Shown here: in pieces, positions 1 through 64,000 of the stretch
Position numbering within the stretch: position 1 is the stretch's first letter
Layout of the letters: each line of letters begins with the position of its first letter
Source of the DNA: Octopus vulgaris
Lineage: Eukaryota
DNA length: 64,000 nt
Assembly (NCBI GenBank): GCA_951406725.2
Contig: OX597825.1
Coordinates: forward strand, 74,710,001 to 74,774,000
Reading direction: 5' to 3'
The notes under the pieces: model-generated
Told to the model about the DNA's origin: nothing
Databases searched by the model: none
The model's input: the letters and a program-made list of their open reading frames with translations, nothing else
Translations under genes and position numbers: made by a program

Positions 1-448
1 CAGCGACAAGATTAATTTGGTTCCAAAGAAAATACTCTGCAGCAAAGAAATACATCAGAATGTGAGACAAACAAATAAATAAATAAGAATAGTAAATGAA
101 AATTAAAAAGAAAAATTTTATATTTTTTTTAGAAATTTTTGAATGAAAATAGAAAAAGCGGACAGGGCGTAACTAACATTAACAATAGCAAACTAAAATC
201 AATACTATATGAATAAACTACATCTCTGTACTTAATACATTATATTCTGTTGCACACTTCTTTATTTTGTAAAAGAGCCAGTTGTCACTCGTGAAAGTGT
301 ATGGCTTAGAAACATGTAGCATACTGACTAATTTAAGTCCAGGAATTGAACCCATGACATTATAATCGTGAGCCGAACACCCCTATCCACCAGGTCACAC
401 GTATTCACTATTTCATTATGGAACATAAACTACTGAGTAATTTTTACC

Positions 449-680
449 CATTTCTTTACTACCCACAAGGGAATAAACACAGAGAGGGCAAACGAGGACA
501 GACAAAGGCATTGAGTCGATTATATCGACCCCAGTGCGTAACTGGTACTTAATTTATCGACCCCTAAAGGATGAAAGGCAAAGTCGACCTCGGCGGAATT
601 TGAACTCAGAACGTAACGGCAGACGAAGTACCGCTAAGCATTTCGCCCGGCGTGCTAACGATTCTGCCATCTCGCCGCCA
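449..680 (-). mobile_element. SINE family A (tRNA-like head, Nin/Deu-like core), full length
   Basis: Minus strand reads ggcggcgagatggcagaatcg...gagttcaaattcc (B-box-like)...gtcgactttgcctttcatcctt...; 20-bp TSD actactgagtaatttttacc at 429-448 and 683-702. Confidence 0.9.
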
Positions 681-1039
681 TTACTACTGAGTAATTTTTA
701 CCATTATTTTCGACGCTAGCCTATCATTTCTGCTTTTCTCCAGTTGAATCCCTCTTGAATTTCTTGGAGGGAAAGCCTTCCCCTTGCAGATGCCGCTTTT
801 AATTGTCATCGATGATTCTCCAGCTTTTCTTGTTTTCCTTTTTTCTAGGTAAGAGTGTTGACCCAAGGCAAATCCATCTTAACCTCTGAGGAGAGATGGT
901 CTATATTTTGTCTAGACTCTGTCCTTTGATTTGTCTTGCATGGGTGGCCCATGTATATATCTGTGTGTATATGCGTGTGTGTAAGACAGAGAGAGGGAAA
1001 GTGCATATGTGCGTGTGCGTTGTATTAATAAGAGATTTC

Positions 1040-1067
1040 TATGTGTGTGTGTATGTGCGTGTTTGTG

Positions 1068-1138
<71 letters not shown>
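1040..1138. repeat. (GT)n microsatellite
   Basis: Direct inspection. Confidence 0.95.
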
Positions 1139-1139
<1 letters not shown>

Positions 1140-1334
1140 ATTGTTCAGTTTCATTTCAAGATTTTAGTCAATAGACAAAGAGCCGGTTTCTAACCTAGAT
1201 TCAAGGATCCTTCATTAGAATTTCGACATCAACAACATGGTATGTATGGTATACATGTATATAGGTATGTATGTATATGTGCAGAATTGTATGCTTTGCT
1301 TTATGTATGTATTCTCATGCATATAGTTGTATGT

Positions 1335-1530
1335 CTAGATATATTTAAAGAATATATTTAAAGGATAAACTTCTGGGAAAGTTTTACAGACTTTTACAGT
1401 TCCATTAAAGGATTGGATCTGAAGTCTTCGAATCAGCTTTCTCCTCTCTGGTTTTGTGAAGCCTAACTTCTCAAGATTTGTATTTAGGCAGTGTGCTACA
1501 TATCTCTGTACCCCAAAAATTACAGATTGT
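1335..1530 (-). mobile_element. 3' fragment of a restriction-like-endonuclease non-LTR retrotransposon (R4/Dong-like)
   Basis: Translation VIFGVQRYVAHCLNTNLEKLGFTKPERRKLIRRLQIQSFNGTVKVCKTF resembles the C-terminal 'IIIGALG...LQ...GT.KI..F' end of REL-clade ORFs. Confidence 0.55.
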
Positions 1531-1744
1531 ACATATGTATGCATCCATGAGTGTGTGTATACATACACACACATACGTTGATATAAATAATATTGCGCAA
1601 TTATAACGAAATAATATCTTGTTGCAAATCATTTTCACAGACAACTCAAAGAGTGTGAAAAGACATTCGTATTCATATAGTTATAATGGACTACTATGAA
1701 TCGCACACTCACATACACACACGCGCGTGCCAACGTATCTCTAA

Positions 1745-1792
1745 ATATAATTATATATACACATACATATGTGTGTGTATATATGTCTATGT

Positions 1793-1850
<58 letters not shown>

Positions 1851-1927
1851 TATATATATATATATGTAAACATGTATTTATATTATAATTATATTATATA
1901 TATATATGTGTGCATATATACACACAA

Positions 1928-2003
<76 letters not shown>

Positions 2004-2033
2004 TATGTATGTATATATATATGTGTGTGTATG

Positions 2034-2089
<56 letters not shown>

Positions 2090-2125
2090 TATATGTATGT
2101 ATATATGTAGATGTATATATATTCA
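1745..2125. repeat. Compound (TA)n/(TG)n/(TATG)n microsatellite
   Basis: Direct inspection; source of several spurious YI-rich ORFs. Confidence 0.95.
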
Positions 2126-2644
2126 TTTATATATTGATCTAATAAATATATATGTCTTATTTTCCTGGTGTCCATTTCACTTCATACAGTGTTTCCGACA
2201 AAGAAGATGGTCGTCTGTTTTAAACAATATCAGAGATAGATAAATAATTATATTTCAAACATCGACAAATAAAATAACAAAGCAATATTATTTCACTAAA
2301 TATTATTGATAGCTGTTTGCACTTATATACTAAAAGCTTAGATACGAAGATTTACACCGGTAGGGTGCAAAGACAGCGTCATTTCATTCCAATTAACCAA
2401 AGCTATAAAATGTACTAACATTGTTTCTTCCTTTTGCCACCGTTTGTAAGTTATTCTCGTGTGTTCTTTTAAGGCAGTTTTATTGTATGAAATATACCTC
2501 AGTATCTACATCGCTTGCGGTATTGTACGTCATGATGATTTGTTTTTGGTAGAACACAGTAATTTTCGAGGTTGTTACAATTGGTTTTGGTTTTCCATTT
2601 TGGTTGAAAGCTGCGGTTTCTATTCATATTGTTTATATTGTGAT

Positions 2645-2656
2645 AATATATATGCT

Positions 2657-2728
<72 letters not shown>

Positions 2729-2866
2729 GATACATACATACAAATATATGTATGTACATGTATATATATGTATGTGTAAATATATATATATATAAATGTA
2801 CGTATGTACATATATAAGTTTATATATATATATGTATATATATGCATATATATGTGTGTGTGCGCG

Positions 2867-2915
<49 letters not shown>

Positions 2916-2958
2916 GCATATGTAAATATGTATATACACACACATATATATACACATA
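2645..2958. repeat. Compound (TA)n microsatellite
   Basis: Direct inspection. Confidence 0.95.
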
Positions 2959-3006
2959 CTTGAAGGAGCATGTTGGGACGTCAATTGAAGTTAAATGTCG
3001 TTAAAT

Positions 3007-3146
3007 GACATTCCAGACATTCCTGACATTCCAGACATTCCTGATATTCCTGACATTCCTGGCATTCCAGACATTCCAGACATTCCTGACATTCCAGACA
3101 TTCCTGGCATTCCAGACATTCCAGACATTCCTGACATTCCTGACAT
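3007..3146. repeat. 9-bp minisatellite gacattcc(a/t), about 15 copies
   Basis: Direct inspection. Confidence 0.9.
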
Positions 3147-3254
3147 GGCTTGAAATGACGTGACCTCAAGTGAGGTCGTTAAATGGTGTGCCGTTAAACG
3201 ACGTTAGGTGATGAAGGAGCGTGGCGTGTCATGTCACGAATGTTATATTATGAC

Positions 3255-3540
3255 ACGTCACGGAATGGAATGGAATGTCACGTCACGTAACGTCACGGAA
3301 TGGACAATCCATGACATCCCAGACATTCCATACATGGCGTTCCAGACATTCCCTACATTCCAGACGTGACGTGACATTCCATTCCGTGACGTGACGTGAC
3401 ATTCCATTCCGTGACGTGACGTGACATTCCATTCCTTTTCATGACGTGACACGACTTGACGTAACGTGACGTGACATGACGTGACATGATATGATGTGAC
3501 ATGACATGACATGACATTCATGACATTCATGACATGACAT
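3255..3540. repeat. GTGAC/GACAT/CATTC 5-mer repeat field with an internal inverted segment
   Basis: cgtcacggaatggaat...gtcacgtcacg (3255-3290) is the inverse of cgtgacgtgacattccattccgtgacg (3365-3420). Confidence 0.8.
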
Positions 3541-3835
3541 TCATCGATCATCCTCCCTATGTTAGTGATTTGGTTCCTTCTGATTATCATCTGTTTCCCA
3601 GTATAGAAAAACACTCAGCTGAGCCCCAATATCGCTATGATGAGAACATCTTATCTGTTGTCGATGACCATTTTGATCAACAGAAATGCTTCTTCACCAG
3701 TGTGATCCAAGCTTTGCAACTACTTATGGAAGTGTGTGGACAGTAAGAGGAACTATGTTAGAAAATGAAGTTCATTTGGTCACATTCCATTGAGAGTGTC
3801 TTGCTCAGGTTATGAATATCTCAGCCGACCCTCAT
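3540..3835 (+). mobile_element. mariner transposase 3' relic with right end
   Basis: IDHPPYVSDLVPSDYHLFPSIEKH matches the mariner HPPYSPDLAPSDYHLF motif; followed by a TIR-like end ...cagccgaccctcata. Confidence 0.85.
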
Positions 3836-4884
3836 AATAATAAAAATTATTATCATACCTGCATTTGTTTTAATGTTAACATTGGAGGAATCCACATTTT
3901 TCATTAAAAAATTAAGACTGGTTTTGCAACCCCTTAGCAAATTTTGTTGCTGGGCCACTGGTTACATAGTTACAGAAGACAAGCTATGCATTGTAATTCT
4001 AATGGCCAGTTTTGTCACATGCACAGAGTCACGCTAATTCTGTCTCTGGCTTACATTGATGGCACAGACTTATGTTTGTAGAAAACTCAGCCAAAACGAA
4101 TTATAGATCTGATTTCGTGAAGCGGCGTCTATCAAACCCCGTGACATACCATGCTGATTCTGCTTAAATATTATGCTAAGAGCACAACTGTCAGTGAGTT
4201 AGACTGGATAATACAAAGGGTAAATATTTCGGTTAATCGAATTCTTGAAATAATCGATACGTTTACTTAAATTACTTTAATAGTGTGTAAATTTGATACC
4301 AAACCTACAGCACTATAGACAGCCTAGAAACAAATATATTGGTGGTGGGGAATGAAACAAAACAAATCAACAATAATTATGTAATAAAATAGATAATACT
4401 CTGGTATTAATCATTCTAAAACTGTTGAAAATTACATTCACACAAACTATTTGTTGATCGAGTTACCGATATAATCATTACATAGATAAAAATGATGGCC
4501 AAATCCTATCGTCTTGAAATTGAATAAAGCAGTCTTAGATACACTGTATCTAAAAAGAAACAAACAGATTGGTCACGATTGAACTCCTTTATATTACAGG
4601 TCAACTTAATCATGACTGGCCTGGGACTAAACAGTAAACAGTCACTGCAGTAAATTTTCTGGCGCCACTGGTGAGCTATACAAGCGTGTGGCACCTATTT
4701 ACAAATATTTTGATTGTGCAGTTTAGACTATCTTGGCAAAGCCGATGAAGAGAGTTTTAAATCGGTGTTCTTGGAGTATTCTATTTATTTTATAATTAGT
4801 AGCTCGCGGGTGCTCTCTTGTCGGGGTCCTTCTGTCTACTTCAGTATCCTATCATCTGTGAGAATTCTACATTGTATGCTTTGG

Positions 4885-4959
4885 TGGAGAGAAAGAGAGA
4901 GAAAGAGAGAGCGAGAGAAACAGACACACAGACAGAGAGATAGACAGATACACATATAT

Positions 4960-4991
<32 letters not shown>

Positions 4992-5069
4992 CACATAGAT
5001 AGATAGATAGATAGATAGACAGACAGATAGATAGATAGATAGATAGATAGACAGACAGATAGATAGATA
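4885..5069. repeat. (GA)n/(GATA)n/(GACA)n microsatellite
   Basis: Direct inspection. Confidence 0.95.
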
Positions 5070-5467
5070 AGTGAACAGTGTTTGTGAAATTTTGTTTTAC
5101 TTTCCGTCATCACACTAAACTAGTTTGGCTTTTCAAACCTGATATATAGTTGTTTTGTCTTTATGTTTATTTGCTTGTTTGTTTGTGTTTTGTGGGCGGT
5201 GAAGAGGATACTAACGAACTTGAAGTAATATATTTGCCAAGAAAGGGATGATTTTAAGGTAAATTCAATATAGTAAACTACGATTTTTAGAGCCTTAGCT
5301 GTGAAACGCAAACAAATGTAAATGCATCTGGTTTTGTTCTGTTTTTATTCTTTTTGCGCAAAGAAAAATAAAAGAATCATTCTGTGTACGAAGAGAATAA
5401 CAATATGCATTTACGTCTGTTTACGTTTCACAGTGAAGCCTCTAAGAGCAGTAAATCTTTTTGCTTG

Positions 5468-6108
5468 CGTCAGTCACTGGACATCGGCCTTGATGGAGGA
5501 CCGCCCTGAAGGGTTTTAGTCGAACGAATCGACCCCCAGTGCCTATTAGTTTAAGCCTCACTCTTTACTGAGCCACTAAGCTGCGGATTTAAACAAACCA
5601 ACACACATACATACATGTGTGTGTGTATATATATATATATATATCTGAGACTCACTTCGGACACGACACAGACCATGGGATTGCACCTAGAAAGTTACCC
5701 TCCCAGGCACTAGTCCGGGCAAGGCTGTTTATGGAAGACCAGCCTCCTCTCCCCGCGTCACCGATGTTATCCAAGGGAAAGGCAAAGGGGCCGATACAGC
5801 TTGGCACCTGTGACGTCGCAACTCATTTCTACTGCTGAGTGAACTGGAACAACGTGAAATAAAGTGTCTTACTCAAGAATACAACACGCAGCCCGGTCCG
5901 GGATTCGAACTCACAACCTCACGATCGTAAGCTCGATGCTCGAACCACTGAGCCATGCGCCTTCACGTATCTTTCAGTTTCCCTCAACCAAATTCTCTCA
6001 CAAGGCTTTATGGCCCCAAGGCTATAGTAGAAGATTCTTACCCAAGGTGCCCCATGCAACAGGATTGAACCCAGAACCATATGGTTGGGAAGTAAACTTC
6101 ACACCACA
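5468..6108 (-). mobile_element. SINE family D (internal-microsatellite SINE), interrupted by a family C copy
   Basis: D tail at 5468-5600, D head at 5970-6108, both matching the intact D copies at 11198-11571 and 18170-18545. Confidence 0.75.
5646..5966 (-). mobile_element. SINE family C (tRNA head, CORE-like body)
   Basis: Minus strand starts gtgaaggcgcatggctcagtggttcgag (A box) and contains gagttcgaatcccgg (B box); homologous to 8489-8815. Confidence 0.9.
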
Positions 6109-6152
6109 CGTCCGAGTTTAACTACATTATGTTTATCATAAATTATATAGTT

Positions 6153-6195
6153 TAGCAGCAGCAGTAGTAGCAGCAGTAGTAGTAGTAGCAGTAGT

Positions 6196-6227
<32 letters not shown>

Positions 6228-6254
6228 CAGTAGCAGTAGCAGTAGTAGTAGTAA

Positions 6255-6304
<50 letters not shown>

Positions 6305-6625
6305 CTAGTAGTAGTAGTAGTACTAGTAGTAGTAGTAGTAGTAGTGTCGCCGCTATAGTACAACTACTGCTGATAGTACTAATGCTGTTCCTGCTTTTGT
6401 TACGACCGCCACCACCGCCTCAACTACCTCTTCGTCTAAATACGGTGGTGGCGGCGGCGGTGGTGGTGGTGGAGTGGTTGTGGTCGTGGCGGTGGAAGTG
6501 ACAGTGGCGGTCGTGGGGATGGTGGTCGTGGTGGTGGTGGTCGTCGTCGTTGTGGTGGCGTTGGTGGTGACAGTGGTGGCAACGATGGTGGTGGCGACGA
6601 TGGTAGTGGTGGCGGTGGTGATGCC
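6153..6625. repeat. (AGC)n/(AGT)n/(GGT)n trinucleotide low-complexity field
   Basis: Direct inspection. Confidence 0.9.
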
Positions 6626-6983
6626 GTTATAACCTAGTCTAACCAATAATGAGCAAATGGTTATTCCCCATTAATTATAAACTCAATAGTTATCTCCCTT
6701 ACATTTCACAATTTAATTTAACAGAAACCAACTAAAATTAAATTTTTTTTACTGGGTGCGGCAAAAAAAACATTCTACGCCTTACAAATAGACAAACGTT
6801 ACGAAATCAAACGTATGGTGTGTATCGATTTCAACTACGATAGCAATAGAATTTTTAACTTCCGAAAGATTAGCTGCATTTGCTTAACTTTGCTAGTGCC
6901 ACACCAGTAGACGTGTAAAATATGCGAGGATTGTTTTGCAGCAAGTGCTTTACATGACTGCAGATTCGATAAGCTAATTAGAA

Positions 6984-7152
6984 GTAGTGGAGTCACGTAG
7001 TGGAGTCAGGTAGTGGAGTCACGTAGTGGAGTCACGTAGTGGAGTCGCGTAGTGGAGTCATGTAGTGGAGTCGCGTAGTGGAGTCACGTAGTGGAGTCAC
7101 GTAGTGGAGTAGCAGGAGAGTCACGTAGTGGTGCTGTAGTAGAGTCACGTAC
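6984..7152. repeat. 13-bp minisatellite gtagtggagtcac, about 12 copies
   Basis: Direct inspection. Confidence 0.9.
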
Positions 7153-7184
7153 TGGAGACGATATGATTGACTATAACTCTGCCA

Positions 7185-7480
7185 GGACCGCCGCGCCACC
7201 GTCGCTGCCACAACCGCTAACACCGCCCCGCCGCCGTTGCCATCGCCACTTCCACCGCCGCCGTGGTCGCCGCCGCCGTGGTCGCCGCCGCCGTGGTCGC
7301 CGCCGCCGCTGTCGCCTCCGACACCATCACCGCCATCACCACCACAACCACTAAAACCACCACCAGCAGCACCACCATCACCTCTACCACAACCACCACC
7401 ACAAGCATCGTCACCGCTACCACAATCACATCGCTACCACATCCATCACCACCACCACCACTATTACTACTACTACTATG
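7185..7480. repeat. (CCG)n/(CAC)n low complexity with a 15-bp unit ccgccgccgtggtcg x3
   Basis: Direct inspection. Confidence 0.85.
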
Positions 7481-7744
7481 TTAATGCCACAAGATCCAGC
7501 TACCAATATTATTAACAAGATCGTTCGAGCTGTGAAGAGCAAATTGCGGCCCGCGGGACTTTCTGAAGGGCATGCCATCGAAAATTTACCTTGCGCTTTT
7601 CTACTAATCCATCCTGACTAATGATGAACTAATGATGTCTCATGCGGTCCGCTTCTCGAAAATTGTTACCTATACATGAGCTAGAACGTCGGATCAAACG
7701 CTTTGTGGTGTTTGTTCCCGCTCGTTCAACACACAGACAGATAG

Positions 7745-7822
<78 letters not shown>

Positions 7823-8488
7823 ACACGTGGGTTGCTTCAGGACAGGAAAATAATACATTTCAAAGGTACATCCCTTTTCTTATTTTTATTCTTTTCTTGT
7901 AGAGTTGGGGTCACTTCGAGTTGTGAAGGGCCCTTGATATTATAGCAAACTGTCCCTCAAATGTTCCTTCGTAGACTAGAAACGTCTGTTGTCTACCATA
8001 ATTTTTTTTGTTTGCTTAGAGGTGCCTAATGCGTTATCCTCCAGTTGTGCAGCTAAACGCATTTTCCTTCTTACGCGCTTTCTCCATGGCTTCTTTGCTT
8101 TCTTTTATTGCTTTATTCTTATATTCAGACCGTCCTTGACCTTTCCATCCTTCTCCAGTTTCCAGGCTTCCATCCCTACCCCCATCGTTATAACCTGATT
8201 TCTTGATCCGTGATTTCTCGAACTTAGACTTCTGCTTCATCGTAACCAATCCCTTCGACGTATTCAAAGCCAGTTTCCGTGCGACGCTGGGACCCTCAAT
8301 TTCTGCACCTTGTTGTTGCTACTGTTCCAGTTCCCTTCTTTATATTTTGACCTTCTCTTGAAACAATTTCGTCAAACGGCCCTTGTTGCCACACCTTTCA
8401 TAGCACGGTCCCCTTGACTTGCATCACAAATCTCATGACCTGTTTCTTCACCCACACCGATCTGCTAACTTGAATGGGGGATATATAT

Positions 8489-8815
8489 GCTGAGACCCCC
8501 TTCGGTCATGACTGACCATGACATTGCACCTAGAAAGTTACCCTCCCTGGCACAAGTCCGGCAAGGTTGTTTATGGAAGACCAGCAGTGGCTCATGCATA
8601 CCGGCCTCCCCTATCCACGCCACCGATGTTACCCAAGGGAAAGGCAAAGGTCGATACAGCTTGGCACCCGTGACATCGCAACTCATTTCTACAGCTGAGT
8701 GAACTGGAGCCAACGTGAAATAAAGTGTCTTGCTCAAGAACACAACACGCAGCCCGAACTCACAACCGCACGATCGTAAGCTCAACACTCTAACCACTGA
8801 GCCATGCGCTTTCAC
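8489..8815 (-). mobile_element. SINE family C
   Basis: Homologous to 5646-5966; tRNA-like head at 8750-8815. Confidence 0.9.
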
Positions 8816-8819
8816 GTGG

Positions 8820-8854
8820 GATATGTGTGTGAGTGTGTGCGCGTGCGTGTGTGC

Positions 8855-8911
<57 letters not shown>

Positions 8912-8978
8912 GGAGGAGGAGGATGACGATGATGGTGATAATAATAATGATGATGATGATGATGATGATGACGACAGC

Positions 8979-9023
<45 letters not shown>

Positions 9024-9093
9024 GAAGAAGAAGAAGAAGAAGAAGAAGAAGAAGAAGAAGAAGAAGAAGAAGAAGAAGAAGAAGAAGAAGAAG
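8820..9093. repeat. (GT)n-(GAT)n-(GAA)n compound microsatellite
   Basis: Direct inspection; source of poly-D/E and poly-M/K ORFs. Confidence 0.95.
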
Positions 9094-9299
9094 ATAGTCA
9101 ACAACCAGAGTAACGACAGCTACAGAACCACATCATCAACTACAACGTGCACACAGATTATCAGCCAAATCTCATTCAAATCGGATCTAACCGTCTTGCA
9201 AACAGTAAGCACGCAATGAATAAATATTGTCCTGAATCTAATTTGGCTTACTTAAAAGATGTGATCGTTATATTTGTCCCTCCTTGAACCCATGCCTCC

Positions 9300-9790
9300 A
9301 GAAAGACATTCAGCACCTGGAACGGGTTCAGCACTTAGCTACCCGAATGGTCGCGAGCTTGTCTAAGCTTACGTATAAGGTACATCTCCAACGGCTGGCA
9401 TTTAGTTTCACTCGAACGACGGAGGATGCGGGGAGATCTCATCCTGGCTTTCAGCATCTTTAACGGGAATGTAAACCTACCATTTGCGGAGTTTATCACC
9501 CCTGCGCCGGATCGAGGTCTTGTGGGCATGATTGCAAAGTCTATGTCCGACACTTTCGACTCAACAGGCGGAAGGCCGCATTCTCCGTCCGTATCGCAAA
9601 CCCATGGAACAAGCTACCACAGGATGTTATTCAACTGCCCACCACTCCCCTGTCCAAAGAGGCTCTGGACAACTGTGGCCACTATGTATAAAACTGTATA
9701 TAACAATAACTGTTTTTGCTTTGTGAGGAGGGGTTTAAATGGCTTAAGCACATTGTACTCTTCTCCTGCCAATAAACTTGATTTGATTAA
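9300..9790 (+). mobile_element. CR1/L2-group LINE 3' end (ORF2 C-terminus relic)
   Basis: Frameshifted translation LVSLERRRMRGDLILAFSIFNG...GHDCKV...RLNRRKAAFSVRIANPWNKLPQDV, the typical CR1-group ORF2 C-terminus; ends aataaacttgatttgatt. Confidence 0.85.
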
Positions 9791-10544
9791 ATTAAACGAG
9801 GGTGTTCCATTAGAACAAACCAGCTACCTTGAGAGAAGCACGCATATTGACATTTTGGGACAAAAATGAACTCTTCATATTGCTGGCGGGGAGATAAACC
9901 CCGCCACATCGCGTGATTTCGACCTTGCGTGGTCTTGTCAATGATGGACACTCGACCGCTAGAAGCTTGCGACATAAACAAGGGTGCATTTTGCACCAAA
10001 AAGCCAATATGAGAGTTTCTCTCGTGGTAACTACCGCAGTATAGCTTGTTTTAATACAACACCCACCTTTAAGTGGGATTAAATATCACCGCTCGGCATT
10101 AATACTACCTATGTCGCTAATATATATATATATTTAACAAGCTAGATGAGATGGTTATGCCCGGAACGCTTTAGATCAAATGTCTGCTGAATTAGTATTG
10201 ATCGAGAACTAAAAATCAACATATTGAAATATATGTCAATGAGAGAGCCGCTGCATAGTTCATTTCATTCGGCCAGGTAGATATAGTAACCAAACCTCCC
10301 TCAAATCGAAAGTTGATGTTATGATAAAAAAAAAGTGTAATATATTGTGTAGCCTTCGGATAATTCTTAAAATACAAAATTATGGGTTCTTCGCTGCTGG
10401 ACTACTTCAGATCACAGGTCTGCTTATCAGAGTTGATTTAAGTTAAAGTCAATCCTGAGCAGGGCTATAGAACAACATGTAGCTCTGATGGATGGTCGTT
10501 GAATCCTTGCTGAATTCATCCACCCTTGTATACTTGGAATAAGA

Positions 10545-10720
10545 TACCAGACGAGATGGTGAAGATGCCGACGACCGCTCGGTTCAAAGTCTCCCTTGAC
10601 CTCAAGTGGCCTGAACTCTTTACATGAACACCACCCTGTACATAACTCCATGTCCCCCTACATGGCCTTGCTTTTAGCTTTTTGAGCCAAAAAATTAACT
10701 AACTAACTAACTAATTAACT
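10545..10720 (+). mobile_element. Second CR1-like LINE extreme 3' end with (TAAC)n tail
   Basis: PDEMVKMPTTARFKVSLDLKWPELFT* then a 3' UTR and ttaactaactaactaactaa. Confidence 0.6.
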
Positions 10721-11197
10721 TGATTAGGGTATGACCGACGAGTGAAACAATAATCATATTCAACAGCACAGGCATAGTTAGTTTAACTCCCTCGCCTCTT
10801 CCTTGGAGTCCATTTTGTGGTATTCTATCCAATCATTCCAGCCGAATCACTACTCTGAATATATTCCCTTATTCGCGCCGGTCTTAGTTAATCTGGAAAA
10901 GATCGTAAGATTATAGGTGTTGCTGTTCTTGTTCTGTTTAATCTAAAAATAGAAACACAAGCAGAATTCATAGGCGTAGCTGTGTGGTAAGAAGTTTGTT
11001 CCGAACCACACGTTTCCGGGTTCAGTCACGCTGTGTGATACGTTGGGCAAGTGTCTTCTACGATATCTCCTGACAGACCAGGCCTTGTGAGTGGATTTGG
11101 TACACGAAAAATGAAAAGCTCCTCGTGAGTGTGTGTGTGCTTGTGTGTGCGTGTGTGTGTGTGTGTTTGCGTGTGTGTGCAAGTATATATATATATA

Positions 11198-11571
11198 CTC
11201 TTTTACTTTTTACTCTTTTACTTGTTTCAGTCATTTGACTGCGGCCATGCTGGAGCACCGCCTTTAGTCGAGCAAATCGACCCCGGTCTCTTTTGCCGAA
11301 CCGCTAAGTAACGGGGACGTAAACACACCAGCATCGGTTGTCAAGCAATGCTAGAGGGACAAACACAGACACACAAACATATACACACACATATATATAC
11401 ATATACATGTATACGACAGGCTTCTTTCAGTTTCCGTCTACCAAATCCACTCACACGGCATTGGTCGGCCCGGGGCTATAGCAGAAGACACTTGCCCAAG
11501 GTGCCACGCAGTGGGATTGAACCCGGAACCATGTGGTTGGTAAGCAAGCTACTTACCACACAGCCACTCCT
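11198..11571 (-). mobile_element. SINE family D, young full-length copy
   Basis: Head aggagtggctgtgtggtaag...gggttcaatcccactgcgtggcaccttgggcaag, internal (TA/TG)n, tail ending (AAAAGAGT)-like repeats. Confidence 0.9.
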
Positions 11572-11581
11572 ATATATATAT

Positions 11582-11895
11582 ATTTAAATAATGAGGGAAA
11601 TAAATTAATATTAATTTAATTAATATCAATTTAAAACCAGTAGCCTAGCATACAAAAATCTGAAAAATCAGAGAAAATTCTAATACATGTGTATATTTAA
11701 AGGGCAAAAACCACCGCCGGTCTGTGAGTAATTCTTGTTTTTTATATAATTTTCATCTGTCTTGCCCGCATATTGTTTTGGTCTCCGCTGAATTTTCCTC
11801 TAGAGAACATTCTTTTCTTTGTAGTTTGATCGTAGGTGATCTACTTCTAGCATACGGCTGACCACCTAGTGGTTTTTGCCCTTTAAATATATATA
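11582..11895. mobile_element. Unclassified element with an internal ~23-bp inverted repeat, flanked by (TA)n
   Basis: tatatttaaagggcaaaaaccac (~11692-11714) pairs with gtggtttttgccctttaaatata (~11870-11892). Confidence 0.6.
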
Positions 11896-12409
11896 TATGT
11901 GTGTGTGTGTATGTGTGTGTGTATCTTTGTGTTTGTGCTTCTCCCCTCAACGCCACTTGGTTCGTTTATGTTACTGTGACTTAGAGGTTCAACAAAGAGA
12001 CCAATAGAATAAGCACCATTTTTAAAAAAATGAAATAAATTATGGAGGTTGATTCGTTCGACTGCATGGCTGCAGTACAATGACTAAAATACGTAAAAGG
12101 AAAACATAAAAGGCAGGATAAATGCACAAGGGAGTTAACCATCGGTAAGTTGTCACGTGGCTAATCAAAATAAATCGTCGTAAGCGGGAACGGAATAGCT
12201 TATAACGACAGTCGTGAGAAAGACAAGCCATGAGATGTTGAACTTACTTCGATTCACGTTAGACTATGCTGGTCTATTGATGATGTGGATCAATCTTTTA
12301 ATCAATCATAAAGTTTGTGCAGCGAATTTTTAATTTAGTTTTAAAGATATAGCTTTATTCTCCATGCCAACAGCAGACATGCCTAATGATAAATTACTTT
12401 TTTCATCAA

Positions 12410-12601
12410 GCACACACATACACACACACACACATACATACGCACACATACATATACACACAAATATATATGTATATATAATATAAATTATATATACACA
12501 TGTATGTATATATCTATATGTATGTATACATATACATATATGTATGTATATATTCACATACATATATATATATATATGCATATGTGTATATATGTATATG
12601 C

Positions 12602-12637
<36 letters not shown>

Positions 12638-12648
12638 ATATATATATG

Positions 12649-12694
<46 letters not shown>

Positions 12695-12709
12695 CATATA
12701 TATATGTAT

Positions 12710-12764
<55 letters not shown>

Positions 12765-12793
12765 TATGTATATGTGTGTATGTATATGTGTAT
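12410..12793. repeat. Compound (CA)n/(TA)n microsatellite
   Basis: Direct inspection. Confidence 0.95.
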
Positions 12794-13275
12794 AGTTTCT
12801 TTACATCCATAAAAGAAACTAGTTGCTTCATTGTTCTTTTGAAAGTATACTGTAATTAAAATGGAATGTTGCTTTGATATTTTCTGATTGTAATTAATTC
12901 AATAGCTGATTAATTCTATTTATATTACTAATTACTTTAAGTACTTAGAGAAGTTTCATTCTACATTATCGATAAACTAGTGTTTTAAAATCTTGTTCAA
13001 TACAATTAAGAAAAAGGAAATGAGAAACAGTGGTCTTCATAAAATCCCCCATGGGCGTTACCATTGTAAGCGTAAAGGAAACGCTGGCAGAAGCTTCAGG
13101 CGATCGCCAGATCAGGCTAGAAACAGCAGCCAAATCATTTTCATATTATGCCCTGCCATCCTAAAAGAAATAGTGGGGGAGGGGAAACGTAGACCTTAGA
13201 TAATGTACATATAACATATTAGTTCTTGCTCTTTGGTGATTGTTCATGATCGTAAGTGTACAATGGATGATCAGT

Positions 13276-13660
13276 GGGTGAAAGCACTCCGTCAGTTACG
13301 ACGACGAGGGTTCCAGTTGATCCGAATCAACGGAACAGCCTCCTCGTGAAATTAACGTGTAAGTGGCTGAGCACTCCACAGACACGTGTACCCTTAACGT
13401 AGTTCTCGGGGATATTCAGCGTGACACAGAGAGTGACAAGGCCGGCCCTTTGAAATACAGGTACAACAGAAACAGGAAGTAAGAGTGAGAGAAAGTTGTG
13501 GTGAAAGAGTACAGCAGGGATCACCACCATCCCCTGTCGGAGCCTCGTGGAGCTTTAGGTGTTTTCGCTCAATAAACACTCACAACGCCCGGTCTGGGAA
13601 TCGAAACCACGATCCTATGACCGCGAGTCCGCTGCCCTAACCACTGGGCCATTGCGCCTC
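13276..13660 (-). mobile_element. SINE family B (tRNA-Arg-like head; probably an octopus OR-type SINE)
   Basis: gaggcgcaatggcccagtggttagggcagcggactcgcggtc...ggtttcgattcccag; TSD aa(t/c)ggatgatcagt at 13262-13275 and 13661-13674. Confidence 0.92.
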
Positions 13661-14037
13661 AACGGATGATCAGTAGTGTACATTTGAAGGTCGTAAGTGT
13701 ACATTGGATGGTCGTAAGTGTATATTGGATAGCCGTAAGCATACATCTTTATACCACGCATATGCAGCCTTCTTTGAGAAGTGAAATGTATGAGACGTGT
13801 TTCATCATCAAGTGGGCAACACTATTAAGAAAATTGAAGATTAATTTTTCGTTGGTAAGCCATTCAGAAAAATCCGCAGTACGCAGTTTGTCCGAGACTG
13901 ATTTACTATAACAGTGAATCCTGATATAATTTGAACCTCCCATATATTCGTCCACGTAATTTTCCTTGACCAATGAGAATCGGTCTAATTAGTGGGCTGT
14001 GGACATAGCTTCACTTACTATTTATTTCCTGAGAAGT

Positions 14038-14423
14038 GGAGGCGCAATGGCCCAGTGGTTAGGGCAGCGGACTCGCGGTTATAGGTTCGCGGTTTCGATT
14101 CCCAGACCGGGCATTGTGAGTGTTTATTGAGCGAAAACACCTAAAGCTCCACGAGGCTCCGGCAGGGGATGATGGTGATCCCTGCTGTACTCTTTCACCA
14201 CAACTTTCTCTCACTCTTACTTCCTGTTTCTGTTGTACCTGTATTTCAAAGGGCCGGCCTTGTCACTCTCTGTGTCACGCTGAATATCCCCGAGAACTAC
14301 GTTAAGGGTACACGTGTCTGTGGAGTGCTCAGTCACTTACACGTTAATTTCACGAGCAGGCTGTTCCGTTGATTCGGATCAACCGGAACCCTCGTCGTCG
14401 TAACCGACGGAGTGCTTCCATTA
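14038..14423 (+). mobile_element. SINE family B, full length
   Basis: Near-identical inverted copy of 13276-13660; TSD cctgagaagt at 14028-14037 and 14424-14433. Confidence 0.92.
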
Positions 14424-14648
14424 CCTGAGAAGTCGCGCGTTGAAGTTATGTGTGTTAAACTCCGAGTAACGATGAAGTGAATAGCTGAATGATTCCCAAT
14501 ATGCGTACACACATACACATACACACGCTCATACACATACAAACACACACAGAGAGGCATACACACATATAAACATAGAGTGAGAGTTAGACAAACGTAT
14601 GTATAATCATATACGCACAAATTATGTATGTATGCATATGTGTGCATT

Positions 14649-14713
14649 CACACATACATACATACATACATACATACATACATACATACATACATACATA
14701 CATACATACATAC

Positions 14714-14769
<56 letters not shown>
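14649..14769. repeat. (CATA)n-(GATA)n microsatellite
   Basis: Direct inspection. Confidence 0.95.
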
Positions 14770-15050
14770 TCAAGTCAGATCAAAATATCTGCTCTCGGTT
14801 GTCAGGTAACTTGGTACTGTCTATTTCAAAGACAGGCCGTTAGAAGGCGAATCTGCAATACCATTCGAGGGTTCGATCCCGGTGTGTCGAGGATGTTTGT
14901 TTACTGTTCATCAGAGCGGTGTACCCAGCGGGGAATCAACGACCATCCATCATCAGGCTTGCAAATTAAGTGGAGGGCCGATTAAGGCTTTTCTATGTAA
15001 TATTGTTGGTTCTCTTAATATCTTCTGGTGTTGGTTATCACTCTCAGTCG

Positions 15051-16376
15051 CATGAGGTACATTCCAGACTTGAGACGGTTTTAGAAGAGGCAGATACAAC
15101 TGTTCTAAATTATAGTAATTTTAGTATATCATTACTATACATCTAATAAGATTACCTGCCGACTCTTTTTTTTTTTCATTATTCCAGATTGAAGGAGGCG
15201 GTTGTAAAAGCTCTTTGAACAAATCCTACTAAACATTTCTTATCACAGCTGACCAGTTTGCGGAATGCAGTCGAGACATGAAGACCATTTGGAAGCGTGC
15301 TTTGCAATGAAGTTTTGTCTTCAGCTCTGAAAAAAACACTACGGAAACTTATAAACGCTCCACATTGCTTATGGCTTCACTTGCCTGAACCGAGCATTTG
15401 TTTTTGGCCGGTACAAGAAGTTCAAGGATGGTAAAAAGAAGATGAAAAACGAGAGAGTTGCTGGAGAGAGAAGGGCGTCAGAACGTCAGAGCTAGTCGAG
15501 AAAATTCGCAATTTTCTGCGTAAAGACTGTCGTTCGTTTATAAAAACAATAAGCATACACTTCGGAGTTGATGTGGCAACTGTACACAAAATTATTCATG
15601 AAGACTGAACATGCGTAAAATTTGTGTAAAGTTTGTTCCCAGAATGCTCAGCGACGAACGGAAAGAAAGACGCGTTAGAGATGGTTGAGTTTATTTCCTT
15701 TTGTCCAAGTGTACATGAGTCTCTGATGACTTGAGACAAAATCTAGATCAACGGTTATAATCCAGAGACCAAGAGGCAGAGTGCCCAGTAGAAGTATCCT
15801 GGTTCCGCCAGACCCAAAAAGGCTAAGCAAAGTAAGGCCACGATGATCTCCTTTTTCGTCAGAAAGGGCATCGTTTATATCCACTAGATTCCTTCTGGCC
15901 GGATGTTCAACAATAAGTACTTTGTGGTGTGGTTTGGGGGAGTTCAGGAAGATATTTCGTCGCAAAAGCCACAGCTTTTCCGCTCGGGTCGGTGGCACCT
16001 GCACCAAGACAATGCACCAGTCCCTAATTCCATCCTGGTGACCAACACCTTGACTGAGATGGACATCAAAACTGTCCCTCACCCTCCCTGCAGACAGAGC
16101 TTGCTTCTTGTGACTTTTGGTCGTTCTCAAAGCTGAAGAACCTCAGGCGCATTCGTTTTGAAGAAATTGAAAAGATGAAGGAGGTTGTGATGAGGGCCCT
16201 AGACACCTTGACTTTGAAGGACTTCCATGGGGCCTTCACGAAATAGCAGGAACGCTACAACAAGTGAACTGAAGTTAAAGGTTCCTACTTTGAAGGATAT
16301 TATAGTTTTGTACTTCTTTGAAATTAATAAATGTATCCCCTAAAAAAGTCTCAAAACTTCTGAAATGCACCTTGTA
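15051..16376 (+). mobile_element. Full-length decayed mariner transposon (transposase pseudogene)
   Basis: Imperfect TIRs (gaggtacattccagacttgagac / gtctcaaaacttctgaaatgcacctt); fragments KFVPRMLSDERKERR, YNPETKRQSAQ, WHLHQDNAPV, VPHPPC with stops and frameshifts. Confidence 0.9.
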
Positions 16377-16510
16377 TTGGCCTTACCTTTGTTCTTAACC
16401 ATGAACGCCATATCGCGAGAAACCATTTAGTAACTGTGAGGAGAGGGCAACTCAAGACAGTTTATATCACCCCAGGTTTTACGTTTTATAAAATTCGGTA
16501 TTTATAATCT

Positions 16511-16895
16511 ACTAGCAGTATCGCCCGGCGTTGCTCAGGTTTGTAAGGGAAATAACTATAAAGCATTTTTAGAGAGTTATAGCCAAAAAATAGCAAAAAA
16601 TGGAAAAAAAATGATGGTAAATTTTTTTTGAGAGTTAAAAAAGGTCGAGTTACGTCCCCTAGACAGTCTGTGGTTTGGGTTTCTGATTCTCGACCCCATG
16701 TCGAATTTATCGATTCTTTTCAGAACTGGGGGAACTTTTCAAAATTTTCGCTGCGTTAGTTTTGAATTATGACATTGGGCTATGTGTGTGTCAAGTTTCA
16801 TCAGAATCGGTTGAAAGCCGTGGTCAGGGTGAGGGTACAACCAAACAGACACACAGAAACACACACAGACAAACTGCCGTTTATATAGAGAGAGA
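16511..16895 (+). mobile_element. Non-autonomous Helentron/HINE-like element, copy 1
   Basis: 5' actagcagtatcgcccggcgttgctc with a short hairpin; 3' (CA/GACA)-rich tract then ...tttatatagagagagat; same termini at 39315 and 44275. Confidence 0.7.
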
Positions 16896-17199
16896 TTCTT
16901 TCTTTCTCTCTTACGTTTTGAATTTCTCTCAATATTATTCGTCCTTGAACTTGAACAGTGTGTATGTGTGTGCATGTAATTATAATTCGTTTTTGAACGT
17001 TATAAATTTAAATATACCTCAGTCCTTCTACAACTAATACATACAAAATGCATCGGGAGTCCTTTTTCAAGCGATAATCTCTACTAGAGTACACAATAAA
17101 CAGGGGTTTTATTACTATATCGTGGCTCCTTCTACCGTACGACCGATGTGAGTTCTGCAATTTCTTGCTGAAACAATTCGCACAGACGGTTTGTTTAAA

Positions 17200-17410
17200 G
17201 TAATCAAATGCTTCTGCTGCACATGGGCTCACAGCCTCCATTAAATTGACACCTGCCTGTGCACCTACATGGTGTCTCAAACACCAAATGTCGAAGTGAT
17301 TCTAGAGCAACGTGAGATAAAATGTTTTGCTCCAAAACAATACACTGTCGTGTACGGGAATGGAAACCACGATCCAGCAAACGTGAGTGCAACACATTCA
17401 CCACTGGTCT
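17200..17410 (-). mobile_element. Degenerate CORE-type SINE (family C-related)
   Basis: gagcaacgtgagataaaatgttttgctc...gggaatggaaaccacgatc resembles the C/B head and core region. Confidence 0.55.
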
Positions 17411-17422
17411 ACGCAACCTCAG

Positions 17423-17541
17423 TGGAGGCGTGTCTGTGGAGTGCTCAGCCACTTACACGTTAATTTCACGAGTAGGCTGTTCCGTTGATTCGGATCAACC
17501 GGAACCCTCGTCGTCGTAACCGACGGAGTGCTTTCATCATC
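17423..17541 (+). mobile_element. Internally deleted mini copy of SINE family B
   Basis: First 8 nt of B (tggaggcg) fused to the last ~110 nt; 12-bp TSD acgcaacctcag at 17411-17422 and 17542-17553. Confidence 0.85.
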
Positions 17542-18131
17542 ACGCAACCTCAGGATACCAATGTAGATTGATATAATAAGTAGACTAACTGAATAAAAAC
17601 ATTTCGATGATATAAATGTGTTTCTGCAATCTTGCTGTCTTAAATAAAAGAAAATCCGAATACAACCGGATTATATATACACTCACGATAATAAGTCTGC
17701 ATAAATATTAAAAGTCTTAATTCCACGAAGTTTCACTATTATTTTCATGTACGTAACTTTACTGACGCGACTTTATATATATATATATAATCTAGATGAA
17801 TTCAGATTTTTTTTTTCGTCCTGCACATCTGTGAAGACTATACATTAGCACAAACTAATATTTCTCACTACGATACATATTCAATATATGTTTCGAAGTG
17901 TTTTTTCTTGTATCAAGTTATCATAGTTATATTAAGTTACATAGTAGTAAACCTAAATTATTGTCTACTCTCTTAGATTGCTTGTTTGAGTATGAATTTC
18001 AGAATATATTTTGAGAAATGTTTCCATCAATCACTCTAAATGTAATTATTTATTGTTCTTTTTCGTTTATTGACGCACTGTATAGCAGCACATCTACACA
18101 CGTATCATAACTTTCAAGTCTAGGACGTTCC

Positions 18132-18169
<38 letters not shown>

Positions 18170-18173
<4 letters not shown>

Positions 18174-18545
18174 TTTTATTCTTTTATTTGGTTCAATCAT
18201 TTGACTGCGGTCATGCTGGAGCACCACCCTTAGTCGAGCAAGTCGACCCCAGGACTTATTCTTTGTAAGCCTAGTACTTATTCTATCGGTCTCTCTTGCA
18301 GAACCGCTAGGTGACGGGGACGTAAACACACCAACATCGGTTGTTGGTGGAGTCAAACAGAGACACACAAATATATATATATACGACGGGCTTCTTTCAG
18401 TTTCCGTCTACCAAATCCACTCACAAGGCTTTGGTCGGCCCGAGGCTATAGAAGAAGACACTTGCCCAAGGTGCCACGCAGTGGGACTGAACCCAGAACC
18501 ATGCGGTTGATAACCAAGCTACTTGCCACACAGCCACTCCTCCGC
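18170..18545 (-). mobile_element. SINE family D
   Basis: Homologous to 11198-11571. Confidence 0.9.
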
Positions 18546-18557
18546 CCACACACACAC

Positions 18558-18671
<114 letters not shown>

Positions 18672-18796
18672 ATAGATATATATATATATATAATCGGCAA
18701 GAATTCAGATTCTTATTATTTTTCTGGCTGATAACTCTTTAGGTGACACTTCCTCGAAAACTACATGTTTGCAGAAAGTCAATTGTGTCCCTACAG

Positions 18797-18879
<83 letters not shown>

Positions 18880-18883
<4 letters not shown>

Positions 18884-19072
18884 GGGTGGAATTCACAAAA
18901 AAACAACAGACGAAGAAGGTGGTGTAGACAACAAACAGATGTATTAGTTTAACGCTCGGAAGTGAAAAAGTCTTTAATGTTTCGAGCCTACGCTCTTCCA
19001 CAGAGAGGAACACAGAAAGAAACAGGGAGAGAAAATAGAGAATGTGTAGTGGTTAGCGATCTATCATGGCGA
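18880..19072 (-). mobile_element. Penelope-like terminal-repeat fragment carrying a variant hammerhead motif, copy 1
   Basis: Homologous to 31255-31438; minus strand CTGTGGA-a-gagc-gtag-gctc-GAAAC at ~18972-19007; abuts (TA)n. Confidence 0.65.
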
Positions 19073-19785
19073 ATATATATGTATATATATTCTTTTTTGC
19101 TTATTTGTGTCTCTTTTTAAACGTTTCAGTCTTTGGACTTCGACCATAATGGTGCACCTCTTTCAAAGATTTAGTCTATCCACTGGTTAATTCTATGCTA
19201 AATCGCTGCATTACGCGACATAAAGTGATATACCATAAATAATTTGGGCTTTTGGACATAAACGAAAATGTAGACACAGGCTCTCAAATTATACAAATAC
19301 ATGTGTATGAAACATACATACATACATATAAAAATGCTTGTGTGTGTGGTGCGGTGGCTTTCTACATTGTTTTCGCCTGTCAAATTCTAATCACAACGTA
19401 TATTATAAGCAAACTTTAGCTTTCAACACTACGCTTTAGTATATTTTTATTTATATCTATTCTTAATTCCCTTCGAGTTATTTTCTTTCGTTCGCAAACT
19501 TATCTATCTCGTTCTGGAGGAAACGTTGCTTTGGTTTTACTATTTAGAAACACTTATACGATATATATTCCTTAAGACATATTTATTACATTATATGAAA
19601 TAATATTATATCATAGAAAACAGACATAATTTTAGAATGTAACCAATATATGACATATACCAATAAAGTATAGATACCGAATAATTTTTCACAAAATGGT
19701 TGCTTTACTTGGAGTTTTCTATATATGAGATCATTCGACTTAAGTAGCATTAATGTTGAATTCTCACTGCAAGCTTGTATATAGT

Positions 19786-20092
19786 TGTTGTTTGTTCCTT
19801 CTCGAGCCATGCCTGGCTCATAAGGGCCGGTTTCCCGGTTTCTTGGCGTATAGGTTCCCCACCTGGACGGGACGCCGGTCCGTCGCAGGTTAGCTGCAAG
19901 ATGCAGGAGGAAAGAGTGCGAGAAAATTGTGGCGAAAGAGTCAGCAGAAGTTTCGCCATTACCTTCTGCCGGAGCCGCGTGGAGCTTAGGTGTTTCGCTC
20001 GTAAACACACACCTCGCCCGGGCTGAGATTCGAACTCGCGATACTTCGACCGTGAGTCCGCTGCTCTAACCACTAGGCCATGTGCCTCTACA
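19786..20092 (-). mobile_element. SINE family E (B-related head and body, different 3' tail)
   Basis: gaggcacatggcctagtggttagagcagcggactcacggtc...gagttcgaatctc; 16-bp TSD caagcttgtatatagt at 19770-19785 and 20093-20108. Confidence 0.9.
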
Positions 20093-21099
20093 CAAGCTTG
20101 TATATAGTGATTCACTTCGAATCCATAGGAAAACAAAATATGTATGTTTTTGGAATTTCTTTATGAAGACTGACTCATCAATGCTCTAAAAATTTCTTGT
20201 GTGCTTACAAAGTGGAATGCCAGAGTTTGCCACAGTTAAAATAGGACGATGAATAAGTTAATGCTATTTTTGTTTGTGTTCAGAATATTTTCTCTATCTG
20301 GACTTAGTATTTCAGAAACCTCGTTTAGAAAATAGACTTCGTTATGTAAATAGATTATATCAGGTAAGATCGCTCTTGCCACTAATCTGAAGATGTATAT
20401 ATAAATTATAAAAAAAAAAATTCTCGTTTACGGAAATATATTTCCTGTAATCTAGCTAACAAAAAAGTTCTAAGTCGGTGAGAGTCAGGAAACCCACAAC
20501 CGTGACACTACATATGGATTTTGCGGCCCTGCTGTATCTTGATCTGAGTAAAGTCAAGATTTTTGCATAAATAACGTATATTCATTGATCATATAGTTTT
20601 ATGTTTCTGCAAAAGTTCTTTCATTTCTAAGTCACTAAAAATATCAACTTTCATTTTTATTTCTTACCTCAACATTTACAATTGCATTTCCATAATGCAT
20701 GTAATTACATTTTCTCGTATACGTAATACTATAAATTCCTTTGATACTGTTTATTAGTTTACATTTAATACATTACGCCCTTCAATCGTAAAAAAGATTT
20801 CTTGCTTTGCTCGTAAGCGGTCGTCGTTCGACTTTTTGATAATCACTCCTAAATTTCCAATAGTCTTACACAAGAAATATATGCTGGTTAATGTAGTTCT
20901 AGTTATTCAAGACAAAAATAGCACAAAGCTAAAAAATGCCGGCATTTTTTCCCTATTCTCTCACTTTTCTATATTTGCCAATCTTTATGTAATGCTATTG
21001 TGTTTTTTTATATTTTTCATGTAAACCATTTCAACACAATCTCACACGCACACACACGCTCACATACGTACATGCACACATGCACAAACACACACATGT

Positions 21100-21687
21100 A
21101 TATACATACATACAAACATACATACATACATACATACATACATACATACATACATACATACATACATACACACACACATACATACATACATACATACATA
21201 CATACATACATACATACATACATACATACATACATACATACATACATACATACATACATACATACATACGTACGTACATACATACATACGTACGTACATA
21301 CATACATACATACATACATACATAAATACATACATACATACATACATGCATACATACATACATACATAAATACATACATACATACATGCATACATACATA
21401 CATGCATACATACATACATACATACATACATACATACATACATACATACATACATACATACATACATACATACATACATAAATACATACATACATACATA
21501 CATACATACATACATGCATACATACATACATACATACATACATACATACATACATACATACATACATACATACATACATACATACATACATACATACATA
21601 CATACATAAATACATACATACATACATACATACATACATACATACATACATACATACATACATACATACATACATACATACATACAT
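21100..21687. repeat. Long (CATA)n microsatellite, about 590 bp
   Basis: Direct inspection. Confidence 0.97.
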
Positions 21688-22044
21688 GTTAAATCGGGCC
21701 GTGCGCCATCATACTCAGGCTGAGATTTTTTTATGCTCAATACGATTTTGATCGAATTCTGTTCTTCTTTCATGCTTTGATTTCCTCTTTGATGAACAAT
21801 CCTATACACGAGGTTTAGCCATCTATTTTCCAAATTCTTGACGCAGTCCTTATACCTTAATTTCGGTTTGTGTGTTGCCATTTTATCCTAGACTAACACA
21901 CTGCACAGAAATTGCCCACAAAAGAAAAAAATAGAGAGGGAGCGAGAGTAATAGACAAAGAGAAAAAAATCAACAAAATGAGATAATCCCACAATAAAGA
22001 ATACTAGTCTCACACTTGCAGAAGCGGGATGAGTTAATTATATT

Positions 22045-22250
<206 letters not shown>

Positions 22251-22252
22251 TA

Positions 22253-22458
22253 TTTCTCTACTACTCACAATGAGCTAAACACAGAGGGGACAAACAAGGA
22301 CAGATATCGACCACAGTGCGTAACTGGTGCTTAATTTATCGACCCCGAAAGGATGAAAGGCGAAGTCGACCTCGGCGGAATTTGAACTCAGAACGTAACG
22401 GCAGACGAAATACGGCTACGCATTTCGCCCAGCGTGCTAACGTTTCTGCCAGCTCGCC
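22253..22458 (-). mobile_element. SINE family A
   Basis: Homologous to 449-680 with a small internal deletion. Confidence 0.9.
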
Positions 22459-22463
22459 TATAT

Positions 22464-22892
22464 ATGGTATTTTTATGTAAGCTTAAAGCTTATGGCGATC
22501 ACCGTGCAATGACTACGGAAAATAGTCTAATAAAAGGGGCGCCGTATAAAACCATTCGCACCGAAAGCATATAGAAAGTTTGTTTACATAAAAACTAACA
22601 CAAACTATTATAGTTCTTAAATTTGACAGAAATAGGGAGGCTGATTCACCAGTGTAAAAGTAACACACTTAGTCACGTTAACAAAAGGATGTGGGTTTGA
22701 CTGCCACGCGGACAGGAAAGCCGTCTTTTTTTCTGTCGAGGGCTTATATACTCCTTTATTAGACTATTTCCCTTAGTCATTGCACGGTGATCACCATAAG
22801 CTTTAAGCTTATATAAAAAAATACCATTATTATTATTTACAGGATTGTAAAAACAGCACAGTATAAAAAACCATTCGCACCGAAAGCATATA
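22464..22892. mobile_element. Inverted-plus-direct repeat element (Penelope-like terminal architecture)
   Basis: ~75-bp inverted repeat (22465-22540 / 22750-22826) and ~29-bp direct repeat gtataaaa(a)accattcgcaccgaaagcatata (22544-22572 / 22861-22892). Confidence 0.65.
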
Positions 22893-22910
22893 TATATATA
22901 TATATATATA

Positions 22911-23038
22911 CAGGGTGTCCCAAAAAAATGTATACACACCTTAAATAATTGTAAATTTGTTATTCTTTGTAAGCTTAGTACTTATTCTATCGTTCTCTTT
23001 TGCCGAACCACTATGTGTATACATTTTTTGGGGACACC

Positions 23039-23041
<3 letters not shown>
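22911..23041. mobile_element. Tc1/mariner-type MITE
   Basis: TIRs cagggtgtcccaaaaaaatgtatacaca / tgtgtatacattttttggggacaccctg, inserted in (TA)n. Confidence 0.85.
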
Positions 23042-23107
<66 letters not shown>

Positions 23108-23259
23108 CTAATTTTATTTGTTAGGGAATAAAAATTCCGGCATAACAGGGGTTTAAATTATTCTCAATGGGGAAATTATATCTTCATTTAGAGATAGTAG
23201 GCCCCTTCATCTCACCATATAAAAGAATTTTTATTTAAATACTTACTACTTTATAACTT

Positions 23260-23354
23260 GGCTACACGTGTTTCATGAGGTACATTTCCCGGTTCCTTAA
23301 CCACGCCGTGTTTTGCTGGAACCATTCATAAAAGACAACCCCAATCATCAGGCC
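23260..23354 (-). ncRNA. Type I hammerhead ribozyme motif with long stem II
   Basis: Minus strand ggc-CTGATGA-[ttggggt...ggttcc...ggaacc...acctcat]-GAAA-cacgtg-TA-gcc: intact core, palindromic stem III, GUA cleavage triplet, 3-bp stem I. Confidence 0.75.
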
Positions 23355-23454
23355 CCTATATTACTTGCTCATAGTTTGATGCTATAAACTATATTTTTTG
23401 ATACTATAATCTATATTTTTTAAACAAATAAATATGTGTAAACTAGGCATATAT

Positions 23455-23592
23455 AAACGGGCTTCTTTCAGTTTCCGTCTACTAAATCCATTTACAAGGC
23501 TTTGGTCGGCCCGAGGTTATAGTAGAAGGCACTTTCCTAAGTTGTCACTTAGTGGGACTGAACCCGGAATCATGTGGTTGGGAAACAAGATT
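23455..23592 (-). mobile_element. SINE family D head half
   Basis: Homology to the D head. Confidence 0.8.
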
Positions 23593-23739
23593 CATACCCC
23601 ACTGGATATAAGACTATAACTAGAATCTGTTGTACACAATACATTAGCATGCATATACGTCAGTATATATTTATCGATATATCTCTATCTTTGGTACTCG
23701 AATGATATTTTTTTCCACCTTGTTTTGCACCAATGTGCT

Positions 23740-23798
<59 letters not shown>

Positions 23799-24643
23799 TG
23801 AAAGGCAATTACAGTTAATCAAATGATTGTTCTTGTAGTGTTCAATACTGCATCATTGGCTAGAATATTCATTAAACAAGTGCTGTTGAATTCCTGTACT
23901 GAATGTCTAATGTTTTGTCTATCAAATAAATTATCCAGAGAAGTAGATGAAATTGTAATTCATAGCCAAAAAGGATAAGAAACCGCAAGTATTCAAATCG
24001 GATACAGCTTAGAACAGATTACATCAATTTCAATGCTTTCTAAAGTTCTATTTAGCTGGAAGTTATTAATCGCGTTATACCACCAACCAAATACGTGTAG
24101 AGGAATACTGATGATAAATCGTGACTTGTATGCCAATTTTGTTGTTGTACATGTTGAATTTTTAAACTAGTGACTATCTGGGGTGTTTTTTTTCTTGTTT
24201 TAAACCACTTCATATTTCCAAGTAGTGAAAAATACACAAACGGAGCTTTTACAGAAACACTATTACTTACTCGATCTATTAACAAACACAGGATCTCCCG
24301 GCTAATCTGGCCGGGTTCCATATCCATCAATGTACGATAACTAACTATATACACACACACACACACATATAAACTAACCCACACACAAGACACAAAAGTC
24401 TAATACGGTTGTAAATCTTGTATGTATATGTACGTGTTTGTGTGTGTGAGTGTGTGTCTGCTAGTCTCTGTGTGTACAAATATATATAAATATATATATA
24501 TATATATCGTAAATTTCTTTCCCGGCATGCCCTATATCGCCGGGTATATTTCGCGTCTGCGCAGAGATTTGAAAAGTTAAGATCTGCTAGTTGTTGAGAT
24601 CAACACATGGTCTAACGCGCTGCGTATCTCGATACAATTTAGG

Positions 24644-24725
24644 CGTCTCGCTGATGAAACCAGCCTTAGCAAACATATTCTGTGTTTTGCTAGAAAGAGG
24701 TAGAAACTGATATCAGTCCGAGATG
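24644..24725 (+). ncRNA. Type I hammerhead ribozyme motif
   Basis: cgtctcg-CTGATGA-[aacc..tagcaaac..gttttgcta..ggta]-GAAA-ctgatatcag-TC-cgagatg; 7-bp stem I with one G-U, palindromic stem III, GUC site (cleavage predicted after 24718). Confidence 0.8.
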
Positions 24726-24817
24726 TAAAGTTATTGGTAAATGTTTTTGATTTTCACTCTCGATAAATTTATCTCCTTTTTGTGTTCCCAGCACTTGGCA
24801 TCCTTATTTAGGAGCCC

Positions 24818-24848
<31 letters not shown>

Positions 24849-24916
24849 AATATATATATTTTTTGATTTTTTTTATTTTGATTTTTCCATTTCATATGGG
24901 TGTGATGCTGGGCACC

Positions 24917-24967
<51 letters not shown>

Positions 24968-25152
24968 CCACCAATCATTCCCATCAATCGCTCCGGTTTC
25001 GACTCCTAGCCGACGCAGGTCTTCATTTTTATAGTTCCAACCATGGCTGTATGGTGGGGAGTGTCTTCTACAGTCTAGAGTTCCAGGCCGACCAAAGCTT
25101 TATGAGTGGATTTGGTGAACGGAAACGGAAAGAAACCCGTTGTGTATATATA

Positions 25153-25690
25153 CAGGGGTTGGACAAAATAATGGAAACACCTAGCATCATAGCATCATAA
25201 TTTTGAAATAGCTATAAAACCGTCAAAAGCTTGTTTATTTTTATGTTTTTTTTTTTTATTTATTGTAAGTGTTACTTAATATGTTTTGCTAAAATTGCTT
25301 TTTCTTTTCAAATATCATCTAAAAAAAGTTAATCAAAATTCATTAGAATGACAGATCTATTAGACTTTCAAAGAGGCCAAATTGTTGGTGCTCGTATGGC
25401 AGGCGCTAACGTAACGAAAGCAGCCGAAATGTTTGGTGTATTAATAAGTACTGTCTCGAAAGTAATGACAGCCTTTGAGAAAGAGGGAAAAGCCTCCTCG
25501 TCGAAACAAAACTTCGGAAGAAAACCAAAACTTTCCGATAGAGACCGTCGTACTCTTACTCGAATTGTTAGAAAGGATCACAAAAGTACAGCTCCCAAAA
25601 TTACTGCTGAGCTTAATGAACACCTCGAGAACCCAGTTTCCACAAAACCGGATTTCATGGGAGGGCTGCAATCAGAAAACCACTACTTTC
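25153..25690 (+). mobile_element. Tc1-family transposon 5' part (left TIR plus N-terminal HTH domain of the transposase, truncated)
   Basis: TA|caggggttggacaaaataatggaaacac TIR; ORF 25348 MTDLLDFQRGQIVGARMAG...GRKPKLSDRDRRTLTRIVRKD...VST typical of the Tc1 paired-like DNA-binding domain. Confidence 0.9.
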
Positions 25691-25834
25691 AATTTGTCGG
25701 CACGATGACACCTATTGAGGTACAACCATATGTCCTTCTCTGCCTTCCTATCTGCAAGCAATAAATAAGCCTGTTCCTTTCCTCATTGACATGTCACCTT
25801 TGAGAAATTCTTAATTCTTGAGATTATGAATAAA

Positions 25835-26050
<216 letters not shown>

Positions 26051-26935
26051 TTAGGCCACTGTTATATGTGTGCTTGTCTTTGTGTGTGCGTTTATGTTTA
26101 TCAGTATAAAGTAATATAAAGTTGCATCTCTGTTTAAATCATTGCCCCACCACCACCACCACCGCTTGACAACCTGGTGTTGGTGTGTTTACGTCTCAGT
26201 CACTTAGCAGCTCGGCAAAATTGACCGATAGAATAAATACCAGGCTTAAAGAAAAATATAAGTACTGGGGTCGATTCGTTCGACTAAAATTCTTCAAGAT
26301 GGTGCCACAATATGGCTGCCGTCTAATGATTGAATCAAGTGAGCGATAACAGACAAAAGATAGCTGTTCGATAAATGGATTCGCTGAAATATGTACTAAG
26401 GTCAATCTAATCAACTACAACCGTTGAAATCAATAAATGGCCATAGCTGCAGTTCAATGGTTGGACCAAATAATAAAAGAATAAAAGAATAAAAGAATAA
26501 AAGAATACAGAAATTTTAAACTTTCATCCACTTCTCTTTATTACATCTTAATCATAGAACTTATTCATGGGTTTTGTCAATTTATTACCAGCAGTTATTT
26601 GTCACTAAAAACATCATTGATATCTCTCTCTAAATATTTAACTTTATCTTTAAATCCTTATTCGTTTTCTCTTTGTTTTTCTTTACCGCTATTCTCTGCT
26701 GCTGCTTGCATTCCGACACAGATTTAATCCTTCAATGTTGGTTTTTCACTTCTTTGTGTGTCGTTTATTATTCCGAGTATCTTTTGTTTTTAATGACTGG
26801 TTTTTGTTTGCTTTGCTTTGGTTTTATTTTGTTTTGTTTTGCTTTTATAATCGATTCTGTGTTAAAACCCGCCATTTTTCTTATCATTTATCCTTGTAAT
26901 TTTCCCGTCATTGTCTTTCTAATAATAAATAAACA

Positions 26936-27175
<240 letters not shown>

Positions 27176-27220
27176 GTCTGTGGTATTTTTCAGGTACGGT
27201 CTATGTATGTAGCGCTATAT

Positions 27221-27420
27221 CTATGGAACGAAATTGAAGATATCTCTCGAATAGAAAACATTATTATTATTCGTAAGACATTTGACCAATAAACTATGGA
27301 ACGAAATTGAAGACATAATCTGTTAGACGCAAAACATTAATATTATTCGTAAGACAACTGACTGTTAAACTATGGAACGAAATCGAGGACATAACCTATG
27401 ACAGAAATAAATTTTATATT
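27221..27420. repeat. Tandem repeat of about 74 bp, ~2.7 copies
   Basis: ctatggaacgaaat(t/c)ga recurs at ~27221, ~27294 and ~27370. Confidence 0.85.
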
Positions 27421-27425
27421 ATAAA

Positions 27426-27846
27426 GGTGGCGAGCTGGCAGAGTTGTTAGCACGCCGGGCGAAATGCTTAGCGGTATTTCGTCTGCTGCTACGTTCTGAG
27501 TTCAAATTCCGCCGAGGTCGACTTTGCCTTTTATCCTTTCGGGGTCGATTAAATAAGTAGCAGTTACGCACTGGGGTCGATGTAATCGACTTAATCCGTT
27601 TGTCTGTCCTTGTTTGTTCCCTCTATGTTTAGCCCCTTGTGGGTAATAACGAAATAGAAATAGGTATTTCGTCTGCTGCTACGTTCTGAGTTCAAATTCC
27701 GCCGAGGTCAATTTTGCCTTTTATCCTTTCGGGGTCGATTAAATAAGTAGCAGTTACGCACTGGGGTCGATGTAATCGACTTAATCCGTTTGTCTGTCCT
27801 TATTTGTTCTTTCTGTGTTTAGCCCCTTGTGGGTAGTAAAGAAATA
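27426..27846 (+). mobile_element. SINE family A with tandem duplication of its 3' ~185 bp
   Basis: Full copy 27426-27660 followed by a headless copy 27663-27846 sharing diagnostic variants (aagtagcagtt, tgctgctacg). Confidence 0.9.
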
Positions 27847-28246
27847 AGAAATAAATTTTATATTATTTACATTGTTTCTCAAGGAAATTAGTATTCTCTA
27901 GAATTCAGTTCCTTGTGATTGACCACTGTAATTCGTTGACCGGAACTGTGGACCCAGTCAGCGAATTAAAGTGAGTGTGTACGGTCATACGTACATTTCT
28001 CTGTTGTGAAAACAAAGATGTATACAGTATATTTTGGGTTTGTTAAATGCAAATGCGCTGTAGCAAAATATTATTTTAGATTATGTCTTCGATTTCGTTC
28101 CGTAGTAAATATTGTGCAGAGCGCTTGCTATTTTCATGATTCTTTCAATACTTTCAATACTTTCAACAGACAAAAACAAAAAGAAATCAACTAGTATTTT
28201 CTCAAAGACAATTGTATATGGTCGCAGTCATATTGGCATTTCCAGT

Positions 28247-28630
<384 letters not shown>

Positions 28631-28913
28631 TTTTCTCTGTAAAAAAAATAACTTTTCGAATTACCGGCTTTGATGGTGCATTATTAATATTATTGTTTAT
28701 ATTTTTTATTATTACCATCACCACAACAGGCACCATCATCAACATCATCATCATTATTATCAACCTTTTAGGGAATGTTTTTTTTTCCATCAGCTTCTAA
28801 CTTCTTTTTCCCGAAAACTAAATTACGACGCACAACAGTTAGTTGAACGGCTTTTTATGAATAACTAGAATAAGAAAATCAAAACTAATTCTAACCGAAA
28901 TTTTCCTTTACAG

Positions 28914-29106
<193 letters not shown>

Positions 29107-29290
29107 TTTTTCTCCCTTCCACCTACTTCAGGAAAGACCCGATAACAAAATCACATATCTTAAGTGTTTTGCAGCTTTTGATCGATAAGCTAGCGTACCT
29201 GTTTTCAACTACACTTCCACAAAGAAGTTTGCGCCGGTTGCCAGGCTGACGAGAAAGATAATGATAATAATAATAATAATAATAATGATG

Positions 29291-29356
<66 letters not shown>

Positions 29357-29732
29357 CTGTAAGAAGAAATAAACAAAACAAGTAGAATAAGAAAATGCGT
29401 AAATCGAAATGAAATAAAGCACAACCTGTCGAAAGAAGTAGAAATACAACTTGGAAGTTTGCAATAAAATAAGGTAAAATAGAAATAGAAATAAAAATAA
29501 CTACAGCGAAATTGTTATTTTTACAGCCAGTTTTTTTTTGTTGTAGTTTTTTTGTTTGTTTTATTAGGGGATTTTTTTTCACCACGATTTCATTGAAGGC
29601 GAGTTTTGCATTGATTTAATGATACATAACGTCCTCTACTCACCAGCTGTCGATACAATAAGTATAACAACAATGACAAAAGCAACACCAACAACGACGC
29701 CGACGGACGATAACGACGAGGATGATGACGAC

Positions 29733-29764
<32 letters not shown>

Positions 29765-29789
29765 CGATGATGATGGCGATGATTTCTTT

Positions 29790-30225
29790 ATTAACCACTA
29801 AGGGTTAACAAGCAGATAGAGGACGGTGCAAGTCGGTGCAAGACGGTGCAGAACGGTGTACGGCAGTACAACACAATATGATATGATGTAATATGATGTG
29901 GGGGTTATATGAGGGTGTGTAAAGAGCAAATTAACAAAAAAGAAAACAAACAGTCAGACAAGAAAATTCGCCAATAGTGAGGAGTCCTCTAATGGCTGCT
30001 CTTGAATATCCAAAAATACCACGGCTACGCTGGCCACTAGAGAAAGTACCCTCTCCTCATCCTCCTCCCTCAATTAATAGGTGGGTGTTATCCTTGCCAC
30101 ACTCACCTGTCCTCTCTTTCCATTTCAAGTGGAACTTGAAAAAAGTTGGTGAGGGCTTAATCAAAGAAGAAGATGTCTCTCTTCAGCTCTTTCAATCTGG
30201 TCCACTAGAAAGACTCCTTTGCTAA
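29790..30225 (-). mobile_element. L1/Tx1-like LINE 3' end relic
   Basis: Minus translation AKESF*WTRLKELKRDIFFFD*ALTNFF resembles the Tx1-type ORF2 C-terminal 'AK..IW..R' region, followed by a 3' UTR. Confidence 0.5.
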
Positions 30226-30230
30226 GAACA

Positions 30231-31170
30231 CTAGAAAAATAAAAGAATAATTATACATGTACAACAGAAAAAGACCTTTCGGCAATCAAATGGACGTATT
30301 GAGATAACGCAAAGGAGAAATGAAAATAGTCCTAAGGAACAGAGCGAGAAACCCAGACAGACGTGACCGGTCCGGCCAAAGGCAGGCAAAAAAGAACACC
30401 GTCTTAGGCAGACACTGGTCACATAGTAGTGGGAGGAAAGAGGAAGAGTTGTAGAGGACAGAGGGACTAAAGAAACGGAGGAGAATAAGAGAGAGCGAAA
30501 TAGAGACAGACAGAGAAAAAGTAAAAAGTTCAAAGGGAGGCAAGGAAAAGAAAGAGATAGTATATGAGTCGTACAATAAAGAAAGAACAGTCTACAATAT
30601 ATGTACAATTATTATTTTTCTGTTGTATAGCCGAAAGGTTTTTTTCTGTGGTATATGTAATATTATTTTATATTTTGTTGTATATGTACATTTGTTATAT
30701 TATTTTAGCTTGTCTTGTTTGTTTTGGTCCCTGAATACATTATTTAGCTAAACCCAGAATCTTCCTGCCCTGGCACTACCAAGACGGAGTGGTATCAATG
30801 TTAAAAACCCAAAACCACTAGGATGTCCTGGACACTGACTGATGAGGAATCAGCTGCGAATTTTCCGTGTCATTCACTGCAACACCTGTTTGTCATTGAA
30901 CAGGGACCATCCGGACTTCGCCGTGAGCAATAATTGATCTTCTCTCTTCGCTCCTTTACACCAAATGGGCTCTTTCTGCCCTTCTTTGTACATCGGACAA
31001 ACGAGATGCCACGTTGCTGACTGGTTCACGGAGCACCTCCGAGACAGATTCGGCAATGAGTCTGATGGTCTTTTTCTGTGGTATGTGTATTATTATTTTA
31101 TATTTTGTTGTATATGTATAATTGTTATATTATTTTAAGTTGTTTTGTTTGTTTTTGTCCTTGAATACAT
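30231..31170. mobile_element. Unclassified retroelement remnant with inverted and tandem terminal repeats and a broken hammerhead
   Basis: ~110-bp direct repeat (30635-30740 / 31068-31170); inverted copy of its start at 30231-30283; CTGATGA-ggaa...ttcc at 30839-30866 flanked by gacac/gtgtc. Confidence 0.55.
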
Positions 31171-31254
31171 CAGAAGTATCCATTGGCGGTAGTGTAATGG
31201 ATAGTTCTATCCCTTAGACGGTTATTTTAACCTCTAACTCAGCTTATATATATA

Positions 31255-31438
31255 GGGAGAGTTTACGAAAAATACAAAAGACGAAGACAGATGGTGTACA
31301 AAACAAACAGATGTATTAGTATAACGCTCGGGAATCGAAAATGTCTTTTACGTTTCGAGCCTACGCTCTTCCACAGAAAGGAACACAGAAAGAAACAAGG
31401 AGAGAAAAAATGTGTGAAGTGGCTACCGATCTATCATT
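31255..31438 (-). mobile_element. Penelope-like terminal-repeat fragment with variant hammerhead, copy 2
   Basis: Minus strand cttt-CTGTGGA-a-gagc-gtag-gctc-GAAA-cg-TA-aaag at 31345-31380; abuts a short (TA)n. Confidence 0.7.
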
Positions 31439-31506
31439 AAATATTTCTTTTCATTGTTCCTCTTTTTTCTTATTGTGTTGTTACACTCGTTGAAACTTTT
31501 ACATAG

Positions 31507-31675
31507 ATGTGGTTTACTGGTTGGGCATGTGAATGTCAACATGATAAAAATTACGCCAAACATATCCTTATGCAAAGTCCGGGGGATCAAGGTGTCCAAA
31601 GTATTCCTAGAGGATTGCATGGAGAAATGTTTTCAGAAAGGATTATTTTTATTCTGTAACGGGAAAAGAAAATAT
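31507..31675 (+). CDS. Candidate internal exon (Cys-spaced, weakly PAN/apple-like)
   Basis: Pyrimidine-rich tract plus TAG acceptor at 31506, GTAAG donor at 31676, one open frame ...KITPNISLCKVRGIKVSKVFLEDCMEKCFQKGLFLFCNGKRKY; no homology confirmed. Confidence 0.2.
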
Positions 31676-32304
31676 GTAAGACAAACATGCAACATGTGTC
31701 GGTGCATGTGTATGTGTCTATGTGTATATGTCTGTGTGAGTGTGAGTGAGAAAGAGAGAGATGAGAGGGTCAAACTTTCGCTCAATCTCCTCCCTACAAG
31801 CCTCTGCTCACAATGCAAGCCAACTTAGAGCTATGTTAAAATACACTTGTACAAGATGTTGTGAAGTTGGCTCGTATCTAGAATCCGGAATCCAGTATCA
31901 CATAGTCCAAAACTTGCTGAGGTTGAATTACCTTCTTGGATCGATGAAATGCATATCAGACGAGTACTGGCATTGATATAACTCGCTACCTCCACCCGAT
32001 AATAAACGACATTACGTTTCTGATAAACATCTTCATAGTTACATGTTCCAAAATACCATTGAATTCTCGTTTCCAAAAATAAAATTTCAAAAAAAATTTA
32101 AGATAGACTTTTTTTTTGCATCTTTCAAACAAATCGAAAATTCAATTTTGTCAAATGTAATTTTGTTTTCCAATATCATTCGAATAAAACGATATCTCTT
32201 TGTTTTAGTCACGATTACGAACACAAAACAAACACGATTTTTATTTTACTTAAATATGCGATTAATGCCACTTCATAATTGAATTACACACGAATCTCTT
32301 TTCC

Positions 32305-32505
32305 TTTTACTTCTGTTACTCTTTTAACTATTATTTGTTTCAGTCATTGGACTGCACCCATGTTTGCACATCGTCTTGAAGGGTTTTAGTCGAGTAAATC
32401 GATCCCAGTAATTAAGTCTGCTACTTATTCTAACGGAGCCTTTTGCCGAAACTCTGAGTTACAGGGATGTAAACAAACCAACACGGTTCTCAAATGTGGT
32501 GGGAA

Positions 32506-32603
<98 letters not shown>

Positions 32604-32767
32604 CACACACACACACACATAAAGGGATTCTTTCAGCTTGCATTCACAATATTTTTCCGGCCTGAGATTATAGTAAAAGACACTTGCTCAAGGTGTCACA
32701 CAGTGGAGTTGAACTCGAAACCATGTTGTTGGGAAACAAACTTCTTACCACACATTCACGCCTGTGC
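32305..32767 (-). mobile_element. SINE family D (diverged)
   Basis: Tail, internal (CA)n(TA)n and head all recognisable. Confidence 0.8.
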
Positions 32768-33724
32768 CTACTTGGTGTTTTTCCTTTGGTTGGGGGTGAG
32801 ATGTCTATTTAAAAAAAAAAAAACATTTCTATATAGCGAGCAAGTTACTACAGGAAAAACAATCCATGGTGAAGGCGTCCACTGACGAGTGAAATAAACG
32901 AAGCATTCCAAATAATTTCCCTTGCTGGTTAAACTAGAAAATGCTTTTAGCTTAGCCATCATTCATTGTGCTTAAGGACCAGGCTTATACCTACTTTTAT
33001 CTACATATTTAATAGTGCATTTTATCCATATAAACTGGCGATTTAAACGTGAAATGGTTTACAGATAAAGAAATTAACCAAAATAAAGGTACGTCTGCGT
33101 AACAGTGAACTTATTCCTACCAATTTTATGCTATATTTGGCTTCAAGTGCCAAGGCATGTAACAATTTCTATGATTGTTGAGGAAATTAAACATAGGTCA
33201 CTTGGTCAAAGTAATTTCCTTTCGGTAGCTCGACATTTCATTTGTGGTCTGATGGAAAGAAAACTTATTCTTGTATATGTGTGAGTATGCTGTGTGTGTA
33301 TCTGTATGTAGAACTTCCAGTCGATCAGTAGAATCAATAGTTTCTGGCTATTGTGTGAATGAATCACACCTGATATCTGTCATGATGTTATCTGTTCTTC
33401 ACTATTAATTGCTGATGCAGAAATGTGTATTGATTTATTTGGGATATATATATTTTCGCAAGCTGGGAATGTGCTTGATTTAGTTTCAACCCGCGGTACT
33501 TGTGCTATCAACCACGGCTGGACGAAACGTAAAAATCGCAGGAACAGAAATATGAAACTTGGTATTCTAAGGATTTTAATGAAACAAGAGTGAATAGTTT
33601 TTGTTAATTAACCTGCTGATCCTTCATAACCTTACAACATTTGTCATTCATTATCGTAGCTTGTATTTGACTGGACATATTAAATATCCGGTTATAAAGT
33701 GAGTAAACGTTATCATTACTAATA

Positions 33725-34205
33725 AGGCGGCGAGCTGGCAGAATCGTTAGCACGCCGGGCGAAATACTTTGCGGTATTTCATCTGCCGCTACGTTCTGAG
33801 TTCAGATTCCGCCGAGGTCGACTTTGCCCTTCATCCTTTCAGGGTCGATAAATTAAGTACTAGTGAAACGCAAAATTCATGCCTTGTGCGTATAGTAGAA
33901 AGGTTATCATTACTAATCAATTCATATAAGATGGCGAGCTGGCAGAATCGTTAGCACGCCGGGCAAACTGCTTTGCGGCTATTCGTTCGTCTTTACATTC
34001 TGAGTTCAAATTCCGCCGATGCCAACTTCACCTTTCATCATTTCAGTGTCGATAAAATAAATACCAGAGTCGAACACTAGAGTCGACTTAATTAATTCAT
34101 AAGGCGGCAAGCTCGAGGAGTCATTAACACGCCGGAAAAAAATGTTTAATGATATTTTATCCGTCTCTACGTTCTGAGTTCGAATTCCGCCGAGATCGAC
34201 TTTTT
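33725..34205 (+). mobile_element. Cluster of three SINE family A 5' fragments in tandem
   Basis: ggcggcgagctggcagaatcgttagcacgccgggc-like heads at ~33725, ~33929 and ~34102. Confidence 0.85.
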
Positions 34206-35399
34206 CTGAAGGCTGCTTGTATACTTTATGCACTAACAGTCAAATAGTCAAATTACAGAATCAAGAATTTTTCATATATTTCGTCTGTTTAAAATTATAA
34301 AATTGTAGGCTATTGCTTTATTGCCACTAATAAATTTTAAATTTATTGTGAAACAAATGTTTTACATGAACAATTTAATTTTGAAATTAAACACAATACT
34401 TCAAAAAAGTATCAGGCTGACTGCAAGATAAACGTCTGCGGGCCGCATACGCCCCGCAGGATTCAGGTTGGCCATCTCTGATCTAAACCATACTAAAACT
34501 AAAACTAATCCGCCATCTTTATTATAAACATTTGTCATTCATGAACTTTTTTCGATATATTTTCCTTCGTTTATATTACAATTTAATATATTAATATACT
34601 GGTTTTATTATTAACACACTTTATATATTAAAGTTTATTAGTTTTTTCTGATAATTTAATTCTGTCTTTTGTACAAGTTTATTGTGACTATTATTCTTTT
34701 ATGGTGTTTTTATACATTCTTGAAAGTTGTATTCCGTATGATTCATTTCATCTTGTATAATGTCTTCATCACAATTATTGTCACCGTTATCATTATTATC
34801 ATCACCATAGTCACTATTATCATCATCATCATCGTCAACACTAATAATATTTTGTTAGACATCTGGAGAGAATAAATAAGATTTTTTATAATTCGTTGAT
34901 TACGGTTGAATTCGAACTTGATAATGCTATATATAATACCGTGTAAATATTAGACTAAAGACCCATTCTACATAAGACGCCGAAGGCTTCCCGTGCGAAT
35001 TAAACCCGTATCTTCTGTGAAAATGATAGACGTTCCACCTTTGGACCAGGGCAGTCCTTCAAATTTCTCTATATATTTTTTAAACTTTGTCCTTAGCGAG
35101 AATTGTATTTTGTATACCTCATAAAATTTTTAAGGCTTTAAGATTACATGAAATAACTCATTTATTTCTGTTGAGCTCGAAATAGATAAAGCTATATGTG
35201 GTATACAGAATTCTTTATATGCAACGAAATGCAAAGATGAATTACTCCAATAAATTTCATATTTCTGATTTCAGATTCTGCCAGTGCCTGCTTTATGATT
35301 CTTCTGTCATGGATGAGAAAATGATAAAACAGGTACCAGTAATCTACTGTACTCAACAGAGCTGACTTTATCTTCCTTTAATATTAAATATAGACACAA

Positions 35400-35502
35400 A
35401 GGTGACGAGCTGGCAGAAACGTTAGCATGCCAGGCGAAATGCTTAGCTGTATTTCATCTGGTTTTACGTTCTGAGTTCAAATTCAGCCGAGGTCGACTTT
35501 GC
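35400..35502 (+). mobile_element. SINE family A 5' fragment
   Basis: ggtgacgagctggcagaaacgttagc...gaggtcgactttgc. Confidence 0.85.
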
Positions 35503-36324
35503 TGGCTTTGTGTCAGGCACTCTCAGGCACAACATAAAGTATTCTATCCCAAGTTTGGCATAAAATGAGCAATTAATTTGATTAGGATTTCAGGGAGAAG
35601 CGAAACTGCTTCACGATTTTGCTTTCTGGGTACTTGTCTCTGGATCAACTGAAGGACGCACAAATAATATTTATTCGAAGCAAAGTCTGGAACGGCTTTG
35701 ATGGTAAGGCAGTTTGAACCCGATGACCCGAGACAAAACAGTCACAACAACGACGAAGGTGACGTGGACAACGACTTATATTTGCTTGAAAATTCCATCC
35801 ACTCGGCCATCTTACTTCTAAATATCTCATTTAGTTCATGAAAAATATGGATTATAATTTCTACGACAGGAAATAAAAGAAAAAAGCTTCGTGTTTTATT
35901 GTAGTTTTCATTTCCATTCTTTTTGCTTTCCGATTCACACTTTCTTTTTTATTATTTTTCATTCACGCAATCTTGAGAACTTTGTTCGCCATGGAAACAA
36001 ACTGTGAACGTGCTATAGACGAGTACCGTGTTTGTATATTTGGAATAACTGAAATGGCATCACGTAAGACGAAGAATCATTGTTTGTTTGATGTTCGTCT
36101 TGATGACTTAAGTCTTGAATGGTCGGCAAAAGTCACCGAAATTCTTCTTGGCAGAATATTCACTGACAAATATTTCAGTAGCTGCGTATTTTCTTTCATT
36201 CGTTTAAACAAAGAACATCTCTTAAACAGAATCAATGTTATCATATAATGCTAAAACCTGTATTTGTTTTAGCATTTATTTATTTATTTTATTTTTATGT
36301 TTAGCAGTTTTATTTTTTATTTTT

Positions 36325-36513
36325 TACCTATTTCAGTCGTTGAACTGCGGCCATGCTGGGACATCGCCTTGAAGGGTTTAATCAAACAAATTGAACCCAG
36401 TAATTATTTTTTAAGTCTGATTCTTTTTCTAACGAACCGCTAATTTATGGAGACGAAAACAAACTAACACCAGTGGTCAAGCTGTGGCGGTGGACAAACA
36501 CATACACACACAT

Positions 36514-36582
<69 letters not shown>

Positions 36583-36770
36583 TGTGTGTGAGCGTGTGTG
36601 TGCGTGTGTTGGTGTGTGGCTTCTTTCAGTTTCTGTCTACCAAACCCACTCAGAAGGCTTTAATTGATCTGGACCTATAGTAGAAGACACTTGCCCGAAG
36701 TGCCATGCAGTGATAACTGAATCCAAGGCCACATGGCTAGAAAGCAAGCTTCTTAATCACATATCTACGC
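36325..36770 (-). mobile_element. SINE family D (diverged)
   Basis: Tail, internal microsatellite and head. Confidence 0.8.
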
Positions 36771-36994
36771 CTTTGCTGAAGAAATTGAAATCTCTCATTC
36801 GTTATTTCGTATTTCACAAGAAAACTTCTATTTTATCTTTCAAGATACGATTACCATTTATGGAACGGTCAGTATGGTGACACGTACGGTTGTAATCATA
36901 TAGATTGTAAGCAGTGCAATTGATCCAATGAAGATTTCTAATACAGAGATGAAAGAAGGCCATGAATGCAATCTGCCAAATCGACCCCATTATA

Positions 36995-37211
36995 CGAAGG
37001 TATGCTGAAAAGTTCCTGGTTTTAAGGGTGTCGCGAAAGGCCTGGTTGGAGGTCCAAACTTCCGAGTTCTTTTACAGAGCTTAGAAAAACTGAAGGACCA
37101 ATGCAATAAGTGTGTGAATCTGAAAGGGAAATATGTTGAATAGAATCATAATTAACTCATCCTCCTGTATTTTCTTTTACCCAAGTTCAGGAACTTTTCA
37201 ACATCCCCTCG
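36995..37211. mobile_element. mariner-derived MITE
   Basis: TA|cgaaggtatgctgaaaagttcctg ... caggaacttttcaacatcccctcg|TA; interior retains the transposase end (KCVNLKGKYVE*). Confidence 0.85.
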
Positions 37212-37286
37212 TATTTTATCTCCCCGTTCTTATTTATCAATTCAGAAGGACTAAAGTCAAAATCACTCAGTAAGGATTTCTTAAGC

Positions 37287-37401
37287 TAGTCATGGCCAAC
37301 CTGCGGCCAGAGGGGATTCTCTGATTGACATGCCAGCGGCGCACCTAATGATGAACCATGTTTCATGCGGCCCACTTCAAGAAAAACGTTGCCCACGACT
37401 G
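37287..37401. mobile_element. hAT/Charlie-like MITE
   Basis: Imperfect TIRs tagtcatggccaac / gttgcccacgactg with subterminal tgcggcc motifs. Confidence 0.55.
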
Positions 37402-38379
37402 TCTGAGATTCAGGACATAAATAAATTGAATTAAATATTGCAAATTTTCTCGATCCAGTTTTCAGTCTTTTTTCTTTTTCTTTCTTTTTACTTCTTGCTT
37501 TAAACACAGCTGAGAGAACAATTTTGATTTCTAAGATGGGGTCCTATCCACAAATTTGTGAGCGAAGCATAATCGATTGATAACAATCGTGACCGTGTTG
37601 GTTTGAAGTTCGCTTTGCAATCACATTGGCCCCAGGTTTGAAACCACAGTGTGGTACCTTGATAAAACGTCTTCTACTACAGCCTAGGATCGATTAAAAC
37701 CTTTTATGTAAAATTTGACAGGTGGAAACTATGGAAGCTCGTCGATGACAAGTTTGTTTGTTTTTTTTTCTTAGAGGTAGGCCTAATCCTTTTACTGGTT
37801 TTAGCAACTCGCTTCTTTCTCCGGTCACAAAGGCCTTGCAAAAGATCATGGTGCTCCCCTTCATCCTGTAAATTTGAATGTTTCGTGGTATTTCATTACG
37901 TTCCCATTTCAATATCCTCGTGGGTATATAACACCACTCACAGTGAAAAACTTAGTAAAAGTGTTCGTAAATTCAACCAAAGCATAACAATAAGTATTGG
38001 TTAATAATAATACTTCTTGATCTTGTTGTTGTTTCAACTATGGCTGTCTCTGCGTAGTTATTTGTGTTGTTGTTTACTTTGTAAAACAGTAAGGGGAGAG
38101 GATTGCAAGCACATCACCCTCTACCCACATTTTTCCCATCCACATCTTTATCATATGGGGACCCTAACAAAATTCGATAATAGGTATAGATGCAAATCTA
38201 TCTAATAACTTGTCTCCTTCTAAAATCAGGCATAACTTGGCGATTGGTCGACTTACAACACCTTTCTTCGTCTTGAGTTTAGTAGGCAGAGTGTGATTAA
38301 CTTGATAGCAAGATCAAGGTGAGCTCTGATTGACTGTAGGCAAATGAGCTCGTTGCTGGGGTCCGGAACTCACGTGGGA

Positions 38380-38572
38380 AAAACATTTCGCCGCCGGGTA
38401 AAATGCTTAGCTGCATTTCGTTTGTACGTTCTGGGTTCAAATGCCACCGAGGTTGTCTTTGCTTTTCATCTCTTCGGGGTCGATAAAATAAGTACTAATT
38501 GAGCACTGACGTTGATTTAATCGACTTACACCCGCCCCCTAAATATCTGGCCTTGTGCCAAAATTTGAAACC
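38380..38572 (+). mobile_element. SINE family A-related copy (diverged, alternative tail)
   Basis: aaatgcttagc...gggttcaaatgccaccgagg...cttcggggtcgataaaataagtac. Confidence 0.75.
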
Positions 38573-39314
38573 TATATTAAAAACTGGATTCGGTCATAGA
38601 ATAATATATCGTAAATATAAATTCATTCTATAAGCAACGTATAAATCAAAACTGCAGTATAATAATTGGAAATTAATGAACTGAAAATTCGGGTAACTGC
38701 AAACAGTGTTTTGAAGTTACCACCCCAAATTTCGTATCGGTAGAGTATTCATGGCCGGCATACAAGACGTGCGGAGTCTGATACAAATAATTAGTTACAA
38801 CAAGATAATGACAACGAGACGATGGAAAATGCTTAGAAGTCGGTAATGGAAATCACATTAGTGTAATAAGTAAACATAGTGAAAACAAATGGAACACTTT
38901 TTTCTGTATGTAAAGAAACAATAAAATACAAACTAGAAACTAATTACAGCGGAGAAAAATATTTAAAGAAAGCTAAAACAGAAGAAAAGGTTAAAAAATA
39001 GAACATCAATTCTAAAATATATAAGAGAATAAAATTGAAAGAAAAAAAAGACAATTGTTGGCGGAAACCAGAAACAGGTGTGATTTTTAGCTGCACAGAA
39101 ATAATGTTTAGTGAGAATATACAAAAATAGAAGAATGAGAAATATTCTAACGTTTGGTGCGGATAATATAACCACTGCAGTGAGATAATTGATTAAATCC
39201 TTTCAAATATCCCAGACTTCATAAAAAAAACTGGACTGGATGAGTGTCTATGTGCACCGGGTAACTTATTTACACTTTCAACGTTGAAGCGGATAAGTTG
39301 TACAAATATGTATT

Positions 39315-39702
39315 ACTAACAGTATTGCCCGGCGTTGCTCGTGCTTGTTTTGACCCTTTAGAATTGGAATTTTTGAAAAGTAAAAATGTTGCTTTATGTA
39401 GCTTGTTATTCTCTTTAGGGAACATTTTCCTGGTTTAAACACACCGAAAAATGGCGACACAGCAGTAAAAAAATCGTAAAAAATAGGGATTTTCATAGGA
39501 AAAAAGCACCTTTTTGATGTAAATAATTTTTGTTAACATGGTCCGATTTGAATTTTATCTATTACGGAATGAAGAGCAAGCCTTCTTCTATCCTACTCTC
39601 AATTTTGGTCAACTTGCGCCGCAGGGTCTCGGAGGAGATAGTGTTAGTTGAAGGCTACCAAACCTGCCACACACAAACAACTTCCGCTTTATATATATTG
39701 AT
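39315..39702 (+). mobile_element. Non-autonomous Helentron/HINE-like element, copy 2
   Basis: actaacagtattgcccggcgttgctcg ... cacacacaaacaacttccgctttatatatattgat. Confidence 0.7.
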
Positions 39703-40119
39703 ATGCGGAACATGACAACCACCTGGCCTCAGTCACCTGAAATATGCCCATCCTGACTGACGATGAAGAAAATGAAAACAAATCGCTCTGAGAATATTAT
39801 CAAAGACTGTAAAGAAAATATCTGTACTCGAATTAACATCTCAGTCACTTCTGACCGAAACAATGCCCGGGCGGATGTCGAAAATGTATCAAACTACGAG
39901 ACTGTTGAAGATTATTGGAACTGAAACGCGTTAGGATAGGAGAGATGAAAGTGAGGAAAATATCAATCATAATTGAAGTATTGGACATGACAAAAAAAAA
40001 TATATGAAAAAAACATGTAAACGATACCGAGGCACATGACTTTAGTTTCGTTCAAACATTTAACCCTGTAATGCACACTCTATATCCTACACAGTATACT
40101 TTATGCACAAAGCACATAT

Positions 40120-40349
40120 ATTTCTTTACTACCCACAAGGGGCTAAACACAGAGGAGACAAACAATGACATACAAACGGATTAAGTCGATTATATCGACC
40201 CCAGTGCGTAATTGGTACTTAATTTATCGACCCCGAAAGGATGAAAGGTAAAATGGACCTCGACGGAATTTGAACTCAGAACGTAACAGCAGACGAAATA
40301 CTGCAAAGCATTTCGCCCGGCGTGCTAACGTTTCAGCCAGCTCGCCGCC
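40120..40349 (-). mobile_element. SINE family A, full length
   Basis: 16-bp TSD tgcacaaagcacatat at 40104-40119 and 40350-40365. Confidence 0.92.
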
Positions 40350-40810
40350 TGCACAAAGCACATATCCAAACTACCAACAAATTAGCACAACATATAAACA
40401 TTAAAATAATCTAACACAACACATACTATTACACAATCGATGTCGTGTAAATTGTTGATATAACATCAACAATTTACATGATAAGCGTTCTGCACGTTTT
40501 CCTTACATTAATATAAAGCACATACTGTATATTATCACCACCTGACACTAAATTATAATGCTAATCGCACAGCACATACAAATTACAAACAACACTGCCC
40601 TTCGAAATAATACGGCTTACATTGGACGCATCCTTATAGACGAGACAGTAAAAGGATACTAGAAACTGCAAAGTAAATCCTACAGCATAACAAATTTGAT
40701 CTTAAATGCAAGCGGAAATTGTACAACCCTAGAAGATGTTAATGTACATAACCTCAGAATCCCAGAGCAGCATCTGGTAATGCAGCAGGAACTCGCATAA
40801 AACTGGCGAA

Positions 40811-40880
40811 ATGATGATGATGATAATAATAATAATTATTATTATTGTTGTTGTTGCTGCTGTTGTTGATGTTATTATTA

Positions 40881-40938
<58 letters not shown>

Positions 40939-40989
40939 CATTATTATTATTATTATTATTATTATTACTTATTATCATTATCATTATTA

Positions 40990-41026
<37 letters not shown>

Positions 41027-41046
41027 TATTATTATTAATATTATTA

Positions 41047-41109
<63 letters not shown>

Positions 41110-41138
41110 TCATTATTAATATTATTATTATCATTATT

Positions 41139-41179
<41 letters not shown>

Positions 41180-41184
41180 CATCA

Positions 41185-41218
<34 letters not shown>

Positions 41219-41223
41219 CATCA

Positions 41224-41269
<46 letters not shown>

Positions 41270-41313
41270 CATCATTATTATCATCATCATTATTATTATT
41301 ATTATTATTATTA

Positions 41314-41355
<42 letters not shown>

Positions 41356-41362
41356 GTATAAC

Positions 41363-41427
<65 letters not shown>

Positions 41428-41434
41428 GTATAAC

Positions 41435-41507
<73 letters not shown>
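40811..41507. repeat. Long (ATT)n/(ATC)n microsatellite, about 700 bp
   Basis: Direct inspection. Confidence 0.97.
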
Positions 41508-42231
41508 TTCTGCCTTTGGATTAAATGAGAACAAGTTACAGCTGAAGTGGATGGAATACTATTTAGATGAGAGAAACTTCTTATCCAAATCAGTGGAAAG
41601 CACTTAAAGCCAAAGAAAAGTCACTTCTCCACCAAAAGAAGGACGCCTCTTCAGTATTATAGTAAGTTCAATATAAGAGAATAGCAGAGATGGACAGCAA
41701 CTTTAATTTGCACAGTAGAGGGTACTTGTGGTTTTCGCTCTCTGAATAAGATGGCTTTCTATGTTGTAAAGTATGGCATGAAAGCTTTTAGATTTCATTG
41801 AATGAAAAAGCACGTAAACAGCTGTGTATTGGCAAATAATAATTACATCTTATGAAACTACACTCTCAACGAAAGGTATATGACTTCGTATCTATGTAAT
41901 AGATACATATTTTTCATAGGCTGGTTACTGGGATTTCTAAAATTATATTTGGTTATTGTTCAACTTCTTTGTTACCGTAAAATTCTGTTTGTGAATTTTT
42001 CATTATCTCTTTTCATTTTATGACACAATTATGGTGACTTCAACTGCACTCTCCCCTCAATATATAATTTCTGGATATTTGTGTCGCGGAAAGATTAACA
42101 GGTTACGGAAAACGTTGCAACGCTGGACAGTTTGTTTAAGGCGTATGCCATGTTTTACGTTTGTTTTTTTTCTATAATTTAAGTTCACCTGAGGTCATAT
42201 TTGATTTTTGTTTCATTGGATTAATTAAATC

Positions 42232-42326
42232 AGTAGTAGTAGTAGTAGTAGTAATATCAGCAGCAGCAGTAATAGTATTATTAATAGTAGTAGTATTAGT
42301 ATCAGCAGCAGCAGTAGTAGTAGTAT

Positions 42327-42386
<60 letters not shown>

Positions 42387-42620
42387 CAACAGTGGTTATT
42401 GTAGAATCGGTGGTGGTAGTAGTAGTGGTGGTGGTGGTGGTGGTGGTGGTGATGCTAGTGGTGGTGTGTGGTGGTGGCGGTGGTGGTTAAGATATTAACG
42501 ACAGTAGCAGTAGTCGTAGTAGTTGTTGTGGTTGCTGTAATAGTAGTAGTAGTAGGAAGAGGAGGAGGAGGAGGAGGAGGAGGAGGTGGTGGTGGTGGTG
42601 GAGGAGGAGGAGGAGGAGAA
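42232..42620. repeat. Compound (AGT)/(AGC)/(GGT)/(GGA) trinucleotide block, copy 1
   Basis: Shares unique interruptions with 47330-47610. Confidence 0.9.
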
Positions 42621-42758
42621 GTTTGGTTCCAGCTTAGTTCTGTCTGAGAAAACTAATGAACAAAGGTAATTCCAGCTGTAATTAGCAGGTCTTTTGTTTT
42701 TAGACACATTGTATCTACAACTACATTATTCGTTATGGCCTTCCATTTTCTTTATCAT

Positions 42759-43056
42759 TCGTTTGTTCCTGCCTGGCTCATTAGGGCCGGTTTCCCGGTT
42801 TCCTTGGCGTATAGGTTGCCCACCTGGACAGGACGCCACCTGGACGTCGCAGGTGAGTTGCAAGATGCAGGAGGAAAGAGTGAGAGAAAGTTGTGGCGAA
42901 AGAGTCAGCAGAAGTTAGCCATTACCTTCTGCCGGAGCCGCGTGGAGCTTAGGTGTTCGGCTCATATACACACACACATCACCCGGTCTGAGATTCGAAC
43001 TCGCGATCCTTCGACCGCGTGTCCGCTGCTCTAACCACTAGGCCATGTGCCTCTAC
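42759..43056 (-). mobile_element. SINE family E
   Basis: Homologous to 19786-20092; 12-bp TSD tttctttatcat at 42747-42758 and 43057-43068. Confidence 0.9.
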
Positions 43057-43488
43057 TTTCTTTATCATGGTGAGTATTATTTGACAGAGGTTTGGCAATT
43101 ATTTCAGGCAAGTAAAGTGATAAGAAACATTACTGGAATCAAACATATAATAGGATCACTTGAGATGTATAGAGTGTCAACTTCTGTAGAGAGGTGAAAT
43201 ATCCTCCGGCTTTGGAGAGAAAGACCACATTTTGCGTTGCGCTTGCTTTCATCGGAAAGAGATTCATGATGATAGTGGTGCCCAAAACTAGGAGCGACTA
43301 TAAAAGTGACTGTAGCTAGGTGCCGGCTACGTTTAGAGATGGTGCAGTGTTTTTTCATGATATCTACAGCCTACATACAAGGCCTCAGATTGTCGCCCGT
43401 ATTGTAGAGTAAGCATGGAAACTATATCTACACGCTCTTCGTTAATTTGTCTACGGTTGCCTAAATAGTATATTGTATGTGATAACTA

Positions 43489-44041
43489 TTGGGTTGTCCG
43501 GAAAGTTCGTGCCGATTTATAGTATCTTACCTTTCGACTTACTTTTAGAACATGGTTGAGTCCATAAAAAAGGATTTGACTACACCTCCTTTTAGAGTAC
43601 AGTTTAAGCTAACTTTTCGTGGAAGAAGGTTTATGTTCCTATAACCTGTGTTAATTCTGTAACCCTTCAAATTGGAAGGTAAAGTTCATTTTTGGCACTT
43701 GATACTTTGCTAACCAGACAAAAATTGCTGCAGCTCGGCTGGGATGTGTTACCCTACCCTTCATATTGTGCCTAAGGATTTCCACTTATTCAGGCCTCTG
43801 CAGAATAGTCTTAATGGTAAAAATTTCAATTCCTTGGATGACGTAAAAAGATACCTTGATGAATTCTTTGCCATGAAACCACCTCAGTTCTGGGAAGCGC
43901 GTATTTTCAAGTTAAAGGAAAGATGAAGACACATTGTGCAACAAAATGGTTCATATTTGGTTGATTAAAAATATAATGGCAAGTATTTATTGACTTTTTT
44001 CTTTCCTTTAAAAATCGGCACGAACTTTCCGGACAACCCAA
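43489..44041 (+). mobile_element. Internally deleted mariner element
   Basis: Perfect 30-bp TIRs ttgggttgtccggaaagttcgtgccgattt with TA TSD; transposase C-terminus KLLQLGWDVLP...DFHLFRPLQNSLNGKNFNSLDDVKRYLDEFFAMKPPQFWEARIFKLKER. Confidence 0.95.
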
Positions 44042-44274
44042 TACTTTTCATTAAAATGGAGTACTGAGCGTTTCAGTTCTTCCTATGGATCTAGATTCAT
44101 ACAAAATAGATTTCATTTACCCTCTGACTCAATCAACTTTTCCTTTCATCCGTTCACGGTCGATGAGTTCCAGTTGAGCACTGGGGGGGGGGGGCGATGT
44201 AATCTACTTGCCCCTCCACCGAAATTGCTGGCATTGCGCCAAAATTTGAAACTATATTATATTTTTTATATTAT

Positions 44275-44789
44275 ACTAGCAGTATCGCCCGGCGTTGCTC
44301 GGGTTTGTAAGGGAAATAACTATATAAACATTTTTAGAGAGTTACTTCCTTTATAGATGCCAATTCGGGCTTTCTTAGCCATTTCTGTTTTGGTGTCTTC
44401 AAGCCATGAAGTCGTTGTTCTAAAAGAACGCTGGTCTCCTTGACAACGCATTACGACGTTGATTTCCTTAAACTCCCTTCCCCACAGCTTCACGAGGGAG
44501 GGAAGAAGGGGGAGAAGCAAACAGGTGCAGGTGTGACCATGGACGCCAACTCCGCCGCCATCGACACACGAAAAATTATGCATTAAAATGGAATAAAAAT
44601 TGATGTTAAATTATTTTTAAAATCGTAGACTCATCGTAGACGCGCGCTAATACCCAGACTGGCTCGATATGAATCACGACTATAAGATACCCGAATTTGG
44701 TTAAAGTGCACCGCAAAATGTGGGAGTAGTTAGGAATCTAAATCGAAGGGGACAGACACTCACAAAACTACAGTTTTATATAGAGAGAT
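44275..44789 (+). mobile_element. Non-autonomous Helentron/HINE-like element, copy 3
   Basis: actagcagtatcgcccggcgttgctcgggtttgtaagggaaataactata (shared with copy 1) ... gacagacactcacaaaactacagttttatatagagagat. Confidence 0.7.
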
Positions 44790-45189
44790 ATATGGAAGAC
44801 CAAAATATCATAAAATATCAAACTGAGTTTTCGTTTCGTTTTGTTTGTGGGATTTTTGTTGGGTATTTTTTGTTGTTATTTTTCAGGATTTCCGTTTGAA
44901 TAGAAATGGATCAACATTTTCGTTTATTATCATTATATATTTAATCTTAATTTTTATTAGAATGAGCTGAAAGAGGTTATCGCTTATAATTAATTAACAA
45001 AATATATAAAAGCTGCATAAAGTACTTGAAGTGACGCCTATTGATCGATTTTAGAATATCAACTAAATATTAATTAAAATGAATGTGACAAAAATAACTA
45101 AATTCACTTGTTTTTTTCGTTGTTTACTTCAACTACTTCATTTTGGATACTAACTTCCGTTTGCTTAGTGATGTTGTTGTTTATTTGTG

Positions 45190-45348
45190 GTTCTAGTGAT
45201 TGTGGTGATAGTGGTGGTGGTAGTGGCGGTGTTGGTGGTGCTTATGCTTGTACCGTTGGCATTGGTGCTGGAGCTGGTAGTGGTGGTAGTGGTGGTGGTG
45301 GTGGTGGAGGTGGAGGTGGTGATGGTGGTGGTGGAGATGCTGGAGTTG

Positions 45349-45380
<32 letters not shown>

Positions 45381-45513
45381 GGTGGTGGTGGTGATAGTGG
45401 TGGTGGCGGTGGTGGTGGTGCTTATGCTTGTACCGTTGGCATTGGTGCTGGAGCTGGTGATGGTGGTGGTGGAGGTGCTGGAGCTGGTGGTGGTGGTGGA
45501 GGTGCTGGAGTTG

Positions 45514-45545
<32 letters not shown>

Positions 45546-45937
45546 GGTGGTGGTGGTGGTGGTGGTGGTGGTGGTGATGGTGGTTGTTTTGGTGGTGTTG
45601 GTGCTGGTGCTGGTGCTGGAGGTGCTGGTGATGGTGATGGTGATGGTGGTGGTGAAGGTGATGGTGATGGTGATGGTGAAGGTGCTGGTGATGGTGGTGG
45701 TGGTGGTGGTGGTGGTGGTGATGATGGTGTTCGTGGTGGTGGTGGTGGTGCTGGTGCTGGAGGTGCTGGAGGTGCTGGTGCTGGTGCTGGTGTTGATGCT
45801 AGAGGTGCTGGTGATGGTGGTGGTGGTGGTGTCAGTTGTGAAGGTAGAGGTAGTCGTGGTGGTGCCTGTGGTGCTAGTGGCGGGTACTGGTGGTGTTAGT
45901 GGTGTTGTTGTTGTTGTTGGTGGTGGTGGTGGGGGGG
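45190..45937. repeat. (GGT)n/(GCT)n/(GTT)n low-complexity tract with an internal ~180-bp tandem duplication
   Basis: ggtgcttatgcttgtaccgttggcattggtgctggagctggt occurs at ~45237 and ~45417. Confidence 0.9.
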
Positions 45938-46249
45938 ATCATATTTGATTCAATTTTTTTCTGTAACTTTTTTTGTTTTCTTTTTCTGCTAATAATATTT
46001 GAAAAATTAAATTGGTTTGCGGCAGTTTATGATTTTCTATTTGAACATACCTTTTGTACGTTTTGCTTCTTGGTCTTTTTTTTTTTTCAATTATGTGTGT
46101 TTTATGACGCATATTCATATGCGCATGTGCATGCGGTAGGGGTTTTGAAGAGTATGTTCATCTTTGTGTCTTTGCATTTGCGTGTTCATGTGTGCACCTG
46201 TATATGTTCGCATACGAGGTGTTTATACAGGTTCTCCTCTGTACGTATA

Positions 46250-46278
46250 CCCACATACACACACACACACACATATAA

Positions 46279-46327
<49 letters not shown>

Positions 46328-46443
46328 CATAATATAAATGCAGACATATACACATATATGTATAAACGTATATACAGAAATATATGTAAATACAAACAAT
46401 ATATATATATACATATATATATGAATTATATATATGTATATGC

Positions 46444-46481
<38 letters not shown>

Positions 46482-46630
46482 ACTTACATACATTTATGTA
46501 TATATATACATATTCATACACATATACAGACATATATAATCATATACACACAACATACATATATATGTATGTACATATATAACCATATGCACATCCACAT
46601 ATATAACCATATGCATATACATATATATAC

Positions 46631-46675
<45 letters not shown>

Positions 46676-46705
46676 TGTATGTGTGTAAATATATATATGT
46701 ATATT
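46250..46705. repeat. Compound (CA)/(TG)/(TA) microsatellite
   Basis: Direct inspection. Confidence 0.95.
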
Positions 46706-47249
46706 TGTGAGTATGTGTATTTATACTTGTTTGGTGATGCGAGTAAAACGTGACTGTAGAAATTTTCTCTTCTCTTAAACACTAAATGAAGAGTGTTATT
46801 ACCAGGGAGTTAATCAAACTTGAAGGAGAAGCAAAAATAATTTTGGGGGTTTTTTGTTTGTTTGTTTGATTGATTCTGTTTTTTTTTGTTTGTTTGTTTG
46901 TTTGTTTTTTTTTTGATAAGGTAAGCGATGAGAAAGAGAAAAGCAGAAGTAGAAAGAGAAAAAGAAAGATAGAAAAGGGAAAGGAAAAGGAAAAGCAATC
47001 AAAATGAAAAACGATTGTAAAAAAAAGAGAAAAGAAAAGAAGGAAACAAGGAATTAGGTCAGGTTAAGACATTATAGAGTATTCATTAAGAAAACAAAGA
47101 ATACTAATTAAAAACATTATCTTAGAGAAGATTACTTAAATTATCAAACCAGATGAAATATTTTCAAGAAAAAAATTCAGTTTCAATATTATTACAATTA
47201 CGATTATAAATACGTATTTTATTATATTATTTTTTATCATAGTTATTAT

Positions 47250-47255
47250 TGCGAC

Positions 47256-47299
<44 letters not shown>

Positions 47300-47563
47300 T
47301 TGCGACTAGTAGTAGTAGTGGTAGTAATAGTAGTAGTAGTAGTATCACCAGCAGCAGTAATAGTATTAGTAATAGTAGTAGTAGTAGTATCACCAGCAGC
47401 AGTAGTAGTGGCAACAGCGGTTATTGTAGCATTGGTGGTGGTAGTAGTAGTGGTGGTGGTGGTGGTGGTGGTGATGCTAGTGGTGGTGTGTAGTGGTGGC
47501 GGTGGTGGTTAAGATATTAACGAGAGTAGCAGTAGTCGTAGTAGTTGTTGTGGTTGCTGTAGC

Positions 47564-47608
<45 letters not shown>

Positions 47609-47622
47609 TGTTGTTGTTGTTG
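47250..47622. repeat. Compound (AGT)/(AGC)/(GGT) trinucleotide block, copy 2
   Basis: Paralogous to 42232-42560. Confidence 0.9.
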
Positions 47623-47996
47623 CTGTGTCTCACAAAAGAGTAATACTTCAACCATTTATTCTGCCTCTTTAATACAAACCAAAACTCAGTAAGACTGCGT
47701 ACTTGTCGTCTTAACAAAAGATTTTAAAACTTTGTATTACTCTTCACTGTATCCGAATATATTTTTCGATATTATGCATAAGAACCAGTTATGATTTCGC
47801 AGTCTTCTCAACCGTTAATTTCTTAAAAGGAAATTTTTTTTTTAACAAAAGCTTTTTTACTGGAGGGAACATTTACAAATACCATTTCTAATGGAGTCTG
47901 CCTTCGAGGATTTCTGAGAATGGTATAAGAAATATATGTGTCGCGCGCCCCGTGTAAGTGTGTGTACAAACACGTATATGTTCGTATGTATGTATG

Positions 47997-48049
<53 letters not shown>

Positions 48050-48168
48050 CACACACATATATATGCTTTATATATACATAGATGTATATATATATATATG
48101 CGTATATATACATTATATATATATACATTTTGTATATATGTATATATGTATTATATATACATAGGTAT

Positions 48169-48214
<46 letters not shown>

Positions 48215-48582
48215 TATATATATGCGTGTGTGAGTGCGCGCGTGTGTGTGTGTATGTGTTATTAAAAATATATATATTGAACCAGGGGATTAGAAAAGTT
48301 TTTGGATTTATTTATTCATTATTACACATGTTCCATCTGCTAAAAAGAAATTGTACATGTAGGATATATCTTAATGCTTCTCCTACATGTACAAATGTGT
48401 GGCTCTTATTAGTCACTGAAACATATCTAATAATGAATAAACGATAATATATATAATTAAGAGAAATAATCTCTATTAAGCAATTCAATAATGAAAGACA
48501 TTATCCATATTATATAGAAAAAATTTAAATATGCTATATAAATATTATTCAAAAAATCAATAAATTAAATAAACATTAAATT

Positions 48583-48680
48583 GACTACGCGCGTTTCGTG
48601 ACTATATCTTTAAATCGATAATAATAAAATCGATGCTATTAAAATTAATTCGATTTAAAAATATAGCCACTCTTCAAGTC
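48583..48680 (-). ncRNA. Type I hammerhead ribozyme motif (C3U variant), left arm
   Basis: Minus strand gac-TTGAAGA-gtggctatatttttaaatcga...tcgatttaaagatatagtcac-GAAA-cgcgcg-TA-gtc. Confidence 0.7.
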
Positions 48681-48815
48681 TAAAATAATAAAATACATGT
48701 TCTTCAATAAGATAAGTTGTGAATTCTTTTTTCATTTATATTGTTAAATTCTATTCGATTATTTATTGTTTAATCTGTTTATTTGTTAGATACATACATT
48801 TATTTTATTAGTTTA

Positions 48816-48913
48816 GACCTGAAGAGTGACTATATTTTTAAATCGAATTAATTTTGATAGTATCGATTTTATTACTATCGATTTAAAGATATAGTCACGA
48901 AACGCGCGTAGTC
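48816..48913 (+). ncRNA. Type I hammerhead ribozyme motif, right arm
   Basis: gac-CTGAAGA-gtgactatatttttaaatcga...tcgatttaaagatatagtcac-GAAA-cgcgcg-TA-gtc; 21-bp stem II with one G-U, palindromic stem III, GUA site (cleavage predicted after 48910). Confidence 0.82.
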
Positions 48914-49125
48914 ATTTTGATGGTTATTTAATTTATTGCTTTTTAAATAATATCTATTATAGTATATTTAATTTTTTTCTATTTAATATGGATAATGTCT
49001 TTCACTACTGAATTGCTTAATAATGGTTACTTCTCATAATTATATACATATATTATGTATCGTGAAATTTGATTTAGAATTGCTAAATTGAATTTTCCCT
49101 GTAAGTTTGGAATTATATTCCTTAC

Positions 49126-49191
<66 letters not shown>

Positions 49192-49357
49192 CTAATAGGC
49201 GGAGTAAACCGGAAATTTGTAAACTTGTCCCAAATGCTTGCAACAACGTAAACTCCATCAAAGAAACCAAATCAGTGATGTTAAAGTGAGTGACATATTA
49301 AGTCTGCACCTTCAAGATAAACCCATACACTCACACACCTCTTACATACAAACACGC

Positions 49358-49403
<46 letters not shown>

Positions 49404-49537
49404 ACAAGCACACAAGCATAAGTGTGTGTATGCACATGCATGCGCATATGCACGTTTGGATTGACGACAATTATTGACTTCACTAGTATCAACTTGCATT
49501 AATTTTAATTCTAACTTTATTTTCTGTATTTACTATA

Positions 49538-49774
49538 CAGTAATCCCTCGCCATATCGCAGTTCATCTATCACGGTTCACCTTTCGCGGTTTATTATTTC
49601 AGCTTACGTCGACTCCTCCGTGGTGATGTTTTGCATTTATAATAAAATAAATATATACAAATTATAAAAATAGTAAAAGAAAATATACAGTACAATATTA
49701 TTTCTACTTCGCAGATTTTCACCTATCGCTGGAGATTTTGGAACGTAACACCCGCGATAGTTGAAGAATTACTG
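49538..49774. mobile_element. pogo/Tigger-like MITE
   Basis: TA|cagtaatccctcgccatatcgc ... gcgatagttgaagaattactg|TA. Confidence 0.8.
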
Positions 49775-52122
49775 TATTCCCACTCTTTCATTGCTCTTAT
49801 TGTGTCAAGTACCACGTCTAAATGAGAATTCTAGAATCTCATTTTCTGTTTTATAATATCAGTAGTCAATACAGTATCCTAAAGCTAAGCTATAAAAAAT
49901 GTGACAATTTTATGAAAAATACCCAGCATTAACAGACAAATGTCTTTGCATTAAATTATTACAACTAATTCCCTTCCAGTTTCTATACGCATTTTAAATG
50001 CTTGACATGTTATATTTTCAAGTACGTACACTAATTTTGTTCTAGCCCTGTTAGCTTTCGTACAAGTCAGTTAATGTTTTGTTTATAGATTTCTATAACG
50101 GAAGAAGCATTTTCGGTTTAGCTCAGAACGTCCAGAGTATTTGTCACTGAGGGAACAGATAAAGGTTGAAACAGTGTCTGGTGATTCACCGGTGTTATAG
50201 GTAAAGCCTTAAGTGTTTAATACATAAGTGTATTTGAGAAGTTTCTCTAAGACATAATATGATATCTAGGGCTGTTCCATGTTTGTAAACACATAAATAT
50301 TATGCATACCGGTTTCGTAAATATTTACATATTCTGATAGCGGCGAAATGGGAGAATCATCAAAGAATCGGTCAAAATATTTTGCAACATTCAGTTACGG
50401 CTCATTAACTTCTAGGATGCAATCTCACCGAAGTCAACATTGCCTTTCATCATTTAAGGGTCGATAAAATTAAGTATCATTCAAGGTCTTAGATCGACAA
50501 AAACATCGATAGTTCCCCTCCCTCAAAATTTATAGCTTTGTATGTATACTAGAAGCATCATCCGCTCATTCTTCCGAAGGTTGCAGGTAGACGGAATGGT
50601 AGTGTGTCATATTAAACGCGGTGTAGCTATATCATTTATATTCTTATTTCATATTCAATAGAGATCGACTTTTCTTTTCTTTATTTTTTTTTAGCTTCCC
50701 ACTATCAGTAAACTAAGCACTATTTATGTACTAGTTTATTCAATGAACATTTTTTCTGTGACATTTTCTCAATGCTATAACTCATTGTTTGTTTTATTCC
50801 TTTTACTTTCCTCCATCTCACTATTTCTTTAATTGGCCCTTGCATCCTTAAATCCATTCTAATTAGAACGTGTTACCAGCTATTAAATCCGATGCTTAAC
50901 TGAACGTCCTCGTTAGCAGTTTCTGTCTGATTTACACTAAGAACAGATATGTGGGCGAATCTCATGTCGAGATAATCGAAGCAGAAACTTCACTAGAAAT
51001 TATTGAAGAATGTAATTCATCTTAAGTAACCTTTAATATATCATGATTATGTCCGCAGGGGACATAAACGTGACATTTTTATAAACATTTCTTTTTACAA
51101 AATAAAAAGAAAAATCTAGCTTTTTTATACAATTCAGCTTCATATGACAAAATATATATAATTTGTATGAATATAAATATCATCACTGCTAATTATTTTA
51201 ATTGGGGGTCTTGAAACTGAAAAAGGAAAAGCCATAATTATTAAGTAAAACTCAATTGAGAAATAATTATACTTTCTAGTATAGTTAATCCGTTTTTGTC
51301 CTAGTTTTAAAAAGTCTAATAACTCGTGGATACTTTATCAGTGGAGATCTTTCCTCAAATTACTTCGTCACCATGATGTGAACCGTTGACAAGCCAGACC
51401 TCGGATGACTTCTTTTCTCCAAACTACAAATCCATAAGAAAATCTGAAGACAGTCTTATAAGGCAATACAGCACTCGTTATTTTACAGTGTTGCCACTAC
51501 TTACAGCACCGAGCTGGCATCATAGCACCTGAAATTACTTCGTCACCATGATATGCATAGATAACAACAGAGCCACTGCTCTTCTCCAAACTTTGTGACA
51601 CGTTCGGTGGAAGAAAGAATACAGAACAAACTTATAAAAATTGATTTTTCTTAAATCTTAAAATATATTTCAAATCTCAGCTTCATCCATGCCAAATAAA
51701 TAAATTCACACTATTTCTCAGTGAAATTTAAGTCGGAAGATCATTAATGAACCAGCGATGGATGGGCTCAGGAAATTCCATACGTTGTAGAAACAAATAG
51801 CTACCTAAACAATTAAATCTATAAACTAACCATTAAATTTTGATTGAGATAATTAGAAGAAGCTTCTCTGAGTTTATATGTATGTGTGTGTGTGTATGAA
51901 TATGCGTATATATGTACATAACATACACACATACACACACACGCACATATATGTGTGTGTATTTATGTATGTATATCCTTTAAGTTCGTTTACCTAAACG
52001 TCTTGAATATGAACATAAATACTACTATTTCATTATGCCAGCTACAGCCTAATGATGTCAGCAGACAATACCAGCTTTTGGGGTCGCACCGAGCTGTGCC
52101 GATATAACGTGGGATAAATATA

Positions 52123-52357
52123 CTTTTCTACTCTAAGCACAAGGCTCGAAAGTTTTGGAGAGGGGGCCAGTCGATTAGATTGCCCCCAGTACGCAACTGG
52201 TACTTAGTTTATCGATCCAGAAAGGATGAAAGGAAAGTCGACCTCGGTTGAATTTGAACTTAGAACGTAAATACAGACGAAATACCTATTTCTTTACTAC
52301 CCACAAGGGCTGAACACAGAGAGGACAAGCATGGACAGATAAACGGATTAAGTCGAT
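52123..52357 (-). mobile_element. Two abutting SINE family A fragments
   Basis: Core (aaggatgaaaggaaagtcgacctcgg) followed by a second tail (ttctttactacccacaagggc). Confidence 0.8.
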
Positions 52358-52990
52358 TAATATATATTACATAATATAGTTCTGAGTCCATAATTTCTAA
52401 AATAATAGTTGGAACGTCCATGGTTGGAATGCCTTCGAGCATGAGTCTAGTCTAATCTTGTAGGCCTGGCTAAGAGCTTCACAATAAAAGCGACAATGAA
52501 GTTACAATAGAATTTTATATATTCTGAAAGACCATCTTTTATCTGTTTATGGGAATTATTTACTTTGCAACATATAAATCAGATTAATAAGATTTATCAT
52601 ATTAATGGAGACGAGAACTGGATGATCGGTGAGGTGGCGTGAACCAGAATTGAATTATCTAATAAGCTAATTAACTCTCATCAGAATTCTAATATCTTAA
52701 CCAACAGATTGATCAGCATATTAATGAAGCCATTAGGGTAGAATTCTTACTTTGGTGATTATTGCTAAGAAATTACATAAATCTGAGAATACTCGCCAAC
52801 TAAAGACAAATCAATTATAAATTGTTGATGCTTTTCTCGGCGGAACAAGATATCAGTGTGCGGTACCTTGATACGTCAGTGTAGATTGAGGTCATTCAGT
52901 GCATTGGTTATGGATAGTAATAGTAACATGTACACACCTTTAACACATTTGTTGTTGCCTTCAGCTATACTGACAGCATTCCACGCTTCC

Positions 52991-53109
<119 letters not shown>

Positions 53110-53121
53110 TATATAAGTATG

Positions 53122-53188
<67 letters not shown>

Positions 53189-53319
53189 TCAAAATTAAAA
53201 AATAAAAGGTTAGTCCTCTACTGCAATTTCGAAGTTGGGAACCAAAAGTGGAGCCCATTTTCTCTTCAGAAGATATCTGTGCCTGTATATATGTGTGTGT
53301 GGAGGGGTGTATATGCTGT

Positions 53320-53635
53320 TAAGATCCCCTTCGGTCATTACTGAGCATGGGATTGCACCTAGAAAGTTACTCTCCCAGGCACAAGTCTGGGCAAGGTTGT
53401 TTTTATGAAAGACTGGCAGTCACCCATGCATACCAGCCTCTCCTTTCCACGCCACCAGTGTTATCCAAGGGAAAGGCAAAGGGGTCGATACAACTTGGCA
53501 CCTGTGATTTCGCAACTCATTTCTACAGCTTAGAGAACTGCAGCAACGTAAAATAAATAACACAACACGCAGCCCGGTCCGGGAATCGAACTCACAACCT
53601 CACGACCGTAAGCTCGACGCTCTAACCACTGAGCC

Positions 53636-53638
<3 letters not shown>
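53320..53638 (-). mobile_element. SINE family C, followed by tandem re-duplications of its head end (53681-53700, 53803-53874)
   Basis: Homology to 8489-8815; tctaaccactgagccatgt(ATAT)n repeated three times. Confidence 0.88.
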
Positions 53639-53672
<34 letters not shown>

Positions 53673-53696
53673 AGGAAAAATTCTAACCACTGAGCC

Positions 53697-53739
<43 letters not shown>

Positions 53740-53871
53740 AGGAAAAATTCTATAAGAAAGGAACTCTAATCTCTCTTTTATATTTTGATAAGCATAACAA
53801 ATGCGCAGCCCGGTCCGGGAATCGAACTCACAACCTCACGACCGTAAGCTCGACGCTCTAACCACTGAGCC

Positions 53872-53928
<57 letters not shown>

Positions 53929-54649
53929 GATGGATGGATGGATGGATGGATTAAAATATTTTGACTCAAATTCGTTGTTACTCCGAGTTTCAAGCGTGAT
54001 GCTAATCATCAGCCATTTTGAATTTGAATGGGAGATGATTGTTATTATCGTAAAGCAGGCTGCGATTAGTCGAGGAAGGTCACGCAGTGTCTTTATTTGA
54101 TGTTGGTATATCAGCGACAACAGTAACTTGGAAAATACCGCATGCTGAACAGGAAATTGACCGCGTGATGGACAGGAAATCGGTCGTGTTGTTGGAGGGG
54201 TAGAAGGAAGGAGCTGTATGTGCAAGCATACTGTTGTATATGTGAGTGTATGACGCGCCTGTATTGTTTTGCTTGCATGACTGTATTGATGCAAGCGTGC
54301 GCATCTGTACGTGGGCGCGCACACATATACACACACACATATATGACCGAACATGCGCTTGCACACGCGTATACATACACATGCATACACATGGACGCAC
54401 ACACACACATGCGTATTCATTTTTAGGTACATATGTATATGTGCGTGCATGTACGAATGCATATTAGTGTTCGCGCGCACACATGCGCGTGCATGCATAA
54501 GTATACTTGCGCATGACAAGCGTTGGAGATTGGTAATTGACGGTCCTGCTCATGGGGTTGGTTGGTGACGGTAGCCTTCGTGCAGGCGGTGCAGGGCAGC
54601 AGCTGGTACTAGGGTGGTATATCCGCGTTGTCGACGGTCAGAGGATCGA

Positions 54650-55280
54650 AATTTATCAGAAGAGCATACTTCTGGTGACAGTAATACGATAAATCGTATT
54701 TCTTGTTGATGGATACTGCGGGTTGTTAGAGGATATGCAGTTTTTCACAGAGGCACCGGGGTAATATGGTGGCGCTCTGTCCACTTGATGCTAGGTGTTT
54801 CGTCTCGGAGATCGCGGAGTCTCCAGAGAAAACGTGACAGGGAAGTAGAGTTCTCTCTGTCCCTGGATCTGAACGAGTGCATATACTGGGAGTATATTCT
54901 CTTGAAGTCATTAGCTGTCATACCAGTATAGTATCTAGTAATGTCATTGGATGGCGTAAGGATGGCTCTGTATACTACTGCCCTTCAGAGGCATGATCCT
55001 TCTAGAGAAAACATGGTGGGGTTTCGACAGCTGCAGGTTGGGATTGGGGTGGTGCGGGTGTATTTTTACGTCTGTTGATGCGTATGATGTTAGATGCCAT
55101 GTTGTCTAAGCAGGAGTGACTCATCTTAACAGTATGAGGGTTGAAGAGTTTGTAATATTTGTGTCTTCTGTGGAAGTGTTTCTTAATTAACGACAGGAAG
55201 CCCCTAGCTACGTTGGTCGAAACTTCTAGGTTGACAGGGGGGTTGTAGCATATAATTCTCCTTTTCCTAATCTTTCCTAG
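54650..55280 (-). mobile_element. Penelope-like element ORF relic (RT-EN linker plus GIY-YIG endonuclease)
   Basis: RKRRIICYNPPVNLEVSTNVARGFLSLIKKHFHRRHKYYKLFNPHTVKMSHSCLDNM; LEGSCL*RAVVYRA...RYYTGMTANDFKRIYSQYMHSF...STSLSRFLWRL; CLCEKLHI; INKKYDLSYYCHQKY. These are canonical Penelope motifs, with stops and frameshifts. Confidence 0.9.
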
Positions 55281-55302
55281 TACTACTACTACAAACACCT
55301 AT

Positions 55303-55334
<32 letters not shown>

Positions 55335-56039
55335 TTACAGTTATCCAGTGTACTGCACAATGAGATTGAAATCGAAACCTCGCCGTTGCGAAACGAACTT
55401 CTTAAACACCCAGCCATGCCTTCACTTATATTGAAGACGTTGAAGGCATTACTGCTCATTTAAAAATCTTTACTAACTTCAACTTCATCTTCTATTCACA
55501 TTTACCGAAATAATTCCCAAACAGATATGCATCATTGCTTTCCAATGAAGCATAAACCTCTTTAAATGTTTTGATAGCAGACACGGATACAACAGTTTAA
55601 AACGCAAGGGAAATAAGAAAGCAACTTACGGGATTTATCAAATATCGATCGCTAAGTGTCGTCTCGATACGTCGGTATAAATGCCGTGGATAGAAAAATA
55701 CGAATATAACAGCAAAGGCCTTATCGTTTCATAGAAAAGACGCAACAAATGTCAAATGTTCTATCAATCAGTTTAAATACTACTAAGATAGTAAAGATAA
55801 TTATTTCTCGCGGTGCGTTGGCGAGTAGGAAACAAATGATTTCTTGTACGCAGTAAAGACGTCAAGCGTTTCAGCAATGACAGGCAATCTACGATGTACC
55901 AATTATACGCCATGTCAATGCCTTAAGAAGATCGACAGTAATAAATCGAGCATGTAATACTTTCTCAAACCCAAACCAGGATGTAATTGTCTACACGCTT
56001 TTATAATTTTTTTTATCCCCCTATCAACAAAAAAGTGAG

Positions 56040-56101
56040 AGTGGGTGAGTGTGTGTGTTTGTGTGTGTGTGTGTGTTTCTGTGTGCTTGTGTCTGTGTGT
56101 T

Positions 56102-56132
<31 letters not shown>

Positions 56133-56195
56133 TTGTGTGTGTGTGTTTGTGTGTGTTTGTGTGTTTGTGTGTGTGTGTGTGTTTGTGTGTGTGTG

Positions 56196-56228
<33 letters not shown>

Positions 56229-56517
56229 TGTGTTTGTCTGTGTTTGTGTGTGTGTGTTTGTGTGTTTGTGTGTTTCTCTGTGTGTGCGTGTGTTTCTGTG
56301 TGTTTGTGTGTTTGTGTGTGTGTGTCTGTGTGATTCTGTGTGTTTGTGTGTGTGTGTGTGTGTCTGTGTATGTGTGTGTGAATGTGTGTGTGTGTGCGTG
56401 CGTGTTTGTGTGTGTTTGTGTGTGTGTGCGTGTTTCTGTATGTTTGTGTGTGTGTGTGTGTGTTTTCTGTGTGTATGTGTGTGTGTGAATGTGTGTGTGT
56501 GTGTATGTGTGTGTGTG
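56040..56517. repeat. Long imperfect (GT)n microsatellite
   Basis: Direct inspection. Confidence 0.95.
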
Positions 56518-56519
56518 AT

Positions 56520-56990
56520 GCAGGCATAGCTGTGCAGTTAAGAACTTCGCTTTGCAGCCACACGGTTTTGGGTTCATTCTCCTTGCGCGTCATCTTATGC
56601 TAATGTCTTTTTTATTATAGCCCCAGGCCGACCAGTGCCTTGTTAGTGGATTTGTTAATCGGAAACTACAGAAAGCCACTGATACATCTGTGTGTGCGTG
56701 TGTGTGTTTGCGTGAGTGTGTGTGTGTGTGTGTTTGTGTGTGTTTGTGCATGTGTGTGTGTGTGTTTGTGTGTGTTTGTGCATGTGTGTGTGTGTGTGTG
56801 TTTCTCTCATCTCTTGACAAATAACCTGTGTTGGTTTGTTATGGGCCTCTGTAACCTAGCGGTTCAGGAATAGGGACAGACAAAATGAGTAACAGATTTA
56901 CAGGTTTAATTTAATCGATTAAACAGTTTAAGGTGGTGCTCCAGTATGGTCGCAATCCATTGGCTGAAACATATAAGAGAGTATAAGAGT
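56520..56990 (+). mobile_element. SINE family D (diverged)
   Basis: Head, internal (GT)n, tail ggtggtgctccagtatggtcgcaatc. Confidence 0.75.
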
Positions 56991-57212
56991 TTTATGTCAT
57001 AAAAGATGATAGTTACATGTTTGAAACAGGAAAGATTGAATAGGCAGACAAACAGACAGACCGACTGACGTGTAGATAGACAGACAGATAGATAAGATAG
57101 TCAGACAAACACGCAGATGGACAAACAGAAGGCAGACAGACAGATAGATAGATACATACATACATACACGTGTATGGGTGGGTGTTTGAGAGAGAGAATG
57201 CGTGTGTGTGTT

Positions 57213-57283
<71 letters not shown>

Positions 57284-58939
57284 CTTCAGATATTTTTTTT
57301 ATAAAGCATATAAATTAAAATGTCGTAGGTGGGGAACCACAATGTAAATCTTTAAATAAGTTTTGTAGGTAACGATTTGGCTTTTATTTCTCAGGGTTTG
57401 GTGTTAAGCCGGGATAAATTCGCATAACGAGGCCCTATGTATATTGCACTTAAGAAAGATCCCTAAAATCATATCTTAAGGCTGCAGAAAAGAAAGAAAA
57501 TTTTCATAATGTGTATGGGTGGGGAAACGAGGGCTGGTCGCGGCTGAACCGCTTTTTTAACATTTGTTTACTCGTTAAAGAAGGGTTCGCTTGGAAATTT
57601 GACAGAGTCGTTAGACTATCAAATAGTATTTGACTTTTTTTTTTTCATACAATTTCATTATTCTTCAATTATGAAAATATTACAGAGAAATATATGAACT
57701 AAAACAGGTAACCTTTACCCATCTCCGGATTCCCGAATCCAGTACAAAACTCTAAGTGAAACATCTTGGAGTAGCTTTGTATAAAGTCTTCTTGAACGTT
57801 AGTGAGTGTACATTCTGAAAGTTATCAATTTAAGAATAATAATGAATAAATTATGTGAAAACTGCTGTTGGGATAAATACCAATGTAAATATTTAGTCTA
57901 TTTCTTAAGATGCAAGTGTTAAATTCTTTATTGACGTAACGTTTTTAACTGTATAACTTTCAGCTTTTGAAGTTTGTAAGATCAAACTAGTCGTTACAAC
58001 CATTAGTAATGAGCCTTGTATTTGAAATTGAAGGTTGTGAAATCTGTTTATCATCTTAAAAATACAACCGTTCATTTTATGACGAATATAGCTGTTTGAT
58101 ATGTTTTATATTTTACTGACAGGAACAATAAGAATTAACCGAATTCTTTACTGAACGTTAAGTAAATAGAGTAGGCTTTCTTCGATTGATTTATGGCTTA
58201 GTTTTTTTAAGTTAAGGATAAACAACATAACTAAAAAACGAGAAGAAATAGCATGCAACAGCTTGCGTGAAGTAATGTTATAGATTACAGCACTATTTCT
58301 AGGGCCAAAGTAGAATTTGGCAAATAGGAATAAAATTAGTCTCGGACTTAGATGAAAAGTAAAACAGAGTAGATAAAACGCTCTCAGTAGATTAAACAGA
58401 TTATGCTTTAAGACTTTGCTTCTGCCAAATCTCTTAGAACGAAAGGGAAAGATATTTCCCTGTAAAAATCACACAATTATTAAATTACTTGGCAACAAAT
58501 AACTGGAATGATCGTTCTGAAAATATTTTCCATTTGTATAATAGAAACAGCGTCTAAATAAAATCATATAAAACACAGAGAGAAAGATAAACTCAATCTG
58601 TGTAAACATTAAAGTGGATTAGTAATTGGTAATTCTTTTTCGTGATATGTTATATGTTAAGAGCATTTAAACAAACCTTTCAATTCATCTGAAATCAGAC
58701 TCGGATAATTCGCCCGCTGTTGTTCTTTAGTCTCAAGCCAGTTGTAAATGAGAAAACCTACGAGTAAAGAAGTTCCAGCCGTAAATGGAATTTTGTTGCT
58801 TTTGTATATCTAGGACTACATTGTTCAATGTGCTCCTTTTTTTTTCTTTTTTTTTTTTTTCTAAGAAGTAAAAATGTAATTTGATGGCAATTTAGCTGCT
58901 ATTTTAAATAGCCGCCGTCAAACTACTGAAGCATGTAAA

Positions 58940-59337
58940 ATAATCCTTTCTACTGACGGCACCAGGCCTGTAGTTTTATGGAGATGATGGTCGATTCCAT
59001 TGACTCCAGTGCTTGTCTGGTAACTTATTTCGTCAATGCTGAAAAGATGAAGCGTAAAGTCGACTCGGCAGAAATTTGAACTCAGAACGTAAAGACGGAC
59101 GAAATGCTGCCAGGCATTTTGTCCGGCGTGCCCACAAGGGGCTAGACATAGAGGGGACAAACAAGGACAGACAAACGGATTAAGTCGATTACCAGCGTAA
59201 ATGGCACTTAATTTATCGACCCCAAAAGGATGAAAGCAAAGTCGACTTCGGCAGAATTTGAACTCAGAACGTAACGGCAGACGAAATACTGCTAAGCATT
59301 TCGCCCGGCGTGCAAACGTTTCTGCCTGCTCGCCGCC
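58940..59337 (-). mobile_element. Two adjacent SINE family A copies
   Basis: Core motifs at ~59045-59130 and ~59215-59337. Confidence 0.85.
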
Positions 59338-59582
59338 CTTCTGTCTACCTGTCTTTTTTTTTTGTCTACCTGTCTTTTTTTTTTTGTCTACCTGTCGATC
59401 TCTCTTTGTCTACCTGTCGATCTCTCTCTCTCTCTCTCCCTCTCTCTCTTTCTTTCTTTCTCACTCTCTTTCATGTTTGTCACCTTCCGCTCCGAATGTC
59501 GTGTGAAGCAGTCGACAGTGTTTTGTCGGAAACGAAAAGCTGTATTATCAACCATTTCAGTCAGGTGTAGTGTTTCGGCGAT

Positions 59583-59750
59583 GAGTGTTCCAGTCGATCC
59601 GATCAACGGAACAGCCTGCTAACGAAACTAGCGTGCAAATTGCTGAGCACTCCACAGACTCGCATATCATTAACGCAGTTCTCGGGAAGTATGGAACTCA
59701 CGACTTTACAATCGTGAGCCAAATACTTCAGCCATTAGACCACTCGCCTT
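59583..59750 (-). mobile_element. Degenerate SINE family B-related fragment
   Basis: gttccagtcgatccgatcaacggaacagcctgct...gctgagcactccacagac matches the B 3' region. Confidence 0.7.
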
Positions 59751-59942
59751 CGTCCACTAACCAGACAAATGAACACAGCATCTCTTTATTGCCAACGCAA
59801 GGTGACAACGATCTTCACCGTGAAATTAATCTTATTTCACTTCTGTCTCATTTCACCTATATGTTGTTGTTGTTGTTGTTGTTGTTTGATGTCCCCTAAA
59901 ATGAGTACAAGGACAATATCTTCGTCTCATACCGAAGTCTGA

Positions 59943-59993
59943 GACACTTCTGATGAGACCCCATTAAGGGTCGAAAATCAATTAAAACTTGTC
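59943..59993 (+). ncRNA. Hammerhead-like motif (degenerate stems I and III)
   Basis: CTGATGA-gaccc-cattaa-gggtc-GAAA-atcaat-TA; perfect 5-bp stem II. Confidence 0.45.
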
Positions 59994-60226
59994 ATCATTT
60001 TTTTTTTAATCTACAGAGAAATGGTTAAATTTGCTACGTTTGTGTGTCTGCTATGTAGATTTACATATATTATATCATACCTTGATATTATGTGGACTGA
60101 GATCCTCGTTGAGAGTCTACTGATATCAAATCAGTTGTTAAATACTTATAGCATGCAAATTACTGGATTTGCAATGTATATAACCTGGTTGGCTAATTGC
60201 TTACTTGGGATTGGTTAAGTGATATA

Positions 60227-60280
60227 GACGTCTCTGATGACACAACAATAAGGTCCGAAAATCGATTAAAGCTGTACGTC
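60227..60280 (+). ncRNA. Hammerhead-like motif (degenerate stem II)
   Basis: gacgtct-CTGATGA-cacaacaataaggtcc-GAAA-atcgat-TA-aagctgtacgtc; palindromic stem III. Confidence 0.35.
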
Positions 60281-60447
60281 ATTTTTACTCTGAATGTTCA
60301 AATACATTTATTTGTGACGGTGCACACATGCGAGAAATATTTTTTGAGAAGAAAATTTGTCAGTATTTTGCAAAAGTTTCTGTATGAAGTTTTAAGCCTC
60401 CCTCTTAATCTCTCTCTCTCTCGCCCTCTCTCTCTCTCTCTCTCGCC

Positions 60448-60480
<33 letters not shown>

Positions 60481-61659
60481 TACGCGTGCACTTTACGTTC
60501 TGCTTCGTGAAAAATACTTTCAAATGGTTTAATTTCCTTTATGTGAATGTATTCTTTAATTTACATTTTCAGTAACCGGACACCACTTAGGAAGAATATC
60601 AACGTCAATTTAGAAATGCAAAGCGAATACAAATAAAAGTATGTAAATTGAGTTGAACCCGGTGAATATTAATTTCTATCAACGTCTAAATATCCAATCT
60701 AAATGCAGGTGTTTCTATGAACCGTATCAACTAAAAATACAAATTAATAAAAAGCTGCGAAGCAAACAAAAAACAAAATGGAAGAACTACAGCAATTTCA
60801 ACAGCTAATAGTTTATAATTTCCCAATAGCTTTTGTGATCAGGAATTCTAGCGAAGGATCGAGTTTCGTTACACAGTTTCAGGATTGAACAAATAATTGA
60901 ACTCACTGATCAGATGTGAAATAATCACTAATGGTTCTTCATGAAACTAGAAGAGGAGTTAACTTGACTTGTCAATGAATAAGCAGCACGTTTGAGGACA
61001 CTTGTTGATTTCATAAATGGAAGAGTGTTTCTTTTTCTTTATAAAAAAAAAATGTGCGTGTATTAAGAGAGAGAGAGAGAGAGGGGGGAAGAAGAGAGAG
61101 TGGGAGAGAAAGAGAGAGGTGTAAAGCAACACTTTTACATAATCACCAATAGATAGAGAATTAAGCTGAACAGTAATAAAACGTGACTTTGTGTCGTTGA
61201 ACGTAGCGAATGAGAGGTTAGAAAAACAAAGAAACAAACAAGCTATTAAATGAAATGATGATAACATCAACAGCAGATGCACCAACAACAACAACAACAT
61301 TAACAAAAACAACAGCAACAACAACGGCAACAACAACAACAAAGAGGTTGTTAACATTCAGAAGCTATGTTTATTATGTATAGAACTCGAGCAATTTCAA
61401 TTCTCGGAAAATAGTTTCCTCTAAATTACTGGAGTCTTAACATAATCAGATATTGTTCGTAAACAGTTTCTAAACGCAAACTAAAAATAATAATAATAAT
61501 AATTATAAAACGTACAACGACGAAACAGCAAAGTTCTAGGTGATCTGTCAATTGATATGCTGAAAATAGCTGCGAAATTGCGCTCAGAACCACATCATAA
61601 CATCTTAGAAAAGGACACCTCCTATAATGAGGTTCTATGTATATTACATTTAAGAGGAA

Positions 61660-61898
61660 TTTTCTTTTCGTGTCTTATAATGTAACACACTCACCGGTAA
61701 AATTGAAAAGTCTATTGAAAAGGTTGCAAAACGCAACGAAAGTTTTAGGAAAATAAAAATAAGAAATAAGCAGAAATTTTACCGGTGAGTGTGTTACATT
61801 ATAAGGCACAAAAAGAATACGCTTCCCCAGACACAACAGAATATGCTTCAACACACGAACTCATATAAAGAATCTTGCAAACCAAATCCAAAAACGAA
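61660..61898. mobile_element. Short insertion with an internal ~45-bp inverted repeat and 12-bp TSD
   Basis: gtgtcttataatgtaacacactcaccggtaaaatt / aattttaccggtgagtgtgttacattataaggcac; TSD atttaagaggaa at 61648-61659 and 61899-61910. Confidence 0.75.
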
Positions 61899-62261
61899 AT
61901 TTAAGAGGAAAATATCCTTAAAATCATATCTTATGGTTGCAGAAAAGAATTAAAACTTTCATAATATGTATGGGGAAAAAAAGGAAGAATGGTTCACAGC
62001 TGGACCACTTTTGAACATATGTCCTATCGATATGGAAGGGTTCGCTTGGAACTTAGTAGAGTTGTTAGAATGTCGGATAGGATGCTTCGCAGGGCTTGTT
62101 CCGTTTGTGCTCTGAGCTCAAATCCAAACGGGTCAGCTTTGTCTTTCATCTTTCATGTGTGGATAAAATAAGTACCAATCCAGGTCAGTGATTGGGAGAC
62201 CGGCTTAACACCAAATACCGCATTCCGGGTAGTTTTCTCCAAATGATAATAGCAACAATAA

Positions 62262-62432
62262 TCCTTTCTACCCAGATACAAGGCCTGAATTTTTTTCGGG
62301 GAGGGGAATAGTCGATTACATCAATCCCAGTACTCAAATGATATTTTATTGACCCAGAGAAGATGAAAAGGAAAGTCGACCTTAGCGGAATTTGAACTCA
62401 GAATGTATAGGCGAATGAAATGCCACGAAGCA
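62262..62432 (-). mobile_element. SINE family A-related copy (diverged)
   Basis: aagatgaaaaggaaagtcgaccttagcggaatttgaactcagaa. Confidence 0.75.
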
Positions 62433-62693
62433 TTTTTATTGATTAACTGCCCAACAGAACGTAACGCATGTGCTAACTTACTAACGGAGTAACAAGTCGA
62501 ATTATAATATATTTTCCAACCATTATCTTTGGATGCTATTTCTCACATATTGGTTCACATCGTCGAAGTCCCTCAGTAAAACATGGATGGATGACATGAA
62601 GAAACTTCTTCCTATAAAATCAAATCTTATGTAGATTCGTAATAGAATTTCGTATGCTACAACTGTGCGGGCCCTTCTATGTCTTCTGATAGT

Positions 62694-63169
62694 TGTTGTG
62701 ACCTCCTTCGGTCATGAATGACCATGGGATTGCTCCTAGAAAGTTACCCTCCGAGGCACAAGTCTGGGCAAGGTTGTTTATGGAAGACCAGCAGTCACCC
62801 ATGCATACCAGCCTCCCATCTCCACGTCACCAATGTTATCCAAGGGAAAGGCAAAGGGGCCGATACAGCTTAACACCAGTGACGTCGCAGCTCATTTATT
62901 AACGTGCAAGTGGCTGAGTACTCCACAGACACGTGTACCCTTAACGTAGTTCTTGGGGAAATACAGGTACAACAGAAACAGGAAGTAAGAGTGAGAGAAA
63001 GTTGTGGTGAAAGAGTACAGCAGGGTTCACCACCACACCCCGCCGGAGCCTCGTGGAGCTTTAGGTGTTTTTGCTCAATAAACACTCACAACCCTCGGTT
63101 TGGGAATCGAAACCACGATCCTACGACCGCGAGTCCGCTGCCCTAACCACTGGGCCATTGCGCCTCCAC
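62694..63169 (-). mobile_element. Chimeric SINE: family B 5' part fused to family C 3' part
   Basis: B head and body at 63169-62900, C tail at 62899-62700; a single 11-bp TSD cttctgatagt at 62683-62693 and 63170-63180. Confidence 0.88.
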
Positions 63170-63758
63170 CTTCTGATAGTACTTATGGCATTAGTATATG
63201 TTTGCGGAAGATGCTTGGGGAAGAGAATGAACTCTGATATAATTGATGTATAGTGTTCACATGAAGGGCAAATGTTTGTACGTTAACTGCATCTTTTCTA
63301 TAAACTCTACATTTTTCTTGCTGTTCCTTTTTCTTCAGAAGAGAAATAACAGCTTTCAGGACCTTCTTTTGAAGTCTCTTATTCTGGTGGGAAAAAGGAG
63401 AAAAGAAAGCAGCACTATTGGAATATCTTCACAGTAGAAGTTAGGCTGGTTTAAAAGCTTGAAATTGTACGAACTTCACAAAAGGCACCTAACAGTTAAG
63501 TGTTAAACTAGGGGACGGATTTGGAAAAAATAAATGAATAAACTTGACCAAGATGCTGCAAACTTGAATCAACTGATCGGGAGTCACGTGATTGCGAGCA
63601 AGCTTCTTAAGCTCAAAGTGATTCGTGCGTCTTAGGATGTGACGGAAAGTAAAAGAAAATGTGTATACATACGTCAAAACCAACAACACAAGCCAGTAAA
63701 GTAATGCTGATCTACGTCGGCAAATAATATAATGATAATAATAAGTTAATAAAATCTA

Positions 63759-64000
63759 GGGATCTTTTCGGTTTGAACGGCAGTTTTTCCTAGCGGTGAC
63801 ATATGAAATTGTCACCCATAATTATGACCCTAGTATCGATCTATTGCATTTCAATCTGTTTTAGGGTTAGGGTTAGGGTTAGGGGTGGGGGAAGGTTATC
63901 TTTTTTCTTCACAAATGTAAATAAACCCAATCTGTTTCTTAATCGAGGGACATATTCATACGGCTCAGAATGTTTTTTACCTCAATAGACGTCAGTGATT
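63759..64000 (+). mobile_element. Probable non-autonomous DNA element (left end) containing (TTAGGG)4; runs off the window
   Basis: Abrupt start gggatcttttcggtttgaacggcagtttt; ttagggttagggttagggttaggg at ~63862-63885; right end not visible. Confidence 0.45.

Follow-up and report, generated by a model that had tools for sequence, protein, structure and literature searches.

Among the systems described so far, the Hydra clade of Penelope-like elements (PLEs) is the closest to the locus considered here, a foldback with one hammerhead ribozyme motif on each strand that lies in a 64-kb stretch of Octopus vulgaris DNA (the window, meaning the whole stretch analysed). As set out by Craig et al. 2021 (PMC8557442), Hydra-clade elements are generally short (<3 kb), a tendency rather than a definition, and their signatures are a DKG motif modified to DKT, a CxCx5C linker, and CxxC and CxH motifs around conserved E and N. 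The octopus family resembles members of the clade such as Hydra-1_Obim and Penelope-13_HM in its single ORF with RT and C-terminal endonuclease, in the DKT, CxCx5C, CxxC and CxH motifs, in the (TA)n target, in a hammerhead near the 3' end and in a tail at one end. For Penelope-13_HM, supplements S1 and S2 of that paper contain a 5'-truncated inverted copy at the 5' end, with the same hammerhead on both strands. Hydra-1_Obim, as presented in the same source, is a different family: its hammerhead has a 7-bp stem II and another sequence, and its protein differs widely by eye. At the RWK position the reading is IKWK, and a long 3' region and Asn-rich linker bring copies of the octopus family to ~3.2 kb or more. 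Its stem II spans 21 bp, in contrast to the 3-7 bp of the 26 Hydra-clade rows of supplement S2, which upholds the earlier note on this DNA in calling this helix unusually long.

At the level of the ribozyme, the minimal type I hammerheads that Cervera and De la Pena 2014 (PMC4209133) describe in metazoan PLEs share with the octopus motif a U-rich 5' flank, a 3-bp stem I, the CUGANGA box, the G10.1-C11.1 pair, GAAA, a palindromic stem III and an AU-rich 3' flank. Compared with the forms described in that paper, the octopus motif has a 73-nt stem II domain, and its A9 and G10.1 are not separated by an unpaired base. The same authors report pairs of minimal hammerheads on opposite strands, 100-700 bp apart, which they ascribe to truncated PLEs. 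At the level of the insertion, the Penelope copies that Arkhipova et al. 2013 (PMC3846280) describe in Adineta vaga comprise head-to-head inverted pseudo-LTRs (pLTRs), one of them shorter and one tailed, as at the present locus; unlike in that description, neither a target-site duplication nor a junction palindrome was identified at the octopus foldback, and the tail measures ~65 instead of 31 nt. Non-LTR retrozymes, short non-coding PLE-derived sequences with a type I hammerhead, are also alike, but the preprint on them (bioRxiv 10.64898/2026.07.22.740005) requires direct repeats in tandem that hold two or more consecutive hammerheads, and the foldback, an inverted pair with staggered 5' ends, falls outside that definition.

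The foldback is most readily explained, with a probability of about 0.9, as a truncated, inverted insertion of a Hydra-clade PLE family not matched to a published one, that is, as two 5'-truncated, decayed pLTR ends standing head to head beside a TA microsatellite. Twin opposite-strand hammerheads are already published for PLEs, and the longer-than-reported stem II is a minor variant. With opposite-strand pairs from truncated PLEs in print, the locus is of little importance in itself, and two side results, the long stem II and the tail confined to one arm, have modest value. Since a stem II of at least 21 bp lies outside the published search descriptor, hammerhead counts in animal genomes may be low; the tail on a single arm, often the shorter one, provides genomic evidence on how Penelope inversions form.

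Geometry of the foldback and its two hammerhead motifs

Local alignment of the two arms (48444-48700 on the minus strand against 48796-49053 on the plus strand) gives 232 identical columns out of 259, the differences being 16 transitions, 8 transversions and 3 gap columns, with a score of 377 against a maximum of 51 in 200 shuffles. This confirms the inverted repeat of ~620 bp with scattered substitutions, many of them transitions, that the earlier note had described. The interval that the note leaves between its arms, 48701-48791, is not a spacer but element sequence, namely the 5' part of the right copy, which also extends past the arm to ~49108. The "spacer" being family sequence, the locus is made of a 408-nt copy with a tail that abuts a 257-nt inverted copy without one (Table 1). 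The left copy starts ~21 nt before the hammerhead core and ends at the inner (short) 3' end of the family, and the right copy starts ~145 nt before the core and includes the tail. This tail is homologous to the stretch between the hammerhead and the ORF start in an intact element of a sister family. A TA run begins at ~49110, a short one also borders the left end of the foldback, and the microsatellite is the likely insertion target. The joint between opposite strands (48701/48796) is present in one contig of the public run X2, possibly derived from the source sample, so an assembly error is not an obvious explanation of the foldback. No other pieces of the element family occur in the 64-kb window. 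A small hairpin with 13-bp arms around 16 nt (48364-48393), without family match, lies 50 nt to the left of the foldback.

Table 1. Features of the foldback and its borders, in window positions.
Feature	Position	Strand	Description
Left copy	48444..48700	-	Assigned to a Hydra-clade Penelope-like element: its pLTR/3' end, truncated on the 5' side
Right copy	48701..49108	+	Assigned as 5'-truncated pLTR/3' end of the same element as the left copy
"Spacer"	48701..48795	+	Element sequence confined to the longer copy; loop of the predicted hairpin
Type I hammerhead, left copy	48583..48680	-	Descriptor scan; predicted cleavage after A48586
Type I hammerhead, right copy	48816..48913	+	Descriptor scan; predicted cleavage after A48910
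Long stem II	48826..48898	+	21 pairs, one of them G-U; the 31-nt loop region contains a weak inner hairpin
8-nt palindrome ACGCGCGU	48902..48909	+	Stem III: 2 bp in the monomer, 8 bp (intermolecular) in the predicted dimer
Tail	49046..49108	+	Stretch of ~65 nt that separates the family's two 3' ends; right arm only
(TA)30 microsatellite	49129..49189	.	Directly past the tail

Both hammerhead motifs, one per strand, were recovered where the earlier note had placed them, the left core carrying U3. Each motif comprises a 3-bp stem I (GAC/GUC), the box CUGAAGA (right) or UUGAAGA (left), stem II and GAAA-CGCGCG-UA. The type I core (CUGANGA / GAAA / UH) with its three stems is complete in the right arm, where the cleavage triplet is GUA; the left arm has U3 through a C3-to-U change at 48677, where 41 of 43 subfamily-A copies have C, the majority base. 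In the anole PLE hammerhead, C3-G8 is required for activity, according to PMC11167929, and by analogy U3 would impair the ribozyme of the left copy. Among hits with at least 3 stem II pairs, a descriptor scan of the whole window gave the two motifs and otherwise just two weak matches with 3-4 pairs. In folding predictions, stem II has a mean pair probability of 0.99 in both arms and a free energy of -27.3 kcal/mol in the right copy, and the self-duplex of the palindrome ACGCGCGU reaches -13.3 kcal/mol. No Rfam hammerhead match was obtained at E<=1 within 44000-54000, as expected from the 73-nt stem II; Rfam searches of two loci of related families gave no hammerhead match either, an uninformative result given the limits of the models. 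Scans for bacterial promoters and terminators and for tRNAs were empty or irrelevant.

The element family and the decay of its copies

With one arm as query, a search of the genome (2.8 Gb in 227 contigs) produced 1126 first-look candidates, a figure that does not represent copy numbers, and the 40 that were scored gave 47 matches with 83-90% identity over the full arm. Copies of the family have staggered 5' ends and fixed 3' ends followed by (TA)n or (TAT)n. There are two such 3' ends, ~65 nt apart (42 short and 39 long out of 84), and the TA or TAT runs found after them in nearly all copies inspected fit the (TA)n preference of the Hydra clade. Longer copies continue into disrupted frames in which RT (YRDD, MGAPDS) and endonuclease motifs can be recognised. 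When 30 loci (L032-L061) were selected through the ORF region, 26 of them matched the right copy downstream and on the same strand. The RT and GIY-YIG endonuclease ORF lies outside the window, in these longer copies and, intact, in the sister family. It was assigned by its motifs and by BLASTP matches to unnamed proteins (P0001-P0003); Pfam and PDB sequence searches with the ORF pieces and the intact ORFs returned nothing significant.

The sister family has intact frames of 838-841 aa and is ~79% identical in the RT piece (841-aa ORF). Its intact ORF displays DKT, YRDD, CxCx5C, YIG, CxxC and CxH, and the Hydra-clade motifs (DKT; CxCx5C; CxxC, CxH) are also present in frames of the foldback's own family. 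At the RWK position the sister ORF reads RIKWK, as against RMRWK in Hydra-1_Obim, and the frames of the element follow by eye the Hydra alignment published in the supplement of PMC8557442; assignment to the clade consists of motifs and of this by-eye comparison with the published alignment, and not of a tree. Neither family is as short (<3 kb) as Hydra-clade elements tend to be, the foldback's own reaching ~3.2 kb or more and the sister family having a repeat period of 6.3 kb. In the latter, a pLTR-ORF-pLTR tandem carries same-strand hammerheads, one of them ~270 nt before the ORF. Because this hammerhead precedes the ORF and the stretch that follows it is homologous to the tail, the foldback arms can be recognised as pLTR sequence; in the foldback's family, no direct upstream hammerhead was found among 11 long loci. 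The connection that had been drawn to Penelope-like elements, their pseudo-LTRs and inverted pLTRs is in this way supported by the RT and endonuclease motifs and by the pLTR arrangement.

The sister family is young (L142-L148, L154-L156 and L161; for example L143:1907-4429) and possibly still active. It has tandem pLTRs, a 3.5-kb non-coding region with internal repeats, a hammerhead with a short stem II and the palindrome ACAATTGT, and foldbacks of up to 2364 bp at 99.9% identity (L142). Such near-identical foldbacks (up to 99.9%) constitute good material for the study of inversion junctions and could put the formation of Penelope inversions to a clean test.

Decay after insertion was assessed in 43 subfamily-A copies (of 56) that had not been chosen by core pattern. 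Changes affect 17 of 427 non-CpG core cells, compared with 339 of 5757 in the flank without diagnostic sites (p=0.11). When all flank sites are considered, subfamily-diagnostic ones included (461/6105), the difference has a Fisher p of 0.005 and a site-wise p of 0.097, and the lower core variability in this comparison (p=0.005) leaves room for weak constraint after insertion. The CpGs of the palindrome are changed in 45 of 247 cells, and core, palindrome and stem I are all intact in just 5 of 67 copies, the right arm of the foldback included. Inserted copies are read, from these substitution counts, as decaying about neutrally. Between the majority sequences of the three subfamilies, 1 of 25 columns of the core, stem I and stem III varies (N7), as opposed to 41 of 124 flank columns (p=0.003), and the maintenance of the core between subfamilies argues for selection on the ribozyme in source elements. 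The test put forward in the earlier note, a conserved core with compensatory changes among genomic copies, was split: it came out negative among inserted copies and positive between subfamilies, an outcome that points to selection in source elements and not at this locus.

Origin of the head-to-head arrangement

Across 70 sites chosen by similarity searches, which do not form a random sample, a head-to-head partner was present at 26 and a single orientation at 44 within the flanks taken, and two full-span motifs on opposite strands occurred at four. Inner ends are different at every site, and the arms vary in length. Of 18 sites (19 pairs, with one site entering twice), 16 carry the tail on a single arm (binomial p=0.0007 against 0.5). 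A second, independent set consisted of 43 loci from subfamilies B and C. An inverted partner was present at 14 of them, and the script called 11 of those one-tailed; on inspection by eye, the one-tail calls at L106 and L137 are doubtful, and L128 and L141, called tail-less, are one-tailed. Overall, 27 of 32 head-to-head sites have the tail on one arm and none has it on both. At ten of these 27 the tail is carried by the shorter copy, the longer one being tail-less (four in the first set and six in the second, two of the latter being only 25-36 nt long). Tails on the shorter copy make fold-back copying of one cDNA insufficient, and two priming events suffice, so that the one-arm-only tail favours two separate priming events. 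In vitro, the anole PLE protein is described in PMC11167929 as cutting and extending both strands, with two RT start sites that bound the tail; by analogy with this protein, the tail pattern suggests a model of two-ended priming.

According to such a model, the GIY-YIG endonuclease of the element would cut both strands in TA-rich DNA and each cut 3' end would prime reverse transcription on element RNA, one priming at the outer start site, which would yield the tail, and the other at the inner site. Both cDNAs would halt early and then be joined head to head. Each arm would possess a hammerhead only because the motif lies ~150-220 nt from the element end. In source elements, where the hammerhead is likely functional, it would cut as a dimer via the 8-nt palindrome, either in tandem pLTR-ORF-pLTR transcripts or in trans. 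The foldback itself is probably inert, an ordinary scar left over from a single insertion event. Its arms have three changes from the subfamily majority in common, but they are not mutually closest, 38 of 62 copies being equal or closer; across 13 pairs, the similarity of the arms is above the median in 10. As the two arms are not each other's closest copies, their simultaneous origin rests on the geometry, the three shared changes and the family pattern.

Self-priming, proposed by Arkhipova et al. 2013 (PMC3846280), would attribute the inversion to the same element, with a single cDNA, or an antisense template, folding back and being copied. This model, already stated in print, accommodates the direct abutment of the arms, the overlap at the junction ranging from -4 to 8 nt across 11 pairs that abut, and would take the extra 5' piece of the longer copy as the loop, the shorter arm of this window being wholly contained in the longer one. 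It is nonetheless an unlikely, if reasonable, alternative, since a tail on the shorter copy that is absent from the longer one, as at ten of the 27 one-tail sites, cannot arise by copying of the longer cDNA, and no site has the tail on both arms.

Of 32 copies truncated between -400 and -10, 12 end within one 23-nt interval (family position -159 to -137 from C3, picked after the data had been inspected). This hot spot, at which the right copy begins (48701), lies at the 3' side of a predicted weak hairpin and imperfect palindrome and could be an RT stall site. At L114 and L120, a short 3' end is followed by a TA run and then by the inverted tail of another PLE family, a pattern suggesting common TA targets or cross-family pairing.

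Predicted hairpin RNA, long stem II and the proposed switch

Read-through RNA from the foldback is predicted to form a hairpin with 240-246 inter-arm pairs and unbroken helices of 45-53 bp, which makes it a plausible candidate ADAR or Dicer substrate. A foldback acting as a co-opted or incidental source of double-stranded RNA, whose hairpin would be edited by ADAR or diced and silence the family with the ribozymes as mere passengers, would draw on these continuous helices and on the rotifer, in which Penelope copies yield small RNAs whose polarity switches across the inverted halves, as described in PMC3846280. Against it, the arms have diverged (17 and 6 private changes) with no sign of preserved pairing, and family copies show no editing footprint in the form of a sense-strand A>G excess (103/5509 A>G versus 180/8245 T>C), and this role is improbable, somewhat more so than self-priming. 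Among the contigs of four public runs (three of them guessed to be RNA) that match the right copy, none is at least 99% identical to it and 3 of 86 are 95-99% identical.

A further reading concerns stem II. All 21 pairs are kept in subfamily A and 20 of 21 in subfamily B, where a single C-G pair has become A-U and an A-C mismatch occurs; in subfamily C the 12 proximal pairs are kept and two of these are altered on both sides, a change that a 2-nt insertion could also explain. That the stem II of subfamily B is an inversion of that of A was considered and rejected, the loop orientation being identical. In an alignment of 36 hand-picked copies of 106, a covariation tool recorded two-sided change in 26 cells, yet in no more than 2 pairs, a number of pairs equalled or exceeded in 349 of 500 shuffles, and one covarying pair falls within stem II. 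The covariation of stem II is thin and would correspond essentially to one inherited change. The domain is labile in length, with 16 nt in the young sister family and 73-93 nt in the foldback's own, and it measures 85-86 nt and is GC-rich (-37 to -43 kcal/mol) in a family ~50% identical in RT. This distant Hydra-like family (L150:6813, L152:7128 and 1196, L157:6748) has the palindrome ACAGCTGT, and at L152 its motif is present on both strands as another twin-hammerhead foldback. A 53-nt stem II domain is listed for a spike-moss PLE in supplement S2 of PMC8557442. The descriptor of the 2014 search, as given in the supplement of PMC4209133, allowed no more than 3-7 bp for stem II and 3-10 nt for loop 2, and a 21-bp form could not have been found with it; in the literature texts searched for long stem II or octopus hammerheads, the 21-bp form is not reported.

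A selected class of long-stem-II hammerheads in Octopus Hydra-clade elements, with foldbacks that supply double-stranded RNA, is conceivable from the maintenance of the 21-bp stem through three subfamilies and from the unrelated 85-nt GC-rich stem of the distant family. It is a doubtful proposal, slightly below the double-stranded RNA role in likelihood, and the nearest sister family, with its 16-nt domain, departs from it. If it were true, the long helix would be a selected docking site for the element protein or, alternatively, for a dsRNA-binding or editing enzyme, gating cleavage in either case, and the many foldback copies would amount to family-wide double-stranded RNA.

The functional bidirectional module of the earlier note, a selected switch in which the RNA either folds as a hairpin or self-cleaves, fares worse. 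The geometry described for it holds, the right motif is intact, and the 21-bp stem II of each arm might trap part of the antisense arm during transcription. However, the hairpin is predicted at -297 and -304 kcal/mol in the two directions, versus -103 and -100 if the ribozyme forms and the remainder folds locally, so that the two states are unbalanced by ~200 kcal/mol in energies that represent equilibrium predictions. The read-through RNA contains one sense motif and its antisense copy, the antisense arm being transcribed first, and no second sense copy exists within the window. The foldback motif has the dimer-dependent architecture described for PLE hammerheads, for which PMC4209133 and the review PMC6765202 report no monomer activity and low dimer activity. 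In accordance with that architecture, the predicted pairing probability of stem III in the monomer is 0.02-0.03, and two sense copies pair via the palindrome, the predicted energy of the active dimer fold exceeding the two-strand minimum by ~2 kcal/mol. Whichever strand is transcribed, the single sense ribozyme of a read-through RNA would lie within a predicted 240-bp hairpin that would silence it. The module is further contradicted by U3 in the left core, by inserted copies without significant extra core conservation, by arms that are no more alike than unrelated copies, by arm lengths that vary freely across sites and by the rarity of two full-span motifs (just 4 of 70 sites). With the hairpin favoured by ~200 kcal/mol, no sense partner, C3U in the left copy and roughly neutral decay of inserted copies, a hairpin-versus-ribozyme switch is unlikely, and one maintained by selection is highly improbable.

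Least credible of all, and rejected, is a MITE or foldback DNA transposon whose long terminal inverted repeats bear a hammerhead-like string by chance, for although an AT-rich inverted repeat of ~620 bp adjoining TA dinucleotides has that appearance, 44 of 70 sites hold a single orientation, the inner ends are all different and copies reach the RT/endonuclease ORF.

Elsewhere in the window, an inverted repeat with 385-nt arms (13279-13663 and 14036-14420), 97% complementary and 372 nt apart, has ends that look like the head of a tRNA-derived SINE, and it probably represents two opposed SINE copies. At 27473-27853 there is a tandem pair of a 190-nt interspersed repeat with 95% identity. With the sister ORF, tblastn gave a weak match on the minus strand at 54808-55038 (32% over 84 aa, E=3e-5) that falls in the endonuclease region and marks what is, by this resemblance, a remnant of another PLE.
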